Part shown: positions 1-64,000 of the stretch, piece by piece
Layout of the letters: the number at the start of each line of letters is the position of its first letter
How positions within the stretch are numbered: the stretch's first letter is position 1
NCBI GenBank assembly: GCA_965215595.1
Contig: CBDCDW010000005.1
Location: 940,323 to 1,004,322 of the forward strand
Source: an uncultured Candidatus Binatia bacterium
Lineage (GTDB): Bacteria; Desulfobacterota; Binatia; UBA9968; CAXXLF01
Direction: 5' to 3'
DNA: 64,000 nt
Notes under the pieces: generated by a model
What the model saw: the letters and a program-made list of their open reading frames with translations, nothing else
Databases searched by the model: none
Told to the model about the DNA's origin: nothing
Position numbers and translations under genes: made by a program

Positions 1-197
1 AAACCCAGGAGTCCGAGTCTCCCTGTATCGTCACGAAATAGGACTAAATCCTCACCTAAAAGCCTGCGACGTTTTGGCTTGCCCTTCAGTTCCTTGGCAA
101 AACCAATGGGATACCAGTAAAAACGCATCATCTGACCCCCGGGGGTCCCCGGTCCCACCCGAGTAAACAGATCGTTTTCCTCATGGGTCAAAGCCAT
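1..197 (-). CDS. Rieske [2Fe-2S]-domain ring-hydroxylating oxygenase-like protein, N-terminal part only (gene runs off the window start)
   Basis: Not in ORF track because it is truncated by the window edge. Minus-strand ATG at 195-197 with an AGGAGG Shine-Dalgarno 8 nt upstream (rc of 206-211). Translation MALTHEENDLFTRVGPGTPGGQMMRFYWYPIGFAKELKGKPKRRRLLGEDLVLFRDDTGRLGLL resembles N-termini of Rieske non-heme oxygenase alpha subunits. Confidence 0.5.
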   Translation of the reverse strand, partial: MALTHEENDLFTRVGPGTPGGQMMRFYWYPIGFAKELKGKPKRRRLLGEDLVLFRDDTGRLGLLG

Positions 198-230
198 TGG
201 GTAATCCTCCTGCCAATATGCAACTCAACG

Positions 231-938
231 CTATCCGGTTCTAGCCTTTGTCTTGGCTTTCTTCGCCTGTTCCCCTACGCCCCAAATGTCATTGGGTAAC
301 GTCACCCCCTGTTCCTTGGCCGTAGCTGCCGCGCGCTCCCGCGCTTCCGCGGACCGCACCGCGTTCTCATCCGCTACATCTAACCCCAAGCCATCCACCA
401 TGCGCAGCCTAAAGTTAAAGTAGGCACTCACAGAAGCGATATCCAAAACGTCCCGGTCCGTCCAACCTACTTCCCTAAGCTTTTGAATGTCTTCATCGGT
501 CATCATGGCCGGTGAAAGGGTTAACTTTTCCGCCCACTCCAGCATGGCGTATTCGGCTTCCGTGAGCTTTGCCTTGCGCCAATCGTTCTGAATGAACTCT
601 GCTGTAAGATTATCTCCGCCAACTCTACGCAGGGCCCCTGCGTGACCCACCGTTCAATAGCGGCAGTGGGCCGTTAAGGAGGTTACCGTGGCGATCATCT
701 CCCGCTGGGCTGCCGTGAGACGTGACGGTCCGCGCATGATGTGCATCATCAGTTGGCGTCCGAAAAGCATCGACAAAGGGTTCAAGCTGGAAAGCTCGGG
801 CGGCGTAACGGGATGGGTTCCCGGGGGGGCGCTGCCGAAAGTCTCACCATAGGAGAGGTTCACTTCGCGCATTTTGTCATAGGCTTCCTTCAGCTCGCCC
901 TCTGACTCGTGTTCCTGAATGATTTTGATCCACGGCAT
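231..938 (-). CDS. AhpD/carboxymuconolactone-decarboxylase (CMD)-family protein, probable selenoprotein (Cys-x-x-Sec); in-frame TGA at 654-656 read as Sec
   Basis: Track ORFs 654..938 and 231..650 are in the same frame (both ends congruent mod 3) and are separated only by TGA. Joined peptide ...TAHCRY-U-VGHAGALRRVGG... puts U in a CxxU..H motif where AhpD/CMD proteins carry the redox CxxC..H. The downstream part is only the C-terminal half of a CMD fold and begins on GTG. A GC-rich hairpin follows 8 nt after the UGA. Confidence 0.55.
627..643 (-). promoter_or_regulatory. SECIS-like hairpin immediately 3' of the in-frame UGA (mRNA ACGCAGG-GGC-CCUGCGU)
   Basis: rc of 627-643 gives a 7 bp GC-rich stem with a G-rich apical loop, starting 8 nt after the UGA at 654-656. 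Position and shape are consistent with bacterial SECIS elements. Confidence 0.45.
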
Positions 939-1276
939 GGTCCATCCCTCTCTTTTAATGGGAAATCACTAACCTCTAAACAGAACGAAGGGAGTAGATC
1001 ATAACGAATTTATGCTGTCAATTATTGAACAGAAATGATCTTCGCTCTAGGATTGAAGGTTCAAAAACCCTTGTCTAATAGGCCCAAAATCTAACCAAAT
1101 ATATATGAAATTTTGGGTTGAATTTTGGATTACGGAATCGGGAATAAGATGACTCTCGCAAAGACGCAAAGGACGCCAAGTTGGGAGAAAATAGCAAAAC
1201 TTTTCTCTTTGAGGGCTTGGCTCAGGCAAAGGCTGAGCCGTCCGCTGGCGGAGTCTTAGCGCGAAAGACTTTCGAA

Positions 1277-2356
1277 TCAGCGCGGCGGTAAGGGAGCGGG
1301 ACCGGCGATCTTTTTAAAAACCTTTATTGCTTCCGGATCACCTTGGAGTTCCATGACCGCCCTTGCTTGTTGGTCTGGCAATACCGGATTGGGAACTTCC
1401 CCGACTAATTTTTCCCATGTTTTGAGCAACCGTGGATCCTTGAAAAGCTTGGTGAACGCCTCCCTCAAAATTCTCACTCGCTCCTTTGGGATGCCGGGAG
1501 GCGCCAGGTAAGGCGAACCAACTAACCTGAGGTTACGGAAGGTCTGAAGTACATTTCTCTGCAAATCCGTCCTGGCGAAACGTTCTAAAGGAGGAAGATC
1601 TTGGAAGAGGGGATCACCACGGAAACCGCCGCGAAAACCTATGGGAATCTCCATGGCGGCATGGAAGTCTACGCGCCCCTCATCGATCCATTCAGGGGTC
1701 CGTTGAAAGACGGTAATGATGCTGGCCGCCCTGACGTCCACCTCCCCCCGCATCAAGGCCAGATCCATTTCCGGGCCAGAATAGCCAGTAACAAACTTGG
1801 GGTTCTTGAAATCAAGCAGCCAAGCGAAAAGTCTATTAAAGATGTAGACCGCGTGGCCGACTGATTGGGTTGCAATCCGTAAACCGGAGGCGGTCTGGAG
1901 CTTTTTCAGACTGTTCAGACCAAGCTCCTTTCTACTCATAAGGACATAATTGGCCTTGCTGTTGCTTGAGCCCAAGTAGGTAAATTTGGTAAGGTCATAG
2001 TTCACACTTGGTTGACCCAAAACAGCGTTGGCTACAAAGCCGCCGCCTATATTGCCAAGCGTCAGACCGCCAGCCCCGGCTGCCTTGTATAGATGATTGG
2101 CAGCCTTTCTACCCCCGGCCCCTGGCATATACTGTGCCACAATATTAGGATTCCCCGGTATGAGTTTAGGAAGAACTGATATAACAGCTCTGGTTCGCAT
2201 GTCCCCCAACCCACCGGGGTTACGTCCTTGAATAACTTTAATGGTCTTCCCTTTAAATAAGGAAGATTGTGAAGAGGCAAGACTTGGCAGGAACAGAAGG
2301 GTTGTAAATATTGCGCCCGAAACAACGGGTGGCGAAAGGCTAAGCTTATATTTCAT
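1277..2356 (-). CDS. Periplasmic solute-binding protein with signal peptide (TctC/Bug-like or related SBP)
   Basis: 359 aa ORF with an N-terminal hydrophobic signal (LLFLPSLASS). Gly-rich motifs NPGGLGDMRTRA and YMPGAGGRKAANHL resemble TTT-family receptors. Confidence 0.5.
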   Translation of the reverse strand: MKYKLSLSPPVVSGAIFTTLLFLPSLASSQSSLFKGKTIKVIQGRNPGGLGDMRTRAVISVLPKLIPGNPNIVAQYMPGAGGRKAANHLYKAAGAGGLTLGNIGGGFVANAVLGQPSVNYDLTKFTYLGSSNSKANYVLMSRKELGLNSLKKLQTASGLRIATQSVGHAVYIFNRLFAWLLDFKNPKFVTGYSGPEMDLALMRGEVDVRAASIITVFQRTPEWIDEGRVDFHAAMEIPIGFRGGFRGDPLFQDLPPLERFARTDLQRNVLQTFRNLRLVGSPYLAPPGIPKERVRILREAFTKLFKDPRLLKTWEKLVGEVPNPVLPDQQARAVMELQGDPEAIKVFKKIAGPAPLPPR

Positions 2357-2445
2357 CTTCTACCTCCTTCACGAAGGGCTATGGGGTGGCCCCGGGGTTT
2401 GAATTTCGGGGAGAGGCAGGGATTCACCTTCCGGGACACCGGCTA

Positions 2446-2815
2446 AATGTTCAACAGAAGATCTCCAAAAAATAAAGTTTTTCGCGCCAAGACGCCTCCA
2501 ATTTAAACCCGAAACCCAAGCTCGAAATCCCAAGCAAACCAGAACCCTCAACTCCAAAATTCAAAATTCAAAACGGGACTATTTGGAGTTTTATGTTTAT
2601 AGATCATTTGAATTTGTTTCGAATTTCGGATTTCAAATTTCGAATTTGTATCTTTAATTAAACTTAGCGTCCTCACGTCTTCGCTCCGCTCAGAATCTCA
2701 GATGCAAAATTTCAGATTTCATATCTGAGATTTGAGATTTGCCATTTGCAATGCGCTTCGCGGGCCTTTGCGCGAGTCATCTTTTCCCCGACTCTGTGAT
2801 TCGAAATTCAACGGA
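2446..2815 (+). repeat. Copy A of a roughly 370 bp structured intergenic repeat (near-identical 187 bp core at 2599-2785); second copy at 60155-60520
   Basis: Direct comparison of 2446-2815 with 60155-60520 shows a core with about 4 mismatches, flanks about 70% identical and the same orientation. Each copy has internal AAATC(C) and GATTTC(G) heptad arrays in opposite arms, and the palindrome TCTCAGATG...CATATCTGAGA. Confidence 0.8.
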
Positions 2816-2879
2816 AAAATTTAAATCTCTTGATCGAACTTGACTTAGGTCGAAATGGGAAATAGCTTGCTAGTTTAAT

Positions 2880-3128
2880 ATGAAGTTCGAAGTTGAGGTC
2901 CCCTCGCTAAAAGGAGTTGCCCGTCTGGAGATCAAGACGGTCCAGGAGAAAAACACCTGGGCTGCCTATCTCCTCTTCAATACCGGTCGGCCTCTGGACG
3001 ACACTTGCCTATTGTTGGGCCAATCAGGCATACCCCACCACTTCACCGGCCCCACCGAAAAAGAGGCCGAAGAGGCCGCCAAGAAGTTTTTACAGGAACG
3101 CTATCACGTGGTTAGGATAATTTGGTGA
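2880..3128 (+). CDS. Hypothetical small protein (82 aa)
   Basis: ORF track only. No recognisable motif and no clear SD. Confidence 0.25.
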   Translation: MKFEVEVPSLKGVARLEIKTVQEKNTWAAYLLFNTGRPLDDTCLLLGQSGIPHHFTGPTEKEAEEAAKKFLQERYHVVRIIW

Positions 3129-3132
3129 AGTC

Positions 3133-4242
3133 TTAGGAATCTGGAAGTTCTTTTTTATCTGCCTCTGCTGCAGCGAGCTTCTGGGCAAATTGATCGAGAC
3201 GTTTGTCAGCATTTTGATAGCTGGACTGGGCATGACCCAGATGTTTACCCAGCAGTTCGAAATCGTCCTTGAATCTTGAAAAGTCACCGTTGAGTCGGCC
3301 CAGGTATTGGAGGATCTCTTTGGTTCGCTCCTCGATCTTCATCCCCTTTAGCCCCAAGACGATGGCCTGGAGATAGGCATAAAAGCTATTGGGGGAAACG
3401 GGGATAACCTTCTTACTTAGGGCATACTGGCTTATGTTCCTGTCCCCACCAAAGGCGTCGTCTTTTATAATGGTCTCGTAATAGACATTTTCGGCGGGGA
3501 TATACATCAGGGCAAAATTGTAGGTGTCCTCGTCGGGCAGGATGTATTTGCTGGCTATGGCATCGATGTGCTTTTTGACATCGGTAACAAATTGTCTTCT
3601 TGCCTTGCTCTTTTCCTCTTCCGAGCCGCCGTTCATCATGCGCTTGAAGTTTTCCAAGGGGAACTTGGAGTCCACCGGGACATAGGAACCTCCCAGCTTG
3701 ATCACCGCGTCTACCCTCTCTCCGTTTTTAAAGGCATACTGCGTGGCGTAATGATCGGTGGGAAGGATCTGTCCTAAGAGGTCACCGAGCAGGAATTCAC
3801 CAAAACCCCCTCTCAGCTTGGGGGCCCGAAGGATCTCCTGCAGCGAGGCAATATCTTTTCCCACGTCATAGATTTTGCGGTTGGACTCTTCCAGGCCCCC
3901 AAGGCTCTTCTGCACGTTGCCCACCACACGGGCTGCGCTGTCAAGTCGCTCGCCCAAATTTTGCTGAGTCTTTTGCAGGATCTCGGAATGGTCCTTCAGA
4001 CGGTCCGAAACATGACCCAAGACCTGGCCCAACTGCTGGTTGATTAGCTGCGTGTTGTTCTCCATGGACTGGGTGAACTGGCCGCGGAGCTGATCGATTT
4101 GCTGATGGACCAAAAGCAGGCCCTGGTCATCCTTCTTTGCCGAGAGGAGAGCGTCCAAGCGGCGGAGGAGAAACCAAGCAAACAGAACAAGCCCGGCAAC
4201 AATGAAAAAATATGGAGCGAAATTTATTAGCAATTCCACCAT
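3133..4242 (-). CDS. rmuC: DNA recombination protein RmuC
   Basis: 369 aa with an N-terminal TM helix and long coiled-coil. The C-terminal region (KLGGSYVPVDSKFPLENF...ALMYIPAENVYYE) is typical of the RmuC family. Confidence 0.8.
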   Translation of the reverse strand: MVELLINFAPYFFIVAGLVLFAWFLLRRLDALLSAKKDDQGLLLVHQQIDQLRGQFTQSMENNTQLINQQLGQVLGHVSDRLKDHSEILQKTQQNLGERLDSAARVVGNVQKSLGGLEESNRKIYDVGKDIASLQEILRAPKLRGGFGEFLLGDLLGQILPTDHYATQYAFKNGERVDAVIKLGGSYVPVDSKFPLENFKRMMNGGSEEEKSKARRQFVTDVKKHIDAIASKYILPDEDTYNFALMYIPAENVYYETIIKDDAFGGDRNISQYALSKKVIPVSPNSFYAYLQAIVLGLKGMKIEERTKEILQYLGRLNGDFSRFKDDFELLGKHLGHAQSSYQNADKRLDQFAQKLAAAEADKKELPDS

Positions 4243-4256
4243 CAGTCAGTATGGAA

Positions 4257-4469
4257 TCAGCGAAGCCTGAGGGCGTATTCCAAAACCTCGCTGAGCTTTC
4301 GGATCTGGGTGGCCCTGAGTAACCTCTCATCGAATGGAGAGGATAGGTACCGATCCACGTTATGTTTGAGATTCCATTCCAAGAGCTCGATGCACTGATC
4401 CGTACTCTGTTTTTCAGCACGGTGACGTCGTGCACGGTGCAACTCTTTGAATTCCACCACTTGACCCAT
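4257..4469 (-). CDS. Hypothetical small protein (70 aa) upstream of rmuC
   Basis: ORF track only. Lies 14 nt upstream of rmuC on the same strand. Confidence 0.3.
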   Translation of the reverse strand: MGQVVEFKELHRARRHRAEKQSTDQCIELLEWNLKHNVDRYLSSPFDERLLRATQIRKLSEVLEYALRLR

Positions 4470-4823
4470 AAGCAGAGTTAAGCTTAGGGGTTAAAAAACA
4501 CCAATGTCAAGGGGCAGGTGGTGGTGAGCAAAGTCGAATCACGCTTCAGCGGCCTCTCGGCGCAAAGCCAAGTTCAACTATGTCATTGCGGGCTCAGGGG
4601 CCCGTCCCTCAGCGGGAGCCGATGGGTCTCTACCTCAAGGCCCCGTCATTTTATCTCAATGCCAAAGTGACATACCTCCCGTATCGGACGTCTCCCCAGC
4701 TTCAGACCAAGCCCCCTGCGCCCCCGTATTGCGCCATGTATAATCTAACCCAAGGGCGATACGTTGCGCCATTTGTGATTCTAACCCTCCAAGGGCTCAC
4801 ATTAGAGCTCAAGGAGGGCAACA

Positions 4824-5330
4824 ATGGAAGGGTTCACCATGGCACGACGATCCAAGCAGGAGTATTTACGATCCATCTATGATCGTTATCAGCACGCACC
4901 ACGGGCACAGAAGGGAACGATGCTAGAGGAATTCTGCAAGGTTTGCGGCTACAACCGCAAATATGCCATCTGGCTTTTAAACCGGCCCTTGCCCGAGGCA
5001 ACTGTACGCAAACGGGGTGCACCTCGCTCTCCTACATACAATCGGGCAATGGTAAGGATTTTGGCAAAGGTGTGGGAGGCCTCGGGGTATCTGTGCTCCC
5101 AACGTCTGAAGGCCGCCCTTGTACACTGGTTGCCCTGGATAAGGCAACACTTCGAGCTGACCCAACCGTTAGAGGATCAGCTCCTGGCCATCAGCGCCCG
5201 TCAGATGGATCGGCGCCTGAGGGAAACCAAGCACATCGTGAAACGCCGACTCTATGGCACCACTCGGCCCGGATCGCTACTAACCCGACTTAGCGGATTC
5301 GCGGGGTTCAGTGCTCGTAAGTACCTGTAA
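4824..5330 (+). pseudogene. Outer-IS transposase, N-terminal (HTH) part; interrupted by nested IS at 5281 (last 16 codons are read-through into the inserted element)
   Basis: The 168 aa ORF lacks a catalytic core. It continues in 7297..8121, which carries the DDE/rve core. Confidence 0.6.
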
Positions 5331-7290
5331 ATCAACGAGAGCTTCCAAAAGGTCTTCACTACATCGAGCTATTTCGCCACTTCACCTTTGGCCGTAACAC
5401 GGGGAGGCAGCTGACTGGGCAATGAAAGCCGCAGCTGCTCAAGCAAGACCTGGAGTTCGGGCTCAGGCTGTGTATAGCGTGACATGATCACCTTGCGTCC
5501 ATCAGTGGTCGGCAAATGCACGTCTATCATCTGAACAGCACCGAACTTTTCCAGAACCGATCGCGGTGTCAATCCCGGTGCCAAATCCCGCAGGTGGCGA
5601 CGCAAGGTCACATGCATGGCGTAAGCCATGAAGGCTACGAATATGTGAGCTTCGATGCGTTCCTCCTTCTGGTGGTGGATCGGACGGATCGCCAGATCAC
5701 CCTTGAGGTTCTTGAACGCTTCTTCGACCTGAACCAGTTGCATGTAGAACTCCCACATCTGTTCAGGCTCGCGTCCAACCAGGTTCGTTCTCAGCAAGTA
5801 ACGTCCTTCTCGGCGCCGGACCTTTTGTAGCTGGTCCTTTCGCAATGAGAACTGCACCGACCCATTGCCATCAGGGATGTCGATCCGAACCAGTCGCCAG
5901 GCCGAAGGCGATTGCTGCCTGGCGGCCCCGAGTTTCAGCAACAGCTCGTCACGCGTCAACTTCATGCCTTGTAGCTGCTTAAGCCGCCTCCACAGCTTCT
6001 TTAGTTGCCGACGCCGCATGGAGCGCTCCTTGTTGATGCGATCACGACTCTGTGCCAACACATACAACTCATCGTCTTGTGGTAGTAACTTGACCTCCAC
6101 TCCTTCGCGCACTGTATGCCACGGCTTGTCGATCAGCTCCTTCTCGTAACGGCTCAGTCGTCCCTTAGGCGTTCCCACCAGGTAATAGATCGGCGGAGTG
6201 CTTTCGCGCATCTGCTTGAGAACCTCCTCGGTCGGAATCCCCCGGTCCATCACCCAGATGCGCTCCGCTTTGCCGTACTGCTCCTCGATCTTGTTGAGAA
6301 ATCCACTCAACGTAGTCTTGTCGGCCGTGTTGCCGGCCATGACTTCATAGGCTAACGGGAACCCTTCCGGGGTCACGATCAGAGCAATCACCACTTGGAC
6401 ACAATCGAAACGCTTGTCACGGCTGTAACCATACTTTCGCTTGTCGTTTTCCGAAAAGGGTGGATTGCTCTCAAAGTAGGTGCTGGTCAGATCGTAGAGC
6501 AGCACGTCGAACTTTGCATTGAACAGATCCTTCCACCGTTGTGTCAGGTGATCAAAAAGCGCTTGCTTGTGACCCAGGAGCTGGTCCAGGCACTTGTAGA
6601 GCTTGTGGATCTCCACCAGTTCAAAGCCCGCCCCCAGACAATCGGCCATCGCGCTGTTGTCGTACCAGTGCCGATGTAACCGCCACTCGCTGCCAGGATC
6701 AATCAGCCGGTAGCAGCTCAACGCCTGCGTGATCAGATCCCAGCGCGTCCCCTTGCGGCTCGGCTCCAACCGTGTCGCCCAGAACTCATCGAGCCCCAAC
6801 TGCTCGTACAGGTGACAGGCCAGCCAGCATGCGCCCCACTGTCTGGGCCGGTGCAGTTCCAGATCCTTCAGCCGGATCTGCACCACTTCGTCGTCATCAA
6901 TTTCTACAGGCCGATCCTCGGCAAACAGTGCTATCGTACGCGGCAATACGGCTCCATCCTCGAAGACCTCGATGGTCTTACGCCATGCCTGATGCTGAGA
7001 GTCGTTGATCTCACCGAGATAGAGCACCTGGCGCTGAACGACTCGTCCACCTGTTACCCGGCGGTTCTCCACCACATTCCAGTAACGGTGTTCCTTGCCA
7101 TCTTTGTTGCGTTTCGTGCAACGTAAGAACATAGCGCACGTAGAATACTGCGTGTTGGGCAACCCTGAAAAGGGGGTAGGTCTTCACTACAGGCTGTTTA
7201 GGCCCATTTCGGGCTCACCTCGCCTTGGAAATTGGCTACTTAAAACGCGAAAAAAGTTATCGAGGGGGTCGAATCCGCTAAGTCGGGCTA
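5281..7290 (-). mobile_element. Nested IS1634-family (IS4 superfamily) insertion sequence, about 2.0 kb, with 22 bp terminal inverted repeats (18 bp perfect core)
   Basis: taAcccgacttagcggattcg at 5281-5302 is the reverse complement of 7269-7290 with one mismatch. The element contains a single 597 aa transposase ORF. Confidence 0.7.
5369..7162 (-). CDS. IS1634-family DDE transposase
   Basis: 597 aa. LLYDLTSTYFE (first D block), VMDRGI (second D) and a C-terminal HQKEERIEAHIFVAFMAY block fit the IS4/IS1634 transposase (DDE_Tnp_1) layout. Confidence 0.65.
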   Translation of the reverse strand: MPNTQYSTCAMFLRCTKRNKDGKEHRYWNVVENRRVTGGRVVQRQVLYLGEINDSQHQAWRKTIEVFEDGAVLPRTIALFAEDRPVEIDDDEVVQIRLKDLELHRPRQWGACWLACHLYEQLGLDEFWATRLEPSRKGTRWDLITQALSCYRLIDPGSEWRLHRHWYDNSAMADCLGAGFELVEIHKLYKCLDQLLGHKQALFDHLTQRWKDLFNAKFDVLLYDLTSTYFESNPPFSENDKRKYGYSRDKRFDCVQVVIALIVTPEGFPLAYEVMAGNTADKTTLSGFLNKIEEQYGKAERIWVMDRGIPTEEVLKQMRESTPPIYYLVGTPKGRLSRYEKELIDKPWHTVREGVEVKLLPQDDELYVLAQSRDRINKERSMRRRQLKKLWRRLKQLQGMKLTRDELLLKLGAARQQSPSAWRLVRIDIPDGNGSVQFSLRKDQLQKVRRREGRYLLRTNLVGREPEQMWEFYMQLVQVEEAFKNLKGDLAIRPIHHQKEERIEAHIFVAFMAYAMHVTLRRHLRDLAPGLTPRSVLEKFGAVQMIDVHLPTTDGRKVIMSRYTQPEPELQVLLEQLRLSLPSQLPPRVTAKGEVAK

Positions 7291-7296
7291 AAGCAG

Positions 7297-8121
7297 ATGA
7301 TCCCGATTAAGACCGATCACTGGGATGTGAACCGGCCGGGCTATCTGGAGATTGACCTGGTGTCACACTCAGGGGCCTCAGCGGTTGGGGAGTTTGTCCA
7401 TAGTCTGGACTGTGTCGACATTGCTACCTGCTGGGTAGAGCGCAAGGCCGTCATGGGTAAGAGCGCTTTGGGTGTCTTGAATGCGGTCACCGAGATCGAA
7501 CACCAGCTTCCTTTTCCCCTCAAGGGGATCGACTCCGACAACGGCAGTGAGTTTATCAACAACCGCCTTCTTGCCTTCTGTCAACAACGCCCAGCTGGCC
7601 ACACCATTCAGTTCACCCGCTCGCGTCCCTACAAAAAAGATGACAACGCGCACATCGAGCAGAAAAACTGGACCCATGTCAGAAAGCTTATGGGCTGGGA
7701 TCGCTACGACACCGCAAAGGCCCAAGAGGCCGCCAACCAGCTCTATGATGAACTTAGGATCTTCCAGAATCTGTTCCAGCCCTCCATGAAGCTGCGATGC
7801 AAGATCCGTATAGGCTCTCGACTTATTCGCCGCTATGACACGCCTCGTACCCCGTTCGAACGGGTCGTGGAGTCCCGAAAGGGAGACCCCAAAAAGCTGG
7901 CAGCCCTCAAGCACACGCTTAAGACAACTGATCCCTTCGAGCTCTCTACCCGAATCGATCAGCAACTGCAGCGGATCTACAAGCTGGCCAGCCATGCAGA
8001 CAGAGCCCCACGAGAGAGACCACCGCTGAAACAAACGCCGTGGAGAAACTGGACCTTCAGCAAGAAACTACAGCGCCAACAACAGGACATGAAACGACAG
8101 ATGCGAGACGACTTCGGTTAG
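7297..8121 (+). pseudogene. Outer-IS transposase, C-terminal rve (integrase-core) DDE part
   Basis: Contains GIDSDNGSEFIN and a downstream E block typical of the rve catalytic core. It has no HTH N-terminus of its own. The 3' end lies inside the right IR. Confidence 0.6.
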
Positions 8122-8514
8122 ATTTTGTAATGACGCAACGAATCCCGCTAGGGTTAGATTTTTTGATGGCTTAACACGCCCCAACATGCGTGCCGAGTAA
8201 TGAGTGCTGAGTACTGAGCCGGGAAAAATGAAAGTCGGGGAGGGCTCAAGGTTCTCCCTGAGCGAAACATGGACGGAGCAGCGGGCTACCCACCGTGGTC
8301 GGCACCGCATGAATGCCGGAGTCCGCCCACGGCTAATCTGAGATCCGGAAGGTTCGTGCGAGCGCCGGCCCGGTGGGTCGCTGCGGGAGTCCCGTGGAGC
8401 GAGGGGAGTGAGGAAGCCCTCATGTTACAGGTCTATTACCCACGGCCGGGCTTCGACGATGAGCGCAGCCGAACCGAGGCTCGCTCCCCGAGGAGACATT
8501 TCGCACCACAGTTT

Positions 8515-9534
8515 CTAAAGGAGATCCGGTGCAGGCTGTTGTTGGGTGACACAGTGGATTGCCCCTTGCCCATAGATAACAGAGGTACAATCGATTCCCA
8601 CGACATTGTGCTCGGGGAACAGGGAGCTTAATAGTTCCACTACTCTTTGGTCATTGTGGTGCTTGTATTGGGGGACCAGCACAGCTTCGTTTCCGATATA
8701 AAAATTTGCATAACTCGCAGGTAGCCTCGTTCCTTTATACTCCACAGGCCCAGGCATTGGCAGCGGAATCACTTTCAGGGCGGTCCCTTCTTGGTCCTTG
8801 GCTGCTTGCAAAAGTTCATAGTTTTTCTTCAACGAAGGGTAATTTTCGTCCTTGGGGTTTTCCTCAACGGCGCATACCACCGTGTTGGGATCCACAAACC
8901 GTGCCAGGTTGTCGATATGACCGTCAGTGTCATCTCCCAAAATTCCATCATCAAGCCAGATAAAATGACCAACACCCAGATGATCTCTCAGGGTCCGTTC
9001 GATATCGTCTAGCTTCAAAAGGGAATTACGATTCGGATTCAACAAGCACTGTGTGGTAGACATGCAAGTCCCAGATCCATTCACCTCAATGGAGCCTCCT
9101 TCCAGAATCAGTCCAGGCTTGAATTCAGGGAGCTGGAGAAGGGTCGCGATTTTCCCTGCAACGCTGTCATCTTCGAGGTAGGTGTCATACTTTCGGCCCC
9201 AGGCATTGAACACCCAATTGTTGAGACCGACTCTAGTTTTCCCTTCCGTCCGAGTAATAAAGGTTGGCCCGTAGTCTCTAATCCACACATCCACCGTCGG
9301 AATCTTCAAAAAGGACACGTTCGCAAGTTCAGCGCCTGAAGCGCCGATTTTTTCCACGGCGTCCCTTTCAGTATCCTCGTCATTAACCAGGAGACAAACC
9401 TTCTCTCCCCGTGAGAGGGTTGCCACCATTTGGACCCAGACATCTTGAACTACCTCAATGGGATCAGGCCAGGCCTCAGGATTCTGCGGCCAGGCCAACC
9501 AGGTGGCCTCGTGGATTACCCACTCCGCCGGCAT
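8515..9534 (-). CDS. aguA: Agmatine deiminase (porphyranase-type peptidyl-arginine deiminase family)
   Basis: WPQNPEAW, DDGILGDDTDGHIDN and a C-terminal GAIHCVTQQQP (catalytic Cys) are present. Start taken at internal Met 9534, because the longer ORF to 9738 would overlap aguB by 125 nt. Confidence 0.8.
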   Translation of the reverse strand: MPAEWVIHEATWLAWPQNPEAWPDPIEVVQDVWVQMVATLSRGEKVCLLVNDEDTERDAVEKIGASGAELANVSFLKIPTVDVWIRDYGPTFITRTEGKTRVGLNNWVFNAWGRKYDTYLEDDSVAGKIATLLQLPEFKPGLILEGGSIEVNGSGTCMSTTQCLLNPNRNSLLKLDDIERTLRDHLGVGHFIWLDDGILGDDTDGHIDNLARFVDPNTVVCAVEENPKDENYPSLKKNYELLQAAKDQEGTALKVIPLPMPGPVEYKGTRLPASYANFYIGNEAVLVPQYKHHNDQRVVELLSSLFPEHNVVGIDCTSVIYGQGAIHCVTQQQPAPDLL

Positions 9535-9613
9535 GGAATAGCCTTCCTCTCTAGGGAGATGCGATGTTTTGGCAGGTTTTTGGGCGGAGGTGCCGGATTC
9601 CAACTGACCTCTC

Positions 9614-10495
9614 CTACCCAGAAGAGTCTTGATCGAGGAAACGGGCTGTAAGGGCCCCGTAGGCGTCAATGCGCCGATCCCTAAGGAACGGCCAGTTTTG
9701 GCGTGTCTCTTCGATCTTATTGAGATCGCACTTGGCAATTAAAATCTCCTCCTTGGTTTCACTGGCCTCAGCGACCATCTCGCCAAAGGGATCCACCACA
9801 AATGAGCTCCCCCAGAACTGGAGCTTTCCCTCGCGCCCAACACGGTTTACTGCGGCGACGTAGACACCATTGGCCACCGCATGACCCTGTTGCACCAGCT
9901 TCCACGCCAGGCGTTGGGATTTCGCTGCCGCAGGAGTGTCTTCGGGTATCCTCCCGATGGCCGTGGGGTAGACGATAATTTGCGCCCCGCTCAGGGCAAT
10001 CAGACGGGCTGCCTCAGGAAACCACTGATCCCAGCAGATGAGAATACCAATTTTACCGTAACGGGTTTTGAAACTCGGAAACCCCAGGTCTCCAGGGGTG
10101 AAATAGAACTTTTCGTAATAGCAAGGATCGTCTGGAATATGCATCTTACGATACTTACCCAAAATGGATCCGTCCACGTCGAGTACCACCGCCGTGTTGT
10201 GGTAGATACCCGCAGAACGTCTTTCAAATAGCGAGGCAATGATAACAATTTTTTCTTTCCTGGCCAGCTGGCTTAAAATCTCTGTGGTGGGACCGGGAAT
10301 GGGCTCCGCCAGATTGAACAGCTTGGCATCTTCACTTTGGGGAAAGTAAGGGGACATGAAGAGTTCTTGAAGACAGATGATTTGGGCTCCCTTGTGGGCA
10401 GCCGCACAAATCTTATCGGTGGTCTTGGCAAGATTGAATTTGGGGTCCTTTCCTGCCTTCACCTGAATAAGACCCAAGGTTACTTTATCTGACAC
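9614..10495 (-). CDS. aguB: N-carbamoylputrescine amidase (carbon-nitrogen hydrolase family)
   Basis: 293 aa. The nitrilase-superfamily E-K-C triad context is present (QELF...; ...KMH...; ILICWDQWFPE). The gene lies directly upstream of aguA. Confidence 0.8.
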   Translation of the reverse strand: MSDKVTLGLIQVKAGKDPKFNLAKTTDKICAAAHKGAQIICLQELFMSPYFPQSEDAKLFNLAEPIPGPTTEILSQLARKEKIVIIASLFERRSAGIYHNTAVVLDVDGSILGKYRKMHIPDDPCYYEKFYFTPGDLGFPSFKTRYGKIGILICWDQWFPEAARLIALSGAQIIVYPTAIGRIPEDTPAAAKSQRLAWKLVQQGHAVANGVYVAAVNRVGREGKLQFWGSSFVVDPFGEMVAEASETKEEILIAKCDLNKIEETRQNWPFLRDRRIDAYGALTARFLDQDSSG

Positions 10496-10676
10496 GCCTT
10501 CAACCCCCTTGCGGCTTATTTTATCACAAATTAACAGAAGTCTCTTCCAAAGATTTCTTCAATTGGAAAGCCGAGCGCCGAGACCAACGGGGGTAGCTCA
10601 ACAAGACTGAAAAAATGGAACGAGGAGGCAAGGCACTGCAATTCTTTCCTCCTCCCGTAAGAACTCTGGAGGTCGT

Positions 10677-11402
10677 CTATTTTAAGTGCTGCGCAAAAAA
10701 GGTTTTAGTCTTTTCCCACGCGTCATCCGCGGAAGCTTTATGATAACTCTGCTGTCTATCATTACAGAAGAAGCCGTGGCCCGGTTCAGGATAGACTTTG
10801 AGAGAAAAATCCTTCTTGTTGTCGGTCAACGCTTTGTTGACTGCATCCACGTGTTCCTTGGGGATGAACGAGTCCTTGCCGCCAAAAAAGAGGGTCATGG
10901 GACAGTTAATCTCGCCGGTACGATCCAGAGGGCTTGGTTTACCAAGAGGGATACCCCCGCCGTAGAAGACCACAGCCGCTTTGATGTCCTTGTTGTGGTG
11001 GGCCGCTGTGAGATAAGTAAAACGCCCTCCCATGCAAAATCCCGTCACGCCAATGGCCCCTTGCTTTACATAGCCCTGTGCCTTCAAGTGGGTCAGAGCG
11101 ACACCCACGTCGTCCATGATCTTGGGGTCTTGCAATTGGTTCATGATCCCAACAGCCTTCTTCAGGTCTTCGTAGGGAACAATCCTTTCAGATTCCCTAT
11201 GGTAAAGATCTGGCGCAATGGCGACGTATCCCTCACCGGCCACCCGCTCGGTTACGTCTTTGATGTGACTGTTGATACCAAAGGCCTCCATCAGTACGAT
11301 GATAGCCGGACAGGGCCCTCCGTCCTTAGGCCTTGCCTCATAGGCCTCCATTTTTCCATCACTGGTATCAAGCTGGTGAGTAGCTGTTGTAATATCCATC
11401 AT
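10677..11402 (-). CDS. Dienelactone hydrolase family protein
   Basis: 241 aa. Nucleophile elbow GFCMGG and a C-terminal ...PEPGHGF, as in DLH-fold hydrolases. Confidence 0.75.
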   Translation of the reverse strand: MMDITTATHQLDTSDGKMEAYEARPKDGGPCPAIIVLMEAFGINSHIKDVTERVAGEGYVAIAPDLYHRESERIVPYEDLKKAVGIMNQLQDPKIMDDVGVALTHLKAQGYVKQGAIGVTGFCMGGRFTYLTAAHHNKDIKAAVVFYGGGIPLGKPSPLDRTGEINCPMTLFFGGKDSFIPKEHVDAVNKALTDNKKDFSLKVYPEPGHGFFCNDRQQSYHKASADDAWEKTKTFFAQHLK

Positions 11403-11726
11403 TCGTCTCCTTTCACAATAAAAAATCTCCAGGAGGTGTATTGATCAGTACCTCTAGCAAATTTTAAATATTTCATCCAGCCTGTTAAGTGATAACACTT
11501 CATACTACGCGAGAGGTCCAAGCATTCGCAGGAATTATTGTTTCCAATTGCAAATAGAGCCTGCTCGTCTAGGGGGATGATTTCCTGACCACAGGGGGCT
11601 AATTACTAAAAATGGAGAAGAAAAGAAATACAGGGGATTTCCTGGTCACTATGGGCGTTTAAAGAACAACGCGGATTTAGCTCCGGGCAGGTCTGCGGGC
11701 TCAAGGCATGGCACTAGTCAGTGCAA

Positions 11727-12956
11727 CTATTTTCCCACTATGGGACTGAAGCGATTGAGAAATTTGGCTTCACTCATCTTTCCCGCCGTCGCTAACCTCT
11801 TAACCATTGCCTTATCTTTGAGGTCCTCGGGTCTCAACCGGATCATGTACTCGAGCAGTGCCTGATAGGTCTCCGATTCCATGTCCACATACCTCACGCG
11901 GATCTTTCCGGTCTGCGGGTCAATCATCTCGTCAAACGGGATGGGCACCAGTCGTCCCGCCTGGATGGTAACCATGGCATCGCTCCCACCTTCTATAAGA
12001 AAACGGGTGGCCCAAAACCCCAGACTACGGCAGTACTGAATATCATGGGCTCCCGGTGAAGCGCATCTGAGCTCATAGCCCAGATGCTTCGCCACGATGG
12101 TGACGGGAAGATCCCTCGCCTGCAAACTGGCGGAAACCCGTTCCTTTAAAAATCTGCTCAGATCCAGCTCGCTCAACCGCACATTACCAAAAGCGTCCTT
12201 TTCAATTCCTTTTAGAGTTTCAGGATCCAACCGCGCCGCGAGTCCCTCTGAAAGAAGCACCACGCCGTGCTCACGCCCCTGCGCTCGCCGTTTGATAATG
12301 GCTGCCTCGATAACATCCCTGATCCGATCGAGGCTAATGTTTCCTTCGGGAAACTCTTCCGCGATCAAAGTAAGAGTGGCCCCTGCCGCCCCACCGATAC
12401 CAAGGGCCAGGTGCCCCGCACTCCTTCCCATAACGGTAACAAAAAACCATCGTTCCGTAGTCACTGCATCCTGCATTAGGTTACGAACCAGGTCCTTACC
12501 CAGGTTGCAGGCTGTGGTGAAACCAAAGGTGACAATATCGGCAGGTAAGGGTAAGTCGTTGTCGATAGTTTTGGGAACGTGAGCAACGGTGATGTCGGGT
12601 GAAGCCTTAGCGATTTGCGATGCCGCAAAGGCCGTGTCGTCTCCACCCAAGGTTAAGAGGTATTGCACCCCGAGGCTTTGAAGTGTTTCTACCACCCGGC
12701 GCACACCGTCTGGACTACGGGTAGGATTGGTTCGCGAGGTAAGAAGAACGGATCCCCCCTCGAAATGAATCCGTGAGACATCGCCGATATCCAGCTCAAC
12801 AATATGTTGGGTGTCCCCTTGAACCAGCCAGCGGAAGCCATGGTAGCAACCGAGGACCTGCAGACCCCGATTACGCGCCTCGATGGTGGCAGCGGCGATC
12901 ACCGCGTTGATGCCCGGGGCAGGGCCTCCCCCCACAAGAATTGCCAGCTTCTTCAT
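11727..12956 (-). CDS. pfp: Pyrophosphate-dependent 6-phosphofructokinase (PFK-A family)
   Basis: GGDDT instead of GGDGS, and PKTIDNDL instead of GTIDND. These are the two substitutions that characterise PPi- rather than ATP-dependent PFKs. Confidence 0.75.
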   Translation of the reverse strand: MKKLAILVGGGPAPGINAVIAAATIEARNRGLQVLGCYHGFRWLVQGDTQHIVELDIGDVSRIHFEGGSVLLTSRTNPTRSPDGVRRVVETLQSLGVQYLLTLGGDDTAFAASQIAKASPDITVAHVPKTIDNDLPLPADIVTFGFTTACNLGKDLVRNLMQDAVTTERWFFVTVMGRSAGHLALGIGGAAGATLTLIAEEFPEGNISLDRIRDVIEAAIIKRRAQGREHGVVLLSEGLAARLDPETLKGIEKDAFGNVRLSELDLSRFLKERVSASLQARDLPVTIVAKHLGYELRCASPGAHDIQYCRSLGFWATRFLIEGGSDAMVTIQAGRLVPIPFDEMIDPQTGKIRVRYVDMESETYQALLEYMIRLRPEDLKDKAMVKRLATAGKMSEAKFLNRFSPIVGK

Positions 12957-13005
12957 GTCAAGCGGAGAACTTTGAATCCAGCGGAAAAGAACGGAGCAAG
13001 TAGTC

Positions 13006-14295
13006 TCAACCTCGTTGGTTCATAGGCACATAGGCGCGTTCCTCCGCGCCCAGATAGATCTGCCTTGGCCGGGCGAGCTTCTGTTCGGAATCCAGCAGCA
13101 TCTCTTCCCACTGGGCAATCCAGCCTGAGGTCCGTGGTATGGCAAAAAGCACTGGGAACATATCCTGGGGGAGCCCCATGGACTGGTAAATAAGGCCAGA
13201 GTAAAAATCCACGTTGGGATAGAGTTTACGTTTAATAAAGTAATCGTCCTCTAAGGCGATGCGTTCCAGTTCCAGGGCGATGTCGAGAAGGGGATTGCGA
13301 CCTGTGACCTGGAACACAGCGTCTGCGGTTTTCTTGATGATTTTTGCGCGCGGATCATAGTTTTTATAGACACGGTGACCAAACCCCATGAGCCGTCCCT
13401 CACCACCCTTCACCTTCTTGATAAAGTCGTTAACTTTATCCTTCGATCCAATCTCCATGAGCATCCGCAACACCGCTTCGTTGGCCCCCCCGTGCAAAGG
13501 ACCGTATAAGGCGGCCGCAGAGGCAGCCACCGAGCAATAGGGATCCACTTGCGAGCTGCCCACACCGCGCATGGTGTTGGTGCTACAGTTCTGCTCGTGA
13601 TCAGCGTGAAGGATAAACAGAACATCCAGCGCCTTCTCCAGCACTGGATTGGGTTTGTATTGGAGCTCGGTCATCTTGAACATCATGTTGAGAAAGTTAC
13701 CCGGATAACTAAATTCGTTGACAGGATAAACATAAGGCAACCCGAGACTATGTCGATAAGCGTAGGCCGCAACGGTTGGCAGCTTCCCTAAAAGGCGGTA
13801 GGTCTGTATCCTGCGCGACTCTGCGCTGAAAATATTCTTCGCATCAGGATAAAAAGTTGACAGGGCTGCCACTGCACTAATCACCATCCCCATTGGATGC
13901 GCGTCGTAGTGAAAGCCATCCACGAACTTTTTAATGCTCTCGTGGACCATGGTATGATTGATGACATTCCAATTCCATTCTTCCAACTGTGAAGTGGTGG
14001 GAAGTTCACCATTGACCAAGAGATAGGCAGTCTCGAGGTAGTTACTCTTTTCAGCCAGCTGTTCAATGGGATAGCCGCGGTACCGTAAGATGCCCACGTC
14101 GCCGTCAATGAAAGTGACACGACTCTGGCAGGAAGCGGTATTCATGAAACCAGGATCATAACTCATCAAACCGAAATCATCTTCGGAAACTTTGATGTTG
14201 CGCAGATCCGAGGCGTTGATGGCACCGTCCTTGACCGGCAGCTCATAGCTCTTTCCAGTACGATTATCGACAACAGACAGCGTATCAGAAGCCAT
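13006..14295 (-). CDS. gltA: Citrate synthase (type II)
   Basis: LHADHEQNCSTNTMR, GPLHGGANE and GFGHRVYKNYDPRA motifs are present. Start placed at MASDT (14295); a longer ORF begins at 14328. Confidence 0.85.
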   Translation of the reverse strand: MASDTLSVVDNRTGKSYELPVKDGAINASDLRNIKVSEDDFGLMSYDPGFMNTASCQSRVTFIDGDVGILRYRGYPIEQLAEKSNYLETAYLLVNGELPTTSQLEEWNWNVINHTMVHESIKKFVDGFHYDAHPMGMVISAVAALSTFYPDAKNIFSAESRRIQTYRLLGKLPTVAAYAYRHSLGLPYVYPVNEFSYPGNFLNMMFKMTELQYKPNPVLEKALDVLFILHADHEQNCSTNTMRGVGSSQVDPYCSVAASAAALYGPLHGGANEAVLRMLMEIGSKDKVNDFIKKVKGGEGRLMGFGHRVYKNYDPRAKIIKKTADAVFQVTGRNPLLDIALELERIALEDDYFIKRKLYPNVDFYSGLIYQSMGLPQDMFPVLFAIPRTSGWIAQWEEMLLDSEQKLARPRQIYLGAEERAYVPMNQRG

Positions 14296-14439
14296 ATTAA
14301 TGATCTCCCGCCTCGTTTCCAGACCCATTGAAATGATCCTTTTTAGAACATCCCACGTCGCCAGTCAACTTTTCCAATTGGATACCTATGGCTTTTGTTT
14401 GCAACTGCAATCTCCCCAGTTTTCGCGCCACCGACCCCC

Positions 14440-14898
14440 TCAGGCTTCTGCTGGGTCCATGGTCCAGCTAACCGTCCAATCCTTCTTGCGGCGCGAGAGA
14501 CACACCACAGAGGCTGTATGGAATTCAATAACTTGCGCACCTGAATTACCGTTGAGTAACATTGTAGCGAGACGATTGAGATGCGGCAGGTGACCCACCA
14601 CTATCAACGACTTGCCTGAGGCCTCGAGTTCCGCCTTGGTCACCATAGGATTATCTTCAGGTCCTAGACCATTCATTTCGCATATGCCCTCAGTGGGAAC
14701 CACATTACGAGCCAAAATTTCAGCCGTTTGTTTTGCCCTGAGCTTGTTTGAATGGAAAACCCTTGATGCCGTCATCCCCTTCTTCACCACCGCCCGGGAT
14801 ACCCGGTCCACGTCCTCCCGGCCCCGGCTACTCAAAGGACGTTCGGGATCCTCTTCTTCTGATTTGGCCTCCCCATGCCTCATCAGATACAAACGCAT
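14440..14898 (-). CDS. sixA: Phosphohistidine phosphatase SixA
   Basis: 152 aa. N-terminal LMRHGEA (catalytic RHG) of the histidine phosphatase superfamily. Confidence 0.75.
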   Translation of the reverse strand: MRLYLMRHGEAKSEEEDPERPLSSRGREDVDRVSRAVVKKGMTASRVFHSNKLRAKQTAEILARNVVPTEGICEMNGLGPEDNPMVTKAELEASGKSLIVVGHLPHLNRLATMLLNGNSGAQVIEFHTASVVCLSRRKKDWTVSWTMDPAEA

Positions 14899-14986
14899 AT
14901 TAGTCCTCCCAGGATTTTATCCTCACGAAGACCCCATACCACCGACTCCATCCCCAGCGCAATATTGAATTTATGCGCTACAGCGA

Positions 14987-15541
14987 TCAGTCCTTAAATG
15001 ATTGACTTTCGAGAAATACATCGGCATCGTTCTGACTGAAAAAGACCAGATGAACCTCCGTCAGGCTCGTACCGGAAGCGAGAAACTCTTGTATGGCTTT
15101 GGAACACACTTGGGCCGCTTCATCCAGGGGGTAGCCGTAAACCCCAGTGGAAATGGCTGGGAAGGCGACTGTATTAAGACCATTCTCCACGGCGAGGGCT
15201 AGAGAGTTCCGATAACATGACGCCAGTTCTTTTGCTTTCTCTTTTCCACCCCGACCATAGACAGGACCCACCGTGTGAATGACGTATTTGGAAACCATCT
15301 TTCCCGCTGTGGTTATCACGGCACGCCCTGTGGGCAATCCATCTGGATAATGATCTTGGCGAATCTCCTCACAGGCATGTAAGATTTCCGTACCACCGGC
15401 ACGGTGGATGGCACCGTCCACTCCCCCACCACCCATCAAGGAACTGTTGGCCGCATTAACAATCGCGTCCACTTTATCCCTTGTGATATCCCCAACCATA
15501 ACCACCACCTTCTCATTGACAAATCTTCTCAACTCTTCCAT
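14987..15541 (-). CDS. Macro-domain protein (O-acetyl-ADP-ribose deacetylase, YmdB-like)
   Basis: VVNAANSSLMGGGGVDGAIHRAGG and GVYGYPLDEAA macro-domain motifs. Start taken at MEELRRF. Confidence 0.75.
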   Translation of the reverse strand: MEELRRFVNEKVVVMVGDITRDKVDAIVNAANSSLMGGGGVDGAIHRAGGTEILHACEEIRQDHYPDGLPTGRAVITTAGKMVSKYVIHTVGPVYGRGGKEKAKELASCYRNSLALAVENGLNTVAFPAISTGVYGYPLDEAAQVCSKAIQEFLASGTSLTEVHLVFFSQNDADVFLESQSFKD

Positions 15542-15738
15542 TACAGACCCTGAGTAGCCCAGTGCACAACGCCTCATAGCGGAAAACAAATGCAATTTCT
15601 ATACCACGGCATTTCTCAAACAGGGACAAAAAATCAAGCAAAAAAATGGCTGGATTTTTTGCCCCGTCCAGAGGACAATGGGCCTTTTCGCGGAACGTAG
15701 CTGAATTCCAAGTCCACAGAGGAGCATAGCGGAGCACT

Positions 15739-17108
15739 ATGGAAGCGATATTTGATTTCATAGGTGTCGTTAATTCGTTTGTCTGGGGTCCCCCCATGAT
15801 TATCTTTCTGATCGGGACCGGGATCTGGCTCACCTTGGGGACCCGATTTGTACAGGTCCGGCGATTTGTCCACGCGTGGCGCCTCACTCTTGGCAGCGCC
15901 TTTCACAGGGGACAATCGAGTGCGGAAACGGGGGATATAACGCCTTTCCAGGCGTTAATGACCGCTCTTTCGGCCACGGTTGGCAACGGTAATATCGCAG
16001 GTGTTGCCACCGCCATTGCCCTCGGCGGGCCCGGTGCGCCGGTTTGGATGTGGCTAACCGGACTCGTGGGGATGGCTACGAAATACGCGGAGGCACTACT
16101 AGGCGTGCAATACCGTGAACAAGCATCTGACGGGACCATGTCCGGGGGCCCCATGTACGTGCTGAAAAATGGACTGGGTCTTTACTGGCTCGGGGGAATC
16201 TTTGCATTTTGCGGAAGCATCACTGCCTTGGGGATTGGCAACATGGTTCAGGCTAATTCGGTGGCCTTGATCTTCCGCACCGAGTTAGGGATTCCGGTTG
16301 TGATTACCGGTATCGGCCTGGCCGTGCTTACCTGGTTGGTAATCATTGGAGGGATCAAGCGGATTGCCACAGTGGCTGAGGTCCTGGTTCCAGTCATGTG
16401 TGTGGCGTACTTAATTGGTGGCTTGATTATTATCATCGTTAAGAGCGCCGAAATACCGGCTGCCTTTAGTATCATTTTTGAAAGCGCCTTTTCAGGCCAG
16501 GCGGCGGTGGGGGGATTTGCAGGGGCCGGGATCTCACAAGCCATTCGCTTTGGAGTGGCGAGGGGGATATTTTCCAATGAAGCTGGCATAGGTTCTGCCG
16601 GGATCGCCCATGGCGCAGCTAAAACACGCTCGCCTGCTCGCCAGGGCAATGTCGCTATGCTCGGGGTTTTTATTGACACCCCCTGGTCATCAACACCATC
16701 ACGACCCTGGCCATTGTACTCACAGGCGCATGGTCCACAGGTCTAACCAGCACAACCCTTACTGCACATGCCTTCAGTAGCGTGCTCGGAAACGTGGGCG
16801 GTTGGATCGTGGCCTTTGGATCGGTGACCTTCGGTTATTCCACGCTTCTGACATGGTCCTACTACGGTTTAAAGTGCACGGATTATCTTTTTGGCAACAG
16901 GGTATCCCTACATTACCGTTGGTTCTGGTGCCTTGTTATCATCGTAGGGGCCTATTTTTCAGGTGATGTTGCCGGGGTAAAATTTATCTGGGACATCGCC
17001 GACACGGTGAATGGAGCCATGGCTATCCCTAACTTGATTGCACTCATCTGGATGAGTCCCCTGCTCTTTCGTGAGACCAAGGCCTATGACCCCAAGGCCC
17101 AGAATTGA
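15739..17108 (+). CDS. Sodium:alanine symporter (AGCS) family transporter carrying an apparent frameshift at a C5 run (16679-16683)
   Basis: ORFs 15739..16746 and 16782..17108 are the N- and C-terminal parts of one AGCS protein. A third frame reads continuously (..VFIDT-PLVINTITTLAIVLTGAW..) across the C run. Confidence 0.7.
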
Positions 17109-17221
17109 GAGATGGAGGTTAGGAACTCAGAAGGATGGACCCATAACGGCACATTGCCTTGCATAAACCACGGTGTTAAAAACAGTACTTACAACGGCCA
17201 ATCCAGAGTCCACAGGTTAAA

Positions 17222-17929
17222 ATGATTTACCAAACTAGAAGCGCCATGTTCAGCGGCGGGGGGATCACGCCGGCAGTAAAGTTATTGCTTATTGCCAACG
17301 TCGTGGTTTTCATTTTCCAAACATTCATGGATTACAGTTTCGTCCTTATTTTCGGCTTGGTGCCTCAACTGGTGTGGAAGGAGTACTACCTTTGGCAGCT
17401 CTTTACCTATCAGTTTCTTCATGGCGGAATCTTTCATCTCTTGTTTAACATGCTTGCCCTGTGGATGTTTGGCTGCGATCTTGAACGGAGGTGGGGATCA
17501 AAGTTCTTTACCAAGTACTATTTTGTTTCAGCAGTAGGTGGAGGCATTCTCAACGCGATCCTCATGCCCTCTCAGATGGTCCCCAGCATCGGTGCCTCAG
17601 GGGGAATCTATGGGATTCTGCTCGCCTATGGGCTCACCTATCCAAACCGAACCGTCTACTTCTACTTCCTATTCCCCATCAAAATGAAGCATTTCGTGAT
17701 GATCATCGGAGCCATTGCCCTATACTCCTCTTTCACTTCAAGCGGTTCCGGGATCGCCCATCTTGCCCATATGGGGGGTATGGTATTCGGCTATTTCTAT
17801 CTCCGCTGGGGAAACCCCTTGGTCTGGCTAATTTTATTCTTTGATCGATACCGCTTAGCCCGCCGCAAACGTCGGTTCCGGATTATCACCGGTGATAGAG
17901 ACGATGATTCCAAGCCTACCCTGCACTAA
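17222..17929 (+). CDS. Rhomboid-family intramembrane serine protease
   Basis: GASGGIYG (catalytic Ser) and AHMGGMVFG (catalytic His) lie within a multi-TM protein. Confidence 0.8.
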   Translation: MIYQTRSAMFSGGGITPAVKLLLIANVVVFIFQTFMDYSFVLIFGLVPQLVWKEYYLWQLFTYQFLHGGIFHLLFNMLALWMFGCDLERRWGSKFFTKYYFVSAVGGGILNAILMPSQMVPSIGASGGIYGILLAYGLTYPNRTVYFYFLFPIKMKHFVMIIGAIALYSSFTSSGSGIAHLAHMGGMVFGYFYLRWGNPLVWLILFFDRYRLARRKRRFRIITGDRDDDSKPTLH

Positions 17930-18066
17930 GCGGGTACCTTTACAGAAAGACGGCACCCCTTTGTACCTCGATGGTTCTGTATTCCCGACCGCATTTTCCA
18001 TGGAGGGGACAAGGACGTTGAAATGACCCGGCTCAGTGCAGATAGAATTTTAAAGAGGCGGGTTGG

Positions 18067-19218
18067 ATGAGACGAAAAGGTGTGTGCCTGGTGGGCTACG
18101 GTTCAACTGAGTACTCACGGCAATCAGAAAAGCCGCTCCTTTCCCATTTCTCTGATGCCATTGGTCAAGCCCTCCAACAAACCGGTCTTCATAAAAAAGA
18201 GATTCAGGGGTTCTCAGTCACCACTCAGGCTAGTCCAGACCAGTCTCCATTTGTTGCCGAGCAGCTAGGGTTAGAATTGGATTGGGTACTCAACGGGGAC
18301 TACGGTGGGGCAGGTGGTGTGATGAGCCTCAGACGCGCCGCAGACGCCATAGAGGCAGGTCACATTGACCTAGCCGTATTGGTGGGCGGTAATTCCTTTG
18401 ACAAGACTGTCAGCCATCAAAGGATTCTGGAATACCAAAGGTCCAACTATGTGGATGTCTTTGGCTATGGTGGTCCCAACACTCTATTCGCCCTGGTGGA
18501 ACGACGTCACATGGAAGAGTACGGAACCCAACTGGAACAAATCGGTAAGATCGCAGTCACTCAGAGGGGAAATGCCAGGTTAAATCCCCAGGCGCTATTG
18601 CGTAACCCAATAACTATGGAGGATTATCTCAATTCACGTTTGATTTCCGATCCAATCCGCCTATTCGACTGTGTTATGCCCTGCTCCGGTGCCGAGTGCA
18701 TTGTGATTGCTTCGGAGGAACGGGCAAAACAGATCACGGGTAAATTGGTTTATTTGGTGACCGATGCAGAAAAAGTAAACTACCAGGTTGGAGTGATGCT
18801 TCCCGACAAGACCACAACAGGGATGAAGATCGTAGGTGAGAGGCTCTTTGCCGAGGTAAACAGGGATAAAATTGATCTCTGTGAAATTTACGACGACTAT
18901 CCCATCGCCGTGCTGATCCAGCTTGAAGACCTGGGTTTCTGTGGGAAGGGGGACGGGGGGAAATTCGTGGAAGCCCACGATCTATCTTTTAGTGGTGATT
19001 TTCCCCTTAACACGGGCGGAGGGCAGCTCTCGGTGGGTCAGGCGGGTTTGGGGGGCGGTTATCTCCACCTGGTGGAAGCCCTGCGGCAGCTCCGTGGCGA
19101 AGCCGGACTTCGACAGGTTGCCAATGCCGAGAGGGCCCTAGTGACAGGTATCGGATGGCTTGCCTATGGACGTAACTTGATCTGCACGGCCGGGTTGGTC
19201 ATGGAACGGAGGTCGTGA
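18067..19218 (+). CDS. Thiolase-like protein (SCP-x/lipid-transfer-type thiolase superfamily)
   Basis: 383 aa with a thiolase C-terminal domain pattern. It pairs with the downstream DUF35 gene by a 4 bp ATGA overlap. Confidence 0.65.
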   Translation: MRRKGVCLVGYGSTEYSRQSEKPLLSHFSDAIGQALQQTGLHKKEIQGFSVTTQASPDQSPFVAEQLGLELDWVLNGDYGGAGGVMSLRRAADAIEAGHIDLAVLVGGNSFDKTVSHQRILEYQRSNYVDVFGYGGPNTLFALVERRHMEEYGTQLEQIGKIAVTQRGNARLNPQALLRNPITMEDYLNSRLISDPIRLFDCVMPCSGAECIVIASEERAKQITGKLVYLVTDAEKVNYQVGVMLPDKTTTGMKIVGERLFAEVNRDKIDLCEIYDDYPIAVLIQLEDLGFCGKGDGGKFVEAHDLSFSGDFPLNTGGGQLSVGQAGLGGGYLHLVEALRQLRGEAGLRQVANAERALVTGIGWLAYGRNLICTAGLVMERRS

Positions 19219-19628
19219 TGGCTGAAAAGAGCCTCCCGAAGATTAACAGCATCGACCAGGAATTCTGGCAAGGGGCAGCCGCGGGGAGGCTCCTCCTGCA
19301 GAAGTGTCAAAAATGCAACCACTGTCAGTATTTTCCTCGACCCGTCTGCACCCAGTGCTTTCATTCGAATCTCCAGTGGCTACCAGCAAGTGGAAGAGGA
19401 ACCATCCACAGTTTTACCTGGGTCAGAGTGCCACGAAACCCGGCCTTCAAGGAAGAGGCACCCATTTGTTATGCGGATATTGTTCTCGAGGAGGGGGTGC
19501 TGATGCAAAGCAGGGTCATCAAGACGGATGTAGAAAGAGTAAAGATTGGGGCTCCCGTAAGGGTTATCTTCAAAGAGACCCATGATCCGGAGATAAAACT
19601 CCCGGTTTTCGAAATCGTCAATTCCTAA
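19215..19628 (+). CDS. DUF35 Zn-ribbon/OB-fold protein (thiolase partner)
   Basis: CQKCNHCQYFPRPVCTQC rubredoxin-like knuckle followed by an OB-fold region. Classic partner of SCP-x type thiolases. Confidence 0.65.
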   Translation: MMAEKSLPKINSIDQEFWQGAAAGRLLLQKCQKCNHCQYFPRPVCTQCFHSNLQWLPASGRGTIHSFTWVRVPRNPAFKEEAPICYADIVLEEGVLMQSRVIKTDVERVKIGAPVRVIFKETHDPEIKLPVFEIVNS

Positions 19629-19827
19629 TAAATTCATCAGTAATTGGTCTAGTGTTGCCGCCAGCCACCCTCGGACCGAGCGCTTCGATTCGGCCCAGCT
19701 CACAGTCGCAGCCCGAGTGCCATTAATGGACCAGCACATTACTTTTTAGTAATGTCGACTCGACAAAAACGGCAGCGGCAGTATAAAGTCCTGAATCAAG
19801 ACCCTAAAGGGAGGGGTAAAGACGATC

Positions 19828-21342
19828 ATGAAAATCGAGATGGTCATGGGAGACGCCCTGAGGAGAAACGCCTACAAGTACCCTCTTAAAATCGCCTTGA
19901 GAGACTCCCAGCGACAGATTACCTATGGCGAGCTCAACCAAAGGGTCAATCGACTGGCCAATGGTCTACTCAGCAAAGGCATCCGAAAAGGTGATCCGGT
20001 AGCCCTTCTGGTGGGGAACCGTGTTGAACACATTGAAATTTTATTTGCCCTTGCCAAGATCGGGGCCCTAGGTATCCCGCTCGATATTAAGTGGCGAGCC
20101 TTGGAAATAGCATCGACCCTGTCCTCGTTAGAGGCGGTGGCCGTCTTCCTCGAAGACACCTGCCAGGAAGAGTACAATCGTGCAAAAGAGCAGAAATCAC
20201 TGGAGGCTATCCAGCCGTATATTCTTGGTAGCAAAAGTTACCATGAACTTGTAAACGATCCCAGTTCAGATGAGCCCACCGTGGAAATAGAGGAGGACTC
20301 TCCCTTCCTGGTGATGATCACCTCAGGGACTACCAGTTTTCCCAAAGGATGTCTGATCAGTCACAGATCCTTTGCTCTCCACTGTATCAACAACGCCATC
20401 GAGAAAGGATTGGGGGTTCACGATACTGCCCTTCTCTCCTCCCCCATCTATTTCAGCCACGGTCGATCATTTACCCTGGGGACGTTGTATTTTGGCGGCA
20501 CGGTGATTTTACATCCGAGCTTCAACCCCGTGGAGGTCCTGAAAACAGTGGAGAGAGACAAGGTGACCTATCTCGGCAGTGTCCCTACCATGTGCGAACG
20601 ACTCCTGCAGGTGGTGGAAACTCAGAAATTTGACACCAGCTCACTGCGCTGCCTCAGCATCACCGGAGGAAGGGTACACCTGCCAACTCTGGAAGGCCTC
20701 CGGAAGCAAATTACACCCAATATTTACCGCACCTATGCCTCCACCGACTCCGGACAGATGGCCATTGCCAAACCGAAGGACATGGATACCAAACCCCTTT
20801 CAGGGGGACGCCCCATCTGGTGTGCCGAATTGAGAATTATCGATGAATCAGGAAGTCCCCTGCCGGTGGGTCAGGTGGGAGAAATTATCTGCAAGAGTCC
20901 CCTGGCCTCTCAAGGTTATTACAAAGACACTAACGCCACCGATCTCTCCTTTCGGGATGGGTGGTTTCATACCGGAGATCTGGGCCACTTTGACGAAGAG
21001 GGGTATCTCTACGTGGTGGGAAGACGAAAGGATATGATCAAGAGCGGTGGCATCAGTATATACCCTCTGGAAATTGAAGAGGTCCTATACAGCCATCCGG
21101 ACGTTTTAGAGGCAGCAGTAATTGGTTTACCCGATTTAGAATGGGGCGAGGTCACAAAGGCGATAGTCGTGCTAAAAGAGGGCGCTGACACTCAGAGTCA
21201 AGAGCTGATCCAGTTATGCAAAGACCGATTGGCATCCTATAAGGTCCCCAAGTCTGTAAGTTTTGTACCTGACCTTCCCCATACAAACCTGGGAAAAGTG
21301 GACAAACAAAAACTAATAGAGGTAATGGGTGCAGCGGACTGA
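19828..21342 (+). CDS. AMP-dependent synthetase/ligase (acyl-CoA synthetase family)
   Basis: ITSGTTSFPKG AMP-binding motif, and a C-terminal ...GRRKDMIKSGG motif. Confidence 0.8.
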   Translation: MKIEMVMGDALRRNAYKYPLKIALRDSQRQITYGELNQRVNRLANGLLSKGIRKGDPVALLVGNRVEHIEILFALAKIGALGIPLDIKWRALEIASTLSSLEAVAVFLEDTCQEEYNRAKEQKSLEAIQPYILGSKSYHELVNDPSSDEPTVEIEEDSPFLVMITSGTTSFPKGCLISHRSFALHCINNAIEKGLGVHDTALLSSPIYFSHGRSFTLGTLYFGGTVILHPSFNPVEVLKTVERDKVTYLGSVPTMCERLLQVVETQKFDTSSLRCLSITGGRVHLPTLEGLRKQITPNIYRTYASTDSGQMAIAKPKDMDTKPLSGGRPIWCAELRIIDESGSPLPVGQVGEIICKSPLASQGYYKDTNATDLSFRDGWFHTGDLGHFDEEGYLYVVGRRKDMIKSGGISIYPLEIEEVLYSHPDVLEAAVIGLPDLEWGEVTKAIVVLKEGADTQSQELIQLCKDRLASYKVPKSVSFVPDLPHTNLGKVDKQKLIEVMGAAD

Positions 21343-21372
21343 GCATGGACCCATTAATAGCCACCCCACCTT

Positions 21373-21597
21373 TCATCCGATATGAATTAGCTTTTTTCTA
21401 CTCGTCGCGCCTCGTATGATCCTCACAGATGATTTTGAAGTCGAAAAGTAACTCGCCAAAAGCTCAATCAGCGCCTCATTAGCTTTCCCCTGGCGCGCAG
21501 GTGCTCGCACTGAGGCGATGAAGCTACCGTCGGGGGATTTCACGAACTCTTCCATCTTGGCCCGCGGCTTGACGGTAACCCAAATTTTTAAAGCCAT
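21373..21597 (-). CDS. DUF167 (YggU-like) family protein
   Basis: 74 aa. The IWVTVKPRAK...G.ANEALIELL pattern is typical of DUF167. Confidence 0.55.
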   Translation of the reverse strand: MALKIWVTVKPRAKMEEFVKSPDGSFIASVRAPARQGKANEALIELLASYFSTSKSSVRIIRGATSRKKLIHIG

Positions 21598-21907
21598 AGT
21601 AACGATTACTCGCCCTGTGGAATAGTGCTTGAGGCAAACAACTTGACCTCGGTCGAGTCGTTATTCCACGGGGCGAGGCGCAAAGGACGAAGCAAAAACA
21701 GGAGGCAGTGAGCAGTGGGCAGCAATTCGGACTACGAATTACAAGACAGCAAGCAGCAAGTATTCGATCCCTCCGCCTGGGTTTTCTGAATTCAGATTGG
21801 CCTACTGCATACTACCTACTGCTACCTGCCTACTAGTTTCCCTTGACGCAAAAATCTTTCTTGCAGTCCTTTTGTTTAACATTCAATCAGTAAGAGTCTA
21901 ATCAACC

Positions 21908-22201
21908 CTAGGCGGGTTTCCATTCGAATGGGAGGCGAACCTTTTTTTCCGTGTTGCACTTCTTACAGCTTGGCACCACGTTTCCTTTAGTGCTCTTGCC
22001 GCCTCGGGCAATGGGTACTAGATGATCCATGGTGAGCTCACGTGCTGGGAATTTACCCCCACAGTGATGGCAAATCCCCTTGGATCGTTTTTGCTTCCAC
22101 CACTGGGTTGAGCGCAACTCCCTCGCCCTACTGCGCTCACGCTGGATGTCCTCCTCGCTAGCAAAGATGAAAACTGAGTCCGGGTTATCACTTCGCGTCA
22201 T
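21908..22201 (-). CDS. HNH endonuclease (small, stand-alone)
   Basis: CHHCGGK...MDHLVPIARGG...NVVPSCKKCN gives HNH with flanking Zn-binding Cys pairs. Confidence 0.7.
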   Translation of the reverse strand: MTRSDNPDSVFIFASEEDIQRERSRARELRSTQWWKQKRSKGICHHCGGKFPARELTMDHLVPIARGGKSTKGNVVPSCKKCNTEKKVRLPFEWKPA

Positions 22202-22210
22202 AAGAGAAGA

Positions 22211-22402
22211 CTATTTTAGCCACTTCTTTAAAGACCGAAGGTAGAACCAAAAACCCACCGAAACCACAAGATAAATACCGGCACGAATGGTCGCCCAGGT
22301 ATCACCCGACTGAGTATAGTTTCTTAGCTCCCACAGGCTGAAGCCAAAGAAGAAAACCACCGCAGTGGTAATCAAGATTCTGTGTGCAGTCAAAAGGGTC
22401 AT
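22211..22402 (-). CDS. Small membrane protein (2 TM helices), hypothetical
   Basis: 63 aa, two hydrophobic segments. Ends 10 nt before the HNH gene start. Confidence 0.35.
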   Translation of the reverse strand: MTLLTAHRILITTAVVFFFGFSLWELRNYTQSGDTWATIRAGIYLVVSVGFWFYLRSLKKWLK

Positions 22403-22415
22403 GTGACACCTAAAT

Positions 22416-23471
22416 TCAAGGGAGTGGGTGCGAGAATTTCTGCTCCCATCGTGTTATGGCTTCGAGGTTCAGTACACTCGAAGGTGGCTTCCCTACCAGA
22501 AGTGTCAGGATAGAATCAACGGCCAACCGGTGCCCGGCATCCCGCGCCGCTGGGCTGTTGCCGATGCTATGGGGAGTCAGGATCAAGCGCGACGGGTCCA
22601 CGGACCGGAGCCGATCCTCCATAGGGAGGGGCTCTTCTTCGTAAACATCCAGGGCTGCCCCCGCGATCATTTGCTTACTGATGGCGTGGGATAATTCTTC
22701 CTGGTTAATGACGCCGCCCCGGGAGGTGTTCACCAGATAGGCCGTGGGTTTCATTTTTGCGATCTCCTTGACGCCTACCATGTAGCGGGTCTCGGGGGTA
22801 AGGACCACATGGAGACTCAACACATCAGACTGCCGGAGGACTTCATCAAGCGTAACCCGCTCCGCTCCCGCCGCCCGGAATTCTTTTTCTTCGATATAGG
22901 GGTCATAGGCCATGAGACGGACATCCCATCCCCGCAATCGCCTGGCTACCGCTTTTCCCACTCGACCTAGTCCAATGATACCCACAGTCTTCCCTGAAAT
23001 AAGCTCTCCCGTGTTTGTCTCCTTCTTCCATCCGCCTTGGTACAAATCCAGCTCGTTAAGCTTCAGGCGTTTCATGAGAGCCACAATGAGACCGACTGTG
23101 GCCTCGGCCACGCCGACAAAATTCTCAGGAACCGGGCTATTACAGACCAGGATTCCCAGGTCAGTGGCAGCCTTGATATCGACATTTTCTACGCCAATGG
23201 AGGCCTTGACCACACCTCGAAGCCCCTTGCACTCCTCCATCACCGAGCGGGAGACACGTTCCCGAGAGGAAACCAACAGAAGATCAGAATTGCCGATGAG
23301 TTCCACCAACTCCGCCTCGTAGTAGTGGTGTTCAGGAAAGCCTTCATAAGATTTGCCCAGCACCACATCGCAACCATTGGTTCTAAGCTGGGCCTCCACC
23401 CAGGACCGATCCGTGGGGCCAGAAATACAAACCTTCTTGGGTAAGTGGATCATTGATTCCTTTATTATCAT
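22416..23471 (-). CDS. D-isomer-specific 2-hydroxyacid dehydrogenase (phosphoglycerate dehydrogenase-like)
   Basis: NAD-binding GIIGLGRVG, and the catalytic R...E...H region (TSRGGVINQE..LTPH). Alternative start at 23453. Confidence 0.75.
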   Translation of the reverse strand: MIIKESMIHLPKKVCISGPTDRSWVEAQLRTNGCDVVLGKSYEGFPEHHYYEAELVELIGNSDLLLVSSRERVSRSVMEECKGLRGVVKASIGVENVDIKAATDLGILVCNSPVPENFVGVAEATVGLIVALMKRLKLNELDLYQGGWKKETNTGELISGKTVGIIGLGRVGKAVARRLRGWDVRLMAYDPYIEEKEFRAAGAERVTLDEVLRQSDVLSLHVVLTPETRYMVGVKEIAKMKPTAYLVNTSRGGVINQEELSHAISKQMIAGAALDVYEEEPLPMEDRLRSVDPSRLILTPHSIGNSPAARDAGHRLAVDSILTLLVGKPPSSVLNLEAITRWEQKFSHPLP

Positions 23472-23945
23472 TCCCTAACGAATGAGAGAGGCAGCTTACA
23501 CCAAACAACCATAACCCCAGGGACTCTTCAAGTCCCGGTCAATTCACCCCGTCATACACACTGGTAGGGTGAGGGTGCCTGGCCCGAAGTGAGCAATGAG
23601 CAACGAGTGCTCAAGACTGAGCTAGGAAGCAAAGCGCTAAGCGCAGAGCGCAAAGCGTAGGGAACAGGGGGCTGAAGACAGTGTTAAGTGTAAAGTGTCG
23701 AGCGGGAGAGAAAGGTTTAACTCGATATCTCGGTTGCGCGACTCTTAGAACTGAAGACTTAACACTCAACACTTCTTCGCTAATTGCTGATAGCTGATAG
23801 CTAACCTTTTGGCCCCTACTGAGGGCCGGTCCCCAAGCCCGGGTTCGCCTCAGGTTTAGTGTTGAGGCTGTCTCCTCCTTGCTGCCATAGGAGTGTTATT
23901 ATAGGATTCATTCAATATTAATCCGCCTAACGGGAGAGAACACAA

Positions 23946-24327
23946 ATGGACCGAGAAATCGTAAATACCGACGCCGCCCCCAAGGCTATTGGCCCTTACG
24001 TACAGGGTATCAAGACCAATGGCTTCCTCTACACTTCCGGCCAGATCGCGCTGGACCCGAAGACTGGCGAACTCATCGAAGGCGATATATAAGAAGCAGA
24101 CGCTGCAGGCCCTGACAAACCTAAAGGCAATCCTGGAGGCTGGTGGTTCCTCTCTAGAGAGAGTGATCAAGGCAACCATATTCCTAAAGTCCATGAGCGA
24201 TTTTGCCACCATGAACAAGGTCTATGAAGAGTTTCTGGGTGAAACCAAACCGGCACGTTCCACTGTGGCGGTATCCGAACTTCCCAAGGAAGCCTTGGTA
24301 GAGATTGAATGCATTGCTCTCGTTTAA
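23946..24327 (+). CDS. ridA: RidA/YjgF-family reactive intermediate deaminase with an apparent +1 frameshift in an ATAT run (24087-24090)
   Basis: Frame 0 from ATG 23946 gives [48 protein letters not shown], then TAA. The +1 frame continues [19 protein letters not shown]...[23 protein letters not shown] (track ORF 23989..24327). Confidence 0.7.
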
Positions 24328-24351
24328 CCCCCGATAGGCAGTCCGTATTCC

Positions 24352-25338
24352 ATGCTTACTAAGCTAGTCCTCGGGCTGGGAGTGGGGATGATATTCGGGT
24401 TTGCGTTACAGCGGGGCCGATTTTGCATGTACACCGCATTTAGGGACATCCTCCTGATCAAGGACCTGACCTTGTTCAGGGCATATCTGTTGGCGGTTTT
24501 GATCCAGATGGTGTTGATCCATTTGCTTCGTGACTCGGGAGTAATTTCCTTTGGGCCAGACCGCTTCTACTGGCTTGGAGCCGCCACTGGTGGGTTTCTC
24601 TTTGGCATCGGTATGACCCTGGCGGGAGGTTGCGCGAGCAGCTCCTTTTACCGGGTCGGTGAAGGGATGATAGGGTCTTTCGTTGCCGTTCTCACCTTCG
24701 TCATCTTTGCGGCGGCTACGAGTGTTGGAGTCTTGAAACCTGTCGCGGTTGCTCTTTACTCCATCAACATGGACATGGGTGCTGGCTCAGCCACAATCTC
24801 AAATCTCTTTGGTGTCAACGACTGGCTCATGATTATTATTTTAGTCTTAGGAGGCGGCCTATGGCTCTTCTGGGGCCACTCGGCGGGGCCAGAAAGGGGC
24901 TGGGGGTGGCAAAAGACAGGCGTCATCATCGGATTCATAGCCGCTCTAGCCTGGTGGGCCTCATCCTTGACAGGTCGTCATTACGGCCTCACCATGACAG
25001 GCCCTTCGGCATACGTTCTTCTCTATCTCACCAGGGGAGATCAAGCTTACCTGGATTGGGGCACCTTTCAACTGATAGGGATTCCTCTGGGGGCTTTTAT
25101 CGCCGCCTCCTGGAACAATGAGTTTCGATGGCGATCCCCGCAACCAAAGAGAATTATGCTCCAGGCCCTTGGAGGAGCCGTGATGGGTATCGGGGCGGTG
25201 ATTGCAATGGGTTGTAATATTGGGAACAGTTTGACAGGCCTCAGTACAATGAGCTTGACCAGTCTCGTGGCAACTGTTTTCTTGATTCTTGGGACGTGGA
25301 GCGGGACCTATATGTTTTTCACGCGCAATAAAACCTGA
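24352..25338 (+). CDS. YeeE/YedE-family membrane protein (thiosulfate/sulfur-compound transporter TsuA-like)
   Basis: 328 aa polytopic protein with two conserved Cys-containing half-repeats (RGRFCMY.., ..AGGCASSSF.., ..AMGCNIGNS). Confidence 0.7.
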   Translation: MLTKLVLGLGVGMIFGFALQRGRFCMYTAFRDILLIKDLTLFRAYLLAVLIQMVLIHLLRDSGVISFGPDRFYWLGAATGGFLFGIGMTLAGGCASSSFYRVGEGMIGSFVAVLTFVIFAAATSVGVLKPVAVALYSINMDMGAGSATISNLFGVNDWLMIIILVLGGGLWLFWGHSAGPERGWGWQKTGVIIGFIAALAWWASSLTGRHYGLTMTGPSAYVLLYLTRGDQAYLDWGTFQLIGIPLGAFIAASWNNEFRWRSPQPKRIMLQALGGAVMGIGAVIAMGCNIGNSLTGLSTMSLTSLVATVFLILGTWSGTYMFFTRNKT

Positions 25339-25388
25339 TGACATTGCCCATATCTAAGTTGGGCAGGATGTGAAGTTGGAGTCCTAAA

Positions 25389-25616
25389 ATGGCGCTTAAA
25401 AGTCTAGACGTATGTGGGGAAATTTGTCCCGATCCGCTGACCCTGACCATGAAGGCTGCCGAGGGTCTGAGCCCCGGAGATCAACTCAAAGTGACTCTCG
25501 ATTCACCCATGGCCCTGGAAACGATTTCCCGGTGGGCTGGGAAAATCGGTCATCAGGTCCTTGAGGTCCGAGAAGCAAGTGCTGGCGTGTGGGAGATCAC
25601 TCTGGAAAAGCACTGA
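25389..25616 (+). CDS. TusA-like sulfurtransferase
   Basis: 75 aa. DVCGEICPDP is the CPxP motif of TusA/SirA. Lies immediately downstream of the YeeE/YedE gene. Confidence 0.75.
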   Translation: MALKSLDVCGEICPDPLTLTMKAAEGLSPGDQLKVTLDSPMALETISRWAGKIGHQVLEVREASAGVWEITLEKH

Positions 25617-25651
25617 ACCAGATTTGATCTAGAGAAAAGGGCTTGGGTCTT

Positions 25652-26638
25652 TTACCAATCTTCTTTTTCAAACCGAATCTGATTGGCGTCCGCAATGGTC
25701 TTGATATCTTCCATGAGAAAGACGTTTCCGCATGTTAATATCACCGTTTCAGACGGGTTCAAGCCTGCTTTCAACTCTTTGGGAGATATCTGCTCCGGCA
25801 ACACCGGCTTCACGGTTCTCTCCAGAGCTGCTTTTGCCTTGGCAGGATCTTCCTTCCTTGCCTTTGCTTCGGTCACGTCCTGTTGTTCTTTCGTAGGCAT
25901 ATCGAAGAGGCGGCGCAACACGTTATTGGCGCGCCCCTTCCCCATCCTGGGGTCATCGAGGTCACGCTGGGTAGGACGACTCACGGTCGGGATATAAGTA
26001 AAATTAAATCGATTTGTAGCTTCAATGGCCGACATCTTGTTAAAATAATCCAATTCGTCATAGGTGCGGTTCGTGTGCAACAGGATATAATGGGCTCCAT
26101 CGCATTTGCCCTGCGAGGCCTCAAAATCCAGTTGCTTGATCATCGAGGCAAAGGGTGCAACGCCCGTCCCAGTTCCTACAAATATGACATTCCGGCACCC
26201 CACTGCCCTTTTATCAAGGGTAAAAACGCCAGTGATAATTTCGTAGTAAGTCATCTTGTTATCGCTCTTGAGGTCCATCCGAAACATGGACTCAGTCAGT
26301 CTTCCGGGAACCCCCTTGTCACTCTTTTCGAGTATGATGTAAATTTCCAAAGACTTGTTTTGAACGGTTTCAAAGGGAGCTGAGGAGATAGAATAGGAAT
26401 GGGTCACCGGGCCTCGTTTCTGATTCCCTTGTTCGTCCAAAAGAGGTACGTATTCTACCTTTCCCCCTTCACCAACTGCCTTTTTCGTAAGCAAGCAATC
26501 ATCGCGGCGAAGGGCGATGTACTGTCCCGATTTATAGGAAGGAAATTGTTTCCCCTCCTCTGGCATCAAGTGAAAAATAGCCAATAAAGGCGTGGACTGA
26601 TCCCACGAAACGATAGTTCCTACTTTGGTCTTAGCCAT
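25652..26638 (-). CDS. Ferredoxin--NADP+ reductase-type flavoenzyme
   Basis: RxYS (HSYSISS) FAD-binding and GTGVAPF NAD(P)-binding motifs. Confidence 0.65.
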   Translation of the reverse strand: MAKTKVGTIVSWDQSTPLLAIFHLMPEEGKQFPSYKSGQYIALRRDDCLLTKKAVGEGGKVEYVPLLDEQGNQKRGPVTHSYSISSAPFETVQNKSLEIYIILEKSDKGVPGRLTESMFRMDLKSDNKMTYYEIITGVFTLDKRAVGCRNVIFVGTGTGVAPFASMIKQLDFEASQGKCDGAHYILLHTNRTYDELDYFNKMSAIEATNRFNFTYIPTVSRPTQRDLDDPRMGKGRANNVLRRLFDMPTKEQQDVTEAKARKEDPAKAKAALERTVKPVLPEQISPKELKAGLNPSETVILTCGNVFLMEDIKTIADANQIRFEKEDW

Positions 26639-27392
26639 AGGTATCCCTCAACGATCGAAAATAGAGTAATTAATTTTTTGTGACGGGATCTGCCGAGAAG
26701 GGAATAAAAAGAACCTTGCTGAACTGCCGCTTATTTATCGACCCCACTCCATCCCAAGCCGCACGGCCGCCACTTCATTGATCAATCAAACTAACTTAAA
26801 ATATACCGCATCTGCACCTGAATTTGAAGGTCGTGCAGGGCAAATAATTCAACCCAGATAAGGAAAAACCCTTTATGGGCATGCAAATCCTACCCTCTGG
26901 AGGAGCTAATGACGGGTTTGCCAAATAAGCACGAAGGTTACTGACTCAGACCTTTTCCATTTGACCACACGTGTAGGGCTGGAGTTGGAGAAAGAACATC
27001 CGCTCTTAGTTCTTGATATTAAAGGGAATGTTTGTCTTGAAAACGTTCTCCCTACCCTGCGAAGTCCCCTTCTACACAAAGGCACTCCCTCCCGTGGACA
27101 CGGAGCCGGCCTGGAACCGCTGCAAGAACGAAATCAGGCAGGGCAGGTAGCTCCAATCCTCTATCTCCACTATTCTCTCTTAAAGATAAAGGTTAATTCC
27201 ATAGAACTGAGTAGCCACTCTGAGCCTGGATTGGCTCAGTGTCAGACCCCTTGGAAGCAATTCATGGACTAGTTAAATTCGATTGGTATTTTTTGGGGTC
27301 TATTGGAACGTATCCTATGGCATGATCGCGAGTCTCCTGTTGAAATTTACTCGAGCAAAGACGTATAGCATTCTGGGAGGTGATAATTATTT

Positions 27393-28397
27393 ATGGAAGC
27401 TCGAGTTCCTCGACCTGACACGATAAATAAGCTGAGATTTTCCATCGATGCAGCCATGGCTATGCTGGCAGGGATGCAACTTGATGTGTTCACTCCGCTG
27501 AAAGACGGCCCCAAGAGCGCGGATCAAATCGCCGAGGCCATAGGGGTTGGCTCAAATAGATTGAGATTGCTTCTTTGTGGACTGGTGTCTGCAGGGCTAC
27601 TTGATGTGAAGGATGGTTTGTTCGCAAATACACCTGAGGCAGGCCGTTTCCTGGTAAACGGAAGTCCGCATTTCCTTGGTGGTATGCATTCGAGGTGGGC
27701 GGACCAATGGAGCATGAAGCTCAAGACCGCAGAATCCATAAGGACCGGGATGCCACAGGCTAAACGGGACTTCTATAATTCTCCACCAGAACAACTAGAA
27801 GCGTTCCTACGCAGAGCAAACACACTGTCGGTAGTGACGGGACGTGATTTGGTGGAGCGGTGTGATTTCTCATCCGTCAGGACGCTGGCAGATATTGGCG
27901 GTGGAGCCGGTGGTCTTGCGATAACTATCGCCCGGGCTTGCCGTCAAATTAAAGCCACCGTGGTTGATCTACCGCTAGTGACACCCATTGCACAGAAAGT
28001 GGTGGAAGAAGAAGGGGCGGCGGACCGAGTTAAAGTTATCGAAGTAGACATCATGGCGCGTCCTTTACCCGGATCATACGATGCCGCGGTACTCAAAAAT
28101 TTATTGCAAGTTCTATCTCCAGAAGATGCTCAAAGGGTATTGGTTAACATAAGCAAGGCAATCAATCCCGGTGGGGCAATATTTATTGTGGGTCAGATTC
28201 TAGACAATTCACGAACCACACCTCCAGAAGCGGTAGGATTTAACCTGAATTTTATTAATAACTACGAGGCAGGCGAATCTTACACCGAACAAGAACACAG
28301 AGTCTGGCTTACCGAAGCGGGTTTCGTGGAGATTAATCGCCCTGACATTCTCCTGGGAGGGGAGTACGGTGTCATGACGGCTCGCAAGCCGACATAA
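27393..28397 (+). CDS. Class I SAM-dependent O-methyltransferase (plant-COMT-like fold with N-terminal dimerisation domain)
   Basis: LADIGGGAGG SAM motif I, and an overall length of 334 aa. Confidence 0.75.
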   Translation: MEARVPRPDTINKLRFSIDAAMAMLAGMQLDVFTPLKDGPKSADQIAEAIGVGSNRLRLLLCGLVSAGLLDVKDGLFANTPEAGRFLVNGSPHFLGGMHSRWADQWSMKLKTAESIRTGMPQAKRDFYNSPPEQLEAFLRRANTLSVVTGRDLVERCDFSSVRTLADIGGGAGGLAITIARACRQIKATVVDLPLVTPIAQKVVEEEGAADRVKVIEVDIMARPLPGSYDAAVLKNLLQVLSPEDAQRVLVNISKAINPGGAIFIVGQILDNSRTTPPEAVGFNLNFINNYEAGESYTEQEHRVWLTEAGFVEINRPDILLGGEYGVMTARKPT

Positions 28398-28558
28398 CCA
28401 GGCGTACCAGCAACTAGCTCGGTGAGAGACGCTTTGATGAGTTGCTGGCAGGCCAAAAGGCAAATTAAATGTATTTTTCACAGTTAGCTATCGAAAAGTT
28501 GCAAAAATGTGTTGGCACCGCCTTGGTCCGTTGGTACCTCACTTCGAACTTAATTGCT

Positions 28559-29116
28559 CTATTTGTTATTCTGTGGTGGCACCGAAAAAGGTACTTGATT
28601 TTTTACCGCTGGAATGCTCCGCAAATAGGCCCAGATTGCTTTTAGATCGTCATCCGTTGCTTCCTTAATCAGAGGCCATGGCATGGGCGGCGATATATCG
28701 CGGCCGTTGGCTTGGCCTTGATGTTTCCCCGTACGTATTGCCTGAATAAAAGTAGCTTCATCCCATTCCCCGATACCCGTTGTAATGTCTGGAGTGAGGT
28801 TCGTTGAAAAGCTTACACCCCAGGGGCCAGCCCAAGCGGTCAGATTTGGGTCTGTTAGCGCCATTGCATTGCGCTGCTTCATATCTACAGGAGTCCAGGT
28901 CGGATACGGAAGCTCGCTGGGATGACCAGAAAGTTGGCGGGTCATATCGGGCACAGGCAAGCCCTTCGGACCCGGCACCTTCGGTGTGTGGCAATCGTGG
29001 CAAAGCACAACTGTAACTAGATATTTTCCACGGGCCACTGGATCTGGTTTTTTCTCACAGCCCGTGGCTAGAGCTAAAACAACCCCCAGGATTGAGATGA
29101 GGATTAACTTCCGCAT
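28559..29116 (-). CDS. Monoheme cytochrome c lipoprotein
   Basis: Lipobox LALATGC. A single CHDCH (CxxCH) heme site. Confidence 0.6.
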   Translation of the reverse strand: MRKLILISILGVVLALATGCEKKPDPVARGKYLVTVVLCHDCHTPKVPGPKGLPVPDMTRQLSGHPSELPYPTWTPVDMKQRNAMALTDPNLTAWAGPWGVSFSTNLTPDITTGIGEWDEATFIQAIRTGKHQGQANGRDISPPMPWPLIKEATDDDLKAIWAYLRSIPAVKNQVPFSVPPQNNK

Positions 29117-29202
29117 TTTTGGCTCCCTTGGTTTATGAAATTAAATACAACAGGGGCACGATTTTATTGAACTGAGCAGATGAGCAATAAATCAGTAGCC
29201 CG

Positions 29203-29243
29203 CTAATTTAAATGGGCCGAGCACTAGGCTCGGCCCATTTTAT
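29203..29243 (-). terminator. Hairpin aaatgggccgagc-acta-ggctcggcccattt, a possible terminator after the OCD gene (weak U-tract, roughly bidirectional)
   Basis: 12 bp perfect stem flanked by A/T runs, 175 nt downstream of the 29418 gene end. Confidence 0.35.
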
Positions 29244-29417
29244 GCCACGCCCCATTGCATGGCTCAAATTCTTTCACCCCATCGCCAAGGATATTGGTAC
29301 AAGATCTGGTTATCGACAGTCAAGAAAACTTTCACTAAAAAAGAAGTCCTCTTGTGAAGCTTCTGGGGTGTGTAAAGTCTCCTGGGCGAAGCGTTATTCT
29401 AATATCTATCCATTGCA

Positions 29418-30521
29418 CTAACTTTCAGTCCACGTCTCGTCGCAATATTCAAAAGGATCAAATTCTAGGACGATGCCTTTGCGTTGTTCTTTAAGTCTGT
29501 CATAGATCAGGCCTCCAATGGCAGCCGCCCCCATTCCCCAAAAAGCACAGTTCTTAAAGTAAGTGATTTGAGCGTCACCGGTACGTCCCTGTTTATCGCC
29601 CCGAATAACCTGTCCAGCATCGACGATTTTGTTGGCCAAAACTGGGATCTCCAATGACATGTCCCAGAATACGGCCGTCTGGTCTAGTTCCTCTTGCCCC
29701 CAAACGTTTGTCATGAGCACATCGGCACGATCTAATGTTTTGTTGTCAATTTCCCGCCGCATCTGCTTGACGTAACCACGTTTGAGGAGACCCACATTGC
29801 TTGAGACGATGGAAGTTACATGTTGACCGGCAGTCAACCAGTTCCCGTCAAAGACAGGCACATTGGAATTCGTCGCGCATAGGATGACATCGGAACCCTG
29901 GACCACCTCACGCGGGCCGTCAACCGCTACAATTTCGATGCTGAGAATCTCAGACATCTCCTTGGCAAATTTCTCTCGATTGGCTGGAGTTGGGCTAAAA
30001 ACCCGGGCTGTTTTAATGGTAGGGCGAATACACGTTAGGGCCAATAGATGCTGTCTGGCTTGATCTCCCGCTCCGAAGACCCCTGCCACCTGGCAATCCT
30101 TTCTGGCGAGGAGATCGGTCCCGATCATAGAGGCGCAAGCCGTAGGCATTGCCACAACGCTATTGGCAGTGGGCAATTCCTTGGGGTGCATTTCTCCGAT
30201 AAGAATCAATTTCAGAGCCCCGTTGTCGGAGTTATAGAGGACCAAGACGGGGCGACCCCGGCGAGGGTAGCGCTGTTTATCGCCAAATATTCTGACCAAC
30301 TCTGCGTGGACCATAATACCCGTCATCCCGTATTCCGGTGTACCTCCTTGATGAAGCGTGATACGGACGTTCTTGGGCGTATGGGTTCTTCGCCGCAACT
30401 CGCCGAGGAGTGGATCCTTGGCCCAGTTGCGAAACGCCTCCGACATGGCCTTAACCGCCTCAGACATTTCCAAAATGCCGCGGTGGTCCGCCGGTTGTGC
30501 TAAGATAGCCTTCGTCTCCAT
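29418..30521 (-). CDS. Ornithine cyclodeaminase / mu-crystallin family protein
   Basis: 367 aa with a Rossmann GVFGAGDQARQH region typical of OCD/mu-crystallin. Confidence 0.65.
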   Translation of the reverse strand: METKAILAQPADHRGILEMSEAVKAMSEAFRNWAKDPLLGELRRRTHTPKNVRITLHQGGTPEYGMTGIMVHAELVRIFGDKQRYPRRGRPVLVLYNSDNGALKLILIGEMHPKELPTANSVVAMPTACASMIGTDLLARKDCQVAGVFGAGDQARQHLLALTCIRPTIKTARVFSPTPANREKFAKEMSEILSIEIVAVDGPREVVQGSDVILCATNSNVPVFDGNWLTAGQHVTSIVSSNVGLLKRGYVKQMRREIDNKTLDRADVLMTNVWGQEELDQTAVFWDMSLEIPVLANKIVDAGQVIRGDKQGRTGDAQITYFKNCAFWGMGAAAIGGLIYDRLKEQRKGIVLEFDPFEYCDETWTES

Positions 30522-30668
30522 TTGTTCCCCTCCCCTAGTTTGATTTCATGCCATACATACCCGTGGGTTAACCCCTCACTCCCCCGTCCGAGGAACCTTG
30601 TTGTCCCTCTGCCAGGTTTCCATCACACAATATGCTTCGACAAACGCACACAGTGTGTACCGCACCCG

Positions 30669-31286
30669 CTATCCGCGGGAGAGCAGTACTGACATTGGCT
30701 GGACAGGGGTAACGGTAACATCTTGCGGGACCGGATACCTCATCAGCCAAAGGCGGACGCTTTCCACCGAGTTGGCTTCAATCAAAGCATAGGAAAGATG
30801 ACTGGGCTCGGCCGAGACGAAGAACTGTACCTTCGCCCCCGTCTCCTTTGACCGCTGCTCGCGCCGCTCATGACGCTCTCGCAGCGCCTGTTTGATATCA
30901 GCATTTTTTGCTGGACAGTGCTGGTGATCATGATCCATGGTGAGGTGAAAAAGCGCCGCGCCACCCTGACCAGGCTCAGTGCGGTTTGGCGTGACAGCCT
31001 GGTCCTCGGTAATCAGGTGGGCCATCCACCTGACCCGCTTAATCGTAGCCGCATCTCCATTGGGAAAGCTTTTAGTCCAACTGCGCACAGTGGCTAGCTC
31101 GGGAGCCTCCATGAGAGCGTATTCAAAATGACTTGGCCAAGCACCAACGAAAGCACGGATCTGGTAGCCTAGCTCCCGTTGGCGCGCTTCGCGCTCTGCG
31201 AAATGTATCCGCGATGCCCGAGCCTTGTCAGGATTCCGTCCCGGGCAATCCACTGGGCTGTGCCGTAGCGTTACATGGAACAGCAA
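30669..31286 (-). CDS. Hypothetical protein made of two tandem domains of about 95 aa, each starting MLFH(V/L)T; possibly muconolactone-isomerase-like (dimeric alpha/beta-barrel fold)
   Basis: Internal repeat: LFHVTLRHSPVDCPGRNPDKA...PSHFEYALMEAPELATVRSW aligns with LFHLTMDHDHQHCPAKNADIK...PSHLSYALIEANSVESVRLW. Confidence 0.5.
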   Translation of the reverse strand: MLFHVTLRHSPVDCPGRNPDKARASRIHFAEREARQRELGYQIRAFVGAWPSHFEYALMEAPELATVRSWTKSFPNGDAATIKRVRWMAHLITEDQAVTPNRTEPGQGGAALFHLTMDHDHQHCPAKNADIKQALRERHERREQRSKETGAKVQFFVSAEPSHLSYALIEANSVESVRLWLMRYPVPQDVTVTPVQPMSVLLSRG

Positions 31287-31392
31287 CTGGATCTTCTCCC
31301 TTTCTCCGAGCCGGGTGCCGACGATTCATAGTTCCTTCCGGGGACCTCCGCGAGCATTGCTATGAATTGAAAAACCGGGCGAACGTCTCGTA

Positions 31393-32160
31393 TCAGACGC
31401 GTTCGGTGGGTGCCAGCATCTCACCCCACTCTTTAGGGATCGCACCACTCTCTAACCCACGGCTCAAGTAGTACCGCCATAGCTTGACGGCATGTTTCTG
31501 ACGTTTGAAGTTAGCAGCAAACTCAGTAATTTCTTCTGAGGTCAGGGGCTTCAGCGTACCCAGCCGTGCCGCGTCATACATCGCCTTGGCATTCTCTTCG
31601 AAATGTACCGTGTCTACCATTAACGCCGGGATGCTTTCCGAGACTATAACGGCACCATGGGCGCGCAGCATGACAGCATTATGTTTTCCCAACGTTTCCG
31701 CCATGGCGCGGCCACGTTTCATTGTATCCACATGCCAAGATTCTGGATGGGTCGGGATGCCGCTGCCCCAACGATACGCATGATTTTTCATGGGCACCAG
31801 TTTGACACCTTCAACCATCGTGAACAGCGTCGCAGTATTGGGGTGATAGTGCAGGACCGCATTGATATCGTCCCGGGCACGAAACACTTCGGAATGAATC
31901 TCCAACTCATTGACAGGTCGGGCGTCAGACGGGCCGTCGAGTATGTTACCGTCGAGATCCACAACGAATAGCTCGTCCGGTGTGAGATCGGTTCGGCTGG
32001 CGTCAAAAGATTGAATCAGTAGCGTGTTACGGTCTGGAAGCCGAACGCTGACGTGACCGCTATATTCGAGGATCCCCTCATGATTGAGGAGCCGCGTACA
32101 CGCCGCTACTTCGATCTTAAATCGTTCCAATGACGAGTTCGAATGGATGTTTGACATCAT
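31393..32160 (-). CDS. Class II aldolase/adducin-family protein (L-fuculose-phosphate aldolase-like)
   Basis: 255 aa with Zn ligand pattern E..H...H (..EIHSEVF.., ..HYHPN.., ..HG). Confidence 0.7.
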   Translation of the reverse strand: MMSNIHSNSSLERFKIEVAACTRLLNHEGILEYSGHVSVRLPDRNTLLIQSFDASRTDLTPDELFVVDLDGNILDGPSDARPVNELEIHSEVFRARDDINAVLHYHPNTATLFTMVEGVKLVPMKNHAYRWGSGIPTHPESWHVDTMKRGRAMAETLGKHNAVMLRAHGAVIVSESIPALMVDTVHFEENAKAMYDAARLGTLKPLTSEEITEFAANFKRQKHAVKLWRYYLSRGLESGAIPKEWGEMLAPTERV

Positions 32161-32402
32161 TGCCTCCTCTTAAGTTTCGGAATTGCGTGGATTTTTCGCC
32201 CCAACCCTAGAAACCAAGTATCCCCAAAGATAAACTGCCAATTCTAGTAGTAAAGTCTTGCAGGCATGTCAATGGGCTAGAGAGCAGTGTTTGGCAGGCT
32301 CCACAAAATAACATGTCGTCTATAGAACGCGATAATCCTATGATTTAATTGCAAATTGAAAAGTTTCTTGACACGGATTACTTCCAGCGATAAAGAAACG
32401 TC

Positions 32403-32591
32403 ATGCTCCGCGACCACGAAACTTCTCAGTTGTTCCGTGAAGTAACAAACAGGAGGGTACAGCGCATCTCCGACGAGATTGACGCGATTCAGAAATCCAT
32501 CGATAACGTAGAGAGAGAAGCATCCTACATTGAAAAGCGTATCCGGTGGACCAGGAAAATTGTGGCCTGGCGATTTGGACGTCGAATATAA
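32403..32591 (+). CDS. Hypothetical small protein (62 aa)
   Basis: ORF track only. Confidence 0.25.
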   Translation: MLRDHETSQLFREVTNRRVQRISDEIDAIQKSIDNVEREASYIEKRIRWTRKIVAWRFGRRI

Positions 32592-32780
32592 ATGTCAGGA
32601 AACGACTGGCCACGCTCCGGCAGACATATAATCCACCAGAAAAATTTCTCTACCCTTCCTCATTTTCTGCAATGTGAAATGTCACGTCTAATCAGGCTTG
32701 GAGCCGCTCTGGGCTTGGGTTTGCTCAGTGTCAGACCGCCAGGACGCAACTCATGAGCTAGTTAAATGCTTCCTACGTGC

Positions 32781-32818
32781 CCCAAAACAAAAAAGAGGCG
32801 GCCCAATGTGGACCGCCG
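32781..32818 (-). terminator. Rho-independent terminator of the 32972..34549 gene (stem GGCGG/CCGCC followed by a U-run on the minus strand)
   Basis: rc reads GGCGGtccacattgggCCGCC then tcttttttgttttggg. Confidence 0.55.
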
Positions 32819-32971
32819 CTGCTTACTAGAAGTAAAAGGTTGACACCTTTTCCGAGTCGCGAGGGGCGGTATAACACCTATGGTAGGCCCCCACAAGAGT
32901 ATTGCTTGCGATCTTTGCCTCGCCAATCCGCCTCAACGTGGTAAAAAACCGACTCCGCCGTGGGCTGCGGT

Positions 32972-34549
32972 CTACTCTCCGACACTCTTCATCAGCTCTT
33001 TCAGGCGCTGGACGCCGCCCGTGCCGCTGAGGATGATCGCTTTGTGATTCTTCCCGTTCGGGTCCTCCTCGGCATAGAGCACGAACTGGAAGGCCTCGGG
33101 ATGCTTGTTCAGATAGTAGAGCACGATGTCGTCCGCGCTCACGGTCTCATGACCGGCGCGCACGGTGAGGTCGAATGCGATCCCACCCTTGCCCTGTATC
33201 CCGCGGTAGATGAGCTCCGTGCAGACCTGCCTGGTCGAGTCCGCGAAGTCGAAACGGAAGTCGTACTCCTCGCCCAGGTACGAAAACACCTCGATCAGGA
33301 AGTCCGTCCTCTCAGCCGCCGTCAGCTGCGGGCGCAGCACCAGCAGGCGGTTGATATGCGTGTCCATGATGTGTGCCAGGTTGTTGAAGATCACGCCTTC
33401 GGCGACAGCCTCGATTATGTCAGCTCGTTTTCCGTTATCGAGGCTCGCCTGAACGACGTGGGCCGCAAGTTGATGTCGCACGTCGGGTACCACGGCCGGA
33501 AGTACCTTTGGGTTCAGGCCCGCTTGCTCGTGCTGTTCCGGCGAACCCACGTATGTGATCCCGTGCTTGAACGCGCCCGGAATGAAGACGTCGCTTATGT
33601 ATCCGGCGGTATAGGTCAGAATCAGGTCACCGGGACGAAATCGCTCGTAGACCCGGGCCTTTTGCTGGTCGGAGAATCGAACCAGCTTGGCCGTCGGGTT
33701 CTTCAGCCGACTGACGTCCTTAAAAAGTATCGAACGTACCGCATAGAGCTCGTTTCCAAAAAACTCATCGGTCTTGCGGATGGCTTCAGGGTCGCTCGCG
33801 CCCTTCGAGTCGAGTGCCGCACGCGTACGCGTTTCCGCGGCGATCTGGAGGGTCTTGTTGAGCTCAACGAGCTCGCGGTACGAAGCGTCGGAAGCCGCTA
33901 GCCGCGCGAGCTTCGAATTGGGGTTGGCCAATTCCGTCGCCGCAATGGCTCCCGCCCGCTTCAGGCGTGACAGGCGCTTCGCGGTGATGCCCCGTGCCAG
34001 CTCGTAGTAGCTATCACGCGGGATTTCTGAGCGGTAGAACGCCTCGTTCATCTCGGCGATGGCAACTGGATCGTCCGCGAACTCCGCCACGAGGAACGCA
34101 GAGTGGTTCGCCAGCAGCAGACTCGCTTGCCGGGAGACGACGTGCGCCTTCGTATCGAGCGCAGGATCGTCGAAGGAAGTCTGCATGTTCTGATAGGCCG
34201 CACTGATGTCCCAGAGCGCGGAGTGGGAGGCGAGGAAGCGGAAGAGCAGGTGTTCCATCCGGTCATTCTCGGCAACAGAGAAGTAGCCGCGCTTCACCCA
34301 GTCGCCCTGCTTCCGCAGCGCCACGAAATCGTCGTCCAGTACCTCGAGATGCGGTCGCACGGCGCTCAGCGTGCGCACATCGCCGTCCAGCTCGGTTCGC
34401 AAAGCGCTGGGTGTCTCGTAGACCCTCTTCGGTAGCGTGGAGGTGCAACTGAAGATGCACAGGAGCACGAGCCAACTCCAAAATCCCGACCGCAGCAGAG
34501 ATCCAAACGAAACGCGTTTTGTTTGTTTCATGAGAGGAATCTTTGCCAT
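32972..34549 (-). CDS. Lipoprotein/exported protein with a C-terminal YiiX-like permuted papain-fold (NlpC/P60 superfamily) domain
   Basis: High-GC gene (about 60%+). The C-terminal region has KHGITYVG (His) followed by YDFRFDFADSTRQVCTELIY (Cys), the permuted order characteristic of YiiX/DUF830. Start taken at MAKIPL; the longer track ORF overlaps the tRNA. Confidence 0.5.
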   Translation of the reverse strand: MAKIPLMKQTKRVSFGSLLRSGFWSWLVLLCIFSCTSTLPKRVYETPSALRTELDGDVRTLSAVRPHLEVLDDDFVALRKQGDWVKRGYFSVAENDRMEHLLFRFLASHSALWDISAAYQNMQTSFDDPALDTKAHVVSRQASLLLANHSAFLVAEFADDPVAIAEMNEAFYRSEIPRDSYYELARGITAKRLSRLKRAGAIAATELANPNSKLARLAASDASYRELVELNKTLQIAAETRTRAALDSKGASDPEAIRKTDEFFGNELYAVRSILFKDVSRLKNPTAKLVRFSDQQKARVYERFRPGDLILTYTAGYISDVFIPGAFKHGITYVGSPEQHEQAGLNPKVLPAVVPDVRHQLAAHVVQASLDNGKRADIIEAVAEGVIFNNLAHIMDTHINRLLVLRPQLTAAERTDFLIEVFSYLGEEYDFRFDFADSTRQVCTELIYRGIQGKGGIAFDLTVRAGHETVSADDIVLYYLNKHPEAFQFVLYAEEDPNGKNHKAIILSGTGGVQRLKELMKSVGE

Positions 34550-34623
34550 GCCGCCGATGGGTTCAGTCGATGGAGTCAGGATTGAGTATTGACTTAATTC
34601 AAGGCTCAATCTGTTTCTAAAAA

Positions 34624-34699
34624 CTGGAGCCACCCGCCTGAGTCGAACCGGCGACCTACAGATTACGAATCAGTTGCTCTATCAACTGAGGTAGGGTGG
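34624..34699 (-). tRNA. tRNA-Thr(CGU)-like gene with non-canonical features (possibly a pseudo-tRNA)
   Basis: rc gives GCCACCC-UA-CCUC-AGUUGAUA-GAGC-A-ACUGA-UUCGUAA-UCUGU-AGGUC-GCCGG-UUCGACU-CAGGC-GGGUGGC-U-CCA. The acceptor stem is perfect and the anticodon loop has CGU. Against that, there is a C10:C25 mismatch, A19, a U29:U41 mismatch and a G52:A62 mismatch. Confidence 0.5.
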
Positions 34700-35094
34700 C
34701 TCAAGGAAAATCAATAGGTTAGCAAGGCATGTAGCGTTAATGTAGCTAAAACTGTAGCTAATTGCTAGCAAATCCCGTGCCCAATCCATCAGCCTGCCGG
34801 CATCCGCACAAGCAGTAAACACCGAGTCATGTTTCACCAGATCCGATGATTCTTTCCCTTCACCCTGTCCATTTTGGCGATGTCACTGCTCGTGAAACAG
34901 CTGGGAAGCTAACCCCGATCCGACAGGAATGATGACGCGATAGACGATCCTGGGCGAGACGTTTCAACGCTCGTCGATCATTTGGCCACAGGTCCGTAAT
35001 TACACTAAGGCGAGTCACTGATTTGCGGAAAAATTTTTGCGGCGGGCGACCGGGATCGAACCAGCGAGGTCCGATTTAGAGATCTTCCTCTCTC

Positions 35095-35532
35095 CTAAGG
35101 AGCCGGCTGAAAACGCATGGTTCCACTGTCGGCCGGAAGTTCCAAATAGAGATTGCCGTCTTGAATAAAAAACGAGACGACCCGATGCAGATCCCTCATG
35201 TAAGAACCATCAAGGGAGTCCGGTGAGCAGGCCATACGCGTGGACAATAACGGACCAAAGGAAAGTTTGCCCGGGGATATCTCATAGGCACCCCCCCCAC
35301 GGTTGCAGTCGAACCGGGCCTGAAGCTGACCGTCCCTCGTCAATAGCATCGTATAACGCTCTGGATTCGGCACCGTGATACTTTCCACCGGTGTGATCGT
35401 TTCTTGCCACCGCCAAGTCTTGCCAACAACAGCCTGGGGATCCGTGCTGCGATGGGCTGGGCTGGTGCGCGGTTTGACCGCGCAGCCAACGAGCCCTACG
35501 CAAAGGAGTGCAAGGAGAAGTATTCGAAGCAT
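35095..35532 (-). CDS. META-domain (HslJ-like) lipoprotein
   Basis: Lipobox LVGC; NRGGGAY...GKLSFGPLLSTRMAC META motif. High GC. Confidence 0.6.
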   Translation of the reverse strand: MLRILLLALLCVGLVGCAVKPRTSPAHRSTDPQAVVGKTWRWQETITPVESITVPNPERYTMLLTRDGQLQARFDCNRGGGAYEISPGKLSFGPLLSTRMACSPDSLDGSYMRDLHRVVSFFIQDGNLYLELPADSGTMRFQPAP

Positions 35533-35703
35533 TGTTTTTCCCTCTCGAACTGAGTTGCGGTTAGGGAGAATCGGCCCGCGCCGGGGCAATTTTCATTACG
35601 AGGGGACGATGGGCGTGCGACGCCGACGCAGGTGGTCAGGCTCCCGAAGTCTCATCAGGGCGATGGTACGCGCTATACAGTTCCACGCGCTGCCAGCACG
35701 ATA

Positions 35704-36342
35704 TCAAGTGCATGAACTGCGACAGCAACGGCAACCCCACAACACGCCGGGACCCGGCTGGACCGACATTAGCGGCTGGAGCTGTACGAGGGCGACAGTG
35801 AACGTATCCACAAACACATCGAGCATCGACCAGCGGCCGATGAACTCCACCATCCGATACAGCCGCATACGCTCCTGGTTGTTGTTGCCCGAGCGGCGCT
35901 GCACCGTGATCAACAGATAACTGAGCGCCACCAGCTTCCCGAGCGGCACCATCACGCTGGCGACGAGCACGATCAACGCGAGCGGCCACGAGCCAGTATT
36001 GTAGAGCAGCATCACCCCGCCCATGATGGTGTCGGATTCGGTAGAGCCAAGGGTAGTCGTGCTGAGCACCGGCAAGACGTTTGCGGGGAGGTAACAGACC
36101 GCGGCGGCGATGACAAGCGCCCAAGTGCGCTGGATGGAATTATGGCGGCGCCACACCAGCTCCTCGCCGCAACGCGGGCAGTAACCCGGCTCGCTAACAC
36201 TGGCGGGGCTGGCCAGCAAGCTGCAGTTCTCGCAGGAAACGAGTCCCGCCTCTGCAGCAGTGAAAGAGCCGGCGATCATTACGTCGCCCTCGCGCCAGGC
36301 GGTCTGGAGGTCATCTGTGGCGGGAATACGCCATTGGCCCAT
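35704..36342 (-). CDS. Paraquat-inducible protein A (PqiA) family membrane protein, second copy
   Basis: N-terminal Zn-ribbon CENC...CPRC followed by TM helices. High GC. Confidence 0.65.
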   Translation of the reverse strand: MGQWRIPATDDLQTAWREGDVMIAGSFTAAEAGLVSCENCSLLASPASVSEPGYCPRCGEELVWRRHNSIQRTWALVIAAAVCYLPANVLPVLSTTTLGSTESDTIMGGVMLLYNTGSWPLALIVLVASVMVPLGKLVALSYLLITVQRRSGNNNQERMRLYRMVEFIGRWSMLDVFVDTFTVALVQLQPLMSVQPGPGVLWGCRCCRSSCT

Positions 36343-36929
36343 TCAACTCGCTGCCAGATCTCGGCCGGATCAAAAGAGACCATGATCGCTGGAAAGAGCA
36401 GAACAAGCGCCCCCACAGCATACATGCCCACACCCACCTCCACTGAGGCCAGTTCCACGATTTTGATGAGTGCAACCAGGATGCCGAGCAGCATCACTTC
36501 ATTCATCGACCACGGGCGCATGGAGTCGGCCCAGCGCAACATCTCACCCACCCAACGGGGCGCCGGCGGCCGCCGCGCCGCTAGCAGGACGGTCAGCATA
36601 AAAACAATGTAGCCTGCCGGAGCGATCAACGCGCAGAACACGACGACCAGGGCTGTGATTTCCTGGCACTGCACCCACATCTGATGCGCGCCGACGACGA
36701 TGGTCGTGCTTGCCTGGCGCCCCACGGCCGACATCCCCATCAGCGGCGCGGTGTTGGCAACGATTAGGGCGATCAGCGCGGTGATGGTGAGCGCGAGCGG
36801 GCGATGGAGCGGGTCGATGTTCCGCGACGCAACCATGCGGCTGCAGCGCGGGCAGCGCGCCTTGCCCCCCGGCGGGAGCTCTGGCAGTTGCTGTAGCAAA
36901 TCGCAATCGGGACAAGCAATGGTCTCCAT
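36279..36929 (-). CDS. Paraquat-inducible protein A (PqiA) family membrane protein, first copy
   Basis: N-terminal CPDC...CPRC Zn-ribbon and TM helices. Overlaps the next pqiA-like ORF by 64 nt in another frame; a single frameshifted two-repeat pqiA cannot be excluded. Confidence 0.6.
   Translation of the reverse strand: METIACPDCDLLQQLPELPPGGKARCPRCSRMVASRNIDPLHRPLALTITALIALIVANTAPLMGMSAVGRQASTTIVVGAHQMWVQCQEITALVVVFCALIAPAGYIVFMLTVLLAARRPPAPRWVGEMLRWADSMRPWSMNEVMLLGILVALIKIVELASVEVGVGMYAVGALVLLFPAIMVSFDPAEIWQRVEWANGVFPPQMTSRPPGARAT
36841..36929 (+). repeat. Direct repeat pair derived from the pqiA 5' end (36841-36929 and 38777-38871, 38 bp core nearly perfect) bracketing the zntB-like segment
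   Basis: ctgcagcgcgggcagcgcgccttgccccccggcgggag matches ccgcagcgcgggcagcgcgccttaccccccggcgggag. Confidence 0.7.
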
Positions 36930-37825
36930 GGATGGTTAAGGATTTATTGGACAATGGATTCTAAGCATGGGGCCCACAGAGCGTACAGCCCTTTGTTGGC
37001 TTGCAGCGCCCGTTTAACTGCCAAAGTTCGGTAACTCTGATCCAAGACAATGGCAGGGCTCACCACATAGTCTGCTAGCACAAGGTGAAAATAATGTCTA
37101 TTGGACCTCAGTCCAATTCGGAGGGAGTCATTCTCTCACACTTGTCACATCGTCGTGTACGTCAAAGACGAGGGGAAAGGATTTCGATTCTGACATCTGA
37201 ACCCCGAAACCTGATATCTCCAAACTGCCAGCGTCAGCGTCAACTCGGGGACAACCGGGCACAAGGGCAGTGATCTTCCACCGAAATAGTAGACACGTAA
37301 CTAAGCAGCCAACATTTCATAATTCACATTATCCCGTTGACAATGGCTTCTGGGCAGTCTTTATCGCGAATTAAAACCGCTCTGCCCCCGTCAAGACGGC
37401 ATTTTCTTCCTTATACCCGGCTTACCTCGCGCTCCAATTTCCAAATCCTAGATTGGTTTTGACCAAGTTCGTGGTGGTCTCACCATTTTGAGCTTGACCC
37501 ATTAGTCGCCCCCGTCGCATTTCCTACTTCTACCGAGATAGCATAAATGGATAAGTATTTAGTGTCTGTGCGACCTCATAGGTCCTAATATAGGATGGTT
37601 GGCTAAAACTACTACATGAGATATGGATCATTGCGGTCCGCAAAGAAAATGTGGTTGAATGGTTTGTGGGAAAAAGAGTCGTTCAATAGATAACAAATTT
37701 ATTTCTAATTTTTCAGCCGGAGGTTGTCCGGATTAGCGTTAACATCGTGTTTGCGGTCAGACCTCCGCCCATGATCCGGAGATGAGTGCCAGAAAGGTAG
37801 CAGTTCGTTATCGGCGAGGTGGCTA

Positions 37826-38758
37826 ATGTATGAATTACTAAATCTTAGTGCGGGGAAAGGTGCAGACGGAATTGGGGATGTTACGTGGGTGGACATCGAC
37901 ATTTCCGATGAAGCGGGAACCAACTGGCTGTCGACCGAGAGCGGAATCAGCGACGACGTGAAATCCCAGCTTTTACATCCCGGGAAATTTACCAGACGTG
38001 AGAGCCTGGAGCAGGGCTTGCTTGTGAACATTTGTAGTATCAACCCCGCCAGTGAAGCGGTAGGCGACGATGTGATGACCTGCGGGTTGTTCCTGGAGCA
38101 GAACCGTGTCATCACCGTGCGGTCCACAAAGATCGCGGCCCTCGAAGAAGTCCGCAGCCATGTGAAAGCAGGCACGGGACCAAGGACCCCACTGGAGTTT
38201 CTGGGTTTCGCATTAGTCTGCGTAAAAAAGCGTCTAGAGCCGCTGATTACCCGGATCTCGGAGGAAACCGCCGAACTGGAGGACAGTGTGCTTGGGGAAA
38301 ACACCGACTCGGGCAGTGAGGTCTTGAACACGTTGCGTCGCGAGGTATTTCGCGTACGCCGCTATCTTTCTCCGTTTCAAATCCTCCTCAGGTTGATCGT
38401 TTCTGACCCGACGATCGATACGAGTGATGAAGAACGCCGCGCGCTTGACGGAGCGGCGGAACTGCTGACCCGTTACCTGAATGCCCTGGAAGATTGTCGT
38501 GAGCGGACACTGTTGCTGCATGATCTCATCGAAGCTCGCGTGTCACAGACCATGGCACGAGCAACCTTCAATCTAACCATTGTCGCCACGGTGTTTCTGC
38601 CACTGACCTTTATCACAGGACTCCTGGGAATGAATGTGGCGGGGATCCCGGAATCGCATACCCCGTGGGGTTTCTGGATCGTCGTAGGTATCCTTCTTGT
38701 ACTCGCCATTGGCTCATGTGCTTTTTTATTCTGGAAGAAGAGGCTCATTCAGTCTTGA
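37826..38758 (+). CDS. CorA/ZntB-family divalent metal ion transporter
   Basis: C-terminal two TM helices with the GMN signature (FITGLLGMNVAGIP). Confidence 0.8.
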   Translation: MYELLNLSAGKGADGIGDVTWVDIDISDEAGTNWLSTESGISDDVKSQLLHPGKFTRRESLEQGLLVNICSINPASEAVGDDVMTCGLFLEQNRVITVRSTKIAALEEVRSHVKAGTGPRTPLEFLGFALVCVKKRLEPLITRISEETAELEDSVLGENTDSGSEVLNTLRREVFRVRRYLSPFQILLRLIVSDPTIDTSDEERRALDGAAELLTRYLNALEDCRERTLLLHDLIEARVSQTMARATFNLTIVATVFLPLTFITGLLGMNVAGIPESHTPWGFWIVVGILLVLAIGSCAFLFWKKRLIQS

Positions 38759-38871
38759 CCGAAGCTTTGCGGGGAACCGCAGCGCGGGCAGCGCGCCTTA
38801 CCCCCCGGCGGGAGTTCCGATACGCGTTGCAACAGATAGCAATCAGGGCAGGCAATACATTCCACAAGCGC
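38752..38871 (-). pseudogene. Fragment (40 codons, no start) of a pqiA-like gene N-terminus, convergent with and overlapping the zntB-like stop
   Basis: Minus-strand translation ALVECIACPDCYLLQRVSELPPGGKARCPRCGSPQSFGQD closely matches the start of 36279..36929 (METIACPDCDLLQQLPELPPGGKARCPRC...). The 38-bp nucleotide identity is described under the repeat feature at 36841-36929. Confidence 0.6.
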
Positions 38872-39024
38872 TTAACCTGGGATTAAGAAGTCGAGGACGA
38901 CTGTTTAGTCCTTTCAGGTTTCGGGTTTCAGTACTGAAACCTGAACACTGCCCCCTATAACCTGCCTCTTGACCCCCACCAACTGCCATTTGACACCCGA
39001 TTCTTGCCACTCTTTCGCGCGTAA

Positions 39025-39525
39025 TCAGGGATTGGATACGATATACACGACATGGTGTCCCTGAAAACCGGCCTTGTAAAATACGCCGGCACAGTTGAAG
39101 TAATTGACCGCGTTGATCACGCTTGAAGTGCAATTCGGGGGAAGGTACGGTACCGTCGAGCCTATGGGCAGGGCAGCCGCTGCTCTGTGGGCGGCGGCAG
39201 CGGAAGCAGCCGCACTCGCGGCGGCAGCCTGTGCGGCGGCAGTGTTCGCGGCGGCAGTAGCTGCGGCAGCGGCATTAGCAGCGGCGTAATTTGCAGCGGC
39301 AACGTTGGTGGTGGCAACGCTCGCGGCAGCAGCACCCCATACAGCATGTCTATACATCGAACGGCGCGCCACGCCTGCGAATGAGAAAGGTGTAAAAGGC
39401 AAACCGATGATGGCCTCCGCGTTTCTGACCAATCCCAGTCTCCCCGCCGACTGCGGCAGGAAGTCCGCGAATAATAACAAGACCAGGGATGCAGCCAGCA
39501 AGACAAACGTTAAAATCCTTTTCAT
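39025..39525 (-). CDS. Secreted Ala-rich low-complexity protein with a C-terminal Cys-containing domain, hypothetical
   Basis: Signal peptide, about 70 aa of (A/N/T)-rich repeats, and C-terminal PPNCTSSVINAVNYFNCAGVFY. Confidence 0.45.
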   Translation of the reverse strand: MKRILTFVLLAASLVLLLFADFLPQSAGRLGLVRNAEAIIGLPFTPFSFAGVARRSMYRHAVWGAAAASVATTNVAAANYAAANAAAAATAAANTAAAQAAAASAAASAAAAHRAAAALPIGSTVPYLPPNCTSSVINAVNYFNCAGVFYKAGFQGHHVVYIVSNP

Positions 39526-39587
39526 AAGATTCCCTCCTTATTTAAACTCTACAGGGTTCAATGTGGATAACCTGACATTATTTCCTT

Positions 39588-39790
39588 GGTTTCGTTCACC
39601 ACGAAGATCACGAAGGACACGAAGGATTGGATATTTGAGTACCCAAACTGCGTGCCCTTGCTAGCATTGGTAAGGGTAGCCACAGCGCGGTTGAATTATA
39701 GACCTGAACCCGCCTAATTCCTTTGCGTTCTTCGCGGTGAAATCTTCTTTCCATCGTGCTCTTCGTGTCCTTCGTGGTTGAATATTTTTC
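39588..39790 (+). repeat. Long imperfect inverted repeat (arms of about 30 bp made of CACGAAG(G/A) units, about 125 bp apart) in the intergenic region
   Basis: ttcaccacgaagatcacgaaggacacgaagga (39597-39628) pairs with rc of tcgtgctcttcgtgtccttcgtggttgaa (39755-39783). Confidence 0.7.
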
Positions 39791-39822
39791 TACACTAAAC
39801 CTAGAAGAACCCCTTTTAAGGC

Positions 39823-40608
39823 CTATTGCGACTCCGCAGCTCCAGCCGTCAGCTTGAGAAAATCGATTTTCTTGGCACCCTTCGGCGGCACGAAACGGAA
39901 TATCCGATCCGACAACTCCGGCGTCAGGTCCCAGTTCCTCATCCAGACAGTGTACTGCGGTAAGCCGTCAATCTTTGTTGAAGTGATAATAAATTTGTGC
40001 GGCAGAGGGTTGGCTCCGTCCTCGATCCAGACCTGCCAATCGAATTCCGGTCCATGAAACGCAAGATGGGTGCACTTCACGCCAGCAACAACCCTCTGGC
40101 CGACCTCGAAACCGGACGACGTTTCCTTCAGCATCGTCTCGGCCCCGTTTTTGGACAAGAATTCCGCAGCCGGCGTAATGATATCGAGCTTCTCCCGGGC
40201 GAAGTCGAGCATCGCCTCAAGTGTCGGTGGCGCAGCCGTCGTGGCATAAAGGTTTTCCTCCGGATTGTAGAGCGTCAAAGTCTTGCCGTCGTAGTAAAGC
40301 TCCTGGTTGGCGAGGTCACCCTTGCGATGGGCGCGCAGCCGATTCGGACGCCACACCGTGGCTGTGGCGGGGTGGTCAAACTGCAGCTTTTGACCGGAGG
40401 TCAGTACCACTTCGAGCGTGTTCTCCGTCTTTACGGTGAACTTCTGTTGGTTCGCAAGATAGTCGCTCATGCGCCGTAATATTTGTTCCGCTTGTGGCTG
40501 GATCCCGGTAGCCTGAGCTTGACTGGGCTGCGACCATCCGATCAAGCACAGCATCACCAAACCGACCACCGAAACGACCCGCCGCACAAAACGATAACCA
40601 TCATTCAT
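39823..40608 (-). CDS. Periplasmic LolA-like protein (DUF2092-like), signal peptide
   Basis: 261 aa with an N-terminal signal (LVMLCLIGWSQPSQA). Family assignment from general resemblance only. Confidence 0.45.
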   Translation of the reverse strand: MNDGYRFVRRVVSVVGLVMLCLIGWSQPSQAQATGIQPQAEQILRRMSDYLANQQKFTVKTENTLEVVLTSGQKLQFDHPATATVWRPNRLRAHRKGDLANQELYYDGKTLTLYNPEENLYATTAAPPTLEAMLDFAREKLDIITPAAEFLSKNGAETMLKETSSGFEVGQRVVAGVKCTHLAFHGPEFDWQVWIEDGANPLPHKFIITSTKIDGLPQYTVWMRNWDLTPELSDRIFRFVPPKGAKKIDFLKLTAGAAESQ

Positions 40609-41212
40609 ATCTGTCCCTCCTTCACTGATCCAATGGTTTACTCGGTACTACCCTTGGCCGCTAATTAAAGCCAAGCCGAACTCAAAAGTCAAAACCTGAA
40701 TTCTGACACTTCAAACCGCCACCCGGCAATCCGTCGCTGCCACAATTGAGCCAAGCGTACGCGGCAAACAACAGCGCGCCAGCGAACAAAAAATGCACTA
40801 GCGGTTCTCTGATCAAGCGTCTCATAACGGTTGGTCCTCATTCTATAACAAGTTAGTTGGCTTCTTCTTCATCTTCTCCAGCGCCGCGCCGTGGGCCCTC
40901 CTTATTTGTCAGATATTGCAAGGCCCGCTCTCGGCCAACCTGGATCAGTTCTCTCGCGATAGACGAACACCTCATGCTTCCTCGAGTATCCGAGTCGTGC
41001 GGCGTTCGACGGATTGACTGCGAAGTTGTCGTCAGCCTGGCTAACCTCCGCGAACTAGTAGAGCCGAACACATATACCGCCTATATACTTGTGTGGTCTA
41101 CTTGTAAAACTACTAGTTGTGGCTGGTAAATTTACTAGTCTTTAAAAGGAATAAAGCTCAGTCCCTCGGCCGCATGCTAACCATGCGGCCGTGAGTCGAG
41201 GCCGTTCGAAGT

Positions 41213-41665
41213 CTATTTATCGAGTCTGACGTTGAGGCCTTCGGCGGCGAGGGTAAAGTCCGCACCCATGGTGACCGAGAAGAGGTGCATTTCCACGCCG
41301 TTTTGATTCTTCATTATCCGGGCGCTACCGCCACCCGCAATGGTGGCCGCACCTTCCACAGCCAGGAACGTGCCCCCAAGATCCTTTTGGTTCTTCAAGT
41401 AGAAAATCTTCGCGTGAACCGAGTCACGCTTGATACCAATAGCACCCGCCTTGAGACCCTTCACCTTGAACGTGTAGTTCTTGCCCTTGAAGTGAAGTTC
41501 TCCCTTTCCCCACTCGATACCACCGATAAACGACAGTGATGTCAGGGTTATGGACGCCGTCGCATCCGGCACCCTCTTTTGCGCTGCGGCGTCATGCGAG
41601 AACCCCAACGAGAGAACTGCCAGGAAAAGCCCCAAGGCAAAGAATTTCTGATACCTTCTATTCAT
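41213..41665 (-). CDS. Secreted hypothetical protein (150 aa, signal peptide)
   Basis: Signal peptide ending AAAQ. No recognisable catalytic motif. Confidence 0.45.
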   Translation of the reverse strand: MNRRYQKFFALGLFLAVLSLGFSHDAAAQKRVPDATASITLTSLSFIGGIEWGKGELHFKGKNYTFKVKGLKAGAIGIKRDSVHAKIFYLKNQKDLGGTFLAVEGAATIAGGGSARIMKNQNGVEMHLFSVTMGADFTLAAEGLNVRLDK

Positions 41666-41798
41666 ATTCCACCTCCTTAAAATTGACGTGTTCGTAGTTA
41701 CAATTAAAATAACGTGCCAATTGCAAGTACCTCAAGGGTGGCAATCGAAGTAGGTTCCGAATATTGGGCACCATGTCCTTGATATCATTTCCACATCG

Positions 41799-41960
41799 CT
41801 AGAACACGAACGCGAATCGTATGCCTGCAACGAAGACGAAGTCTTCTCGCGGGTTGGCTGCCGGGTCAAAGACGAACTGGAAGTCGGCTGAGAGCCCCAG
41901 TGTCGGCGTGATCTGAAACCCGTCGAAGGTCTCAAGGAACGGCTCGTCGCAAACGCCGAT
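41799..41960 (-). pseudogene. C-terminal remnant (54 codons, preceded by an in-frame stop) of an outer-membrane porin (OprB-like)
   Basis: Minus-strand translation IGVCDEPFLETFDGFQITPTLGLSADFQFVFDPAANPREDFVFVAGIRFAFVF ends in aromatic-X-F, the OMP beta-barrel C-terminus. There is no upstream continuation. Confidence 0.4.
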
Positions 41961-42160
41961 TTAGTGGCGACAAAAACTTGTCACTAACTGACGTTAATGT
42001 AGGCCATTGACGAGAAGTGTACCGACACAGGCTGCACCCTGTAAAATGTAAAGGTCCCACCGCACATTTTGACCCCGTATCTTATCCTTGAAAAGCCGAA
42101 CGCAAACCCCTGCGTCAATCAGGTTACTGCGTCTTTTCCCAGGCCTATAGACCCCTTACA

Positions 42161-42406
42161 TTATTTGGGATCCATCGTCACAACAACCTCCCGGCCCTTT
42201 ATTTTATACTTTAACTTCAAAAGCTGCTTATTCTGGTTATACCAGACAGAAATTTTCCACTCGCCAGAGAAAACAAACCTGCTGGCAGGAATGGTTCGCT
42301 CGCCTATAGAAACAGCGTCCTTACTTTCGCTAAGCTTAGCACTTGAGGCAAACGAGAGGAGCTGTTTCGTATACCTTGCGGATAAAGAAAAAATGCGTCT
42401 CCTCAA
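42161..42406 (-). pseudogene. Truncated paralogous copy (3' 80 codons) of gene 43321..43953
   Basis: Peptide ..SESKDAVSIGERTIPASRFVFSGEWKISVWYNQNKQLLKLKYKIKGREVVVTMDPK against ..SESKDVVSIGERSIPASRFDFSGEWKIAVWYDQNKQLLKIKYKIRGRDVVVTMDPK. About 90% nt identity over about 195 bp (42140-42335 vs 43296-43495), extending past the stop codon. Confidence 0.7.
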
Positions 42407-42545
42407 CTCCTTAGAGGCGGGCAGGGGAAGCCTCGGTGATCGCCGTCGGTTCTTCCTCCGTTCTCCCTTACCCCTTACCTTCCATGTCCCATAACGACTC
42501 CGCTCCTATGCCCATTGAAATTAGTATCAATAATAGTATCATAAC

Positions 42546-42806
42546 TTGGTGTCGGCTGTTGAAGATATCGTCGCCGCCATGCGAAGGAATCCGAAGGGTA
42601 TTCGGTTCTCCGATTTGTGCCGGGTTTGCGACCATTATTTTGGTAAAGCCCGGCAACGAGGAAGCAGCCATCGGGTATACAAGACTCCCTGGGCAGGCGA
42701 CCCCAGAGTCAATATTCAAAACGCCAAGGGCAAAGCCAAGATTTACCAAGTGAAACAAGTGTTATTAGCGATTGGAAGGTTGGAACATGGGCGCGATACC
42801 GGTTAA
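42546..42806 (+). CDS. hicA: HicA-family (YcfA-like) mRNA interferase toxin
   Basis: ..DLCRVCDHYFGKARQRGSSHRVYKTPW.. has the GSH core of HicA. The downstream gene overlaps it. Confidence 0.6.
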   Translation: MVSAVEDIVAAMRRNPKGIRFSDLCRVCDHYFGKARQRGSSHRVYKTPWAGDPRVNIQNAKGKAKIYQVKQVLLAIGRLEHGRDTG

Positions 42807-43119
42807 TCATTATACATACCGGGTGACGTGGTCGGAGGATGACAAGGAGTATGTAGGCCTCTGTGCTGAGTTTCCCAGCCTGACTTGGCTCGCTTCCACT
42901 CAAGAAGCTGCGCTTCGTGGTATTCGCTCCGTAGTCAAGAAGGTAGTGGCTGACATGAAGAAGAACCGCGAGCCTATCCCGGAGCCATTGGCCACCCATG
43001 AATTCAGCGGAAAGTTCATGGTCAGAGTGCCTCCAGAAGTTCACCGAAGACTTGCTCTGGAAGCGGCGGAGTGCGGCGTGAGCCTGAACCGAGTGGCCAG
43101 CGCAAAGCTCTCGCACTGA
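42787..43119 (+). CDS. hicB: HicB-family antitoxin
   Basis: N-terminal YTYRVTWSEDDKEYVGLCAEFP (HicB RNase-H-like domain) and a C-terminal RHH-like FSGKFMVRVPPEVHRRLALEAAECGVSLNRVASAKL. Confidence 0.65.
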   Translation: MGAIPVNHYTYRVTWSEDDKEYVGLCAEFPSLTWLASTQEAALRGIRSVVKKVVADMKKNREPIPEPLATHEFSGKFMVRVPPEVHRRLALEAAECGVSLNRVASAKLSH

Positions 43120-43320
43120 ATGAATGATAAGAATTTCATTTGGGGCATGGGCTTAGAACCGGAAGAATTTCAATGTGATAGAGTATCCCCTGAGATTTGA
43201 AATTGAGTTGAATTTAACAGATTCCAATGCGGGATCGAGAGCTTTATCCGGTACCCTATACTGGGGATGAACTTGAGATGATTCGCCCTCGATTAATTAG
43301 GGGCATCTAGGCGCCCTACA

Positions 43321-43953
43321 TCATTTGGGATCCATCGTCACAACAACATCCCGGCCCCTTATTTTATATTTTATCTTCAAAAGCTGCTTATTCTGGTCAT
43401 ACCAGACCGCAATTTTCCACTCGCCAGAGAAATCAAACCTGCTGGCAGGAATGGATCGCTCGCCTATGGAAACAACGTCCTTACTTTCACTAATCTTGAC
43501 CTTCATCAACCGGAGATCTTTAAGGTCAAAGAGGAGCGACTTTTGTGTGATTTTGTAATGCCAAACGGACGTCGGAAAGGCATCGTGCGGCAGCGTCAAA
43601 CGTTTGCCGTTCAGCACAACATCATACTCTTTTACATTACGTTGGAGCGACAACTCGTAAATTTTACCATGATCGTCGGTGTATCCCTGGATGCTTTTGG
43701 GTTCCTCATCTTTCCACACCTCATGCAGATCCTGCGTGAAGTAATGAAGTTTAATCCCAAGTATGGATACCGAGCTTCGCGTCCTGAGTTCTTCTACCAT
43801 CCCCTTTTCGTTGAGTCGAAGCGTGTAGTGAACGGAGCCGATTTTTTTTTCATTCAGATGAATCGAAGCGAAATGATTTTGATCCGCTGCGCCTGCGACG
43901 TGTGAAACAACGAGCACCGCTAGCACGGTCAAACATAGTGCGAGTCGCGACAT
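43321..43953 (-). CDS. Secreted hypothetical protein (210 aa); donor of the duplicated 3' fragment at 42161..42406
   Basis: Signal peptide LAVLVVSHVAGAADQ. Confidence 0.5.
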   Translation of the reverse strand: MSRLALCLTVLAVLVVSHVAGAADQNHFASIHLNEKKIGSVHYTLRLNEKGMVEELRTRSSVSILGIKLHYFTQDLHEVWKDEEPKSIQGYTDDHGKIYELSLQRNVKEYDVVLNGKRLTLPHDAFPTSVWHYKITQKSLLFDLKDLRLMKVKISESKDVVSIGERSIPASRFDFSGEWKIAVWYDQNKQLLKIKYKIRGRDVVVTMDPK

Positions 43954-44232
43954 GTTTTCCTCCCACCCCTGGCCGAAACTACTTATTACGCGGCTAATGA
44001 TCGATGATTTTCATCAAAGCACAGCCCAGAGTGCCAATACGATATTGCATCTCCCTTGGCATCTCCAAGCTATCAAATCCATGCTGGGCGTCTGGATACA
44101 GCTATTGCGTTTCACGTAGGATGCAAATCATGAGCTAATGAATTGCCCCTTGGACGGTTAAATTAGGCGGATCATACACCGTTGCTTACTTGATCACCTT
44201 GGTCGTATGTGGCAGGACCCCGGAGGAGTTCC

Positions 44233-45033
44233 TTAGCTACCAAGCTCCCTATGGAGGAACTCGAAACTTCTCGCATAGGACAGGTTGGTGGCCGACCGCT
44301 GGTCGGCCGGCACTTCAGCATCCGGAGTGATTTGGGCAAAGCTATGCCCCATTCCTTCATACCAGTGCAACTCGTAGGCCTTGCCAAAATGGTTCAATGC
44401 ACGGGAAAAAGCATCCACCTCGGCGCGAGGGGTCGAGTGGTCCTCTGTTCCATAGTGACATTGAAGCTTGCAGGTGATTGTTTCCAGCTCACGCATATCC
44501 GGGAACAGACTCTGGTGGTAGATGACGCCGGCCTGGAAGACTTCGGTACGACCGTGTTAAGCCATCAAAAAATCTAACCCTAGCGGGATTCGTTGCGTCA
44601 TTACAAAATCTAACCGAAGTCGTCTCGCAGCCAGCAGGGCCAACCCGCCGCCCAGGCAGAATCCCATAATCCCAACTTTGCTCCGGGGTCCCACTGACGG
44701 AAGGCTACGCAAAAACGCCACGCCCCCGGCGATTTGTTCCACCGCCGCTTTTACATCCAGCGAGTTTTTCGCGTAAAGTCCCTCGGTTCTATTGGCCGGT
44801 AACTGGCCACCCATGTAGTCGGGCGAAAGCGCCACAAACCCGGCCCGCGCAAACAGACGTGTGATCTCCCGCTGAGTCCAGGTGAGGCCACCCATACCGG
44901 ACAGCAAGACCACGCCTGGCCGTGGCGGTCCATCCGCCGGGCGGGCCACGAAGCCGTCTGAGTAGAAACCGTTGGTCTCGTACCCGGCGTGGAGTGAGTT
45001 CGGGCGAAAGCGCCACGATGCGTTCGCCGTCAA
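44233..45033 (-). pseudogene. Dienelactone hydrolase family gene disrupted by a 77 bp IS-end footprint
   Basis: N-part (44557..45033) carries GFCLGGG. C-part (44233..44496) carries HYGTEDHSTP...WYEGMGHSF. Between them, 44553-44629 is identical to the reverse complement of the outer-IS right end (8102-8178) and supplies the aberrant C-terminus RLRLDFVMTQRIPLGLDFLMA. Confidence 0.65.
44553..44629 (-). mobile_element. Solo IS terminal-repeat remnant (77 bp, 100% identical to the right end of the IS at 4725-8178 in inverted orientation)
   Basis: gtgttaagccatcaaaaaatctaaccctagcgggattcgttgcgtcattacaaaatctaaccgaagtcgtctcgca equals rc of 8102-8178. Confidence 0.8.
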
Positions 45034-45251
45034 TGGTTTCGATCACCTTTTTACCCTCGCCACCATTACCCTGTTCGTTGCTTTCCTCTGCCATGGTTTT
45101 GCTCTCCTGAATGGTATTTTTGAACCGAATTTTCGCCTCGGTTCAATGATCCGCAATTGCTATTGGGTCAATTCTTGACCTGATTTGAATATCACAGCAC
45201 AGAGTCTTGTCAACGGCCGCAGGATGCAACCAATCAACCCATGGATTGCGG

Positions 45252-46094
45252 TTAACCAGCCACCGCTGAGGTAGAGAGGGGCTTGTCGGTTCGGTGGAAG
45301 CGCTCGAACCAGGCTTCGTCGCTCATAATATCCCGAGACGCATCCAGCAGAAGAGCTCTTGTGGCCGGTTCAATATCACCCCGAATGATGGCCACCACGC
45401 GATCCTCTGAAAGGACACTGCTGAACTGCTTGTTACGATCCTGCAGCCGGACCGTTGAGAATTCCTTGATCGATTCAACGGCGATGTGAAAATCATCCTC
45501 GGTTTGTATCAGTGGATACAAAAGGTCCCTTCCCTCGGAAGCGCCGTGATCCTGTTCATCGTGGAGGACAATCTTGGAAGCTTCGGAGAGGAGTTCCTCG
45601 TACTCACCCCCCTTGAGGCCGATGAAGCCGAAGAAGAGAGAGCCACCACCTCCGCTGTTAAAAGCGCCCGCTGCGTTGTGTAACACGGACATTTCGGCCA
45701 ATCGACGGCGGATCTCACGTTCTCTTCTCGGGAGCCACCAGTCAGCCTGCTGCGCTTCTGCCAACAGTGACTTCCAAGTGAGCTTCAGGCCAGTGAGACC
45801 CTCGTAAACATACGCCAGCATCCCGTAGTGACGGTACTCCTGATAGTCCTCTTTGGCCCGCTGGATGAGCCGTTCCCGGGTCACTGTGTCATCCGTGCGG
45901 TCAACCAGGTCCTTAATATAATGATTTGATGTTTCACGAAGGTTTCGCGCTTCCCGCGAGATCTGATGCTTTAACCACTTCGCATGCTGGTTAAGAGGGC
46001 GTGGGCAACTGAAGAACGCTCGGGCAACCTCTGTCTCACCCATCCGGAAACGAGCAGTCATATCCTCGATCTTTTCGATCCATTCAGTTTTCAT
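45252..46094 (-). CDS. Hypothetical protein (about 280 aa), co-oriented and nearly abutting the amidohydrolase gene
   Basis: No recognised family. Conserved acidic/His cluster VLHDEQDHG. Confidence 0.45.
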   Translation of the reverse strand: MKTEWIEKIEDMTARFRMGETEVARAFFSCPRPLNQHAKWLKHQISREARNLRETSNHYIKDLVDRTDDTVTRERLIQRAKEDYQEYRHYGMLAYVYEGLTGLKLTWKSLLAEAQQADWWLPRREREIRRRLAEMSVLHNAAGAFNSGGGGSLFFGFIGLKGGEYEELLSEASKIVLHDEQDHGASEGRDLLYPLIQTEDDFHIAVESIKEFSTVRLQDRNKQFSSVLSEDRVVAIIRGDIEPATRALLLDASRDIMSDEAWFERFHRTDKPLSTSAVAG

Positions 46095-46101
46095 CGTCTT
46101 G

Positions 46102-47202
46102 TTACAACCCGTAGAGCGCTCTCGCATTGTCGCTTAGGATTTTCCTCTTTACCTCAGGTGTCAAGTCCGTCCGTGATTGAAACACAGTGATGGCATCCAC
46201 GTCACTGGATGTGTCGATGTGGCCATAGTCCGTGCCAATGACAAGGCAGTCTTCTCCAGCTTGCTGCGTGATATAAGGCAGGTCGTCTGAGTTCTCACAG
46301 GTAATGAACATCCGGTACTCGCGTGCGAGGTTACCGGACCATTGGCGGCCCAAAGTTTTGAAGCGATTCTTCATTTCGTGTATCAGCCAGGGAACCCACT
46401 GCGAGCTGGCCTCGATAAACCCCCACCGCAGGCGCGGAAATACCTCGGGTATTTCACTGAGTATCACATCGCTAAAGGCAGCCACTGTGGGTATTCTGAA
46501 CCGGTGGAAAGTGGCAGCACTGGCCACAGGATGACGATAGAGATCATTGAGCCACGTGTTGCCATTGGCGATGTGAATGGCGATTGCCATATCAAGACGG
46601 CTTGCCTCTTCATAAATCGGGTAGAAGTAACGGTCCACCAGTAAACGGTTGCTCTCAACCGGACGCATCAACACGGCACAAGCGCCGTTTTCCTTGGCAA
46701 ATCGGATTTGATCCAGCGCATCGCTCATGCTCAGGGTTGGCGCCATACAGGACCATCGCAAACGACCTTTTCCCTGACGCCAGATGTCGGCCATCCAGCG
46801 GTTCCAACTCTTGCATAGAGGCACCTCTACCGAAGCGCGGTCGGTGACCGATTCGATGAAGATGGTGTTGTGCAGCACTTGGACGTTGACCCCACTCTGG
46901 TCCATGTGCTCCAATCGTAGCTCCACGTTTCCTAGCTCGCGGGATTCCAGGTCGTCTGCGAACCTTCGACCCACCTGGCGGGAACGTTTCTCTAGCTCGG
47001 CGGCAGAAAAAGCGGGGAAGCGGAAGCCCTTCACCCTCCCATCGATAAGCCAGAACTGAAGCTTCATGCCTGCCTCTTCGCGCGTTTCGAGGGGTACGGG
47101 GCGATACTGCCTCTCCGACGGGTCCATAAAGTCCCAAGTGCGGGCAGACTCCACCACATGGGCATCTGCGTCGATGACTAGGGTGTCCCCATTGGTTTCC
47201 AT
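46102..47202 (-). CDS. Amidohydrolase-2 family metal-dependent hydrolase/decarboxylase (ACMSD-like TIM barrel)
   Basis: VIDADAHV N-terminal metal site, IGTDYGHIDTS, and a C-terminal LSDNARALYGL. Start at METNGD. Confidence 0.65.
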   Translation of the reverse strand: METNGDTLVIDADAHVVESARTWDFMDPSERQYRPVPLETREEAGMKLQFWLIDGRVKGFRFPAFSAAELEKRSRQVGRRFADDLESRELGNVELRLEHMDQSGVNVQVLHNTIFIESVTDRASVEVPLCKSWNRWMADIWRQGKGRLRWSCMAPTLSMSDALDQIRFAKENGACAVLMRPVESNRLLVDRYFYPIYEEASRLDMAIAIHIANGNTWLNDLYRHPVASAATFHRFRIPTVAAFSDVILSEIPEVFPRLRWGFIEASSQWVPWLIHEMKNRFKTLGRQWSGNLAREYRMFITCENSDDLPYITQQAGEDCLVIGTDYGHIDTSSDVDAITVFQSRTDLTPEVKRKILSDNARALYGL

Positions 47203-47251
47203 AAATTCATCCCTCCACAGCAGGATCCAGGGTCCTGGTACTATTGGTTTC

Positions 47252-47710
47252 CTAACTTCTTTTGTGCACCATCGGGGTTTCTCTGACCTGACCCCCTTGT
47301 GCGGATAGGGGTTCTGCTCCTGCCCATCCTTCCCCCGTAATATCAATCATGACGCCGTCCGGCCCCTTGTATTTCTCTTCGAAAAAAGACGTGACAGCAT
47401 CATGGGGCCGCATCTGGCGATACTCCGCTCCTGCCTCATTTAGTCGCCCACGGGTTTGCTCCATGTCGTCAACCCAAAAGCCAAAATGGTGCAGGCCGAA
47501 GGTCACTCCGAGACCGTCTTGTCGATCCGCAGCTTCATCTGTCTTGAATCGCAGCACCGCCATGTTGATAGTGCCGTCACTCAAATAAATTCCCTTAGCC
47601 AACGGAGAGTCGGTCCGGCCGACCTCTTCCATTTCGAAGACGCGCTTGTAAAATTCCGCCGTTGCTTCTGGATCATGCGTATGCAGGGCTATGTGTCTTA
47701 ACTTTGCCAT
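47252..47710 (-). CDS. VOC (glyoxalase/bleomycin-resistance/extradiol dioxygenase) family protein
   Basis: HIALHTHD...GLHHFGFWV paired beta-alpha-beta-beta-beta motif. Confidence 0.6.
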   Translation of the reverse strand: MAKLRHIALHTHDPEATAEFYKRVFEMEEVGRTDSPLAKGIYLSDGTINMAVLRFKTDEAADRQDGLGVTFGLHHFGFWVDDMEQTRGRLNEAGAEYRQMRPHDAVTSFFEEKYKGPDGVMIDITGEGWAGAEPLSAQGGQVRETPMVHKRS

Positions 47711-48120
47711 GGTACCTCCTAATGTTAGTGAATTATTTCGCCTATACCTCTTCCTTGGGTGTAATTTATTGACTTTCCGTTGCCTAAAACCTTCCGGACA
47801 CCAATAAGTGATTAATTGTGCACCATGACCTTTCGCTGGTCACAAATGCACCAATATCACAGCGGGAATGGCTGTCAAGGAAACCCTACTTAATGACAGT
47901 GCAACCATAATGGGCGCAACCTCGTCAATTGAACCACCATGAGAATTCTCGCGGTTCAAGACCCCAAAGCCCTTAGTCTCCATGGTCCAGTTATGGCACA
48001 CAGGGAATTAACGTGTTTGCAACGGAGAGATACAAATGCATGACAGAAAATCGCTAGAATGGAGTAAGAGGAGAAGTGAATGCGAGGATCGCAGGAACGA
48101 CCCTCGCCATGGGCAAACAA

Positions 48121-48828
48121 TTATTTTGCTAATTCGAAGTTAACCTTGGCGTCTTGTTTTGCTGCGACGGTGACCTTTTGGCTCTTCTTACCCAGGGTTT
48201 CGTGCCAGACCTCCACGTTGTAGGTGCCAGGGGGGACATTGGTTAATTTGAATGCCCCATCGTCCTTGGTCACGCTGAAATAGGGATTCGCAGCGACAAA
48301 AAACCAACCGCTCATCCAGCCATGAACGTCACACTTGACCGAAACGGCTTCAGGTTTACTAATTTTAACCTTCAGCTTCTTCTTAAACTTGGGCTGGGCC
48401 CTGTTAAACGGTTTATTCACTTTGCTGTAAGTGTGTATGTTGTGAAGGATCTTATCGGGATTCAGGATCTCGATGGTGGAACCTGCCGGGAAAGCAAGGA
48501 CATGGGGTTTATACTCACACCCGTTCTGGTTAAAGGTCACTATCATGGCCTTCATCTCTTTACCCTTGGAAATATCAGTAATGGCCACCACAGCATTAAC
48601 CACTTTACCCCCAGAGACGATTAGCGATTGGTCGGACTTAGGAGTCTTGTCGCAAACCTTTTTGTCCTTGGTAATCTTCAGTTTCTTTACCTTTGGGGCC
48701 ATACCCTTGAAATTAACGACCCCTGAAATGGATCCACCGTTGCTTACCGATCCCCCTTCGTAGGCGAAAAGAGTTGCCATGGGCAATAAAACCCAGGCAG
48801 CCAACAAAAATACAAATGCTTTTAGCAT
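48121..48828 (-). CDS. Periplasmic protein with a carboxypeptidase-regulatory-like (Ig-like) C-terminal domain, encoded directly after the octaheme cytochrome gene
   Basis: Signal peptide MLKAFVFLLAAWVLLPMATLFA. C-terminal FKLTNVPPGTYNVEVWHETLG. Confidence 0.5.
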   Translation of the reverse strand: MLKAFVFLLAAWVLLPMATLFAYEGGSVSNGGSISGVVNFKGMAPKVKKLKITKDKKVCDKTPKSDQSLIVSGGKVVNAVVAITDISKGKEMKAMIVTFNQNGCEYKPHVLAFPAGSTIEILNPDKILHNIHTYSKVNKPFNRAQPKFKKKLKVKISKPEAVSVKCDVHGWMSGWFFVAANPYFSVTKDDGAFKLTNVPPGTYNVEVWHETLGKKSQKVTVAAKQDAKVNFELAK

Positions 48829-48901
48829 GCCAGCCTCCTTGAAACTCATTCTCATATAATATGCCACTGCCCGATCAATCAAGACCTTCCAAAGGACTCT
48901 A

Positions 48902-51574
48902 TCACTGGGGAGAGCCGGTATTGCCCAGCACCATGATATAGTCCCGCAAGGCCTCGATCTGCTTGTCATCCTTGCCACCGAGGATATTATCCGGTCCCTC
49001 CGGATAAAAGGATGGCATCTTGGTCCCGGGCTCGATTTTTTGCGGGTCCTGGAGCCACTTCACGATCCAGTGTGGATTTAAACGATTTTTCGCGAGGGTA
49101 AGGTCGGGGGCCCAACCTTCGGGTGGACCCTCAGGTTTCTTGTCCCCCTGTTGGTGACAGCTCAGACAAGCAAAGTAGTCATTGGTAAACATAGTCTGGG
49201 CTGCACTGAGATAACCCGCAGGAATTTTGTCTTTGTTAAAATAAACATAGGGAATCTCTACTTTGGAAAGTCCCGTGAAATAAGACACCAACAAATTGGC
49301 CTCATCGTTTGTCAACCCAAAGGTGGGCATGCGAATCTTAAGCCATGGACGTAGTGGCACTGGCTTTTTCAAAAATCCAAATAGCCAGTTGGGCTGGACT
49401 TTATCCCCTTCACCGTTGAGTACAGGTGGCGCCAGGGTCAGTTGGTCTTCCTGATAGTATTTGCGCACAAATCCACCCTTATTTTCGATGGTATGACAAC
49501 CAATGCAGTTGTACTGGTGCATTAGTCTGCGACCTTCCACTATATTGACAATCCTGTCACTACGGTCCGCTTTGTAAATGGATGGGACCTTGCTCTCTCG
49601 AAATCCAGCTAACAGTATTCTCAATGCTTTGATATCTTCATCGGAGAAATTGAACTGAGGCATGAGCTGCTCCACCCTTGGAGTGGTGTATACTCGGGGT
49701 GTTTTGAGCTTATTATAGGTCCAGTCGTCCCAGGTATGAGGGATGTCTTTCCTGTTACCAAAGAAAAGCTCTTCCAGGATCTTGGATCCAAAGGTAGTGA
49801 GTTCCACTCCGATTCTAGATTCCTTCTCCATACCTGGAACATCATGGCAACCGGCACACCCGTACTTTCGAACCAATGACTCACCTCGCTTCACGCTCTT
49901 GGCGTCTGTGAGGCGATTTTCAATATTGGTTATTGTCTGTCCCTTCCTTCCCAGTGTCATCAGGTAGGAGGTTATAGCCAGGGCCTCCTCGTCTGACAGA
50001 CGCAGGCTCGGCATACGTGTGTCAGGAGAATATCCGCGCGGATTTTTTAGCCAGTGGTAAGTCCACTGGGGGCCTACCTTGGCAGCAATGTCCTTGAGAT
50101 TGGGAGCTATGTCTTTGTTGGTACCCAATACCGTGGAGAACTCACCCTCGGCAAAACCATGACAACCCTTGCAACCGATGGAGTTTACCAGTTCCCTCCC
50201 CCGGTTGATGAGCTCCTGGTTTCCCCCTTGGTAGAATTGTGGCAGAGGACGTGTCTTGAGCCATTTCTCTCCCGCTTGCTTGGATGAAGACCAAATATAG
50301 GAGGCGATGTCCGTAGCCTGGCCTTCGTCAAAATCGAAGTTCGGCATCCGGGTCCGAGGCCTGAATTCATGCGGATTGCGGATCCAGCGCACCATCCAGC
50401 TTGGATCCACTTTTCCCGCCACCCGTCTGAGGCTGGGACCGATCTTAGGAATGTTCTCATACCCTTCCACCAAATGGCAACCGGTACATCCCATCTGTTC
50501 GAAGAGTCTCTGACCCCTAACCAGTAATGGCGCATTTTTGAGACTCTGCACATCCAGGTGGCAGGAGGCGCAACTCGTTTGCACCTTTTGTCCTTTTAAA
50601 AGCGGATACGGCCAAAATCTTTTTCCGAATACACCGTAGCTTTTGCCGTAATGGGCCTGCTCCACGCTGTTTACTGCCGCACCCTGGCCATCATGGCAAG
50701 GTGTACAGCCGAATTTTTCCACCGGATGGGCATTGTCCGCCAGCAGGATCTTCCGCTGAGGATGAGTCTTATAAGGATTAGGTTGGTTTTCAAAGCCGGC
50801 CCGATTGATTCCGCTGTGGCAGCTCTGGCATCGATCCACTCTGGCCGTGGGCTCGCCAAAGTTATTGCGATCGAATTCGGGCAGGATGGTTTGCTTAATA
50901 TTTGGGATTTTTATTAGCGAGATCGGTCCCAGGCTCACAGTAGCATTCTGCATCACCCGTGACCACTTATCCCTATTTTCTGTGAGCTTCGAAAGGCGGT
51001 CTTCTAACTCCTTGACACTCCCCTGGAGTTTTTTAATTTCAGCTTTGATATCTTTCCGCTTTTTTTTCGCTTCCTCGAGACCAGGCTCTAACTTTGCTTG
51101 TTCCTTGTCCAACTCTTCAATCCGAGCCTGATAGAGTCTAATATTGTTTCCCAGCTGCACCGCATGATCGTACTCGTACCACGCCTCTTCCAACTCGCTT
51201 TTAATAAACTTAACATCCTGGTCCAGCTCAAAGAAACGGACATTCCTCTCCGTCTCCTCGCTGCGTAGTTGCTGGAACTCGCCACCCAGTTTGCCTTCAC
51301 TCAAACTGGCCTTTGCGGTATCTAGTTGTTTTACCAGCTCAACGTAGTTGGCATTGCCTTCAAGCTTCTTATCCTCCGCTTCATAGGCTGCCTTGGCCGT
51401 GTCATAGTCCAGGTTGTTAAACTCGGCCTGATACATTTTCCAAGGGCGCCGCGTGAAGTTGTCGTCGAACACCGCCCACAGACTAACCACCACAAGGGCA
51501 CACACGCTGAAGAAAAAAATGGCGCCGTATGACTTGCCTTCCTCTTTTGGATCAAAACCCCTGACAGCCATCAA
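48902..51574 (-). CDS. Octaheme c-type cytochrome (membrane-anchored, coiled-coil N-terminal region)
   Basis: 890 aa with eight CxxCH motifs (CQSCH, CTPCH, CASCH, CTGCH, CKGCH, CAGCH, CIGCH, CLSCH). One N-terminal TM helix and a long Lys/Glu-rich coiled-coil. Confidence 0.8.
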   Translation of the reverse strand: MMAVRGFDPKEEGKSYGAIFFFSVCALVVVSLWAVFDDNFTRRPWKMYQAEFNNLDYDTAKAAYEAEDKKLEGNANYVELVKQLDTAKASLSEGKLGGEFQQLRSEETERNVRFFELDQDVKFIKSELEEAWYEYDHAVQLGNNIRLYQARIEELDKEQAKLEPGLEEAKKKRKDIKAEIKKLQGSVKELEDRLSKLTENRDKWSRVMQNATVSLGPISLIKIPNIKQTILPEFDRNNFGEPTARVDRCQSCHSGINRAGFENQPNPYKTHPQRKILLADNAHPVEKFGCTPCHDGQGAAVNSVEQAHYGKSYGVFGKRFWPYPLLKGQKVQTSCASCHLDVQSLKNAPLLVRGQRLFEQMGCTGCHLVEGYENIPKIGPSLRRVAGKVDPSWMVRWIRNPHEFRPRTRMPNFDFDEGQATDIASYIWSSSKQAGEKWLKTRPLPQFYQGGNQELINRGRELVNSIGCKGCHGFAEGEFSTVLGTNKDIAPNLKDIAAKVGPQWTYHWLKNPRGYSPDTRMPSLRLSDEEALAITSYLMTLGRKGQTITNIENRLTDAKSVKRGESLVRKYGCAGCHDVPGMEKESRIGVELTTFGSKILEELFFGNRKDIPHTWDDWTYNKLKTPRVYTTPRVEQLMPQFNFSDEDIKALRILLAGFRESKVPSIYKADRSDRIVNIVEGRRLMHQYNCIGCHTIENKGGFVRKYYQEDQLTLAPPVLNGEGDKVQPNWLFGFLKKPVPLRPWLKIRMPTFGLTNDEANLLVSYFTGLSKVEIPYVYFNKDKIPAGYLSAAQTMFTNDYFACLSCHQQGDKKPEGPPEGWAPDLTLAKNRLNPHWIVKWLQDPQKIEPGTKMPSFYPEGPDNILGGKDDKQIEALRDYIMVLGNTGSPQ

Positions 51575-51748
51575 CCCTTCCTCAAGCCACCTTGTGCTCC
51601 AAGGTCCTACCCATGGAGAAGAGCCCCACCCCGATCAAAGTCAGAACAATCTCCTCTGCCATGGAGGTATTCTGAGTGACACCTACAAAGAGGGCATACC
51701 CCACGTCCGCCAATCCGATGGCCTGTAGAATTTTTGCCACATAAAACA

Positions 51749-52522
51749 TCAGATATTAAACCAGGGGGTGACTAATACGTACTTCACGTTGAAGGCAAGA
51801 CGTAGAAACATTTTAACGGGAAGACCCATCATGATGACAACCAAAACTGCGGTGATGGTAAAACGCACGGGTCCCCATCTGCGCATAAACTCTTTTCCCT
51901 TGACCGCAAGCACCCAGAGGTAGAAGGCTAATGTTGCCACGACAAAATATGCCCCTACTAATATTGCGCCCACACCGGCCTGCACCCTGTAATCCCTGAA
52001 ACCAAGTAGGTAGGGGAGATCCACATTGGTTAAAGCCACCACCTTGTGCGGATCCCATAGGTCCCAGGGCCAGAAAAGGTTCCAGCCCGGGCCGCGAAAA
52101 AACGTGCCGATGATAATCATGCTAACCCAGAGGATGTGAAAGCCAAAGTAGAATGCCAGGATTTCGTATTTTCTCTCTTTGAAGGTGTAATAACCGTTTC
52201 CTCTGGGATTGATATCGATAAACGGAATCATAACGAGTCCCACGATGATAAGCGTGGGCAAGACCACCCCAGCGTGCCAGGGATCGAAATAGACCAACAT
52301 CTCTTGCAAGCCCAGAAAATACCAGGGTGCCTTGGAAGGGTTCGGTGTCAGAGTAGGATTGGCAGGCTCTTCCAGCGGTGCATCGATTCCCACGGACCAG
52401 ATGATCATTACTACTGTGACAATGAGCGTGACGAGAAATTCTCCCCGCACCAGATGGGGCCAGGTATGAATTTTATCGTCGACAACAGGGATCCGTCTCT
52501 GAGTTTGAGTTTCTTCGGCCAT
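51749..52522 (-). CDS. Cytochrome b C-terminal domain / b6f subunit-IV-like membrane protein
   Basis: PWYFLGLQE (PEWY-type motif) and multiple TM helices. Confidence 0.65.
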   Translation of the reverse strand: MAEETQTQRRIPVVDDKIHTWPHLVRGEFLVTLIVTVVMIIWSVGIDAPLEEPANPTLTPNPSKAPWYFLGLQEMLVYFDPWHAGVVLPTLIIVGLVMIPFIDINPRGNGYYTFKERKYEILAFYFGFHILWVSMIIIGTFFRGPGWNLFWPWDLWDPHKVVALTNVDLPYLLGFRDYRVQAGVGAILVGAYFVVATLAFYLWVLAVKGKEFMRRWGPVRFTITAVLVVIMMGLPVKMFLRLAFNVKYVLVTPWFNI

Positions 52523-52544
52523 GACCCATTACCTTGGAAGCGAA

Positions 52545-53315
52545 TTACAGTGGTGGCCCCGAAAAACCATCCCTTCGAATACGCCAAAAATGAACCGCCA
52601 TGAGAAGACTGGCAACCAGGGGGATAAAAATGCAGTGGAGTATATAAAACCGGAGCAAGGTATGTGGCCCGATTTCTCCGCCCCCGAATAAAAACGCCCG
52701 AGCGTCATAAACAGGATTGGCCCCCACCAAGTCGGCAAAAGGTCCCTCGTGACCGAGCAGCGGTGCAGCCCGTGCCATATTGGAACCCACAGTCACCGCC
52801 CAGATGGAAAGCTGATCCCAGGGTAGCAGATAACCTGTGAAGCTCAGTAGAAGTGTTAGAACCAATAGGAGGACTCCCACAATCCAGTTGAATTCGCGAG
52901 GAGGCTTGTAGGAACCCGTAAGAAAAACACGGAACATATGGAGCCACACGAAAATGACCATGGCATGGGCCGCCCATCGGTGCATGTTCCGCATCAGCAT
53001 ACCGAAAGGCATATCAAACTCCAGATACTTCATGTCGGCGTAGGCGTACTCTGCCACAGGCCGGTAATAGAACATCAGGTAGATGCCGGTTACCACTGTT
53101 ATGAGGAACATGAAAAACGTGAGGCCTCCCATGCACCAGGTAAATCGCATCCTAACAGAATGCCGGCGAACCTTGGCCGGATGGAGATGGAGCCACACGT
53201 TGCTCGTGACCATCATCACACGGTTCCTTGGCGAATCCTCGTAACCGTGGCGAAAAATGGCCCTCCAGACCTGACTCTCAACGATCTCGTTTTTTAGGTC
53301 ATCGAACTTTTTCAT
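52545..53315 (-). CDS. Cytochrome b6-like (N-terminal cytochrome b domain, bis-histidine heme ligands)
   Basis: RNMHRWAAHAMV..H, and the TGYLLPWDQ motif. Confidence 0.75.
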   Translation of the reverse strand: MKKFDDLKNEIVESQVWRAIFRHGYEDSPRNRVMMVTSNVWLHLHPAKVRRHSVRMRFTWCMGGLTFFMFLITVVTGIYLMFYYRPVAEYAYADMKYLEFDMPFGMLMRNMHRWAAHAMVIFVWLHMFRVFLTGSYKPPREFNWIVGVLLLVLTLLLSFTGYLLPWDQLSIWAVTVGSNMARAAPLLGHEGPFADLVGANPVYDARAFLFGGGEIGPHTLLRFYILHCIFIPLVASLLMAVHFWRIRRDGFSGPPL

Positions 53316-53322
53316 CTCTCCA

Positions 53323-53841
53323 TTATACCTTCAAGATACTCTCCGGATGTTGCTCGTCAGGCTCTACTTCGGGAGCCATCTTCAACGTCCGACTCTTATC
53401 CACAACCAACTGGCCGTCATCCGACAGCTTGACCTCAAAGCGGTCCAATGGACGGGGGGCCGGTCCTTCGAAGTTCAACCCACTTTTAAAAAAGCCGCTT
53501 CCATGGCACGGGCATTTGAATTTGTTTTCAGCAGCAAGCCATCGGGGGGTACAGCCTAGATGGGTACATTTGGCGAAAATTGCATATATTCCCGCTTCCT
53601 CCCGAATGATCCAAACACGGAAATCCTTCTTAAACTTCGCGCTCACTTCGCCAATGGTATAATCCGATGGCACACCAGCCTTGAAGGTCGACGGTGGCTT
53701 AAACAGAATCCGAGGGAAGGCAGAGCGGATGAAGCCCAATAGGGTCAAACCCGTAAACACCCCGATTCCCCCCCATCCAAACCGCGTGAAAAAGTCTCGC
53801 CGACTCCAGATGCCACGCTTTTTCGCGTCTGCTGCTGCCAT
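53323..53841 (-). CDS. Rieske [2Fe-2S] iron-sulfur protein with Tat signal
   Basis: SRRDFF twin-arginine motif. CTHLGC and CPCHGS cluster-binding boxes. Confidence 0.8.
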   Translation of the reverse strand: MAAADAKKRGIWSRRDFFTRFGWGGIGVFTGLTLLGFIRSAFPRILFKPPSTFKAGVPSDYTIGEVSAKFKKDFRVWIIREEAGIYAIFAKCTHLGCTPRWLAAENKFKCPCHGSGFFKSGLNFEGPAPRPLDRFEVKLSDDGQLVVDKSRTLKMAPEVEPDEQHPESILKV

Positions 53842-53850
53842 AGTTTTTTC

Positions 53851-54198
53851 CTATTTCTTAAACCAACTGATCATTGCTCCCCACAAGATAAAGATAAAAC
53901 CACCCAGCATGAGAACCAACCCTACGGGTCCAAAAATAAAAGATAGACCCGCACCCAAGACCAGTATCAGGACCCCTACTCCTAACGGATTAAAAGGACC
54001 TGCAGGCGATCCTTCCTTCATCACCTCCCCCGCTGCGCCCTGGTTCATTTCCTCGCGGATAAGAGTATAGGCCAGCTCTTTGAGATCTTCCCGTCGTTCG
54101 GGATTTACTTCCCGGATGAGACGACCGATATCTTGAGCTAACTTCTCTACTTCATCTTCCGGGGTCTGCTGACCTGAATTGGGAGAGTTTGAAACCAC
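53851..54198 (-). CDS. Small membrane protein, hypothetical, first gene of the Rieske/cyt b operon
   Basis: 115 aa, two C-terminal TM helices. Confidence 0.4.
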   Translation of the reverse strand: MVSNSPNSGQQTPEDEVEKLAQDIGRLIREVNPERREDLKELAYTLIREEMNQGAAGEVMKEGSPAGPFNPLGVGVLILVLGAGLSFIFGPVGLVLMLGGFIFILWGAMISWFKK

Positions 54199-54238
54199 TT
54201 AGAATAGGCCAACTCCTTAGTATAGAAAATATATTTTG

Positions 54239-55048
54239 TCAACCCGATTTCCGCAATCTGAGCACATCCTGCATGCTATAAAGTCCCTTTTTTTGCCGCA
54301 CCAGCCACTGGGCGGCCCGAACGGCTCCCCGGGCAAAGGTCTCTCGGCTATGGGCGCGGTGAACGAATTCGATCCGTTCGCCCAAACCGCCAAAAATCAC
54401 GCTGTGTTCGCCGACGGTATCTCCGGCCCGAACGGACAAGAGACCTATTTCTTTCTTTTTACGCTCGCCCACAAGACCTTTGCGACCAAATACACCTACT
54501 TTATTTAAATCTCTTTTCCACTCTCCAGCGATGGCATTCGCAAGGGCAAGGGCCGTGCCGCTAGGAGCGTCTCTTTTGAAGCGGTGATGCATTTCGATAA
54601 TCTCTAGGTCATACTCTTCGCCCAGGGACCTGGCCACCCCACCAAGAAGTCCTAACAGTAGATTCACCCCAACGCTCATATTCGGGGCCACCAACATTCG
54701 AGTGCGTCGGCTCAGTCTCTCGATCTCATTCCGCTCCCGAGCCGTGAATCCCGTGGTACCGACAACAATGGGAACTCCACTCTTCGCAGCGTTCCGTAGA
54801 TAGCCCAGAGAAGCGGCGGGCCGGGTAAAATCAATTATGGCCACATCTGGTTTTAACAGTGGCACGATTTTATCGCTAACGGGCACCCCTAACCGGTTTA
54901 GTCCTACCACCTCTCCCACATCCTTGCCCAGCCTAGCGCTTTTGGGTCGATCCACAGCCCCCACCAGTTTTACGCCACGGGTTTCCTGAACCACGCGCGC
55001 TACAGCCCTTCCCATACGGCCCGCTATTCCGCAAATGACTAAATCCAC
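54239..55048 (-). CDS. dapB: 4-hydroxy-tetrahydrodipicolinate reductase
   Basis: N-terminal GIAGRMGR NAD(P) motif and the EIIEMHHRFKRDAPSGTA catalytic region. Confidence 0.85.
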   Translation of the reverse strand: MDLVICGIAGRMGRAVARVVQETRGVKLVGAVDRPKSARLGKDVGEVVGLNRLGVPVSDKIVPLLKPDVAIIDFTRPAASLGYLRNAAKSGVPIVVGTTGFTARERNEIERLSRRTRMLVAPNMSVGVNLLLGLLGGVARSLGEEYDLEIIEMHHRFKRDAPSGTALALANAIAGEWKRDLNKVGVFGRKGLVGERKKKEIGLLSVRAGDTVGEHSVIFGGLGERIEFVHRAHSRETFARGAVRAAQWLVRQKKGLYSMQDVLRLRKSG

Positions 55049-55059
55049 TAACCTCCACC

Positions 55060-55935
55060 TCAGATCAGACCAAAATCAGACATCGCCTTTTCCAGCTTCT
55101 TTACGTTTTGTTCCCCCATTGGGGTCATGGGTAAACGTAGTTCCCCGCCACACTTACCCATCACGGCCAGCGCCGTTTTCACCGGGATGGGATTTGTTTC
55201 AATAAAGAGACTCCGAATTAGCGGAATTAGCTGGAATTGAATCTTCCGTCCCTTTTCCCAATCTCCCTCGAAACAGGCCCGGGTCAGCTGAGACATCTCC
55301 CTGGGAGCCACATTTGCAACTGTGGAAATGACACCTTTTCCTCCCAATGCCATGAGCGAAAAGGTGAGTGAGTCTTCCCCGGAATAGACTTCCAACCCAT
55401 CGCCGCAAAGCCGTAGCACTTCCATGGCCTGATCGACGGATCCAGTGGCCTCCTTCACTCCCGCAATATTTTTCACTTCAGCCAGGCGTGCCAGGGTTTC
55501 CGGTTCGATCTTGGAGCCCGTTCGGGAGGGGATATTGTAGATGATAAGGGGAATGTGCACTTCAGAGGCAACCTTTTTATAGTGCTGGTAAATACCCTCC
55601 TGAGTGGGCCGGTTGTAATAGGGGGAGATCATCAATGCGCCATCCGCCCCTGCCTGCTCTGCGCTACGGGTGAACTCGATGGCCTCCTGGGTAGAATTGG
55701 AACCCGTACCGGCAATGACCGCGACTCGTTTCTTGACGAATTTGACCACTGCCTCCACGACTTCGTTGTGTTCCTTGTGGGTGAGGGTCGCCGATTCTCC
55801 AGTGGTACCGCAGGGAACAATTCCGTGGATACCGTTTTCAATATGAAATTCCACCAACGATTCGACACTCTCCCAATCCACCTTGTTGTCTTTGAAGGGG
55901 GTCACCAACGCCACCATGCATCCGGAAAAGTTCAT
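55060..55935 (-). CDS. dapA: 4-hydroxy-tetrahydrodipicolinate synthase
   Basis: MVALVTPF...GTTGESATL...YNRP...YNIPSRTG motifs. Start at MNFSG. Confidence 0.85.
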   Translation of the reverse strand: MNFSGCMVALVTPFKDNKVDWESVESLVEFHIENGIHGIVPCGTTGESATLTHKEHNEVVEAVVKFVKKRVAVIAGTGSNSTQEAIEFTRSAEQAGADGALMISPYYNRPTQEGIYQHYKKVASEVHIPLIIYNIPSRTGSKIEPETLARLAEVKNIAGVKEATGSVDQAMEVLRLCGDGLEVYSGEDSLTFSLMALGGKGVISTVANVAPREMSQLTRACFEGDWEKGRKIQFQLIPLIRSLFIETNPIPVKTALAVMGKCGGELRLPMTPMGEQNVKKLEKAMSDFGLI

Positions 55936-55948
55936 TTTGGCCTCCAAA

Positions 55949-56770
55949 CTATTGCTCCGCGACTCCCCGAAACACTTCCTCCGCGGGACCTGTCATGTAA
56001 ACCCTGTTATCCCTGCGCCACTCAATAACCAGATCTCCGCCCAAGAGGTGGACCATGAGTTTTCTTTCTGTCTTCCCCGTGAGTGCCCCAACCACGCCCA
56101 CGGCACAGGCCCCCGTACCGCAGGCCCAGGTCTCACCGGCCCCCCGTTCCCAAACCCGCATTCTGACCTCACCAGGCCCAAGGACCTTTACAAATTCCGT
56201 ATTGATCCGGTTAGGAAAAAAAATGTGGTTTTCAAATTTTGGTCCGATCCGTTCCAGATCCAGTTCCTCTGGATCATCCACATAGAGGACGCAGTGAGGA
56301 TTTCCCATGGAGACGCAACAGACGGAATACTTCTGGCCCTCCACTTCCAATGGATATTTTATGATTTGTCCGTCAGCATTTACCGGGATCTTTCTGCCTT
56401 CCAGGATGGGTTCTCCCATATCCACTTCCACCAGATCTCCTTCGATACGGGGCCGAATAATCCCGGCGAGGGTCTCTACTTCCAGCTCCTTTTTTTGGGT
56501 CAACCCCCGGGTGTGAACGTAACGAGCAAAGCAACGGATTCCGTTCCCGCACATCTCCACTTGCCCGCCGTCGGCGTTGTAAATTTCCATTTTGAAGTCT
56601 GCGACCTTGGAAGGACAAACCGTCAGTAGCTGATCTGCACCTACGCCGAATCGGCGGTGACAGAGGCTTTTGGCTAACTCCTCCAACGCCATCTGCTCCC
56701 CTGCCATACAATCGATAACGATAAAGTCATTGCCACAACCGTGCATCTTGGTAAATGGTATATTTGTCAT
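55949..56770 (-). CDS. dapF: Diaminopimelate epimerase
   Basis: FTKMHGCGNDF and the second catalytic Cys (GNPHCV) are present. Confidence 0.85.
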   Translation of the reverse strand: MTNIPFTKMHGCGNDFIVIDCMAGEQMALEELAKSLCHRRFGVGADQLLTVCPSKVADFKMEIYNADGGQVEMCGNGIRCFARYVHTRGLTQKKELEVETLAGIIRPRIEGDLVEVDMGEPILEGRKIPVNADGQIIKYPLEVEGQKYSVCCVSMGNPHCVLYVDDPEELDLERIGPKFENHIFFPNRINTEFVKVLGPGEVRMRVWERGAGETWACGTGACAVGVVGALTGKTERKLMVHLLGGDLVIEWRRDNRVYMTGPAEEVFRGVAEQ

Positions 56771-56844
56771 TGTGTTATCCGTTCAAGCTGAGCACCCAAA
56801 TCAGTGGTTAACGTTGGGTGAATTCACTGCTCAGAGAGGACTGG

Positions 56845-58101
56845 TCACACCAGGACAGGAGGGATCACCTCTCCGCTGATGATATCTTCCAGCGTCTCCC
56901 GTGTGCGAATGACATCAAAGCGTTTTCCATCCACCAGAACTTCTGCCACCCTCGGTCTCGAATTGTAATTGGATGCCATGGTAAATCCGTAGGCCCCCGC
57001 ACTCATGACCGCCAGTAGATCACCTGGCTGGGGTTTTTGGATCTCGCGATCCTGTGCAAAGAAATCTCCGCTCTCGCAGATGGGTCCCACCACATCGGCT
57101 ACGATCTTTTCTGCAGTACGGTTCTTCACCGGGCTAATGCCTTGATAAGAACCGTAGAGTGCGGGACGAATCAAATCGTTCATGGCCCCATCCACCACGA
57201 CAAAATTTTTCTCCTGGGTCTCCTTTAGATAGAGAACTTCGGTCACGAGAATCCCGGCGTTTCCAACAATCACGCGTCCCGGCTCCAGGATCAGAGTCAG
57301 TTCCAGCCCCTTCAGAGAATCAATGATGGCAGCTGCATATTCATCTGGATGGGGAGGCTCCTCGTCTTTGTAACGTATGCCTAATCCCCCGCCCAGATCC
57401 AGGTAACGGATGTTGGCTCCTTCCTGCTTCAAAACTTCAAGTAAGCCTTTCACTCGTGCCAGGGCATCCACAAAGGGAGAAACCGATGTGAGCTGTGATC
57501 CAATGTGACAGTCTACCCCGATCACCTCAACGTGGCTGAGAGAAAGGGCCCTCTTGTATAGTTCCACGGAGCGTTTGATGTCGATGCCAAACTTGCTCTT
57601 CTTCATCCCGGTGGAAATATAGGGATGGGTTTGCGGGTCCACATCCGGGTTTATCCTGAGACTGATGGGAGCTTTCTTGCCCAATCCCGAAGCCACCTGA
57701 TCCAGCACGTCGAGTTCCTGTTCTGATTCCACGTTAAACATGAGAATACCGGAATTCAGGGCATACTCGAATTCGCTTCGGCTCTTTCCCACGCCCGAGA
57801 AGACAAGCTTTTTAGGATCGGAGCCCGCTTTGAGGACGCGGAAGAGCTCCCCCCCCGAGACGATGTCAAATCCCCCCCCTTCATTCACAAAGACCTTCAA
57901 CACAGCAAGATTCGAGTTTGCTTTTACAGAAAAACAAACCAGATGGGACTGATTTTTGAACGCTTGGTCAAAGACCCTGAAATGACGTCGCAGGGTGGCC
58001 AAACTATAAATGTATGCCGGGGTGCCAACTTCTTTAGCGATACGTTCCACAGGTACATCCTCGGCACATAGCTCACCGTTTTTGTATTCAAAGAAATCCA
58101 T
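56845..58101 (-). CDS. lysA: Diaminopimelate decarboxylase
   Basis: PLP fold III decarboxylase. FSVKAN (PLP Lys) and a C-terminal ESGD are present. Confidence 0.85.
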
Positions 58102-58604
58102 TATGGTCTCCAGGTTAATTTCGCCTCATTGGATGGATCACTGAAGGTCCCATCCGTAAGACGAGAAAATACACGATAGTGGTAACTGACCTGTGGTGTC
58201 AATTGTCCGTCCACATAACGAAACCTTTGCTTCTTTAAAAACTTCTGCTGATCCTCAACTGGCAGCGTGACCCTCTCCCCGTAGGGGGCAGGACACTCGG
58301 GGCAAGCCTGCGTTACCTCTTTGCGAAACACAACAAAGGCTGCAAGCTCATCCAAAGGCTTTCCGTCCAAGTGACGCTTGGGTCTGGTCCATGTGAGCGC
58401 GATCCCTCCTCCCTGGGCCTCCACTTTTAGGTCTTTTATGGTCTCGGGCACAGCAAGCTCTGGCGCTCGCGGGGGTCCTTTCTTTCCACACGACGCACTT
58501 GCAAATAGCACAATCAGGCAAAAGAAAATCCCAATGACGGAGATTTGAGACTGAGACCTCTCCCATGCCCCATTTCGACCATCTCTTTTTATTTCCATTT
58601 TCAC
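58101..58604 (-). CDS. Lipoprotein, hypothetical (between argH and lysA)
   Basis: Lipobox FASASC. 167 aa. Confidence 0.45.
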
Positions 58605-58763
58605 TGTTTCTGGCTCTGTCTCTTTATCCCCAATCCTTCCCCATTTTAGATTTTAAAATTTAGCTTGTCGATTGTCAGAGTTAGGATCCAAGAATCAGAT
58701 TCAAATCAATCTAAAATCCAAAATCGCAAATCTAAATTCTCTCTGTCTCTATCTCTCCACCCA

Positions 58764-60134
58764 TCATTCCAACTCCTTTAGACGCCGCCGGACATTGGAG
58801 GAGGCGGTTCCCCCCGGGGCACGGCGTCGTTCCACAACTTCTTCTAGGGACAGACAACGGTACACGTCCTTTTCGATTTTTGGGCAATACCGTTGCAACT
58901 CCTTAAGTGAGAGATCCTCGATCCTCTGGTGGAATGACAGACAATGGCGGACGATCTTCCCCACCAGTCCATGGGCGGCGCGAAAGCTCATGCCACGGCG
59001 AACCAGGTAATCCGCGAGGTCGGTTGCGTTCATAAACCCATCTTGTGCGGCAGCGAGCATCCTTTCTCTTCTGACCTTCGTCTCCTTTACCAGCTCCGCC
59101 ATCATGGCAAGGCTCGCCTTAACGGTATCCACAGTATCAAATAGCGGAATCTTGTCCTCCTGAAGGTCACGGTTATAGGACAGGGGTAACCCTTTGATCA
59201 CTGTCAGAAGGGCTTGGAGGTGTCCGTACACCCTACCCGTTCGCCCACGGATCAACTCTGGGACGTCGGGGTTCTTTTTCTGCGGCATGATGGAACTTCC
59301 CGTGCAGTATCGGTCCGGAAGCTCGATGAACCCGAACTCCTCACTAGACCACAACACCATCTCCTCGGCAAGACGACTCAAGTGGGCAAAAAGGATGGCC
59401 GAAACAGCGAGGAATTCCAGCACAAAGTCCCGATCACTGACCGCGTCCAAACTATTCTTGGACAACTTGGGGAAACCCAGCAACCTCGCCACATAGGCCC
59501 GATCGATGGGGAAGGTAGTCCCCGCCAATGCCCCCGAGCCCAGGGGCAGTACGTTCACCCGCTTGGCACACTCCCCCGCACGCTCAAGGTCCCGATCCAG
59601 CATTTCCACGTAGGCAAGAAGGTGGTGGGAGAAGAGAATGGGCTGCGCCCGTTGCATGTGAGTGTAACCCGGCATGATCACCTTCAAGTTGCGCTTTGCT
59701 GAGCGCACGAGTTCTGCCTTTAATCGGTTAAGGGCCGTCTGAACGGCCTTTAGCTCCTCCCTGAGATAGAGGCGCATATCCAACGCCACCTGATCATTGC
59801 GGCTCCTGGCAGTATGAAGCTTTCCTGCTGCAGCGCCGATTTTGTGAAAGAGTCGGCGTTCAATATTCATATGAATGTCTTCATCGGTCTGGGAGAAGGT
59901 GAAAGCGCCTCTTTGAATCTCCTTTTCGATGAGGTTAAGGCCCCTAACGATCTTTGCTGCATCTACCCGAGAGATAATCCTCTGGCGGCCGAGCATCCGC
60001 GCATGAGCAATGCTGCCTTCGATATCGTATGCGTACAATCTTTTATCCACAGCAATGGACGAGGTAAAGGCCTCTACGGAGCTTGCCATGGCCTCGTCAA
60101 ATCGTCCCGCCCAGAGCTTTTTCTTTTTCGCCAT
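58764..60134 (-). CDS. argH: Argininosuccinate lyase
   Basis: Fumarate-lyase signature [12 protein letters not shown] is present. 456 aa. Confidence 0.9.
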
Positions 60135-60154
60135 TGCTAGATTCTCACCGATAG

Positions 60155-60520
60155 AATGTTCAACAGAACGACTTCAACAAGGATTTTCGCGCCAAGACGC
60201 CCCCAGGTTAAAATCCTAAATCCGAAGCACGAAATCCTAAACAAACCGAACCCTTAAATCCAAAATTCGAAATCTAAAACGAAATTGTTTGGAATTTTCT
60301 GTTTTTTGATCATTTGGATTTGTTTCGAATTTCGGATTTCGAGTTTCGAATTTGTATCTTTAATTAAACTTAGCGTCCTCACGTCTTCGCTCCGCTCAGA
60401 ATCTCAGATGCAAAATTTCAGATTTCATATCTGAGATTTGAGATTTGCCATTTGCAATGCGCTTCGCGGGCCTTTGCCCGAGTCATCTTTTTCCCGATTC
60501 CATCATTCAAAATTCTTATG
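60155..60520 (+). repeat. Copy B of the roughly 370 bp structured intergenic repeat (core 60308-60493); fills the whole argG-argH intergenic region
   Basis: See copy A (2446-2815). Confidence 0.8.
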
Positions 60521-60527
60521 GTTAGAC

Positions 60528-61739
60528 TTAACCTCCGGTTTTCTTATTCTTTTGCAGCCGTCGAAGCCTCAGACGCAAGGCGTTTAGTTTTATAAAGCCA
60601 TCCGCATCGGCCTGGTGATAATCGCTATCCTCCTCAAAGGTAGCTACCTTGGGATCATAGAGAGAGGAATTCGATTGCCTTCCAGCCACCGTGGCATTTC
60701 CCTTGTAGAGCTTCAGCCGGACCCGGCCTGTCACATTCTCCTGGGAGCCATCCATGGTTTTTTGCAGGAGCTCCCGCTCCGGGGAAAACCAGTAGCCATT
60801 ATAGACCAACTGTGAATATTTGGGGATCAACGAGTCGCGCAATCTCATGACCTCCCGATCCATGGTGATGGACTCCAGCGCCCGACGTGCCTGGTGCAGG
60901 AGAGTACCTCCAGGGGTCTCATAGACACCGCGTGCCTTCATACCCACGTAGCGATCCTCCACCAGATCCACCCTTCCCACTCCGTGTTTCGCTCCCAGGG
61001 CATTCAAATCGGTGAGTAGTGCAGCCGGGGACTTGGTTGTTCCGTTCAAGGTCACTGGATCTCCACGGCGAAAATCAATCTCAATGTATTCACCGCGATC
61101 AGGCGCCTTCTCGGGTGAAGTGGTCCAGAGAAACATATCGGCGGGTGGTTCCTGCCATGGATTCTCTAGGATGCCCCCTTCGTAGCTAATGTGAAAGAGA
61201 TTTCGGTCGACGCTGTAGGGTCTTTTACGGCTTACCGGGACAGAAATGCCCTGACGCTTCGCATAGGAGATCAAGGACTGGCGCGAGTTAAGATCCCAGA
61301 TCCTCCATGGGGCAATCACCTTCACATCTGGCTTCAATGCGTAGTAGGTCAACTCAAATCGGATTTGATCGTTTCCTTTGCCCGTGGCGCCATGGGCCAC
61401 TGCATCGGCCCTTTCCTTTGCGGCCACCTCCATTTGTCTCCTTGCTATCAAGGGACGGGCAATGGAGGTCCCTAACAGATAGGACCCTTCATAAACTGCG
61501 TTGGCACGCAGCATTGGAAAGATATAATTTTTGACGAACTCTTCCCGCAGGTCATCCACAATGACCTTGCTCGCCCCGGTCTCTTGGGCTTTTCGTCTCA
61601 CTGCCTTCAAGTCTTCCTCTTGCCCGAGATCGGCGCAGTAGGCAACGACGTCGCACTCATACTGCTCCTTGATCCAGCGTAGGCAAACCGAGGTGTCCAA
61701 TCCACCAGAGTATGCCAAGACGACTTTCTTAACCTTCAT
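60528..61739 (-). CDS. argG: Argininosuccinate synthase
   Basis: [10 protein letters not shown]-loop. 403 aa. Confidence 0.9.
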
Positions 61740-62686
61740 CTACTTCCCTTCTTTTTTTTAGGTAGGGATTCCTTCAACTGTCCCAAAATCCAAACCATGA
61801 TGGCCTTTTGCATGTGGAGGCGATTCTCAGCTTGGTGGAAAACAACGGAGTGAGGGCCTTCCAGCACCTCGTGGGTGATCTCCTCTCCTCGATGGGCGGG
61901 AAGACAATGCATCACCATTGCGTCCTTGTTGGCCATGGCGACCATTGCCTCCGTCACCTGGTAATCATGAAAACTTTTGCGCCTCTCCTCCAGCTCTTTC
62001 TCTTGACCCATGCTTGCCCATACATCGGTGTATATTACATCGGCCCCCCGCACCGCCTCACCCACATCCTGGGTAACCGTCAAATGTGCACCGCTCTCCT
62101 TGGCAGCCCGCGTGATCTCCGGATCTGGCCCATAGTCTCTCGGGCAGGCAAGAAAAAATGAAAACGGAAATTTTTCCGCAGCCAACATCCATGAATGGGC
62201 GATGTTGTTCCCGTCCCCAACGAATGCGATCTTTAACCCTTCCAGACTTCCCTTGCGCTCAAGGAGTGTGAAACAGTCCGCCAGCACCTGGCAGGGATGG
62301 AACCGGTCCGTCAGGCCATTAATTACCGGGACCGAGGCATAACTCGCCATTTCCTTCAGAGTTTCCTGGGCAAAGGTCCGGACCACAATGAGATCCACCC
62401 AACGACTCAAAACCCGGGCACAGTCCATGGGGCTCTCCCGCACTCCAAGATTGATCTCGTCAGGCCCTAAATAAATCGCATGTCCCCCCAGGTGCAAAAT
62501 TCCAGTCTCAAAGCTGACCCGGGTCCTAAGACTTGGCTTTTCAAACACCAAGGCCAAGGTGCGCCCTGCCAACAACCCCGCCTTTCCGCCTGCTGACCTG
62601 CGCTTGAGCTTACGGGTAAGGGACAACAGATCGTTCACTTCCTCTCGACTGAGGTCCCTAAGGCTCAGAAGATCTCTCTTTTTCAT
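61736..62686 (-). CDS. argF: Ornithine carbamoyltransferase
   Basis: STRTR, HPCQ, DVWASMG and HCLP motifs. 4 bp overlap with argG. Confidence 0.85.
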
Positions 62687-62708
62687 GGTTCAGGATGGAG
62701 GCGGCCTT

Positions 62709-63899
62709 TTATTGGCGCGCCAGGACCTTTTCAAAAATTGCCAACCCGCTGTCAATGTCCCGTTTATTTACAATCAAGGGTGGGAGAAAACGCAGAACGT
62801 TATTGTGTCCAGCGCTGGTGATTAATAGTCCAGCTTGAAGGCAATCTGCCACGATTTTACTTGCGTCCCCCTCGATTTCTACCCCCAAGATCAATCCTTT
62901 CCCGCGGATTTCCCTGATAATATCAAAACGTTTCTGAATAGATCGTAGCCCCTGAAAGAGAACCTTGCTCATCTTGACACAGTTTCGTAACACCCCGTCC
63001 CGCACTAGAGTCTTTAGTACAGCGAGGGCCACTGAGCAGACCAAAGGGTTACCTCCAAACGTGGATGCGTGGGTCCCTGGCACGAAGCTATAGGCCACTT
63101 CCTCCTTTGCCAGCATGGCTCCCACGGGAAGCCCTCCTCCCAAGGCCTTTGCCAAGGTCATAATATCCGGTTCCACACCGAAGTGTTCATAGGCAAAGAG
63201 CTTACCCGTACGGCCCATGCCCACTTGGACTTCGTCAAAGATTAGCAGGAGCCCCCTGTTGTCGCACAACTCTCTCAACCCTTGCAGGTATCCCTCCTGG
63301 GGGACCACAACTCCGCCTTCCCCCTGTATAGGTTCCAGTAAAACGGCGGCGGTTTCCGCGCCAATGGCATCTTCCACAGCATCCAAATCGCCGAAGGGGA
63401 CCTGACGGAAACCCTGTGGGAGCGGATCAAACCCCAAACGTACTTTTTCCTGTCCAGTGGCCGTCAAAGTGGCCAAGGTCCTTCCGTGAAACGAGTTCAG
63501 CATGGAGAGGATCTCGTATTTCCCTCCCAGGCGCTCAGCACCATAGCGCCGCACCAGTTTGATCGCGGCCTCGTTCGCCTCAGCACCGCTATTACAAAAA
63601 AAAACCCGATCCGCAAAGGATCGGCGACAGAGGTCTCGGGCAAGTTCCGACTGGGGGGTAATATGATATAGATTGGATACGTGAATGAGGTTCTTCGCCT
63701 GACGTTGGATCGCGCGGACCACTGCTGGATGATTGTGTCCCAGGTTATTGACAGCGATACCAGCGGCAAAATCCAGATACTGTTTGCCGTTCGCATCCCA
63801 GACCTTGATCCCTTTACCCCGCACCAACGCGATGGGGTAGCGCGCATAGGTCTGTGCCACGTACCGATGAGTTAGCTCTATGACATTCTGGTTCTTCAT
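62709..63899 (-). CDS. argD: Acetylornithine aminotransferase (class III PLP aminotransferase)
   Basis: 396 aa. DEVQVGMGRTGK PLP-Lys region. Confidence 0.85.
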   Translation of the reverse strand: MKNQNVIELTHRYVAQTYARYPIALVRGKGIKVWDANGKQYLDFAAGIAVNNLGHNHPAVVRAIQRQAKNLIHVSNLYHITPQSELARDLCRRSFADRVFFCNSGAEANEAAIKLVRRYGAERLGGKYEILSMLNSFHGRTLATLTATGQEKVRLGFDPLPQGFRQVPFGDLDAVEDAIGAETAAVLLEPIQGEGGVVVPQEGYLQGLRELCDNRGLLLIFDEVQVGMGRTGKLFAYEHFGVEPDIMTLAKALGGGLPVGAMLAKEEVAYSFVPGTHASTFGGNPLVCSVALAVLKTLVRDGVLRNCVKMSKVLFQGLRSIQKRFDIIREIRGKGLILGVEIEGDASKIVADCLQAGLLITSAGHNNVLRFLPPLIVNKRDIDSGLAIFEKVLARQ

Positions 63900-63903
63900 C
63901 GTT

Positions 63904-64000
63904 TACTTGAGTACGACTTCCGTCCCGACTCCCGCCTGAGTAAAAATTTCTAACAACACGGCGTGCCTAACCCGACCGTCGATGATGTGGGTTTTCCCCA
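63904..64000 (-). CDS. argB: Acetylglutamate kinase, C-terminal end only (gene runs off the window end)
   Basis: Minus-strand translation ...[31 protein letters not shown] then stop (rc of 63904-63906) resembles ArgB C-termini. Position upstream of argD fits. Confidence 0.4.

Follow-up and report, generated by a model that had tools for sequence, protein, structure and literature searches.

The 64,000-nucleotide stretch of DNA analyzed here, referred to below as the window, carries on its minus strand (positions 231 to 938) what is very probably a single gene that a gene caller sees as two. We read it, with a probability of roughly 0.9, as encoding a 235-residue AhpD-like thiol/selenol oxidoreductase of the 'peroxidase-related' family TIGR01926/COG2128, in which an in-frame UGA is translated as selenocysteine (Sec). 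Five observations support this reading directly: both parts lie in a single frame, the domain is continuous over the UGA, the Sec position aligns with Cys in relatives, TGA is conserved at that position, and the adjoining hairpin is conserved at the RNA level and covaries. The gene is a further member of a documented selenoprotein family, whose motif and mechanism have already been described.

Results

A reading frame interrupted by one UGA

The two open reading frames that make up the gene share a frame, and nothing lies between them except one TGA and one ACG codon (651-653) (Table 1). A preliminary description of this DNA had reported two frame-sharing ORFs separated by a single TGA, which direct reading of the letters bears out. 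It had also proposed a Cys-x-x-Sec motif, and this part stands; the peptide that it gave, CRY-U-VGH, missed a Thr and should read CRY-U-TVGH. Read through, the peptide is ...TAHCRY-U-TVGHAGALRR..., and the resulting motif, C-x-x-U-x-x-x-H, has the CxxCxxxH spacing of AhpD-like proteins. The N-terminus of the window protein, MPWIK, is kept in homologues. When the window was scanned for pairs of ORFs that could be joined across an in-frame TGA, 32 candidates emerged, and only the pair at 231..938 contained a redox motif.

Table 1. Features of the selenoprotein locus and its neighbor, in window coordinates
Feature	Position	Strand	Details
AhpD-like selenoprotein CDS (predicted)	231..938	minus	235 codons plus TAG stop (231-233); ATG 936-938; Sec is residue 95
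Upstream ORF	654..938	minus	94 aa; ATG start 936-938
Downstream ORF	231..650	minus	139 aa; GTG start 648-650
In-frame UGA, predicted Sec95	654..656	minus	Replaces second Cys of CxxC motif
Active-site codons	642..665	minus	Cys92 663-665, Tyr94 657-659, Sec95 654-656, His99 642-644 (direct reading)
Glu80 codon	699..701	minus	12 residues before Cys92; proton-relay Glu position (direct reading)
Shine-Dalgarno-like GAGGGA	945..950	minus	6 nt 5' of ATG (direct reading)
SECIS hairpin (mRNA)	627..643	minus	7-bp stem ACGCAGG/CCUGCGU, apical loop GGC
Rieske/LigXa_C-type oxygenase gene start	1..197	minus	ATG 195-197; GGAGG 206-210; 33-nt spacer; cut by window edge

That a gene caller would split such a gene had been anticipated, and public gene calls do list the two halves as distinct products. 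The same has happened to its close relatives in the protein database, nearly all of which are half-genes: either C-terminal pieces of 130-140 residues that start just past the UGA, or N-terminal pieces whose last residues are ...HCRY. For one full-length homologue, P0002, a JGI gene call rendered the TGA as W. Merging the halves therefore corrects the proteome of the window organism and of dozens of Binatia and Dehalococcoidia MAGs, in which two half-proteins or a Trp read-through now represent one selenoenzyme.

Family membership and fold

For profile comparisons of the window protein, Sec was written as Cys. Residues 63-190 match NCBIfam TIGR01926 at model positions 49-177/178 with 123.8 bits (cutoff 81.8; E 6.4e-36), and since this match runs across residue 95, it argues for one protein rather than two. 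Pfam CMD is matched with 31.6 bits (cutoff 23). Among solved structures, PDB entries 6k40, 3c1l, 2oyo, 2pfx and 2prr align over residues 65-190, with E-values from 6e-24 to 3e-17. The UGA falls opposite the second Cys of CxxC in these structures (6k40 and 3c1l at E about 1e-24) and opposite Cys in eight Cys homologues (P0061, P0064, P0066, P0067, P0069-71 and P0077). The preliminary description had placed the UGA within the catalytic CxxC of this fold, and its pairing with the second CxxC Cys, both in Cys homologues and in the solved AhpD-like structures, agrees with that placement.

The residues around this site form the array Glu80/Cys92/Tyr94/Sec95/His99, with the spacing E-x11-C-x2-C-x3-H. 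A Glu is present at the Glu80 position in every full-length row of the homologue alignment, Sec and Cys forms alike; its conservation is to be read from those full-length rows, as the pattern used to collect the 101 gene copies described below itself required Glu.

To place these residues in a fold we turned to P0002, a full-length homologue modelled with AlphaFold that is 55-56% identical to the window protein and has the same TGA in its DNA. The model is a confident single all-helical domain (pLDDT 90.2, pTM 0.88), and the structures that match it best are those same AhpD-like entries (target-normalised TM-scores 0.79-0.86). The residue equivalent to Sec95 sits in the first turn of the active-site helix, 94-106. 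Judged from this model, the product of the window gene is a single all-helical AhpD-fold domain.

Conservation of the UGA among relatives

A scan of species-representative genomes yielded 38 loci and a scan of metagenomes a further 42. The best genome match, at 86% identity, comes from a Candidatus Binatia MAG; the others are mostly Dehalococcoidia, with a few labelled Chloroflexota or Chloroflexia only. Gene copies were gathered from metagenomes and from genomes carrying the label Candidatus Binatia, Dehalococcoidia or Chloroflexota. TGA occupies the Sec site in 101 of 101 copies (76 distinct 51-mers), with no instance of TAA, TAG or a sense codon. This set takes in three clustered paralogues of the Binatia loci L030 and L034, which share no more than 33-46% identity with each other or with the window protein. 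Termination of homologues at this position had been named in the preliminary description as an observation that would speak against Sec; none of them ends here with another stop, and all 101 keep both the TGA and the continuing frame.

The significance of this constancy depends on how stop codons are used. TGA ends 16 of the 39 long ORFs in the window, and TAA and TAG end the other 23. TGA is thus an ordinary and frequent stop in this DNA, the genetic code is the standard one, and an alternative code is ruled out. Under a standard code with three stops in use, one would expect a true stop to vary among TAA, TAG and TGA. There is also no conserved restart beyond it: the second codon after the TGA is GTG in 10 of the 76 distinct copies and GTC, GTT, GTA, ATC, ATT or ACC in the others.

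A SECIS-like hairpin downstream of the UGA

The hairpin listed in Table 1 has a stem of five G-C and two A-U pairs and a folding energy of -9.6 kcal/mol; its loop lies 17 nt from the UGA. The preliminary description had given the same coordinates and the same 7-bp stem, and these hold, but it set the hairpin 8 nt 3' of the UGA, where the stem in fact begins 10 nt after it. According to the bSECIS model (PMC13188914), bacterial SECIS elements have a loop of 3-9 nt, a stem of 4-16 bp, a UGA-to-loop distance of 16-37 nt and a minimum free energy of -7.5 kcal/mol or lower, and the first two positions of the loop include a G, usually in the arrangement N1-G-[G/U]-N-N2 with N1 and N2 paired. The window hairpin satisfies all four constraints (3-nt loop, 7-bp stem, 17 nt, -9.6 kcal/mol), with its loop and closing pair reading G-GGC-C; in the sister clade they read A-GUU-U. 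Almost all of the other copies satisfy the published criteria as well, two of them falling slightly short of the energy limit at -7.1 kcal/mol.

When the 81-nt region is taken alone and compared with shuffled versions of itself, its fold is not significantly more stable (z = -1.43), so the case for the hairpin rests on comparison with related sequences. An Rfam search over the hairpin region gave zero matches at E <= 10.

Among related sequences, constraint on the RNA is visible at third codon positions. Their entropy is 1.57-1.74 bits in the three codons before the stem and 1.6-1.9 bits after it, as against 0.18-0.30 bits for four of the six codons of the stem-loop (His, Ala, Gly/Glu and Leu), with the closing Arg at 0.74. 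The Ala at +5 is encoded by GCA in 72 of 72 copies and the Leu at +8 by CTG in 72 of 76, while the Ala at +3 and the Leu at +16, outside the stem, each use all four codons. Base pairs also covary. In four diverged Binatia paralogues GCA..CTG has become GGA/GGG..CTC, which converts a C-G pair to G-C, and in 19 sequences a G-C pair has become A-U; in one of these copies the 3' partner sits at the third position of an Ala codon, which reads GCT and not GCC. At loci L078 and L081 two stem bases have changed and both pairs are retained as G-U. Across the hairpin alignment 97% of cells are paired, a share that drops to 26-56% if the 3' side is shifted by one to three columns. These values have to be read with two features of the locus in mind: the stem overlies the conserved peptide H-A-G/E-x-L-R, so that conservation of the hairpin is partly derived from the protein, and one of the two covarying pairs (20-24) coincides with amino-acid changes. 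Three Cys homologues with a similar peptide provide a comparison, and in that register the hairpin is absent from them (0.0 to -4.7 kcal/mol); one of the three encodes H-A-E-P-L-R as CAC GCC GAG CCG CTG CGC. The claim of a SECIS-like hairpin is thus upheld both by the published bSECIS constraints and by conservation at the RNA level. The 101 copies illustrate one SECIS type cleanly, with support from covariation, and could seed an RNA model.

Selenocysteine machinery

In the 64-kb window, Pfam context and a tRNA/Rfam search recovered no selA, selB, selD or tRNA-Sec, and the only tRNA is a tRNA-Thr. ARAGORN found no tRNA-Sec in the flanks of 63-67 of the 82 related loci; a 93-nt 'tRNA-Gly' in L033 lies inside coding sequence and was rejected as a false positive. 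We found no papers on selenocysteine in Binatia. An abundance of selenoproteins is known from Dehalococcoidia that have this gene (PMC13326102). The gene itself marks the window organism as a likely user of Sec, which bears on how uncultured soil and marine lineages meet oxidative stress and on their demand for selenium.

Discussion

A proposed route from UGA to active enzyme

The actual insertion of Sec at the UGA, together with the substrate and the reductant of the enzyme, is a prediction made from sequence. In keeping with the established bacterial pathway (PMC13188914), SelB carrying Sec-tRNA(Sec) would bind the hairpin when a ribosome arrives at the UGA. Sec95 would then be delivered by SelB at this codon instead of a release factor acting there. 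Of the two Cys in Mycobacterium tuberculosis AhpD, we take Cys133 to be the nucleophilic one. By analogy with that enzyme (PMC3141380), Sec95, which stands at the Cys133 position, would be the attacking nucleophile and may be activated through His99, a water molecule and Glu80. On the same analogy, Cys92 would serve as the resolving residue and form a selenenylsulfide with Sec95. Recycling of the selenenylsulfide by a reductant could then allow the enzyme to reduce peroxide or an oxidised partner protein.

Other explanations for the interrupted frame

The UGA might instead be read as some other amino acid, either as Cys, by a tRNA-Sec-like tRNA(Cys) with a UCA anticodon and a SelB-like factor, or as Trp or Cys by near-cognate decoding stimulated by the hairpin. 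In favor of this reading, such tRNA(Cys) variants have been described in some bacteria, the window shows no Sec machinery, and the identity of the inserted residue is here a prediction. Yet if Cys were what the protein needs, a Cys codon would supply it without recoding, and not one of the 101 copies uses one. Moreover, the family, the CxxU motif and the hairpin match a documented selenoprotein family (PMC13188914, PMC2398784), and the Dehalococcoidia that share the gene are rich in selenoproteins (PMC13326102), so that we consider insertion of another residue very unlikely. Somewhat less credible again is a real stop at the TGA, with the 94-aa and 139-aa polypeptides forming a split AhpD-like protein that lacks the second catalytic residue. 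Exactly these two products are listed by public gene callers, and in the window a GTG does lie two codons past the TGA. That codon is a usable start in just 10 of the 76 distinct copies, however, and otherwise varies freely among Val and Ile codons. A split would also have to separate the two catalytic residues from each other within the first turn of the active-site helix, to use TGA in 101 of 101 copies where 23 of the window's 39 long ORFs close with TAA or TAG, and to be followed by a conserved, covarying hairpin exactly where a SECIS is expected.

Least plausible of all, to the point that we give it hardly any weight, is a pseudogene or an error of sequencing or assembly. TGA is one base away from TGC and TGT, but the same TGA appears in five independently assembled contigs of the species (L001-L005) and in every other copy, and homologue alignments show that both halves of the gene are conserved at the protein level. 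Translation of the UGA as Sec remains by far the reading that we favor, and it is the one followed below.

Relation to known AhpD-like proteins

That AhpD-like CxxU proteins are a known bacterial selenoprotein family, as the preliminary description had it, is confirmed by the literature. The family was first found in Sargasso Sea data, with 27 sequences (PMC1088965); as AhpD-like 1 (COG2128, CxxU), it counted 299 sequences in GOS and was among the most abundant families (PMC2398784); and 'AhpD-like protein, TIGR01926, CxxU' is included among the known prokaryotic selenoprotein families (PMC13188914). The window gene shares with this family, a YciW-type group of COG2128, the CxxU motif, the replacement of the second Cys by Sec, a SECIS hairpin right after the UGA and widespread Cys homologues. 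It differs in its Candidatus Binatia-like host and in appearing in public gene calls only as halves. Two segments that the 185-aa Cys homologues lack set apart the clade to which the window protein belongs: about 20 residues inserted behind the first helix, and a helical tail of some 45 residues at the C-terminus.

The closest solved relatives are DR1765 of Deinococcus radiodurans (6k40) and the structural-genomics proteins of entries 3c1l, 2oyo, 2pfx and 2prr. All have the Glu...CxxC...H arrangement in common with the window protein, from which they differ in having Cys at the Sec site and in being without the insertion and the C-terminal tail; identity is about 25-40%. DR1765 is also the closest relative that has been characterised: its mutant shows H2O2 sensitivity, and rescue by complementation depends on the cysteines of CxxC (Zhao et al. 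2020, as summarised in PMC8945050). The catalytic array is Glu36/Cys48/Tyr50/Cys51/His55 in PA0269 and Glu118/Cys130/His132/Cys133/His137 in M. tuberculosis AhpD (PMC3141380). PA0269 has the same spacing as Glu80-Cys92-Tyr94-Sec95-His99 of the window protein, and the Tyr is common to both. M. tuberculosis AhpD (1knc), an adaptor that reduces AhpC, shares the catalytic spacing and the helix-turn-helix motif, with Tyr94 of the window protein in place of its His132, but it is a poor overall structural match to the P0002 model (E 0.27, TM-score 0.45-0.56).

Several more specific assignments were considered and set aside. Genes for AhpC (ahpC, AhpC-TSA), Prx or lipoamide enzymes were absent within 10 kb on either side, and a canonical AhpD coupled to AhpC was rejected because its partner gene is absent nearby. 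Gamma-carboxymuconolactone decarboxylase (PcaC) was rejected as well, the only support for it being the generic Pfam CMD score given above and a poor match to 4g9q (E 0.24); CMD enzymes are without the CxxC relay (PMC3141380). NF041238 (AhpD_rel_CFYUT, the 'hypothetical protein 1' of the Sargasso Sea) describes a related CMD-fold CxxU selenoprotein and matches residues 68-202 weakly; at 47 bits against a cutoff of 175, membership was rejected.

Genomic neighborhood and gene arrays

The gene whose start lies at the edge of the window was assigned to the Rieske/LigXa_C type from the Pfam Rieske and LigXa_C domains of its counterpart in L002-L005. It lies downstream of the selenoprotein gene and probably belongs to the same operon; a promoter and terminator scan of positions 1-2600 returned nothing above chance. 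Of 81 related loci, 21 have a Rieske/LigXa-type gene next to the selenoprotein gene, and both phyla are represented among them. In Dehalococcoidia the selenoprotein gene occurs in tandem arrays of three to four or more copies. The fold of the P0002 model also resembles the debrominase Bmp8.

Taken together, the recurrence of this neighbor, the tandem arrays and the resemblance to Bmp8 leave room for a role with aromatic or halogenated compounds. One could imagine that the window clade acts in aromatic catabolism as a dedicated selenol partner of the adjacent Rieske/LigXa oxygenase rather than as a general peroxide scavenger, a suggestion that we consider speculative and on balance unlikely. 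Such a partner could reduce or repair the oxygenase, could detoxify the peroxide of uncoupled turnover, or could itself be a reductive dehalogenase similar to Bmp8 or to the deiodinases.

As for the size of the arrays, four full-length copies could be read at locus L012, each with its TGA, and the clustering of ORFs at L011 and L015 suggests at least five copies there.

Neighbourhood and copy number of the selenoprotein gene

The AhpD-like selenoprotein gene and the Rieske/LigXa_C gene that follows it lie on one strand, separated by a spacer of 33 nt. A neighbour of this type is found at 21 of 81 related loci, and because it recurs in both Binatia and Dehalococcoidia, a functional link between the oxygenase and the selenoprotein is suggested. 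Insertion sequences are polymorphic between assemblies of the window's species: the window's DDE_Tnp_1 transposase is found in some samples only, and in L001, an independently assembled contig, a different element has inserted between the selenoprotein and Rieske genes.

Tandem arrays of the selenoprotein gene are present at seven Dehalococcoidia loci (L010, L011, L012, L013, L015, L017 and L018). In L012, up to four full-length copies were read, all of them with the TGA; in L011 and L015, the way the ORFs cluster points to five copies or more. In two Binatia loci (L030 and L034), three diverged paralogues with the Cys-x-x-Sec (CxxU) motif, 33-46% identical, sit within 3.3 kb, and every one has its own TGA and its own SECIS-like hairpin.

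Features at the window and related loci
Feature	Locus	Position	Strand	Remark
Rieske [2Fe-2S] + LigXa_C-type oxygenase gene	window	1-197	-	adjoins selenoprotein gene
Rieske/LigXa_C-type neighbour	L007	3751-4905
	L017	288-1655
	L043	3673-4995
Three CxxU paralogues	L030	3001-6539
	L034	3001-6515
Insertion sequence	window	5369-7162	-
	L001	10622-12085
	L002	6486-7817
	L003	3625-5388
Rubrerythrin gene	L089	1-231		flanks P0061
Second CMD-domain gene	L089	872-1158		flanks P0061
"tRNA-Gly(tcc)"	L033	405-497	-	ARAGORN call, 93 nt
359-aa protein	window	1277-2356	-	upstream of selenoprotein gene; signal-peptide-like N-terminus
YeeE/YedE-like membrane protein	window	24352-25338	+	PF04143 Sulf_transp
TusA-like protein	window	about 25389-25616	+	75 aa; follows YeeE/YedE-like gene

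Related proteins and annotation

The gene for the Cys homologue P0061 has rubrerythrin on one side and another CMD-domain gene on the other, an oxidative-stress context, whereas the window's Sec form lacks such a context. In addition to AhpD-like proteins, the model of P0002, a full-length homologue, has structural matches to Bmp8, a thiol-dependent debrominase (target-normalised TM-scores of 0.75-0.77 and E about 1e-4 for 6ohi and 6ohj). CMD-fold CxxC enzymes include more than peroxidases.

Annotation has masked one such selenoprotein. In the JGI product of one homologue (contig Ga0683310_0638678; L006, 445-447), the TGA is rendered as Trp, the contig evidently having been translated under a code with TGA as a sense codon, and the result is a full-length protein of normal appearance. 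The tRNA-Gly(tcc) call in L033 is a false positive and not a tRNA-Sec-like gene, since its interval falls within a coding sequence and no tRNA model of Rfam matches it.

Elsewhere in the window, the YeeE/YedE-like and TusA-like genes recall YedE/YedF-type pairs, which comparative genomics has tied to selenium metabolism and which also have a role in thiosulfate uptake. The 359-aa protein encoded upstream of the selenoprotein gene gave zero Pfam matches at E <= 0.001.

Follow-up and report, generated by a model that had tools for sequence, protein, structure and literature searches.

Why do two spacers beside unrelated genes share a nearly identical core when the DNA on either side of that core has diverged? 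The question is raised by a 64,000-nucleotide stretch from an uncultured Candidatus Binatia bacterium (hereafter the window), for which a preliminary description had proposed four candidates: a cis-regulatory leader RNA, an iteron-like protein-binding array, a MITE, or a small RNA gene present twice. The MITE is the candidate that the evidence supports. We conclude, with a probability of about 0.75, that the two repeats (copies A and B) are members of an AT-rich, MITE-like family of non-coding elements dispersed in this Binatia lineage and that ectopic gene conversion is the likeliest route by which they received their long cassette. The near-identity of the core most likely reflects recent copying from one element to another, and not the conservation of a regulatory RNA.

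Copies A and B share an identical centre between diverged ends

The two spacer repeats, each of ~390 bp, lie at ~2400-2841 (A) and ~60135-60527 (B) and can be aligned end to end. A repeat search recovered them as a match of 273 nt at 91% identity, which bears out the original report of a repeat at both loci. The coordinates first assigned fell in the correct place, but nhmmer extends the element to 2400-2841 in A and 60123-60535 in B. The gene context also agrees with what had been described. The features of the two loci are as follows.

2400-2841, plus strand: copy A, long form
~2400-2500: left end module L1/L2 of copy A, with AATGTTCAACA at 2448-2458 and TTTTCGCGCCAAGACGCC at 2481-2498
2501-2652: heptad hairpin of copy A
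~2661-2684: remnant of the short-form inner stem in copy A, AACTTAGCGTCCTCACGTCTTCGC
~2685-2750: second cassette of copy A, a TCTCAGATG...CATATCTGAGA palindrome plus GAGATTT heptads
2751-2776: R2 GC hairpin of copy A
2774-2841: right end module R1 of copy A (GAGTCATCTTTTCCCCGA...)
2651-2750, plus strand: tract of 100% identity, corresponding to 60357-60456 in copy B
about 2621-2791: tract of at least 95% A/B identity, a putative gene-conversion or cassette-transfer tract with its centre at 2651-2750
60123-60535, plus strand: copy B, long form, which occupies the argG-argH spacer (60135-60527) in antisense orientation to the operon
60141-60158: left terminus of copy B, CTAGATTCTCACCGATAG
~60510-60523: right terminus of copy B, ATGGTTAGACTTAA, with the argG TAA stop inside this junction
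1277-2356, minus strand: TctC-like solute-receptor gene, with copy A upstream and a third copy downstream
58764-60134, minus strand: argH, its ATG 9 nt downstream of GGTGAG
60528-61739, minus strand: argG, whose stop codon falls within the junction to copy B's right terminus

Identity between A and B changes from segment to segment. It is 66% in the left end (2437-2480), 95% at 2481-2500, 77% in the left heptad arm (2501-2598), 90% in the right arm (2599-2650), 100% over the 100 nt of the centre (2651-2750), 95% at 2751-2791, and 52% in the remaining right end; the ends overall range from 52 to 77%. The near-identity of the core therefore holds (97.4% over 190 nt by BLAST), although with about five differences and not the "about 4" first counted. 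The heptad organisation is real as well, with autocorrelation peaks at lags 7 and 14 and motif counts far above those of shuffled sequences (7 observed vs 0.17 expected, and 2 vs 0). Both the TCTCAGAT/ATCTGAGA palindrome and the GC-rich GCGCTTCGCGGGCC were found where they had been described.

The high-identity tract cuts through the long hairpin, with the right arm inside the tract and the left arm outside it. Such a mosaic identity profile is the product expected of ectopic gene conversion between dispersed repeats, which would leave a fully identical centre between old, diverged ends. Because the left heptad arm is 77% identical and the centre 100%, a single conversion is insufficient, and further events or different donors are needed. 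A recent segmental duplication, which the preliminary description had named as a possible source of the second copy, is excluded since the genes flanking A and B are unrelated. A conserved core with diverged flanks can thus be a signature of recombination and need not indicate constraint.

Orthologous sites are empty, short or long

Comparison of orthologous loci bears on the lineage in which the long form arose. The argG-argH spacer measures 8 nt in the relative L021, and 195 nt (L019), 229 nt (L020), and 393 nt (window) where the element is present. In L021, whose ArgH is 78% identical, the element-free spacer reads GGT TAG GATTGCCC ATG; when the direct repeat flanking copy B is collapsed on paper, an 8-nt spacer results that matches L021 without gaps at 13 of 20 positions. 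L019 (ArgH 96% identical) and L020 (88%) carry short forms. Likewise, downstream of the tctC-like gene, the sister genome (L022) has an element-free spacer of 88 nt where the window has one of 338 nt that contains an element. These filled and empty orthologous sites indicate insertion into intergenic DNA, in either orientation. The argG-argH spacer is a clean natural case of one insertion site in four states: empty, short, short with an extra hairpin, and long.

The sister genome has a plain short form of ~190 nt, lacking the long core, at both the A site (L022) and the B site, so the long cassette was acquired later in the lineage of the window. Moreover, the ends of copy B are 89-90% identical to the ends of L019 but only 52-66% identical to those of copy A. 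Given short sister sites and copy B ends orthologous to the sister ends, the cassette was most likely copied into pre-existing elements. We propose that a composite cassette was copied into resident elements at both loci in this lineage and that the copying would have proceeded by non-reciprocal homologous recombination primed on the conserved end modules. Slippage also alters the number of heptad units; strains differ by exactly one 7-nt heptad unit, in both copies. The internal cassette would accordingly move between resident copies while the ends remain orthologous.

The family has dispersed members in every orientation

The repeat had been described as present in two copies. The window holds four members, the two additional ones being partly degenerate.

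1086-1270, minus strand: third member, a short form (~185 nt) with a complete right module ending TTTGGTTAGATTTT
21600-21905, minus strand: fourth member, with a good left end (TTAGACTCTTACTGATTGAATGTTAAACA...)
21908-22201 and 21373-21597: neighbours of the fourth member, an HNH gene and a YggU-family gene, respectively

The third member begins directly after the stop codon of the tctC-like gene and lacks the outer left module. The fourth carries a different central cassette, built of GCAGTAG/CTGCTCA heptads, and its right end is disrupted by another palindrome. Beyond the window, we searched GTDB representative genomes and JGI metagenomes with a 24-nt right-end pattern, which returned one true relative in the former (one species), a set that evidently does not include the source species, and eight in the latter; in all of them the ends are the same and the middles differ. 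About eight distinct family loci lie outside the window, in other metagenome contigs and beside unrelated genes. Copy number is ~1 per 20 kb as extrapolated from about 79 kb of sequence.

Alignment of these members defines a basic short element with a GC-rich hairpin in the middle, preceded by a conserved left module, (Y)TAGAYTCTNACCGATGGAATGTTCAACA...TTTTCGCGCCAAGACGCCAAG, and followed by a conserved right module, CTTTGCGCGAGTCATCTTTTTCCCGATTCCGTAATCCAAAATTCAAC...TTTGGYTAGA. In the long form, nested hairpin cassettes of heptad repeats (an AAATCCG/CGGATTT hairpin and a GAGATTT palindrome) take the place of the central hairpin or enlarge it. Members range from 185 to 442 bp, with a GC content of 39-47% compared to 52% for the window.

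With flanking genes checked by Pfam, the orientation of the family relative to genes is arbitrary, and all four classes occur. The element is co-oriented with its flanking genes at L009, L016 and the third and fourth window copies; antisense between co-directional genes at copy B, L011 (tctC-tctB), and L015; between divergent genes at copy A and L012/L018; and between convergent genes at L014 and L017. The claim of a shared orientation relative to the downstream gene thus stands for A and B but does not extend to the family. The distinct loci examined showed no bias to 3′ ends or convergent genes; a stop codon directly precedes two short or degenerate copies, one in the window and one at L014.

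The elements fit much of the published description of prokaryotic MITEs

We compared the family with the MITE criteria given in section 2.1 of PMC10969869, and its length, coding content, insertion polymorphism, dispersal and composition fit that description. The elements are shorter than 500 bp and encode no transposase or conserved open reading frame, all six frames being broken by stops. They occur as multiple dispersed intergenic copies at filled and empty orthologous sites, and are AT-rich with stable stem-loops (MFE -78 to -98 kcal/mol per 391 nt, no better than in dinucleotide-shuffled sequence). The MITE criteria include terminal inverted repeats of ~4-30 bp. Here the repeat is short, with a 7-nt core (TCTAACC/GGTTAGA) at both termini and a match of up to 17 of 21 positions (L019). 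In seven copies tested, it exceeded shuffled sequences in L012, L019, and copy B (p = 0.006-0.045), two of which are the same locus, and did not in L009, L015, L016, and L020. A strong inverted repeat, CGCGCCAAGACGCC / GGCGTCTTTGCGCG, is subterminal.

Direct repeats flank three copies: TTAGATT/TTAGATT at L012 (7/7), CTAGACT/TTAGACT at L019 (6/7), and CTAGATT/TTAGACT at copy B (5/7). Since (Y)TAGAYT is kept between independent loci and overlaps the terminus motif, we do not call a clean target-site duplication; the motif could belong to the element itself or be a duplication that reflects a target preference. The preliminary description had tied a plain MITE to many degenerate copies with target-site duplications, an expectation that is borne out in large part.

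A candidate source of transposase, though a weak lead, lies in the window.

4700-8180, plus strand: rve-type IS, coding at 4824-5330 and 7297-8121
5369-7162, minus strand: IS1634-family IS that interrupts the rve-type IS

The motif AWTCTAACC(N)AAGG occurs twice at each end of the rve-type IS (4740-4790 and 8102-8178) and agrees with the element termini in 13 of 14 positions (p = 0.001-0.004 against shuffles); nothing is shared beyond this motif, and in the IS it sits ~20 nt inside the tip. The transposase matches are weak (IS481, E = 2e-5; rve, E = 4e-4). An rve-family transposase recognising AWTCTAACC..AGG termini might plausibly mobilise the elements in trans. No autonomous parent with matching full ends was found. 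(Y)TAG could be read as an IS481-like NCTAGN target, whereas the interrupted rve-type copy seems to be flanked by CCCC and not CTAG.

The termini also bear on an alternative to a cut-and-paste MITE, in which a Y1 (RAYT/TnpA) transposase would move a hairpin element, either REP/REPIN or IS200/IS605-derived (PATE-like), as single-stranded DNA. In favour of it, the inverted repeats at the ends are unconvincing, hairpins dominate the elements, and the left flank and right end share the direct motif TAGAYT, a relation that resembles that of target and cleavage site in IS200/IS605 elements. However, Pfam searches of a subset of open reading frames in the window and the fetched loci detected neither a Y1 transposase nor TnpB, and the aligned ends and inspected frames contain no 20-40-nt palindrome with a GTAG/CGTC-type head and no RAYT gene. 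A MITE or BOX-type element would better account for the size and the bipartite conserved ends, and the terminus motif matches the ends of the rve-type IS. We therefore regard mobilisation by a Y1 enzyme as improbable.

Selection on an RNA or on binding sites accounts poorly for the core

The preliminary description took the conserved core as a sign of constraint, for example on an intercistronic structured RNA or cis-regulatory leader (similar to a riboswitch, attenuator or processing site) read from the minus strand and kept near-identical by selection. Apart from the common orientation of the two long copies, this reading draws on the third heptad-bearing copy (L011), which also has the minus strand as sense, and on folding: the whole element is more stable on the minus strand than on the plus strand (-98 vs -78 kcal/mol), and the copy A hairpin, with 11 G-U pairs on the minus strand, reaches -34.5 kcal/mol as minus-strand RNA compared to -21.9 kcal/mol. 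The predicted asymmetry of copy A could hint at selection at the RNA level, but copy B shows none (-35.2 vs -33.9 kcal/mol). Fold z-scores of -0.29 and -0.65 indicate no stability beyond that of shuffled composition, and the genes downstream, argH and the tctC-like gene, are unrelated. An Rfam search, suggested at the outset, yielded no relevant family for the core: at gathering score, Rfam 15 detected only a tRNA elsewhere in the window, and at an E-value threshold the sole match in 2300-2900 was a spurious one to the plant miRNA MIR444 (E = 0.05; 22 bits vs a gathering score of 110). Neither a fixed orientation and position nor conservation across relatives was observed, given members in every orientation, an element-free site in the more distant relative (L021), and core-less short forms at both sites of the sister genome; the identity tract, moreover, divides the hairpin between its arms. 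A selected leader RNA is thus quite unlikely.

Still less probable is a small RNA gene in two copies, transcribed from the plus strand antisense to the operons and ending at the GC hairpin. A terminator-like R2 GC hairpin followed by a T-run (TCATCTTTT) does mark the 3′ end of the core in both copies, on the plus strand only, and MITE-derived small RNAs are known in Coxiella (PMC10969869). Nevertheless, this hairpin and T-run belong to the conserved right module of every member, short forms included, and hence are not specific to the core; there is no Rfam match; and a plus-strand promoter-like site is absent upstream inside copy A, while one at shuffle level sits at the edge of copy B. Neither a scanner nor manual inspection of the conserved ends gave a sigma-70-like promoter signal that exceeded shuffled sequences. 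A sigma-54 reading of TTGGCTAGA was rejected on spacing.

An iteron-like array for a regulator or nucleoid protein, with near-identity kept by selection on its sites, is equally remote despite the regular 7-nt periodicity and similar arrays directly upstream of start codons in L031 and L034, because 7-bp spacing puts successive sites on different helix faces, unit number varies between strains by slippage, the arrays are complementary hairpin arms, no candidate binding protein is linked to them, and the 100% centre (2651-2750), which includes the GAGATTT heptads and the unique stretch 2651-2684, falls beyond the AAATCCG/CGGATTT arms.

A further regulatory candidate, an ArgR box in copy B, was rejected, because those sequences are also found in unrelated contigs and ahead of unrelated genes. 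Coding was considered as well. A recurrent open reading frame start, ATGACTCGCGCAAAG ("MTRAK.."), runs into non-conserved sequence of variable length, and we rejected the reverse-strand small frame (GGGAAAAAG ATG ACT CGC GCA AAG) as a peptide gene on the grounds that length and sequence diverge after ~5 codons; those first codons are conserved since they lie inside a conserved DNA module. A six-frame peptide concatenate of core and right module retrieved nothing at E <= 1e-3 from 5.8 billion proteins.

Comparison with known repeat systems

The elements form a previously undescribed MITE-like family that is ordinary in kind, with a modular layout like that of BOX and ERIC. BOX elements of Streptococcus pneumoniae have a modular boxA-boxB(n)-boxC structure and are listed as MITE-like, at 67-637 bp (PMC3184786). 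As in BOX, conserved but non-identical end modules surround a middle of variable content and length, and the elements are non-coding, intergenic, transcribed with their neighbours, and rich in stable hairpins, with other repeats nested inside (PMC10969869). There is no sequence relationship, however, and the host belongs to another phylum; the middle here consists of alternative hairpin cassettes of 7-8-nt tandem repeats instead of a repeated boxB unit, and cassettes appear to have been transferred between resident copies.

ERIC/IRU elements of Enterobacteriaceae are imperfect palindromes of ~127 bp in the MITE class (PMC3184786). The present family shares with them imperfect palindromes, location in transcribed intergenic regions, insertion in either orientation, and presence or absence at orthologous sites, but has longer end modules (~60 and ~100 nt) that are not mirror images. 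Longer ERIC/IRU variants reportedly arise via internal insertions; those seen here are larger (up to ~260 nt) and built of repeats.

In Neisseria, Correia (NEMIS) elements are bounded by clear 26-bp TIRs and a TA duplication. These features, along with the defined promoters and IHF site of Correia elements, were not demonstrable here. The resemblance is that both are small intergenic insertions in multiple copies, often co-transcribed, with a long and a short form and the capacity to supply regulatory signals (PMC10969869). On one strand, the basic element has a GC-rich hairpin followed by a T-run, a predicted terminator-like signal.

With BIMEs/REP clusters of E. coli and REPINs, the family has in common a mosaic of palindromic units in intergenic DNA, and gene conversion and hairpin structure play a part in the evolution of those repeats (PMC3116915, PMC2817692). 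Here, by contrast, the units are larger and have long unique ends, and no 20-40-nt REP unit or RAYT gene was seen. Cyanobacterial STRR sequences consist, as here, of tandem heptanucleotide units in intergenic DNA. Nezha-type cyanobacterial MITEs likewise occur at filled and empty orthologous sites (PMC3184786). In contrast to STRR and Nezha, the heptamer sequences and phylum differ, and the heptads form complementary hairpin arms nested in another element.

Heptad-armed hairpin modules outside the family

The long cassette is a mosaic of heptad-repeat hairpin modules, and the same modules were found alone and near-identical in unrelated IMG/VR (viral-classified) contigs of 49-68% GC. Some unrelated contigs (L031 and L034) have comparable heptad arrays immediately ahead of start codons. 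Copy B had no blastn match among PLSDB plasmids, nor did the stand-alone heptad hairpin among GenBank phages. A full-text literature search with the heptad strings returned no papers, and one combining MITE with heptanucleotide returned general reviews only. It is conceivable, if doubtful, that the blocks of the long form represent an undescribed class of hairpin elements with arms of 7-8-nt tandem repeats that cross lineages, nest, and spread between MITEs. The blocks in question are as follows.

CGGATTT/AAATCCG heptad hairpin with a conserved apex-proximal CGAAACAAATYCAAA
GAGATTT arrays, and GCTGACT/GCAGTAG arrays
CGCCAAGA-type GC hairpin ending GCGCGAGTC plus a T-run

Such modules might be phage-borne, might nest preferentially into the centres of existing palindromes, and might then act as a second-order parasite or "mobile terminator" system that passes from one resident MITE copy to another. 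What generates or spreads heptad-armed hairpin modules that recur in unrelated environmental and viral contigs is the wider question raised by this locus.

Host genes and consequences of insertion

The TctC-like gene had no Pfam match here, and its exact protein sequence is without a database record; it was identified through homologues, which carry the TctC name or PF03401. The effect of the elements on the host is probably passive. In its orientation, copy B would add to the argG-argH transcript a strongly structured segment of ~390 nt without the hairpin-plus-U-tract. The GGTGAG that precedes argH is the reverse complement of the left terminus of the element (CTCACC), and from its position this terminus of copy B could serve as a substitute ribosome-binding site for argH. 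For genome annotation, Binatia spacer repeats of ~200-440 bp should be masked as repeats instead of being treated as candidate riboswitches or sRNAs; their presence also accounts for assembly breaks and spurious small open reading frames. The essential biosynthetic operon argG-argH tolerates a hairpin-rich insert of 390 nt.

A family with conserved ends and a variable middle

Copies A (~2400-2841) and B (~60123-60535), the two stretches named in the preliminary description, exist and align over their full length, and a repeat search of the window returned the pair as 273 nt at 91% identity. Two diagnostic motifs were observed 7 times and twice, against 0.17 and 0 expected from shuffles. The reported heptad organisation is genuine in its 7-nt periodicity, the palindrome TCTCAGAT/ATCTGAGA is present, the reported GC clamp corresponds to a GC-rich hairpin, and the gene context was correctly described for both copies. 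Copy B fills the argG-argH spacer of an argD-argF-argG-argH-lysA-dapFAB cluster, whose ArgH homologues are named as Candidatus Binatia or 'Deltaproteobacteria bacterium' MAGs, and its locus is also present on a 4.0-Mb long-read contig. What had been described as a two-copy repeat is instead one family with four members in the window and relatives elsewhere. The additional members and the gene beside them are:

~1086-1270, minus strand: third member, directly past the tctC-like stop codon, found by sensitive window search
1277-2356, minus strand: TctC-like receptor gene (homologues named TctC or with PF03401)
~21600-21905, minus strand: fourth member, flanked by an HNH gene and a YggU-family gene

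A 24-nt pattern of the common right end, with 19 specified bases, retrieved one true relative (locus L009) and three chance matches, as many as expected, from GTDB representative genomes, and eight relatives from JGI metagenomes. Two modules are common to all members, (Y)TAGAYTCTNACCGATGGAATGTTCAACA...CACTTCAACAAAGNTTTTCGCGCCAAGACGCCAAG on the left and CTTTGCGYCTTTGCGCGAGTCATCTTTTTCCCGATTCCGTAATCCAAAATTCAAC..AAATTTCAAATACCTTTGGYTAGA on the right, while the stretch between them varies locus by locus (L numbers denote fetched loci; L019 and L022 are from a sister genome, L020 and L021 from more distant relatives):

Loop of ~50 nt (short form): L009, L012/L018, L016, L019, third window copy
Additional GC hairpin: L020
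GTCATCCCGAACGAATGTGAGGGATCT-type palindrome: L015
CGCAGATTNACGC-type palindrome: L013, L014, L017
GCAGTAG heptads: fourth window copy
AAATCCG heptads: copies A and B, L011

The 150 nt separating the third copy from the next gene (938-1085) hold TTTCTGTTCAATAATTGAC and GGTTAGTGATT, which look like a degraded left module facing the other way, perhaps left over from one more element.

Filled and empty sites

Orthologous argG-argH spacers are both empty and filled:

L021 (ArgH identity 78%, 3.36-Mb contig): 8 nt from argG stop to argH start, GGT TAG GATTGCCC ATG
L020 (ArgH 88%): 229 nt, short-form element
L019 (ArgH 96%): 195 nt, short-form element
Window species: 393 nt, long form

When copy B and one flanking direct repeat were removed in silico, the remaining 8-nt spacer aligned to L021 without gaps. 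Downstream of the tctC-like gene, the spacer measures 88 nt without an element in L022 (the same contig as L019) and 338 nt with one in the window. Copy B is kept in all strains of the window species, which vary in a single 7-nt unit or a TTAA; copy A of one strain lacks a CAAATCT unit, the same unit that varies in copy B. The heptads thus slip.

Several rearrangements were noted nearby. In another sample of the same species (L023:8080-9540), an IS256-family element (Transposase_mut, 443 aa; 8-bp duplication CAAGAGAT), absent from the window and from L024, interrupts copy A in its right end module. In the sister genome, the position corresponding to copy A (L022:5600-5900) holds two tandem short-form elements, the second with AAAATCC heptads in place of the right module; the window's single long copy A matches the first towards its right end and the second towards its left end, a pattern suggestive of past fusion or duplication. 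On a 4x contig of the same species (L006:1-2240), the argG call covers no more than the C-terminal 105 aa, and ahead of it lies a 611-aa ORF on the opposite strand; the adjoining copy B is intact. An IS insertion in argG, or else an assembly join, is the probable cause. In the sister genome (L019:13273-14174), dapF, intact in the window species, seems disrupted: its call spans just 72 aa, and an oppositely oriented ORF of 134 aa separates it from lysA.

We conclude that the element belongs to a known kind, MITE-like, of which it is a previously undescribed member. Compared with the MITE criteria summarised in PMC10969869, it shares size, lack of coding capacity, multi-copy dispersed intergenic distribution, AT-richness, hairpin-forming transcripts, and filled and empty sites, and the MITE originally listed among the candidates is supported. 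In layout, conserved ends around a variable middle, the closest likenesses are pneumococcal BOX elements and long ERIC variants (PMC3184786); the hairpin plus T-run recalls SPRITE. A full-text literature search turned up no paper containing the heptad strings; copy B had no match in a collection of cultured plasmids (PLSDB), and a stand-alone heptad hairpin had none among GenBank phages.

Termini and a candidate mobilising IS

Both element ends carry TCTAACC/GGTTAGA, and the inverted end match reaches 17 of 21 positions in L019; the terminal inverted repeat outperformed shuffled sequence in no more than three of the seven copies. In independent copies, (Y)TAGAYT precedes the left end and the right end closes with GGYTAGAYT (TTAGATT on both sides of L012; CTAGACT left and TTAGACT right of L019). 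These flanks may reflect a preferred target that was duplicated over 6-7 bp, or a motif of the element itself.

An rve-type IS in the window carries a 14-nt motif (AATCTAACCCAAGG, AAATCTAACCGAAG, GATTCTAACC) twice in each end, and this motif matches the element termini at 13 of 14 positions (shuffle p = 0.001-0.004). It lies ~20 nt in from the IS tip, and the IS otherwise has nothing in common with the element; its transposase is a lead, no more, to a putative mobiliser.

4824-5330 and 7297-8121: rve-type transposase gene (IS481/IS3-like, weak matches)
5369-7162, minus strand: transposase of the IS1634-family element splitting it

The insertion sequences at 4700-8180 are nested, and the outer, rve-type one has ~70-nt imperfect inverted ends, each with two copies of GCGYCAT-N5-6-AWTCTAACC. 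At 44553-44629, 77 nt are 100% identical, inverted, to its right end (8102-8178); the identity breaks off sharply at 44629, and the segment is either an isolated IS end or the border of a different element.

Origin of the near-identical core

Identity between copies A and B is very unequal along the alignment:

Outer left end: 66%
2481-2500: 95%
Left heptad arm: 77%
Right arm: 90%
2651-2750: 100%
Up to 2791: 95%
Past 2791: 52%

The long form retains the right inner stem of the short form (AACTTAGCGTCCTCACGTCTTCGC versus AACTTAGCGTCCTTTGCGTCTTTGCG) and adds a ~150-nt heptad hairpin, replacing the left inner stem and loop, and a ~90-nt GAGATTT-type palindromic cassette within the right stem. Such a composite cannot plausibly have arisen twice. 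At both orthologous sites the sister genome carries plain short forms, and L020, the next outgroup, likewise has one at argG-argH. The ends of copy B share 89-90% identity with those of the sister, versus 52-66% with those of copy A. The simplest account is that short elements already resident at both loci would have gained their composite middle from other long-form copies by non-reciprocal homologous recombination initiated at the conserved modules, the latest tract spanning ~2621-2791.

The preliminary description had suggested constraint on the core. The short forms at the sister sites speak against this, as does the boundary of the identity tract, which cuts the long hairpin and so fits recombination rather than selection on a structural unit. 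The arms of copy B pair alike on both strands (-33.9 and -35.2 kcal/mol), whereas in copy A, pairing of the left arm with the shared right arm depends entirely on minus-strand G-U pairs (-21.9 versus -34.5 kcal/mol), which fits overwriting of A's right arm. At least two events or donors would be required, since the left arms share only 77% identity.

Orientation and function

With flanking genes confirmed by Pfam, members were found in every arrangement:

Co-oriented: L009 (ahead of an NMT1-type binding protein), L016 (between a metal-resistance gene and an HlyD-type gene), third and fourth window copies
Antisense between co-directional genes: copy B, L011 (tctC/tctB), L015 (nitroreductase gene/hydantoinase B gene)
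Between divergent genes: copy A, L012/L018
Between convergent genes: L014, L017

Element orientation is therefore unrelated to gene orientation, which disfavours the proposed leader RNA, and the regulatory-RNA interpretation is not supported. Nothing points to a dedicated function: no Rfam family, no fold stability beyond shuffles, no promoter signal above background and no conserved peptide came to light. On the plus strand, every member has a terminator-like GC hairpin with TCATCTTTTT after it. The arg operon reads copy B on the opposite strand, where the search showed no hairpin with a U-tract, so read-through is plausible. The insertion puts the former Shine-Dalgarno region, at the argG end, 390 nt away; GGTGAG, the reverse complement of the element's left terminus, stands 9 nt ahead of the argH ATG and may replace it.

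Heptad modules in unrelated contigs

The heptad hairpin also occurs outside the element and is not specific to the family. A 22-nt pattern of its right arm (~0.1 chance matches expected) identified 12 loci (13 matches) in IMG/VR contigs of 54-67% GC, each a stand-alone intergenic hairpin or half-hairpin and none with the Binatia end modules. These AAATCCG/CGGATTT hairpins (L025-L036, e.g. L032:6410-6580, L029:4580-4679, L035:100-254), in 12 viral-classified loci, have a conserved CGAAACAAATYCAAA/TTTGRATTTGTTTCG close to the apex. The GAGATTT array and the CGCGCCAAGACGCCAAG...GCGCGAGTC hairpin likewise stand alone in IMG/VR contigs: in L037-L042 (unrelated contigs, 49-68% GC), (GAGATTT)n arrays occur by themselves, and so does a GC hairpin, TCGCGCCAAGACGCCAAG...CTTGGCGTCTTTGCGCGAGTC, with a T-run after it. 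The element's right-end pattern gave no match in IMG/VR. Because the modules recur alone, the long form is a mosaic of modules widespread in uncultured bacteria and phage-like contigs, and their spread or generation is the only part with real novelty potential.

Some IMG/VR contigs have a single heptad arm immediately upstream of a start codon, and L042 resembles a classic terminator directly ahead of an SD-ATG. By eye, the L035 hairpin apparently lies between two tRNA-like sequences. L030 combines CGGATTT and GCTGACT heptad arrays, the latter resembling the cassette of the fourth window copy. Three further direct repeat pairs in the window, unrelated to the family, probably represent gene paralogues or repeats of another sort:

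42142-42337 and 43302-43497: 196 nt, 90%
36843-36920 and 38779-38856: 78 nt, 79%
27213-27278 and 32702-32767: 66 nt, 82%

Follow-up and report, generated by a model that had tools for sequence, protein, structure and literature searches.

A hicAB toxin-antitoxin (TA) module was found to lie between the live 3′ end of a DUF6134 gene and an old orphan copy of that same gene end, within the 64-kb stretch of DNA from an uncultured Candidatus Binatia bacterium that was analyzed (hereafter, the window). The bracketing is a matter of ordinary genome rearrangement. Our best explanation as a whole, to which we give an even chance of being correct, is that a class 4 hicAB operon resides in a decaying stretch of DNA and is flanked by gene-end repeats whose likeliest origin is duplication followed by decay.

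Results

The hicAB module

As the preliminary description had reported, hicA and hicB overlap and are arranged with the toxin gene first. hicA occupies 42546-42806 and hicB 42787-43119, both on the forward strand, and the overlap is 20 nt. Translation of hicA from TTG at 42546 would yield 86 aa and from GTG at 42549, which is the likelier start, 85 aa. Class 4 hicAB loci have hicA upstream and a HicB with a C-terminal ribbon-helix-helix (RHH) domain (Gerdes 2024, PMC10865869).

A search with the HicA and HicB family models had been proposed as a check of the two assignments, and its outcome was divided. The 110-aa HicB passed the PF05534 threshold (E=1e-13 and 51.4 bits, where the cutoff is 21; residues 65-102), and PF05534 was also matched by all 41 HicB relatives examined. 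Among these relatives there were weak matches to other RHH families (FitA-like in 25, Arc in 8, and Omega-repressor in 6), and weak DUF1902 matches in only 3. The AF2 model of HicB was poor (pLDDT 48.6). Its strands at residues 9-16 and 21-26 and helix at 39-59 are compatible with, and not diagnostic of, the N-terminal partial RNase H fold with which a HicB antitoxin shields the active site of HicA. The C-terminal region was modeled, at low confidence, as a strand (76-81) that leads into a helix (83-95), and a C-terminal RHH domain is assigned to HicB. Homologues number in the thousands, several sources label them as HicB family antitoxins, and the exact protein occurs in 9 contigs. HicB is thus probably an antitoxin with a C-terminal RHH repressor domain, through which it may regulate its own operon.

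HicA, in contrast, fell below the PF07927 gathering cutoff (13.6 bits against 27, E=0.075), with residues 34-74 aligned to profile positions 15-54 of 58. Weak, sub-threshold PF07927 matches were obtained for 17 of 25 HicA family members, the best at E=7.5e-4. Upwards of 5,600 homologues, 70-84% identical, are spread across phyla, and some are named toxin HicA. All 27 residues that are invariant in the family alignment are kept in the window protein, S41 and H42 among them; G39 is nearly invariant across the 25 members. The HicA family has a conserved glycine in the β1-β2 turn and a conserved active-site histidine at β2 (PMC6159526). In the AF2 model of the window HicA (pLDDT 84.5; helix-strands-helix core), read together with the alignment, G39-S40-S41-H42 lies just before or opens the strand at 42-46, so that both the glycine and the histidine are found where the family has them. 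The model also carries an extra N-terminal helix. The only compact structural matches that Foldseek returned were to Burkholderia pseudomallei HicA (6g26_F and 4c26), at E-values that were not significant; 6g26_F superimposed with a target-normalized TM score of 0.68 and an rmsd of 2.9 Å.

When searched against PDB sequences, neither the single HicA and HicB proteins nor their 25-member and 41-member profiles matched any HicA or HicB, and an NCBIfam search returned nothing for either protein. Alignment of the HicA profile to E. coli HicA (6hpb_A) by hhalign was negative, a result that is uninformative given that the template was a single sequence. All nine strain assemblies examined lack a gene call for hicA. 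In each of 80 GTDB loci from many phyla (80 of 80), the HicA homologue is followed directly by a HicB homologue in the same orientation. Taken together, the PF05534 match, the conservation of the HicA family, and the constant HicB partner bear out the assignment of a hicA-hicB module. The HicA model is consistent with a small dsRBD-fold RNase that is probably toxic.

The module could be delimited by comparison with the closest other hicAB locus, L012, which lies at a different site and adjoins brnTA. The DNA common to the two is confined to 42496-43150 (forward strand; 94.5% identical), a unit that comprises the promoter/operator region, hicA, hicB, and a further 31 nt. A σ70-like promoter (TTGAAA-16-TATCAT, 42515-42542, forward strand) is predicted within this unit and is conserved in L012. 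The promoter overlaps a direct repeat, TAGTATCA-ATAA-TAGTATCA, at 42522-42541, which is a candidate HicB operator. Because of the position of the promoter, the mRNA is predicted to be leaderless and to begin at GTG 42549. In the 80 other genomes, similarity to the module was limited to the two ORFs in every case, with no common element ends; across phyla the hicAB family retains 65-80% identity in unrelated contexts and is highly mobile. These features describe an intact and probably functional class 4 TA operon with its own promoter and a candidate operator.

The direct repeats and the DUF6134 gene

Repeat search and pairwise alignment resolved the segments on either side of the cassette into a single direct-repeat family of 196 nt, gapless and 90% identical, with copies at 42142-42337 (L) and 43302-43497 (R) whose starts are 1160 nt apart. 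The two segments of about 90% identity that had been described are therefore real, although their earlier coordinates (42140-42335 and 43296-43495) were off by 2-6 nt. Self-BLAST of the region gave 90.3% identity over 196 nt (E=2e-73) and no third copy in the 64-kb window. Stretches of identity between L and R are 21-25 nt at the longest.

R is contiguous with an intact ORF on the reverse strand (43321-43953) and, as had been claimed, is the genuine end of that gene (176 coding nt) together with 19 nt of post-stop sequence. The gene encodes a 210-aa DUF6134 protein (PF19630, E=5e-28) with a signal-peptide-like N-terminus; 161 homologues were collected, mostly also of 210 aa. L, on the same strand, is an orphan that duplicates the final 176 coding nt and is non-functional, and the extension of the duplication past the stop codon, previously put at about 20 bp, measures 19 nt. 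L lies within an ORF at 42161-42406 (reverse strand) in which likeness to DUF6134 is limited to the C-terminal 56 residues (a weak PF19630 match, E=2.5e-5, profile positions 130-182 of 184) and stops abruptly at 42337/42338, in agreement with the claim of a truncated copy that has no upstream part. We interpret 42337/42338 as a rearrangement junction.

A 2-nt post-stop deletion and several substitutions are common to L, R, and the contig L132 (described below) when these are compared with six outgroup lineages. These common changes mark L as derived from the DUF6134 gene of its own lineage. Seven substitutions are private to L (4 non-synonymous and 3 synonymous), and R is polymorphic at two sites within the species. 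The L branch carries about 10 changes and the R branch about 8, a slight excess that would provide poor backing for a long neutral decay of L. L is best described as an old pseudogene fragment, diverged by about 7-10%.

The two copies differ in what adjoins them. Beside R, at 43273-43301 (reverse strand), the gene keeps its ancestral downstream flank, which is homologous to that of the six outgroup lineages; by BLAST, homology reaches 43284 for L009 and L135 and 43273 for L136. The outgroup-type flank beside R thus amounts to about 27 nt (reaching about +46 past the stop), and L has none. None of the six outgroups has the sequence to the left of L (42079-42141, reverse strand); in L132 this sequence runs on from an intact gene and differs at 1 of 63 nt. 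Unrelated sequence separates the hicAB module from the repeats: 158 nt on the L side (42338-42495, beginning at the junction with L) and 151 nt on the R side, of which 43151-43272 forms the spacer between the module and the ancestral flank. The two spacers and the left flank as a whole (41961-42141) had no homologue in the window or in about 130 fetched loci, except for 42079-42141 in L132. A single-protein DUF6134 scan of the genome contigs found no relative, and none of the neighbors of the window DUF6134 gene was present near its orthologues.

Strains and the surrounding stretch

The L-hicAB-R arrangement was present in all ten strains at more than 99% identity. Sister strains carry IS insertions at positions corresponding to 42073 and 41712 of the window and inside a DLH gene, and the window itself contains a 72-nt IS stub. 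At 41799-41960 (reverse strand), the ORF previously noted as a porin C-terminal fragment indeed matched the last 48 positions of the OprB family PF04966 (E=3.4e-6). A stop codon precedes it and it is therefore considered a relic; OprB occurs nowhere else in the window. The region is prone to rearrangement, and the stretch has the appearance of a graveyard of truncated genes and decaying intergenic DNA.

Related loci and the contig L132

Comparison with related genomes, which the preliminary description had called for, gave a mixed answer. In six related lineages the DUF6134 gene is single-copy and there is no cassette, and among about 45 related loci none has two DUF6134 copies. The contig L132 also has no cassette: its intact DUF6134 gene is joined directly to an L-type tail and flank. 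Set against a hybrid sequence in which the body of R is continued by the tail of L, L132 is gapless with 37 mismatches in 786 nt. Its informative sites follow the pattern x L RRRRRRRR LLLLLLL (permutation p=0.001); a derived base at repeat position 140 is common to R and L132, and derived bases at positions 182, 185, and 187 and the flank are common to L and L132. These sites suggest that L132 records repeat-to-repeat joining.

The tail and flank of L132 are, however, too close to the window for a clean empty site. They differ by 1 mismatch in 83 nt (1.2%), against 8 in 71 upstream and a neutral divergence of about 10% elsewhere in L132 (pS 0.097). No simple vertical history accounts for this closeness; because of it, L132 is more readily taken as a recent recombinant or chimera than as the clean ancestral state. 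Were the empty site ancestral after all, an integration model would be favored. An assembly chimera is unlikely, since identical runs between L and R do not exceed 21-25 nt and those in the switch interval are just 9-13 nt. Acquisition of L from the L132 lineage was also rejected, as 14 of the 140 sites in L positions 1-140 are different in L132.

Discussion

Origin of the arrangement

The locus had been read as the scar of an insertion, by the TA module or by a larger element now reduced to it, with duplication of target sequence. Part of this reading stands: a duplicated gene end does lie on both sides of the cassette, and cassette-free, single-copy relatives exist. What does not stand is a target duplication made by the insertion. 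Direct repeats flanking the cassette are what a classical target-site duplication by a transposase or integrase would leave, but the footprint expected of such an event is a few identical bases, and here the repeats are 196 nt long and 9-10% diverged. The module ends 158 and 151 nt short of them, there are no terminal inverted repeats and no transposase or other recombinase between L and R, and the copies of the module in the 80 other genomes have no element ends in common. In a simple insertion, moreover, the gene-linked copy would be expected to border directly on the insert, with the native flank retained by the distal copy. The ancestral flank lies beside R and not beside L, which is the wrong polarity, and the cassette-free L132, with its tail and flank diverged by 1.2% rather than about 10%, does not provide a clean empty site. 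We thus regard target-site duplication during hicAB insertion as extremely improbable, effectively refuted by length, divergence, boundaries, and polarity, and would not read L and R as a transposition footprint. Reduction of a larger element to hicAB is a live option, albeit a minority one.

We tentatively prefer, at somewhat less than even probability, an order of events in which a local tandem or segmental duplication was followed by decay. hicAB and its spacers would first have come to sit about 46 nt downstream of the DUF6134 gene. A local duplication, with a unit that began 176 nt inside the gene and extended across hicAB, would then have created the junction at 42337/42338. All of the distal unit beyond the first 19 nt after the stop would later have been deleted, so that the 196-nt orphan alone was left. 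Only the geometry and the polarity point to the duplication step, and no intermediate with two full units was seen. Once formed, the 1,160-bp hicAB segment may loop out by homologous recombination between L and R, and the joint expected from such an event is exactly that in L132. Loss of hicAB would presumably be selected against by the post-segregational toxicity of HicA; stabilization by the TA pair in this manner is offered as a possible reason for the persistence of the arrangement.

A Campbell-type integration like that of e14 or phage 21 in icd, which we consider unlikely although a serious contender, would account for the same geometry in another way. A circle carrying hicAB, a surrogate DUF6134 3′ end, and about 46 nt of flank would have recombined with the gene, site-specifically or by homology; the incoming tail would have become R, the resident tail would have become L, displaced 1,160 bp downstream, and the integrase-bearing part of the element would since have been lost. 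The geometry is that of icd and icdC around e14 (PMC13626634), and in L132 an intact gene is followed by the L post-stop sequence and flank, as at an unoccupied site. The derived bases that L132 has in common with R (position 140) and with L (182, 185, 187, and the flank) form the reciprocal mosaic that a single crossover predicts. The high mobility of the hicAB family (65-80% identity across phyla, with the nearest copy at another locus) is also in keeping with an element. Nevertheless, integrase and excisionase genes and inverted ends are all missing from the 1,160 bp, and no integrase domain was found in the neighboring called genes. Two coincidences would be required as well, namely that the mimic carried the ancestral flank and that the recipient was already without it from +20, though six outgroups keep it. 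Because L carries synapomorphies of the clade, the donor must have been a very close sister lineage, and a tail and flank in L132 diverged by about 1%, against about 10% at neutral sites, do not fit a vertically inherited empty site.

Two further readings were weighed. L could be the last remnant of a second full DUF6134 gene, either an older paralogue or one acquired horizontally, which lay downstream in a tandem arrangement and was eroded by deletions, IS-mediated or other, with hicAB merely landing, or staying, between the two genes. Other truncated genes and IS scars occur in the stretch, and most of the amino-acid changes that separate L from R are conservative. We judge this improbable, given that two DUF6134 copies occur in none of the roughly 45 related loci, that homology ends 19 nt after the stop codon on one side and at a sharp junction inside the gene on the other, that L is nearest to R and L132 and not to any other lineage, and that its ratio of 4 non-synonymous to 3 synonymous changes fits neutral decay better than it fits a gene under maintenance. 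There is also a slim chance that the 1.16-kb segment is a minimal, recombinase-free mobile cassette, in which hicAB uses the captured 3′ end of a gene as portable homology for Campbell-type traffic among related Binatia. If so, such traffic would naturally have produced L132, whose near-identical tail would bear witness to a recent exchange between lineages.

Comparison with known systems

Like class 4 hicAB systems such as that of B. pseudomallei (6g26), the window module is a toxin-first, bicistronic operon with overlapping genes, a PF05534 ribbon-helix-helix tail on HicB, a HicA with a helix-strands-helix core and a conserved Gly-Ser-Ser-His opening the second strand, and a promoter that overlaps a repeated sequence, the putative operator. 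It differs in that its HicA, of 85-86 aa with the added N-terminal helix, is below the Pfam HicA threshold and matches no solved HicA in sequence; its subfamily is unusually conserved (65-84% identity across phyla), and its transcript is probably leaderless, with a GTG or TTG start.

The e14 prophage in E. coli icd leaves icdC as a 3′-end pseudogene (Hill et al. 1989; PMC13626634). There, as in the window, a segment lies between a live gene 3′ end and an orphan, slightly diverged copy, and recombination between the repeats removes the segment and leaves a hybrid intact gene. The window segment, however, is only 1.16 kb and holds the TA pair without an integrase or any other element gene. Its gene-proximal copy retains the ancestral host flank, apparently the reverse of the e14 polarity: an element model expects element DNA after the gene-proximal copy and the native flank after the distal orphan. 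The flank of L is absent in the outgroups and contiguous with the gene in L132, whose tail is anomalously similar to the window. The window repeats are also about 9-10% diverged, the non-coding tail included. The locus likewise resembles what remains of spontaneous tandem or segmental duplications, and the chimeric genes that arise by deletion between direct repeats, as with the cpsG paralogues in the LTEE (PMC13626634). A direct repeat of an internal gene segment, one novel junction, and a hybrid single-copy allele (here in a relative) are common to both; the window differs in keeping only 196 nt of the distal unit, with no full two-unit intermediate observed.

The findings bear on annotation and on dynamics, and neither point alters present understanding of TA systems or of genome rearrangement. 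With regard to annotation, the HicA subfamily is very large and strongly conserved; because its members score below the Pfam threshold and were missed by gene callers in nine of nine assemblies, toxin genes of this type are probably under-counted. With regard to dynamics, the locus is a tidy natural case of a TA pair inside gene-end repeats that permit its deletion, and it would lend itself to asking whether the toxicity of a TA pair guards flanking DNA against repeat-mediated loss.

hicAB is a genuine toxin-antitoxin locus

The hicA (42546-42806, TTG/GTG start) and hicB (42787-43119) genes overlap by 20 nt. The C-terminal ribbon-helix-helix region of HicB scored above the Pfam cutoff (PF05534, 51.4 bits vs. 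21), as did all 41 HicB relatives tested; PF05534 is carried by thousands of HicB homologues, and the name "HicB family antitoxin" came from several sources. The structure model of HicB was poor (pLDDT 48.6), too weak to support the partial RNase H fold at its N-terminus. HicA fell under its Pfam cutoff (PF07927, 13.6 bits vs. 27), and a sequence search of solved structures gave no match. Weak PF07927 matches were found in 17 of 25 HicA relatives, and the family counts over 5,600 members, 83-86 aa long and 70-84% identical across phyla (Gammaproteobacteria, Chloroflexota, Verrucomicrobiota, Planctomycetota, Nitrospirota and others), some of them named toxin HicA. All residues invariant in this family are kept in the window HicA, S41 and H42 among them, and G39 is nearly invariant. 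Characterised HicA toxins share a conserved glycine/serine/histidine signature (PMC6159526), which the window HicA matches with Gly-Ser-Ser-His where its second strand begins. An AlphaFold2 model (pLDDT 84.5) showed a helix-strands-helix core behind an extra N-terminal helix; its only compact structural matches were to Burkholderia pseudomallei HicA (6g26_F and 4c26), with E-values that were not significant (for 6g26_F, target-normalised TM 0.68, rmsd 2.9 Å). Moreover, a HicB homologue lay directly downstream on the same strand in 80 of 80 genomes with a window-type HicA. In nine near-identical strain assemblies (loci L001-L008 among them) hicB was called, and hicA in none.

The architecture of the pair corresponds to class 4 in Gerdes' classification (PMC10865869). 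A promoter-like TTGAAA-16-TATCAT at 42515-42542, kept in the closest relative, overlaps the direct repeat TAGTATCA-ATAA-TAGTATCA and ends 6 nt before the GTG at 42549 (3-6 nt over the TTG/GTG starts); there is no Shine-Dalgarno sequence at the hicA start. This combination of start codon, promoter distance and missing Shine-Dalgarno sequence suggests, on sequence grounds, that the hicA mRNA is leaderless, and we infer that the transcript is autoregulated by HicB. The locus is a genuine member of a known toxin-antitoxin class, in a conserved HicA subfamily that scores below the Pfam HicA threshold.

The closest other hicAB, on contig L012, has brnT/brnA and a hydrolase gene as neighbours, and is 94.5% identical to the window over 42496-43150 only, with sharp borders; in the 80 GTDB hicAB loci, DNA similarity was limited to the two ORFs. 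The spacers between the module and the left (42338-42495, 158 nt) and right (43151-43272, about 122 nt) repeats lie outside the conserved module. Neither spacer had a homologue in any fetched sequence. The window contains two copies of a sequence of ~65 nt (32702-32767 and 27213-27278, 82% identical), and the otherwise unrelated L012 two more (112-171 and 5289-5367, 75-90%); it looks like a REP/MITE-like dispersed sequence.

The left repeat derives from the neighbouring DUF6134 gene

All features in the preliminary description (the repeats, the gene end, the hicA/hicB overlap and the porin relic) were present. The single strong direct repeat in the region consists of a left copy, L (42142-42337), and a right copy, R (43302-43497), which are 196 nt long, 90% identical, gapless and spaced 1160 nt apart (BLAST E=2e-73); BLAST found no third copy within the window. 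R, on the (-) strand, contains the last 176 coding nt and 19 post-stop nt of an intact 210-aa DUF6134 gene (43321-43953, (-); PF19630, E=5e-28) with a signal-peptide-like N-terminus. L lies inside a spurious 81-aa ORF, of which only the C-terminal 56 residues are DUF6134-like. Antisense to L, a 141-aa ORF (42069-42494, (+)), annotated in L001 and L004 as a gene of 165 aa extending out of an IS, is almost certainly an annotation artefact. A 24-nt inverted repeat (43537-43560/44599-44622, 83% complementary), with arms in the DUF6134 gene and an IS stub, is probably due to chance.

In its coding part, L has seven private substitutions (four non-synonymous and three synonymous) and R about 4-5; L-R identity varies with strain (177-179/196). 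When 43302-43497 was compared with the same-species sequences P0361 and P0362, R was polymorphic at two L/R-differing sites (Val/Ala and Ala/Ser), the alternative states being those of L; such a pattern may stem from an ancestral polymorphism that has persisted or from conversion of the gene by L.

L, hicAB and R were present in all ten contigs >99% identical to the window (L001-L008, L137). Clusters at 90% identity holding other window proteins are named Candidatus Binatia or Binatota. In six outgroup lineages (L009/L010, L013, L049, L133/L134, L135, L136), whose DUF6134 protein is 82-89% identical, we found a single gene and neither hicAB nor a second copy; the same held for about 30 remoter loci. 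One downstream flank is common to all six outgroups; R retains ~27 nt of it past the repeat, to about 43273, and it is absent beside L. Relative to these outgroups, L, R and the cassette-free contig L132 have several substitutions in common, as well as a deletion of 2 nt after the stop; L was hence copied from the gene of its own lineage.

A cassette-free contig is probably a recent recombinant

L132 is a 786-bp ENA scaffold encoding a protein 94% identical to that of the window. It aligned without gaps (37 mismatches) to a composite of the gene body through R, followed by the L tail and left flank to 42079. At the L/R-discriminating sites, scored against the common R allele, its pattern was x L RRRRRRRR LLLLLLL (permutation p=0.001), although most "R" sites merely show the absence of L's private mutations. 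The diagnostic sites are repeat position 140, where R and L132 have a derived base in common, and positions 182, 185 and 187 together with 63 nt of flank, common to L and L132, which place the switch within repeat positions 141-181. This joint fits either an unoccupied site or deletion by R-by-L recombination. At synonymous sites, L132 and the window diverged by 0.097, and 8 of 71 sites differed in an upstream non-coding stretch, whereas the post-stop region and flank (42079-42160 vs. 704-786 of L132) had a single difference in 83 sites (Poisson P=0.002, Fisher p=0.012). The tail therefore shares far more recent ancestry with the window's species than the gene body does, a contrast that fits no simple vertical history. 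L132 is most likely a recent recombinant; an assembly chimera is less probable, since the switch interval offers identical runs of no more than 9-13 nt. L132 proves that a junction between a gene body and the L tail can form, and is no proof of an ancestral empty site.

Origin of the arrangement

The surroundings are prone to rearrangement. The relic of an OprB porin C-terminus occupies 41799-41960, and the near-identical contigs are told apart by IS elements inserted at 42073, at 41712 and within the dienelactone hydrolase (DLH) gene (window coordinates). In the window, DLH (ORFs 44233-44496 and 44557-45033) is split by a 72-nt stub (44554-44625), a terminal piece of a 1,450-bp IS with a 429-aa product. 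The complete IS occupies the identical site in sister strains L003 and L007, and DLH is intact in L001 and L002; the window allele therefore arose by loss of the interior of the IS rather than by a frameshift. A full copy lies at 4725-8177, split by a roughly 2-kb insertion (5284-7287), and in sister strains the same IS occupies the equivalents of 42073 and 41712, adjoining L. Elsewhere, the window contains a 190-nt direct repeat with copies 57.7 kb apart (2602-2791/60308-60497, 97% identical). Its segment 2677-2745 is 81% identical to a stretch of L136, a contig from another lineage, and the repeat may represent a small dispersed element.

The arrangement had been read as the scar of an insertion with duplication of its target. 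As a transposition-type event this is excluded by the repeat length and divergence, the module borders, the missing element ends and the flank polarity, and we give it at best a negligible probability. Campbell-type integration, for which e14/icd of Escherichia coli offers a comparison (PMC13626634), reproduces the observed geometry; however, no recombinase is present, the incoming mimic would have to carry the ancestral flank, and the recipient would need to have lost that flank beforehand, leaving this origin doubtful. We consider it quite improbable that L is what remains of a second, complete copy of the gene. We tentatively favour, at somewhat less than an even chance, local tandem or segmental duplication followed by decay, which requires the fewest special assumptions. 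With hicAB already downstream of the DUF6134 gene, such a duplication would have created the junction 42337/42338, and the distal unit would then have been deleted from +20 onward. Duplication and decay fit a setting marked by IS polymorphism, the IS stub and the OprB relic.

The rearrangement that encloses hicAB is old and of an ordinary kind, bounded by repeats. Whatever its origin, the segment can be deleted through the repeats; deletants would be selected against by HicA toxicity once HicB is gone, which would stabilise the hicAB segment.
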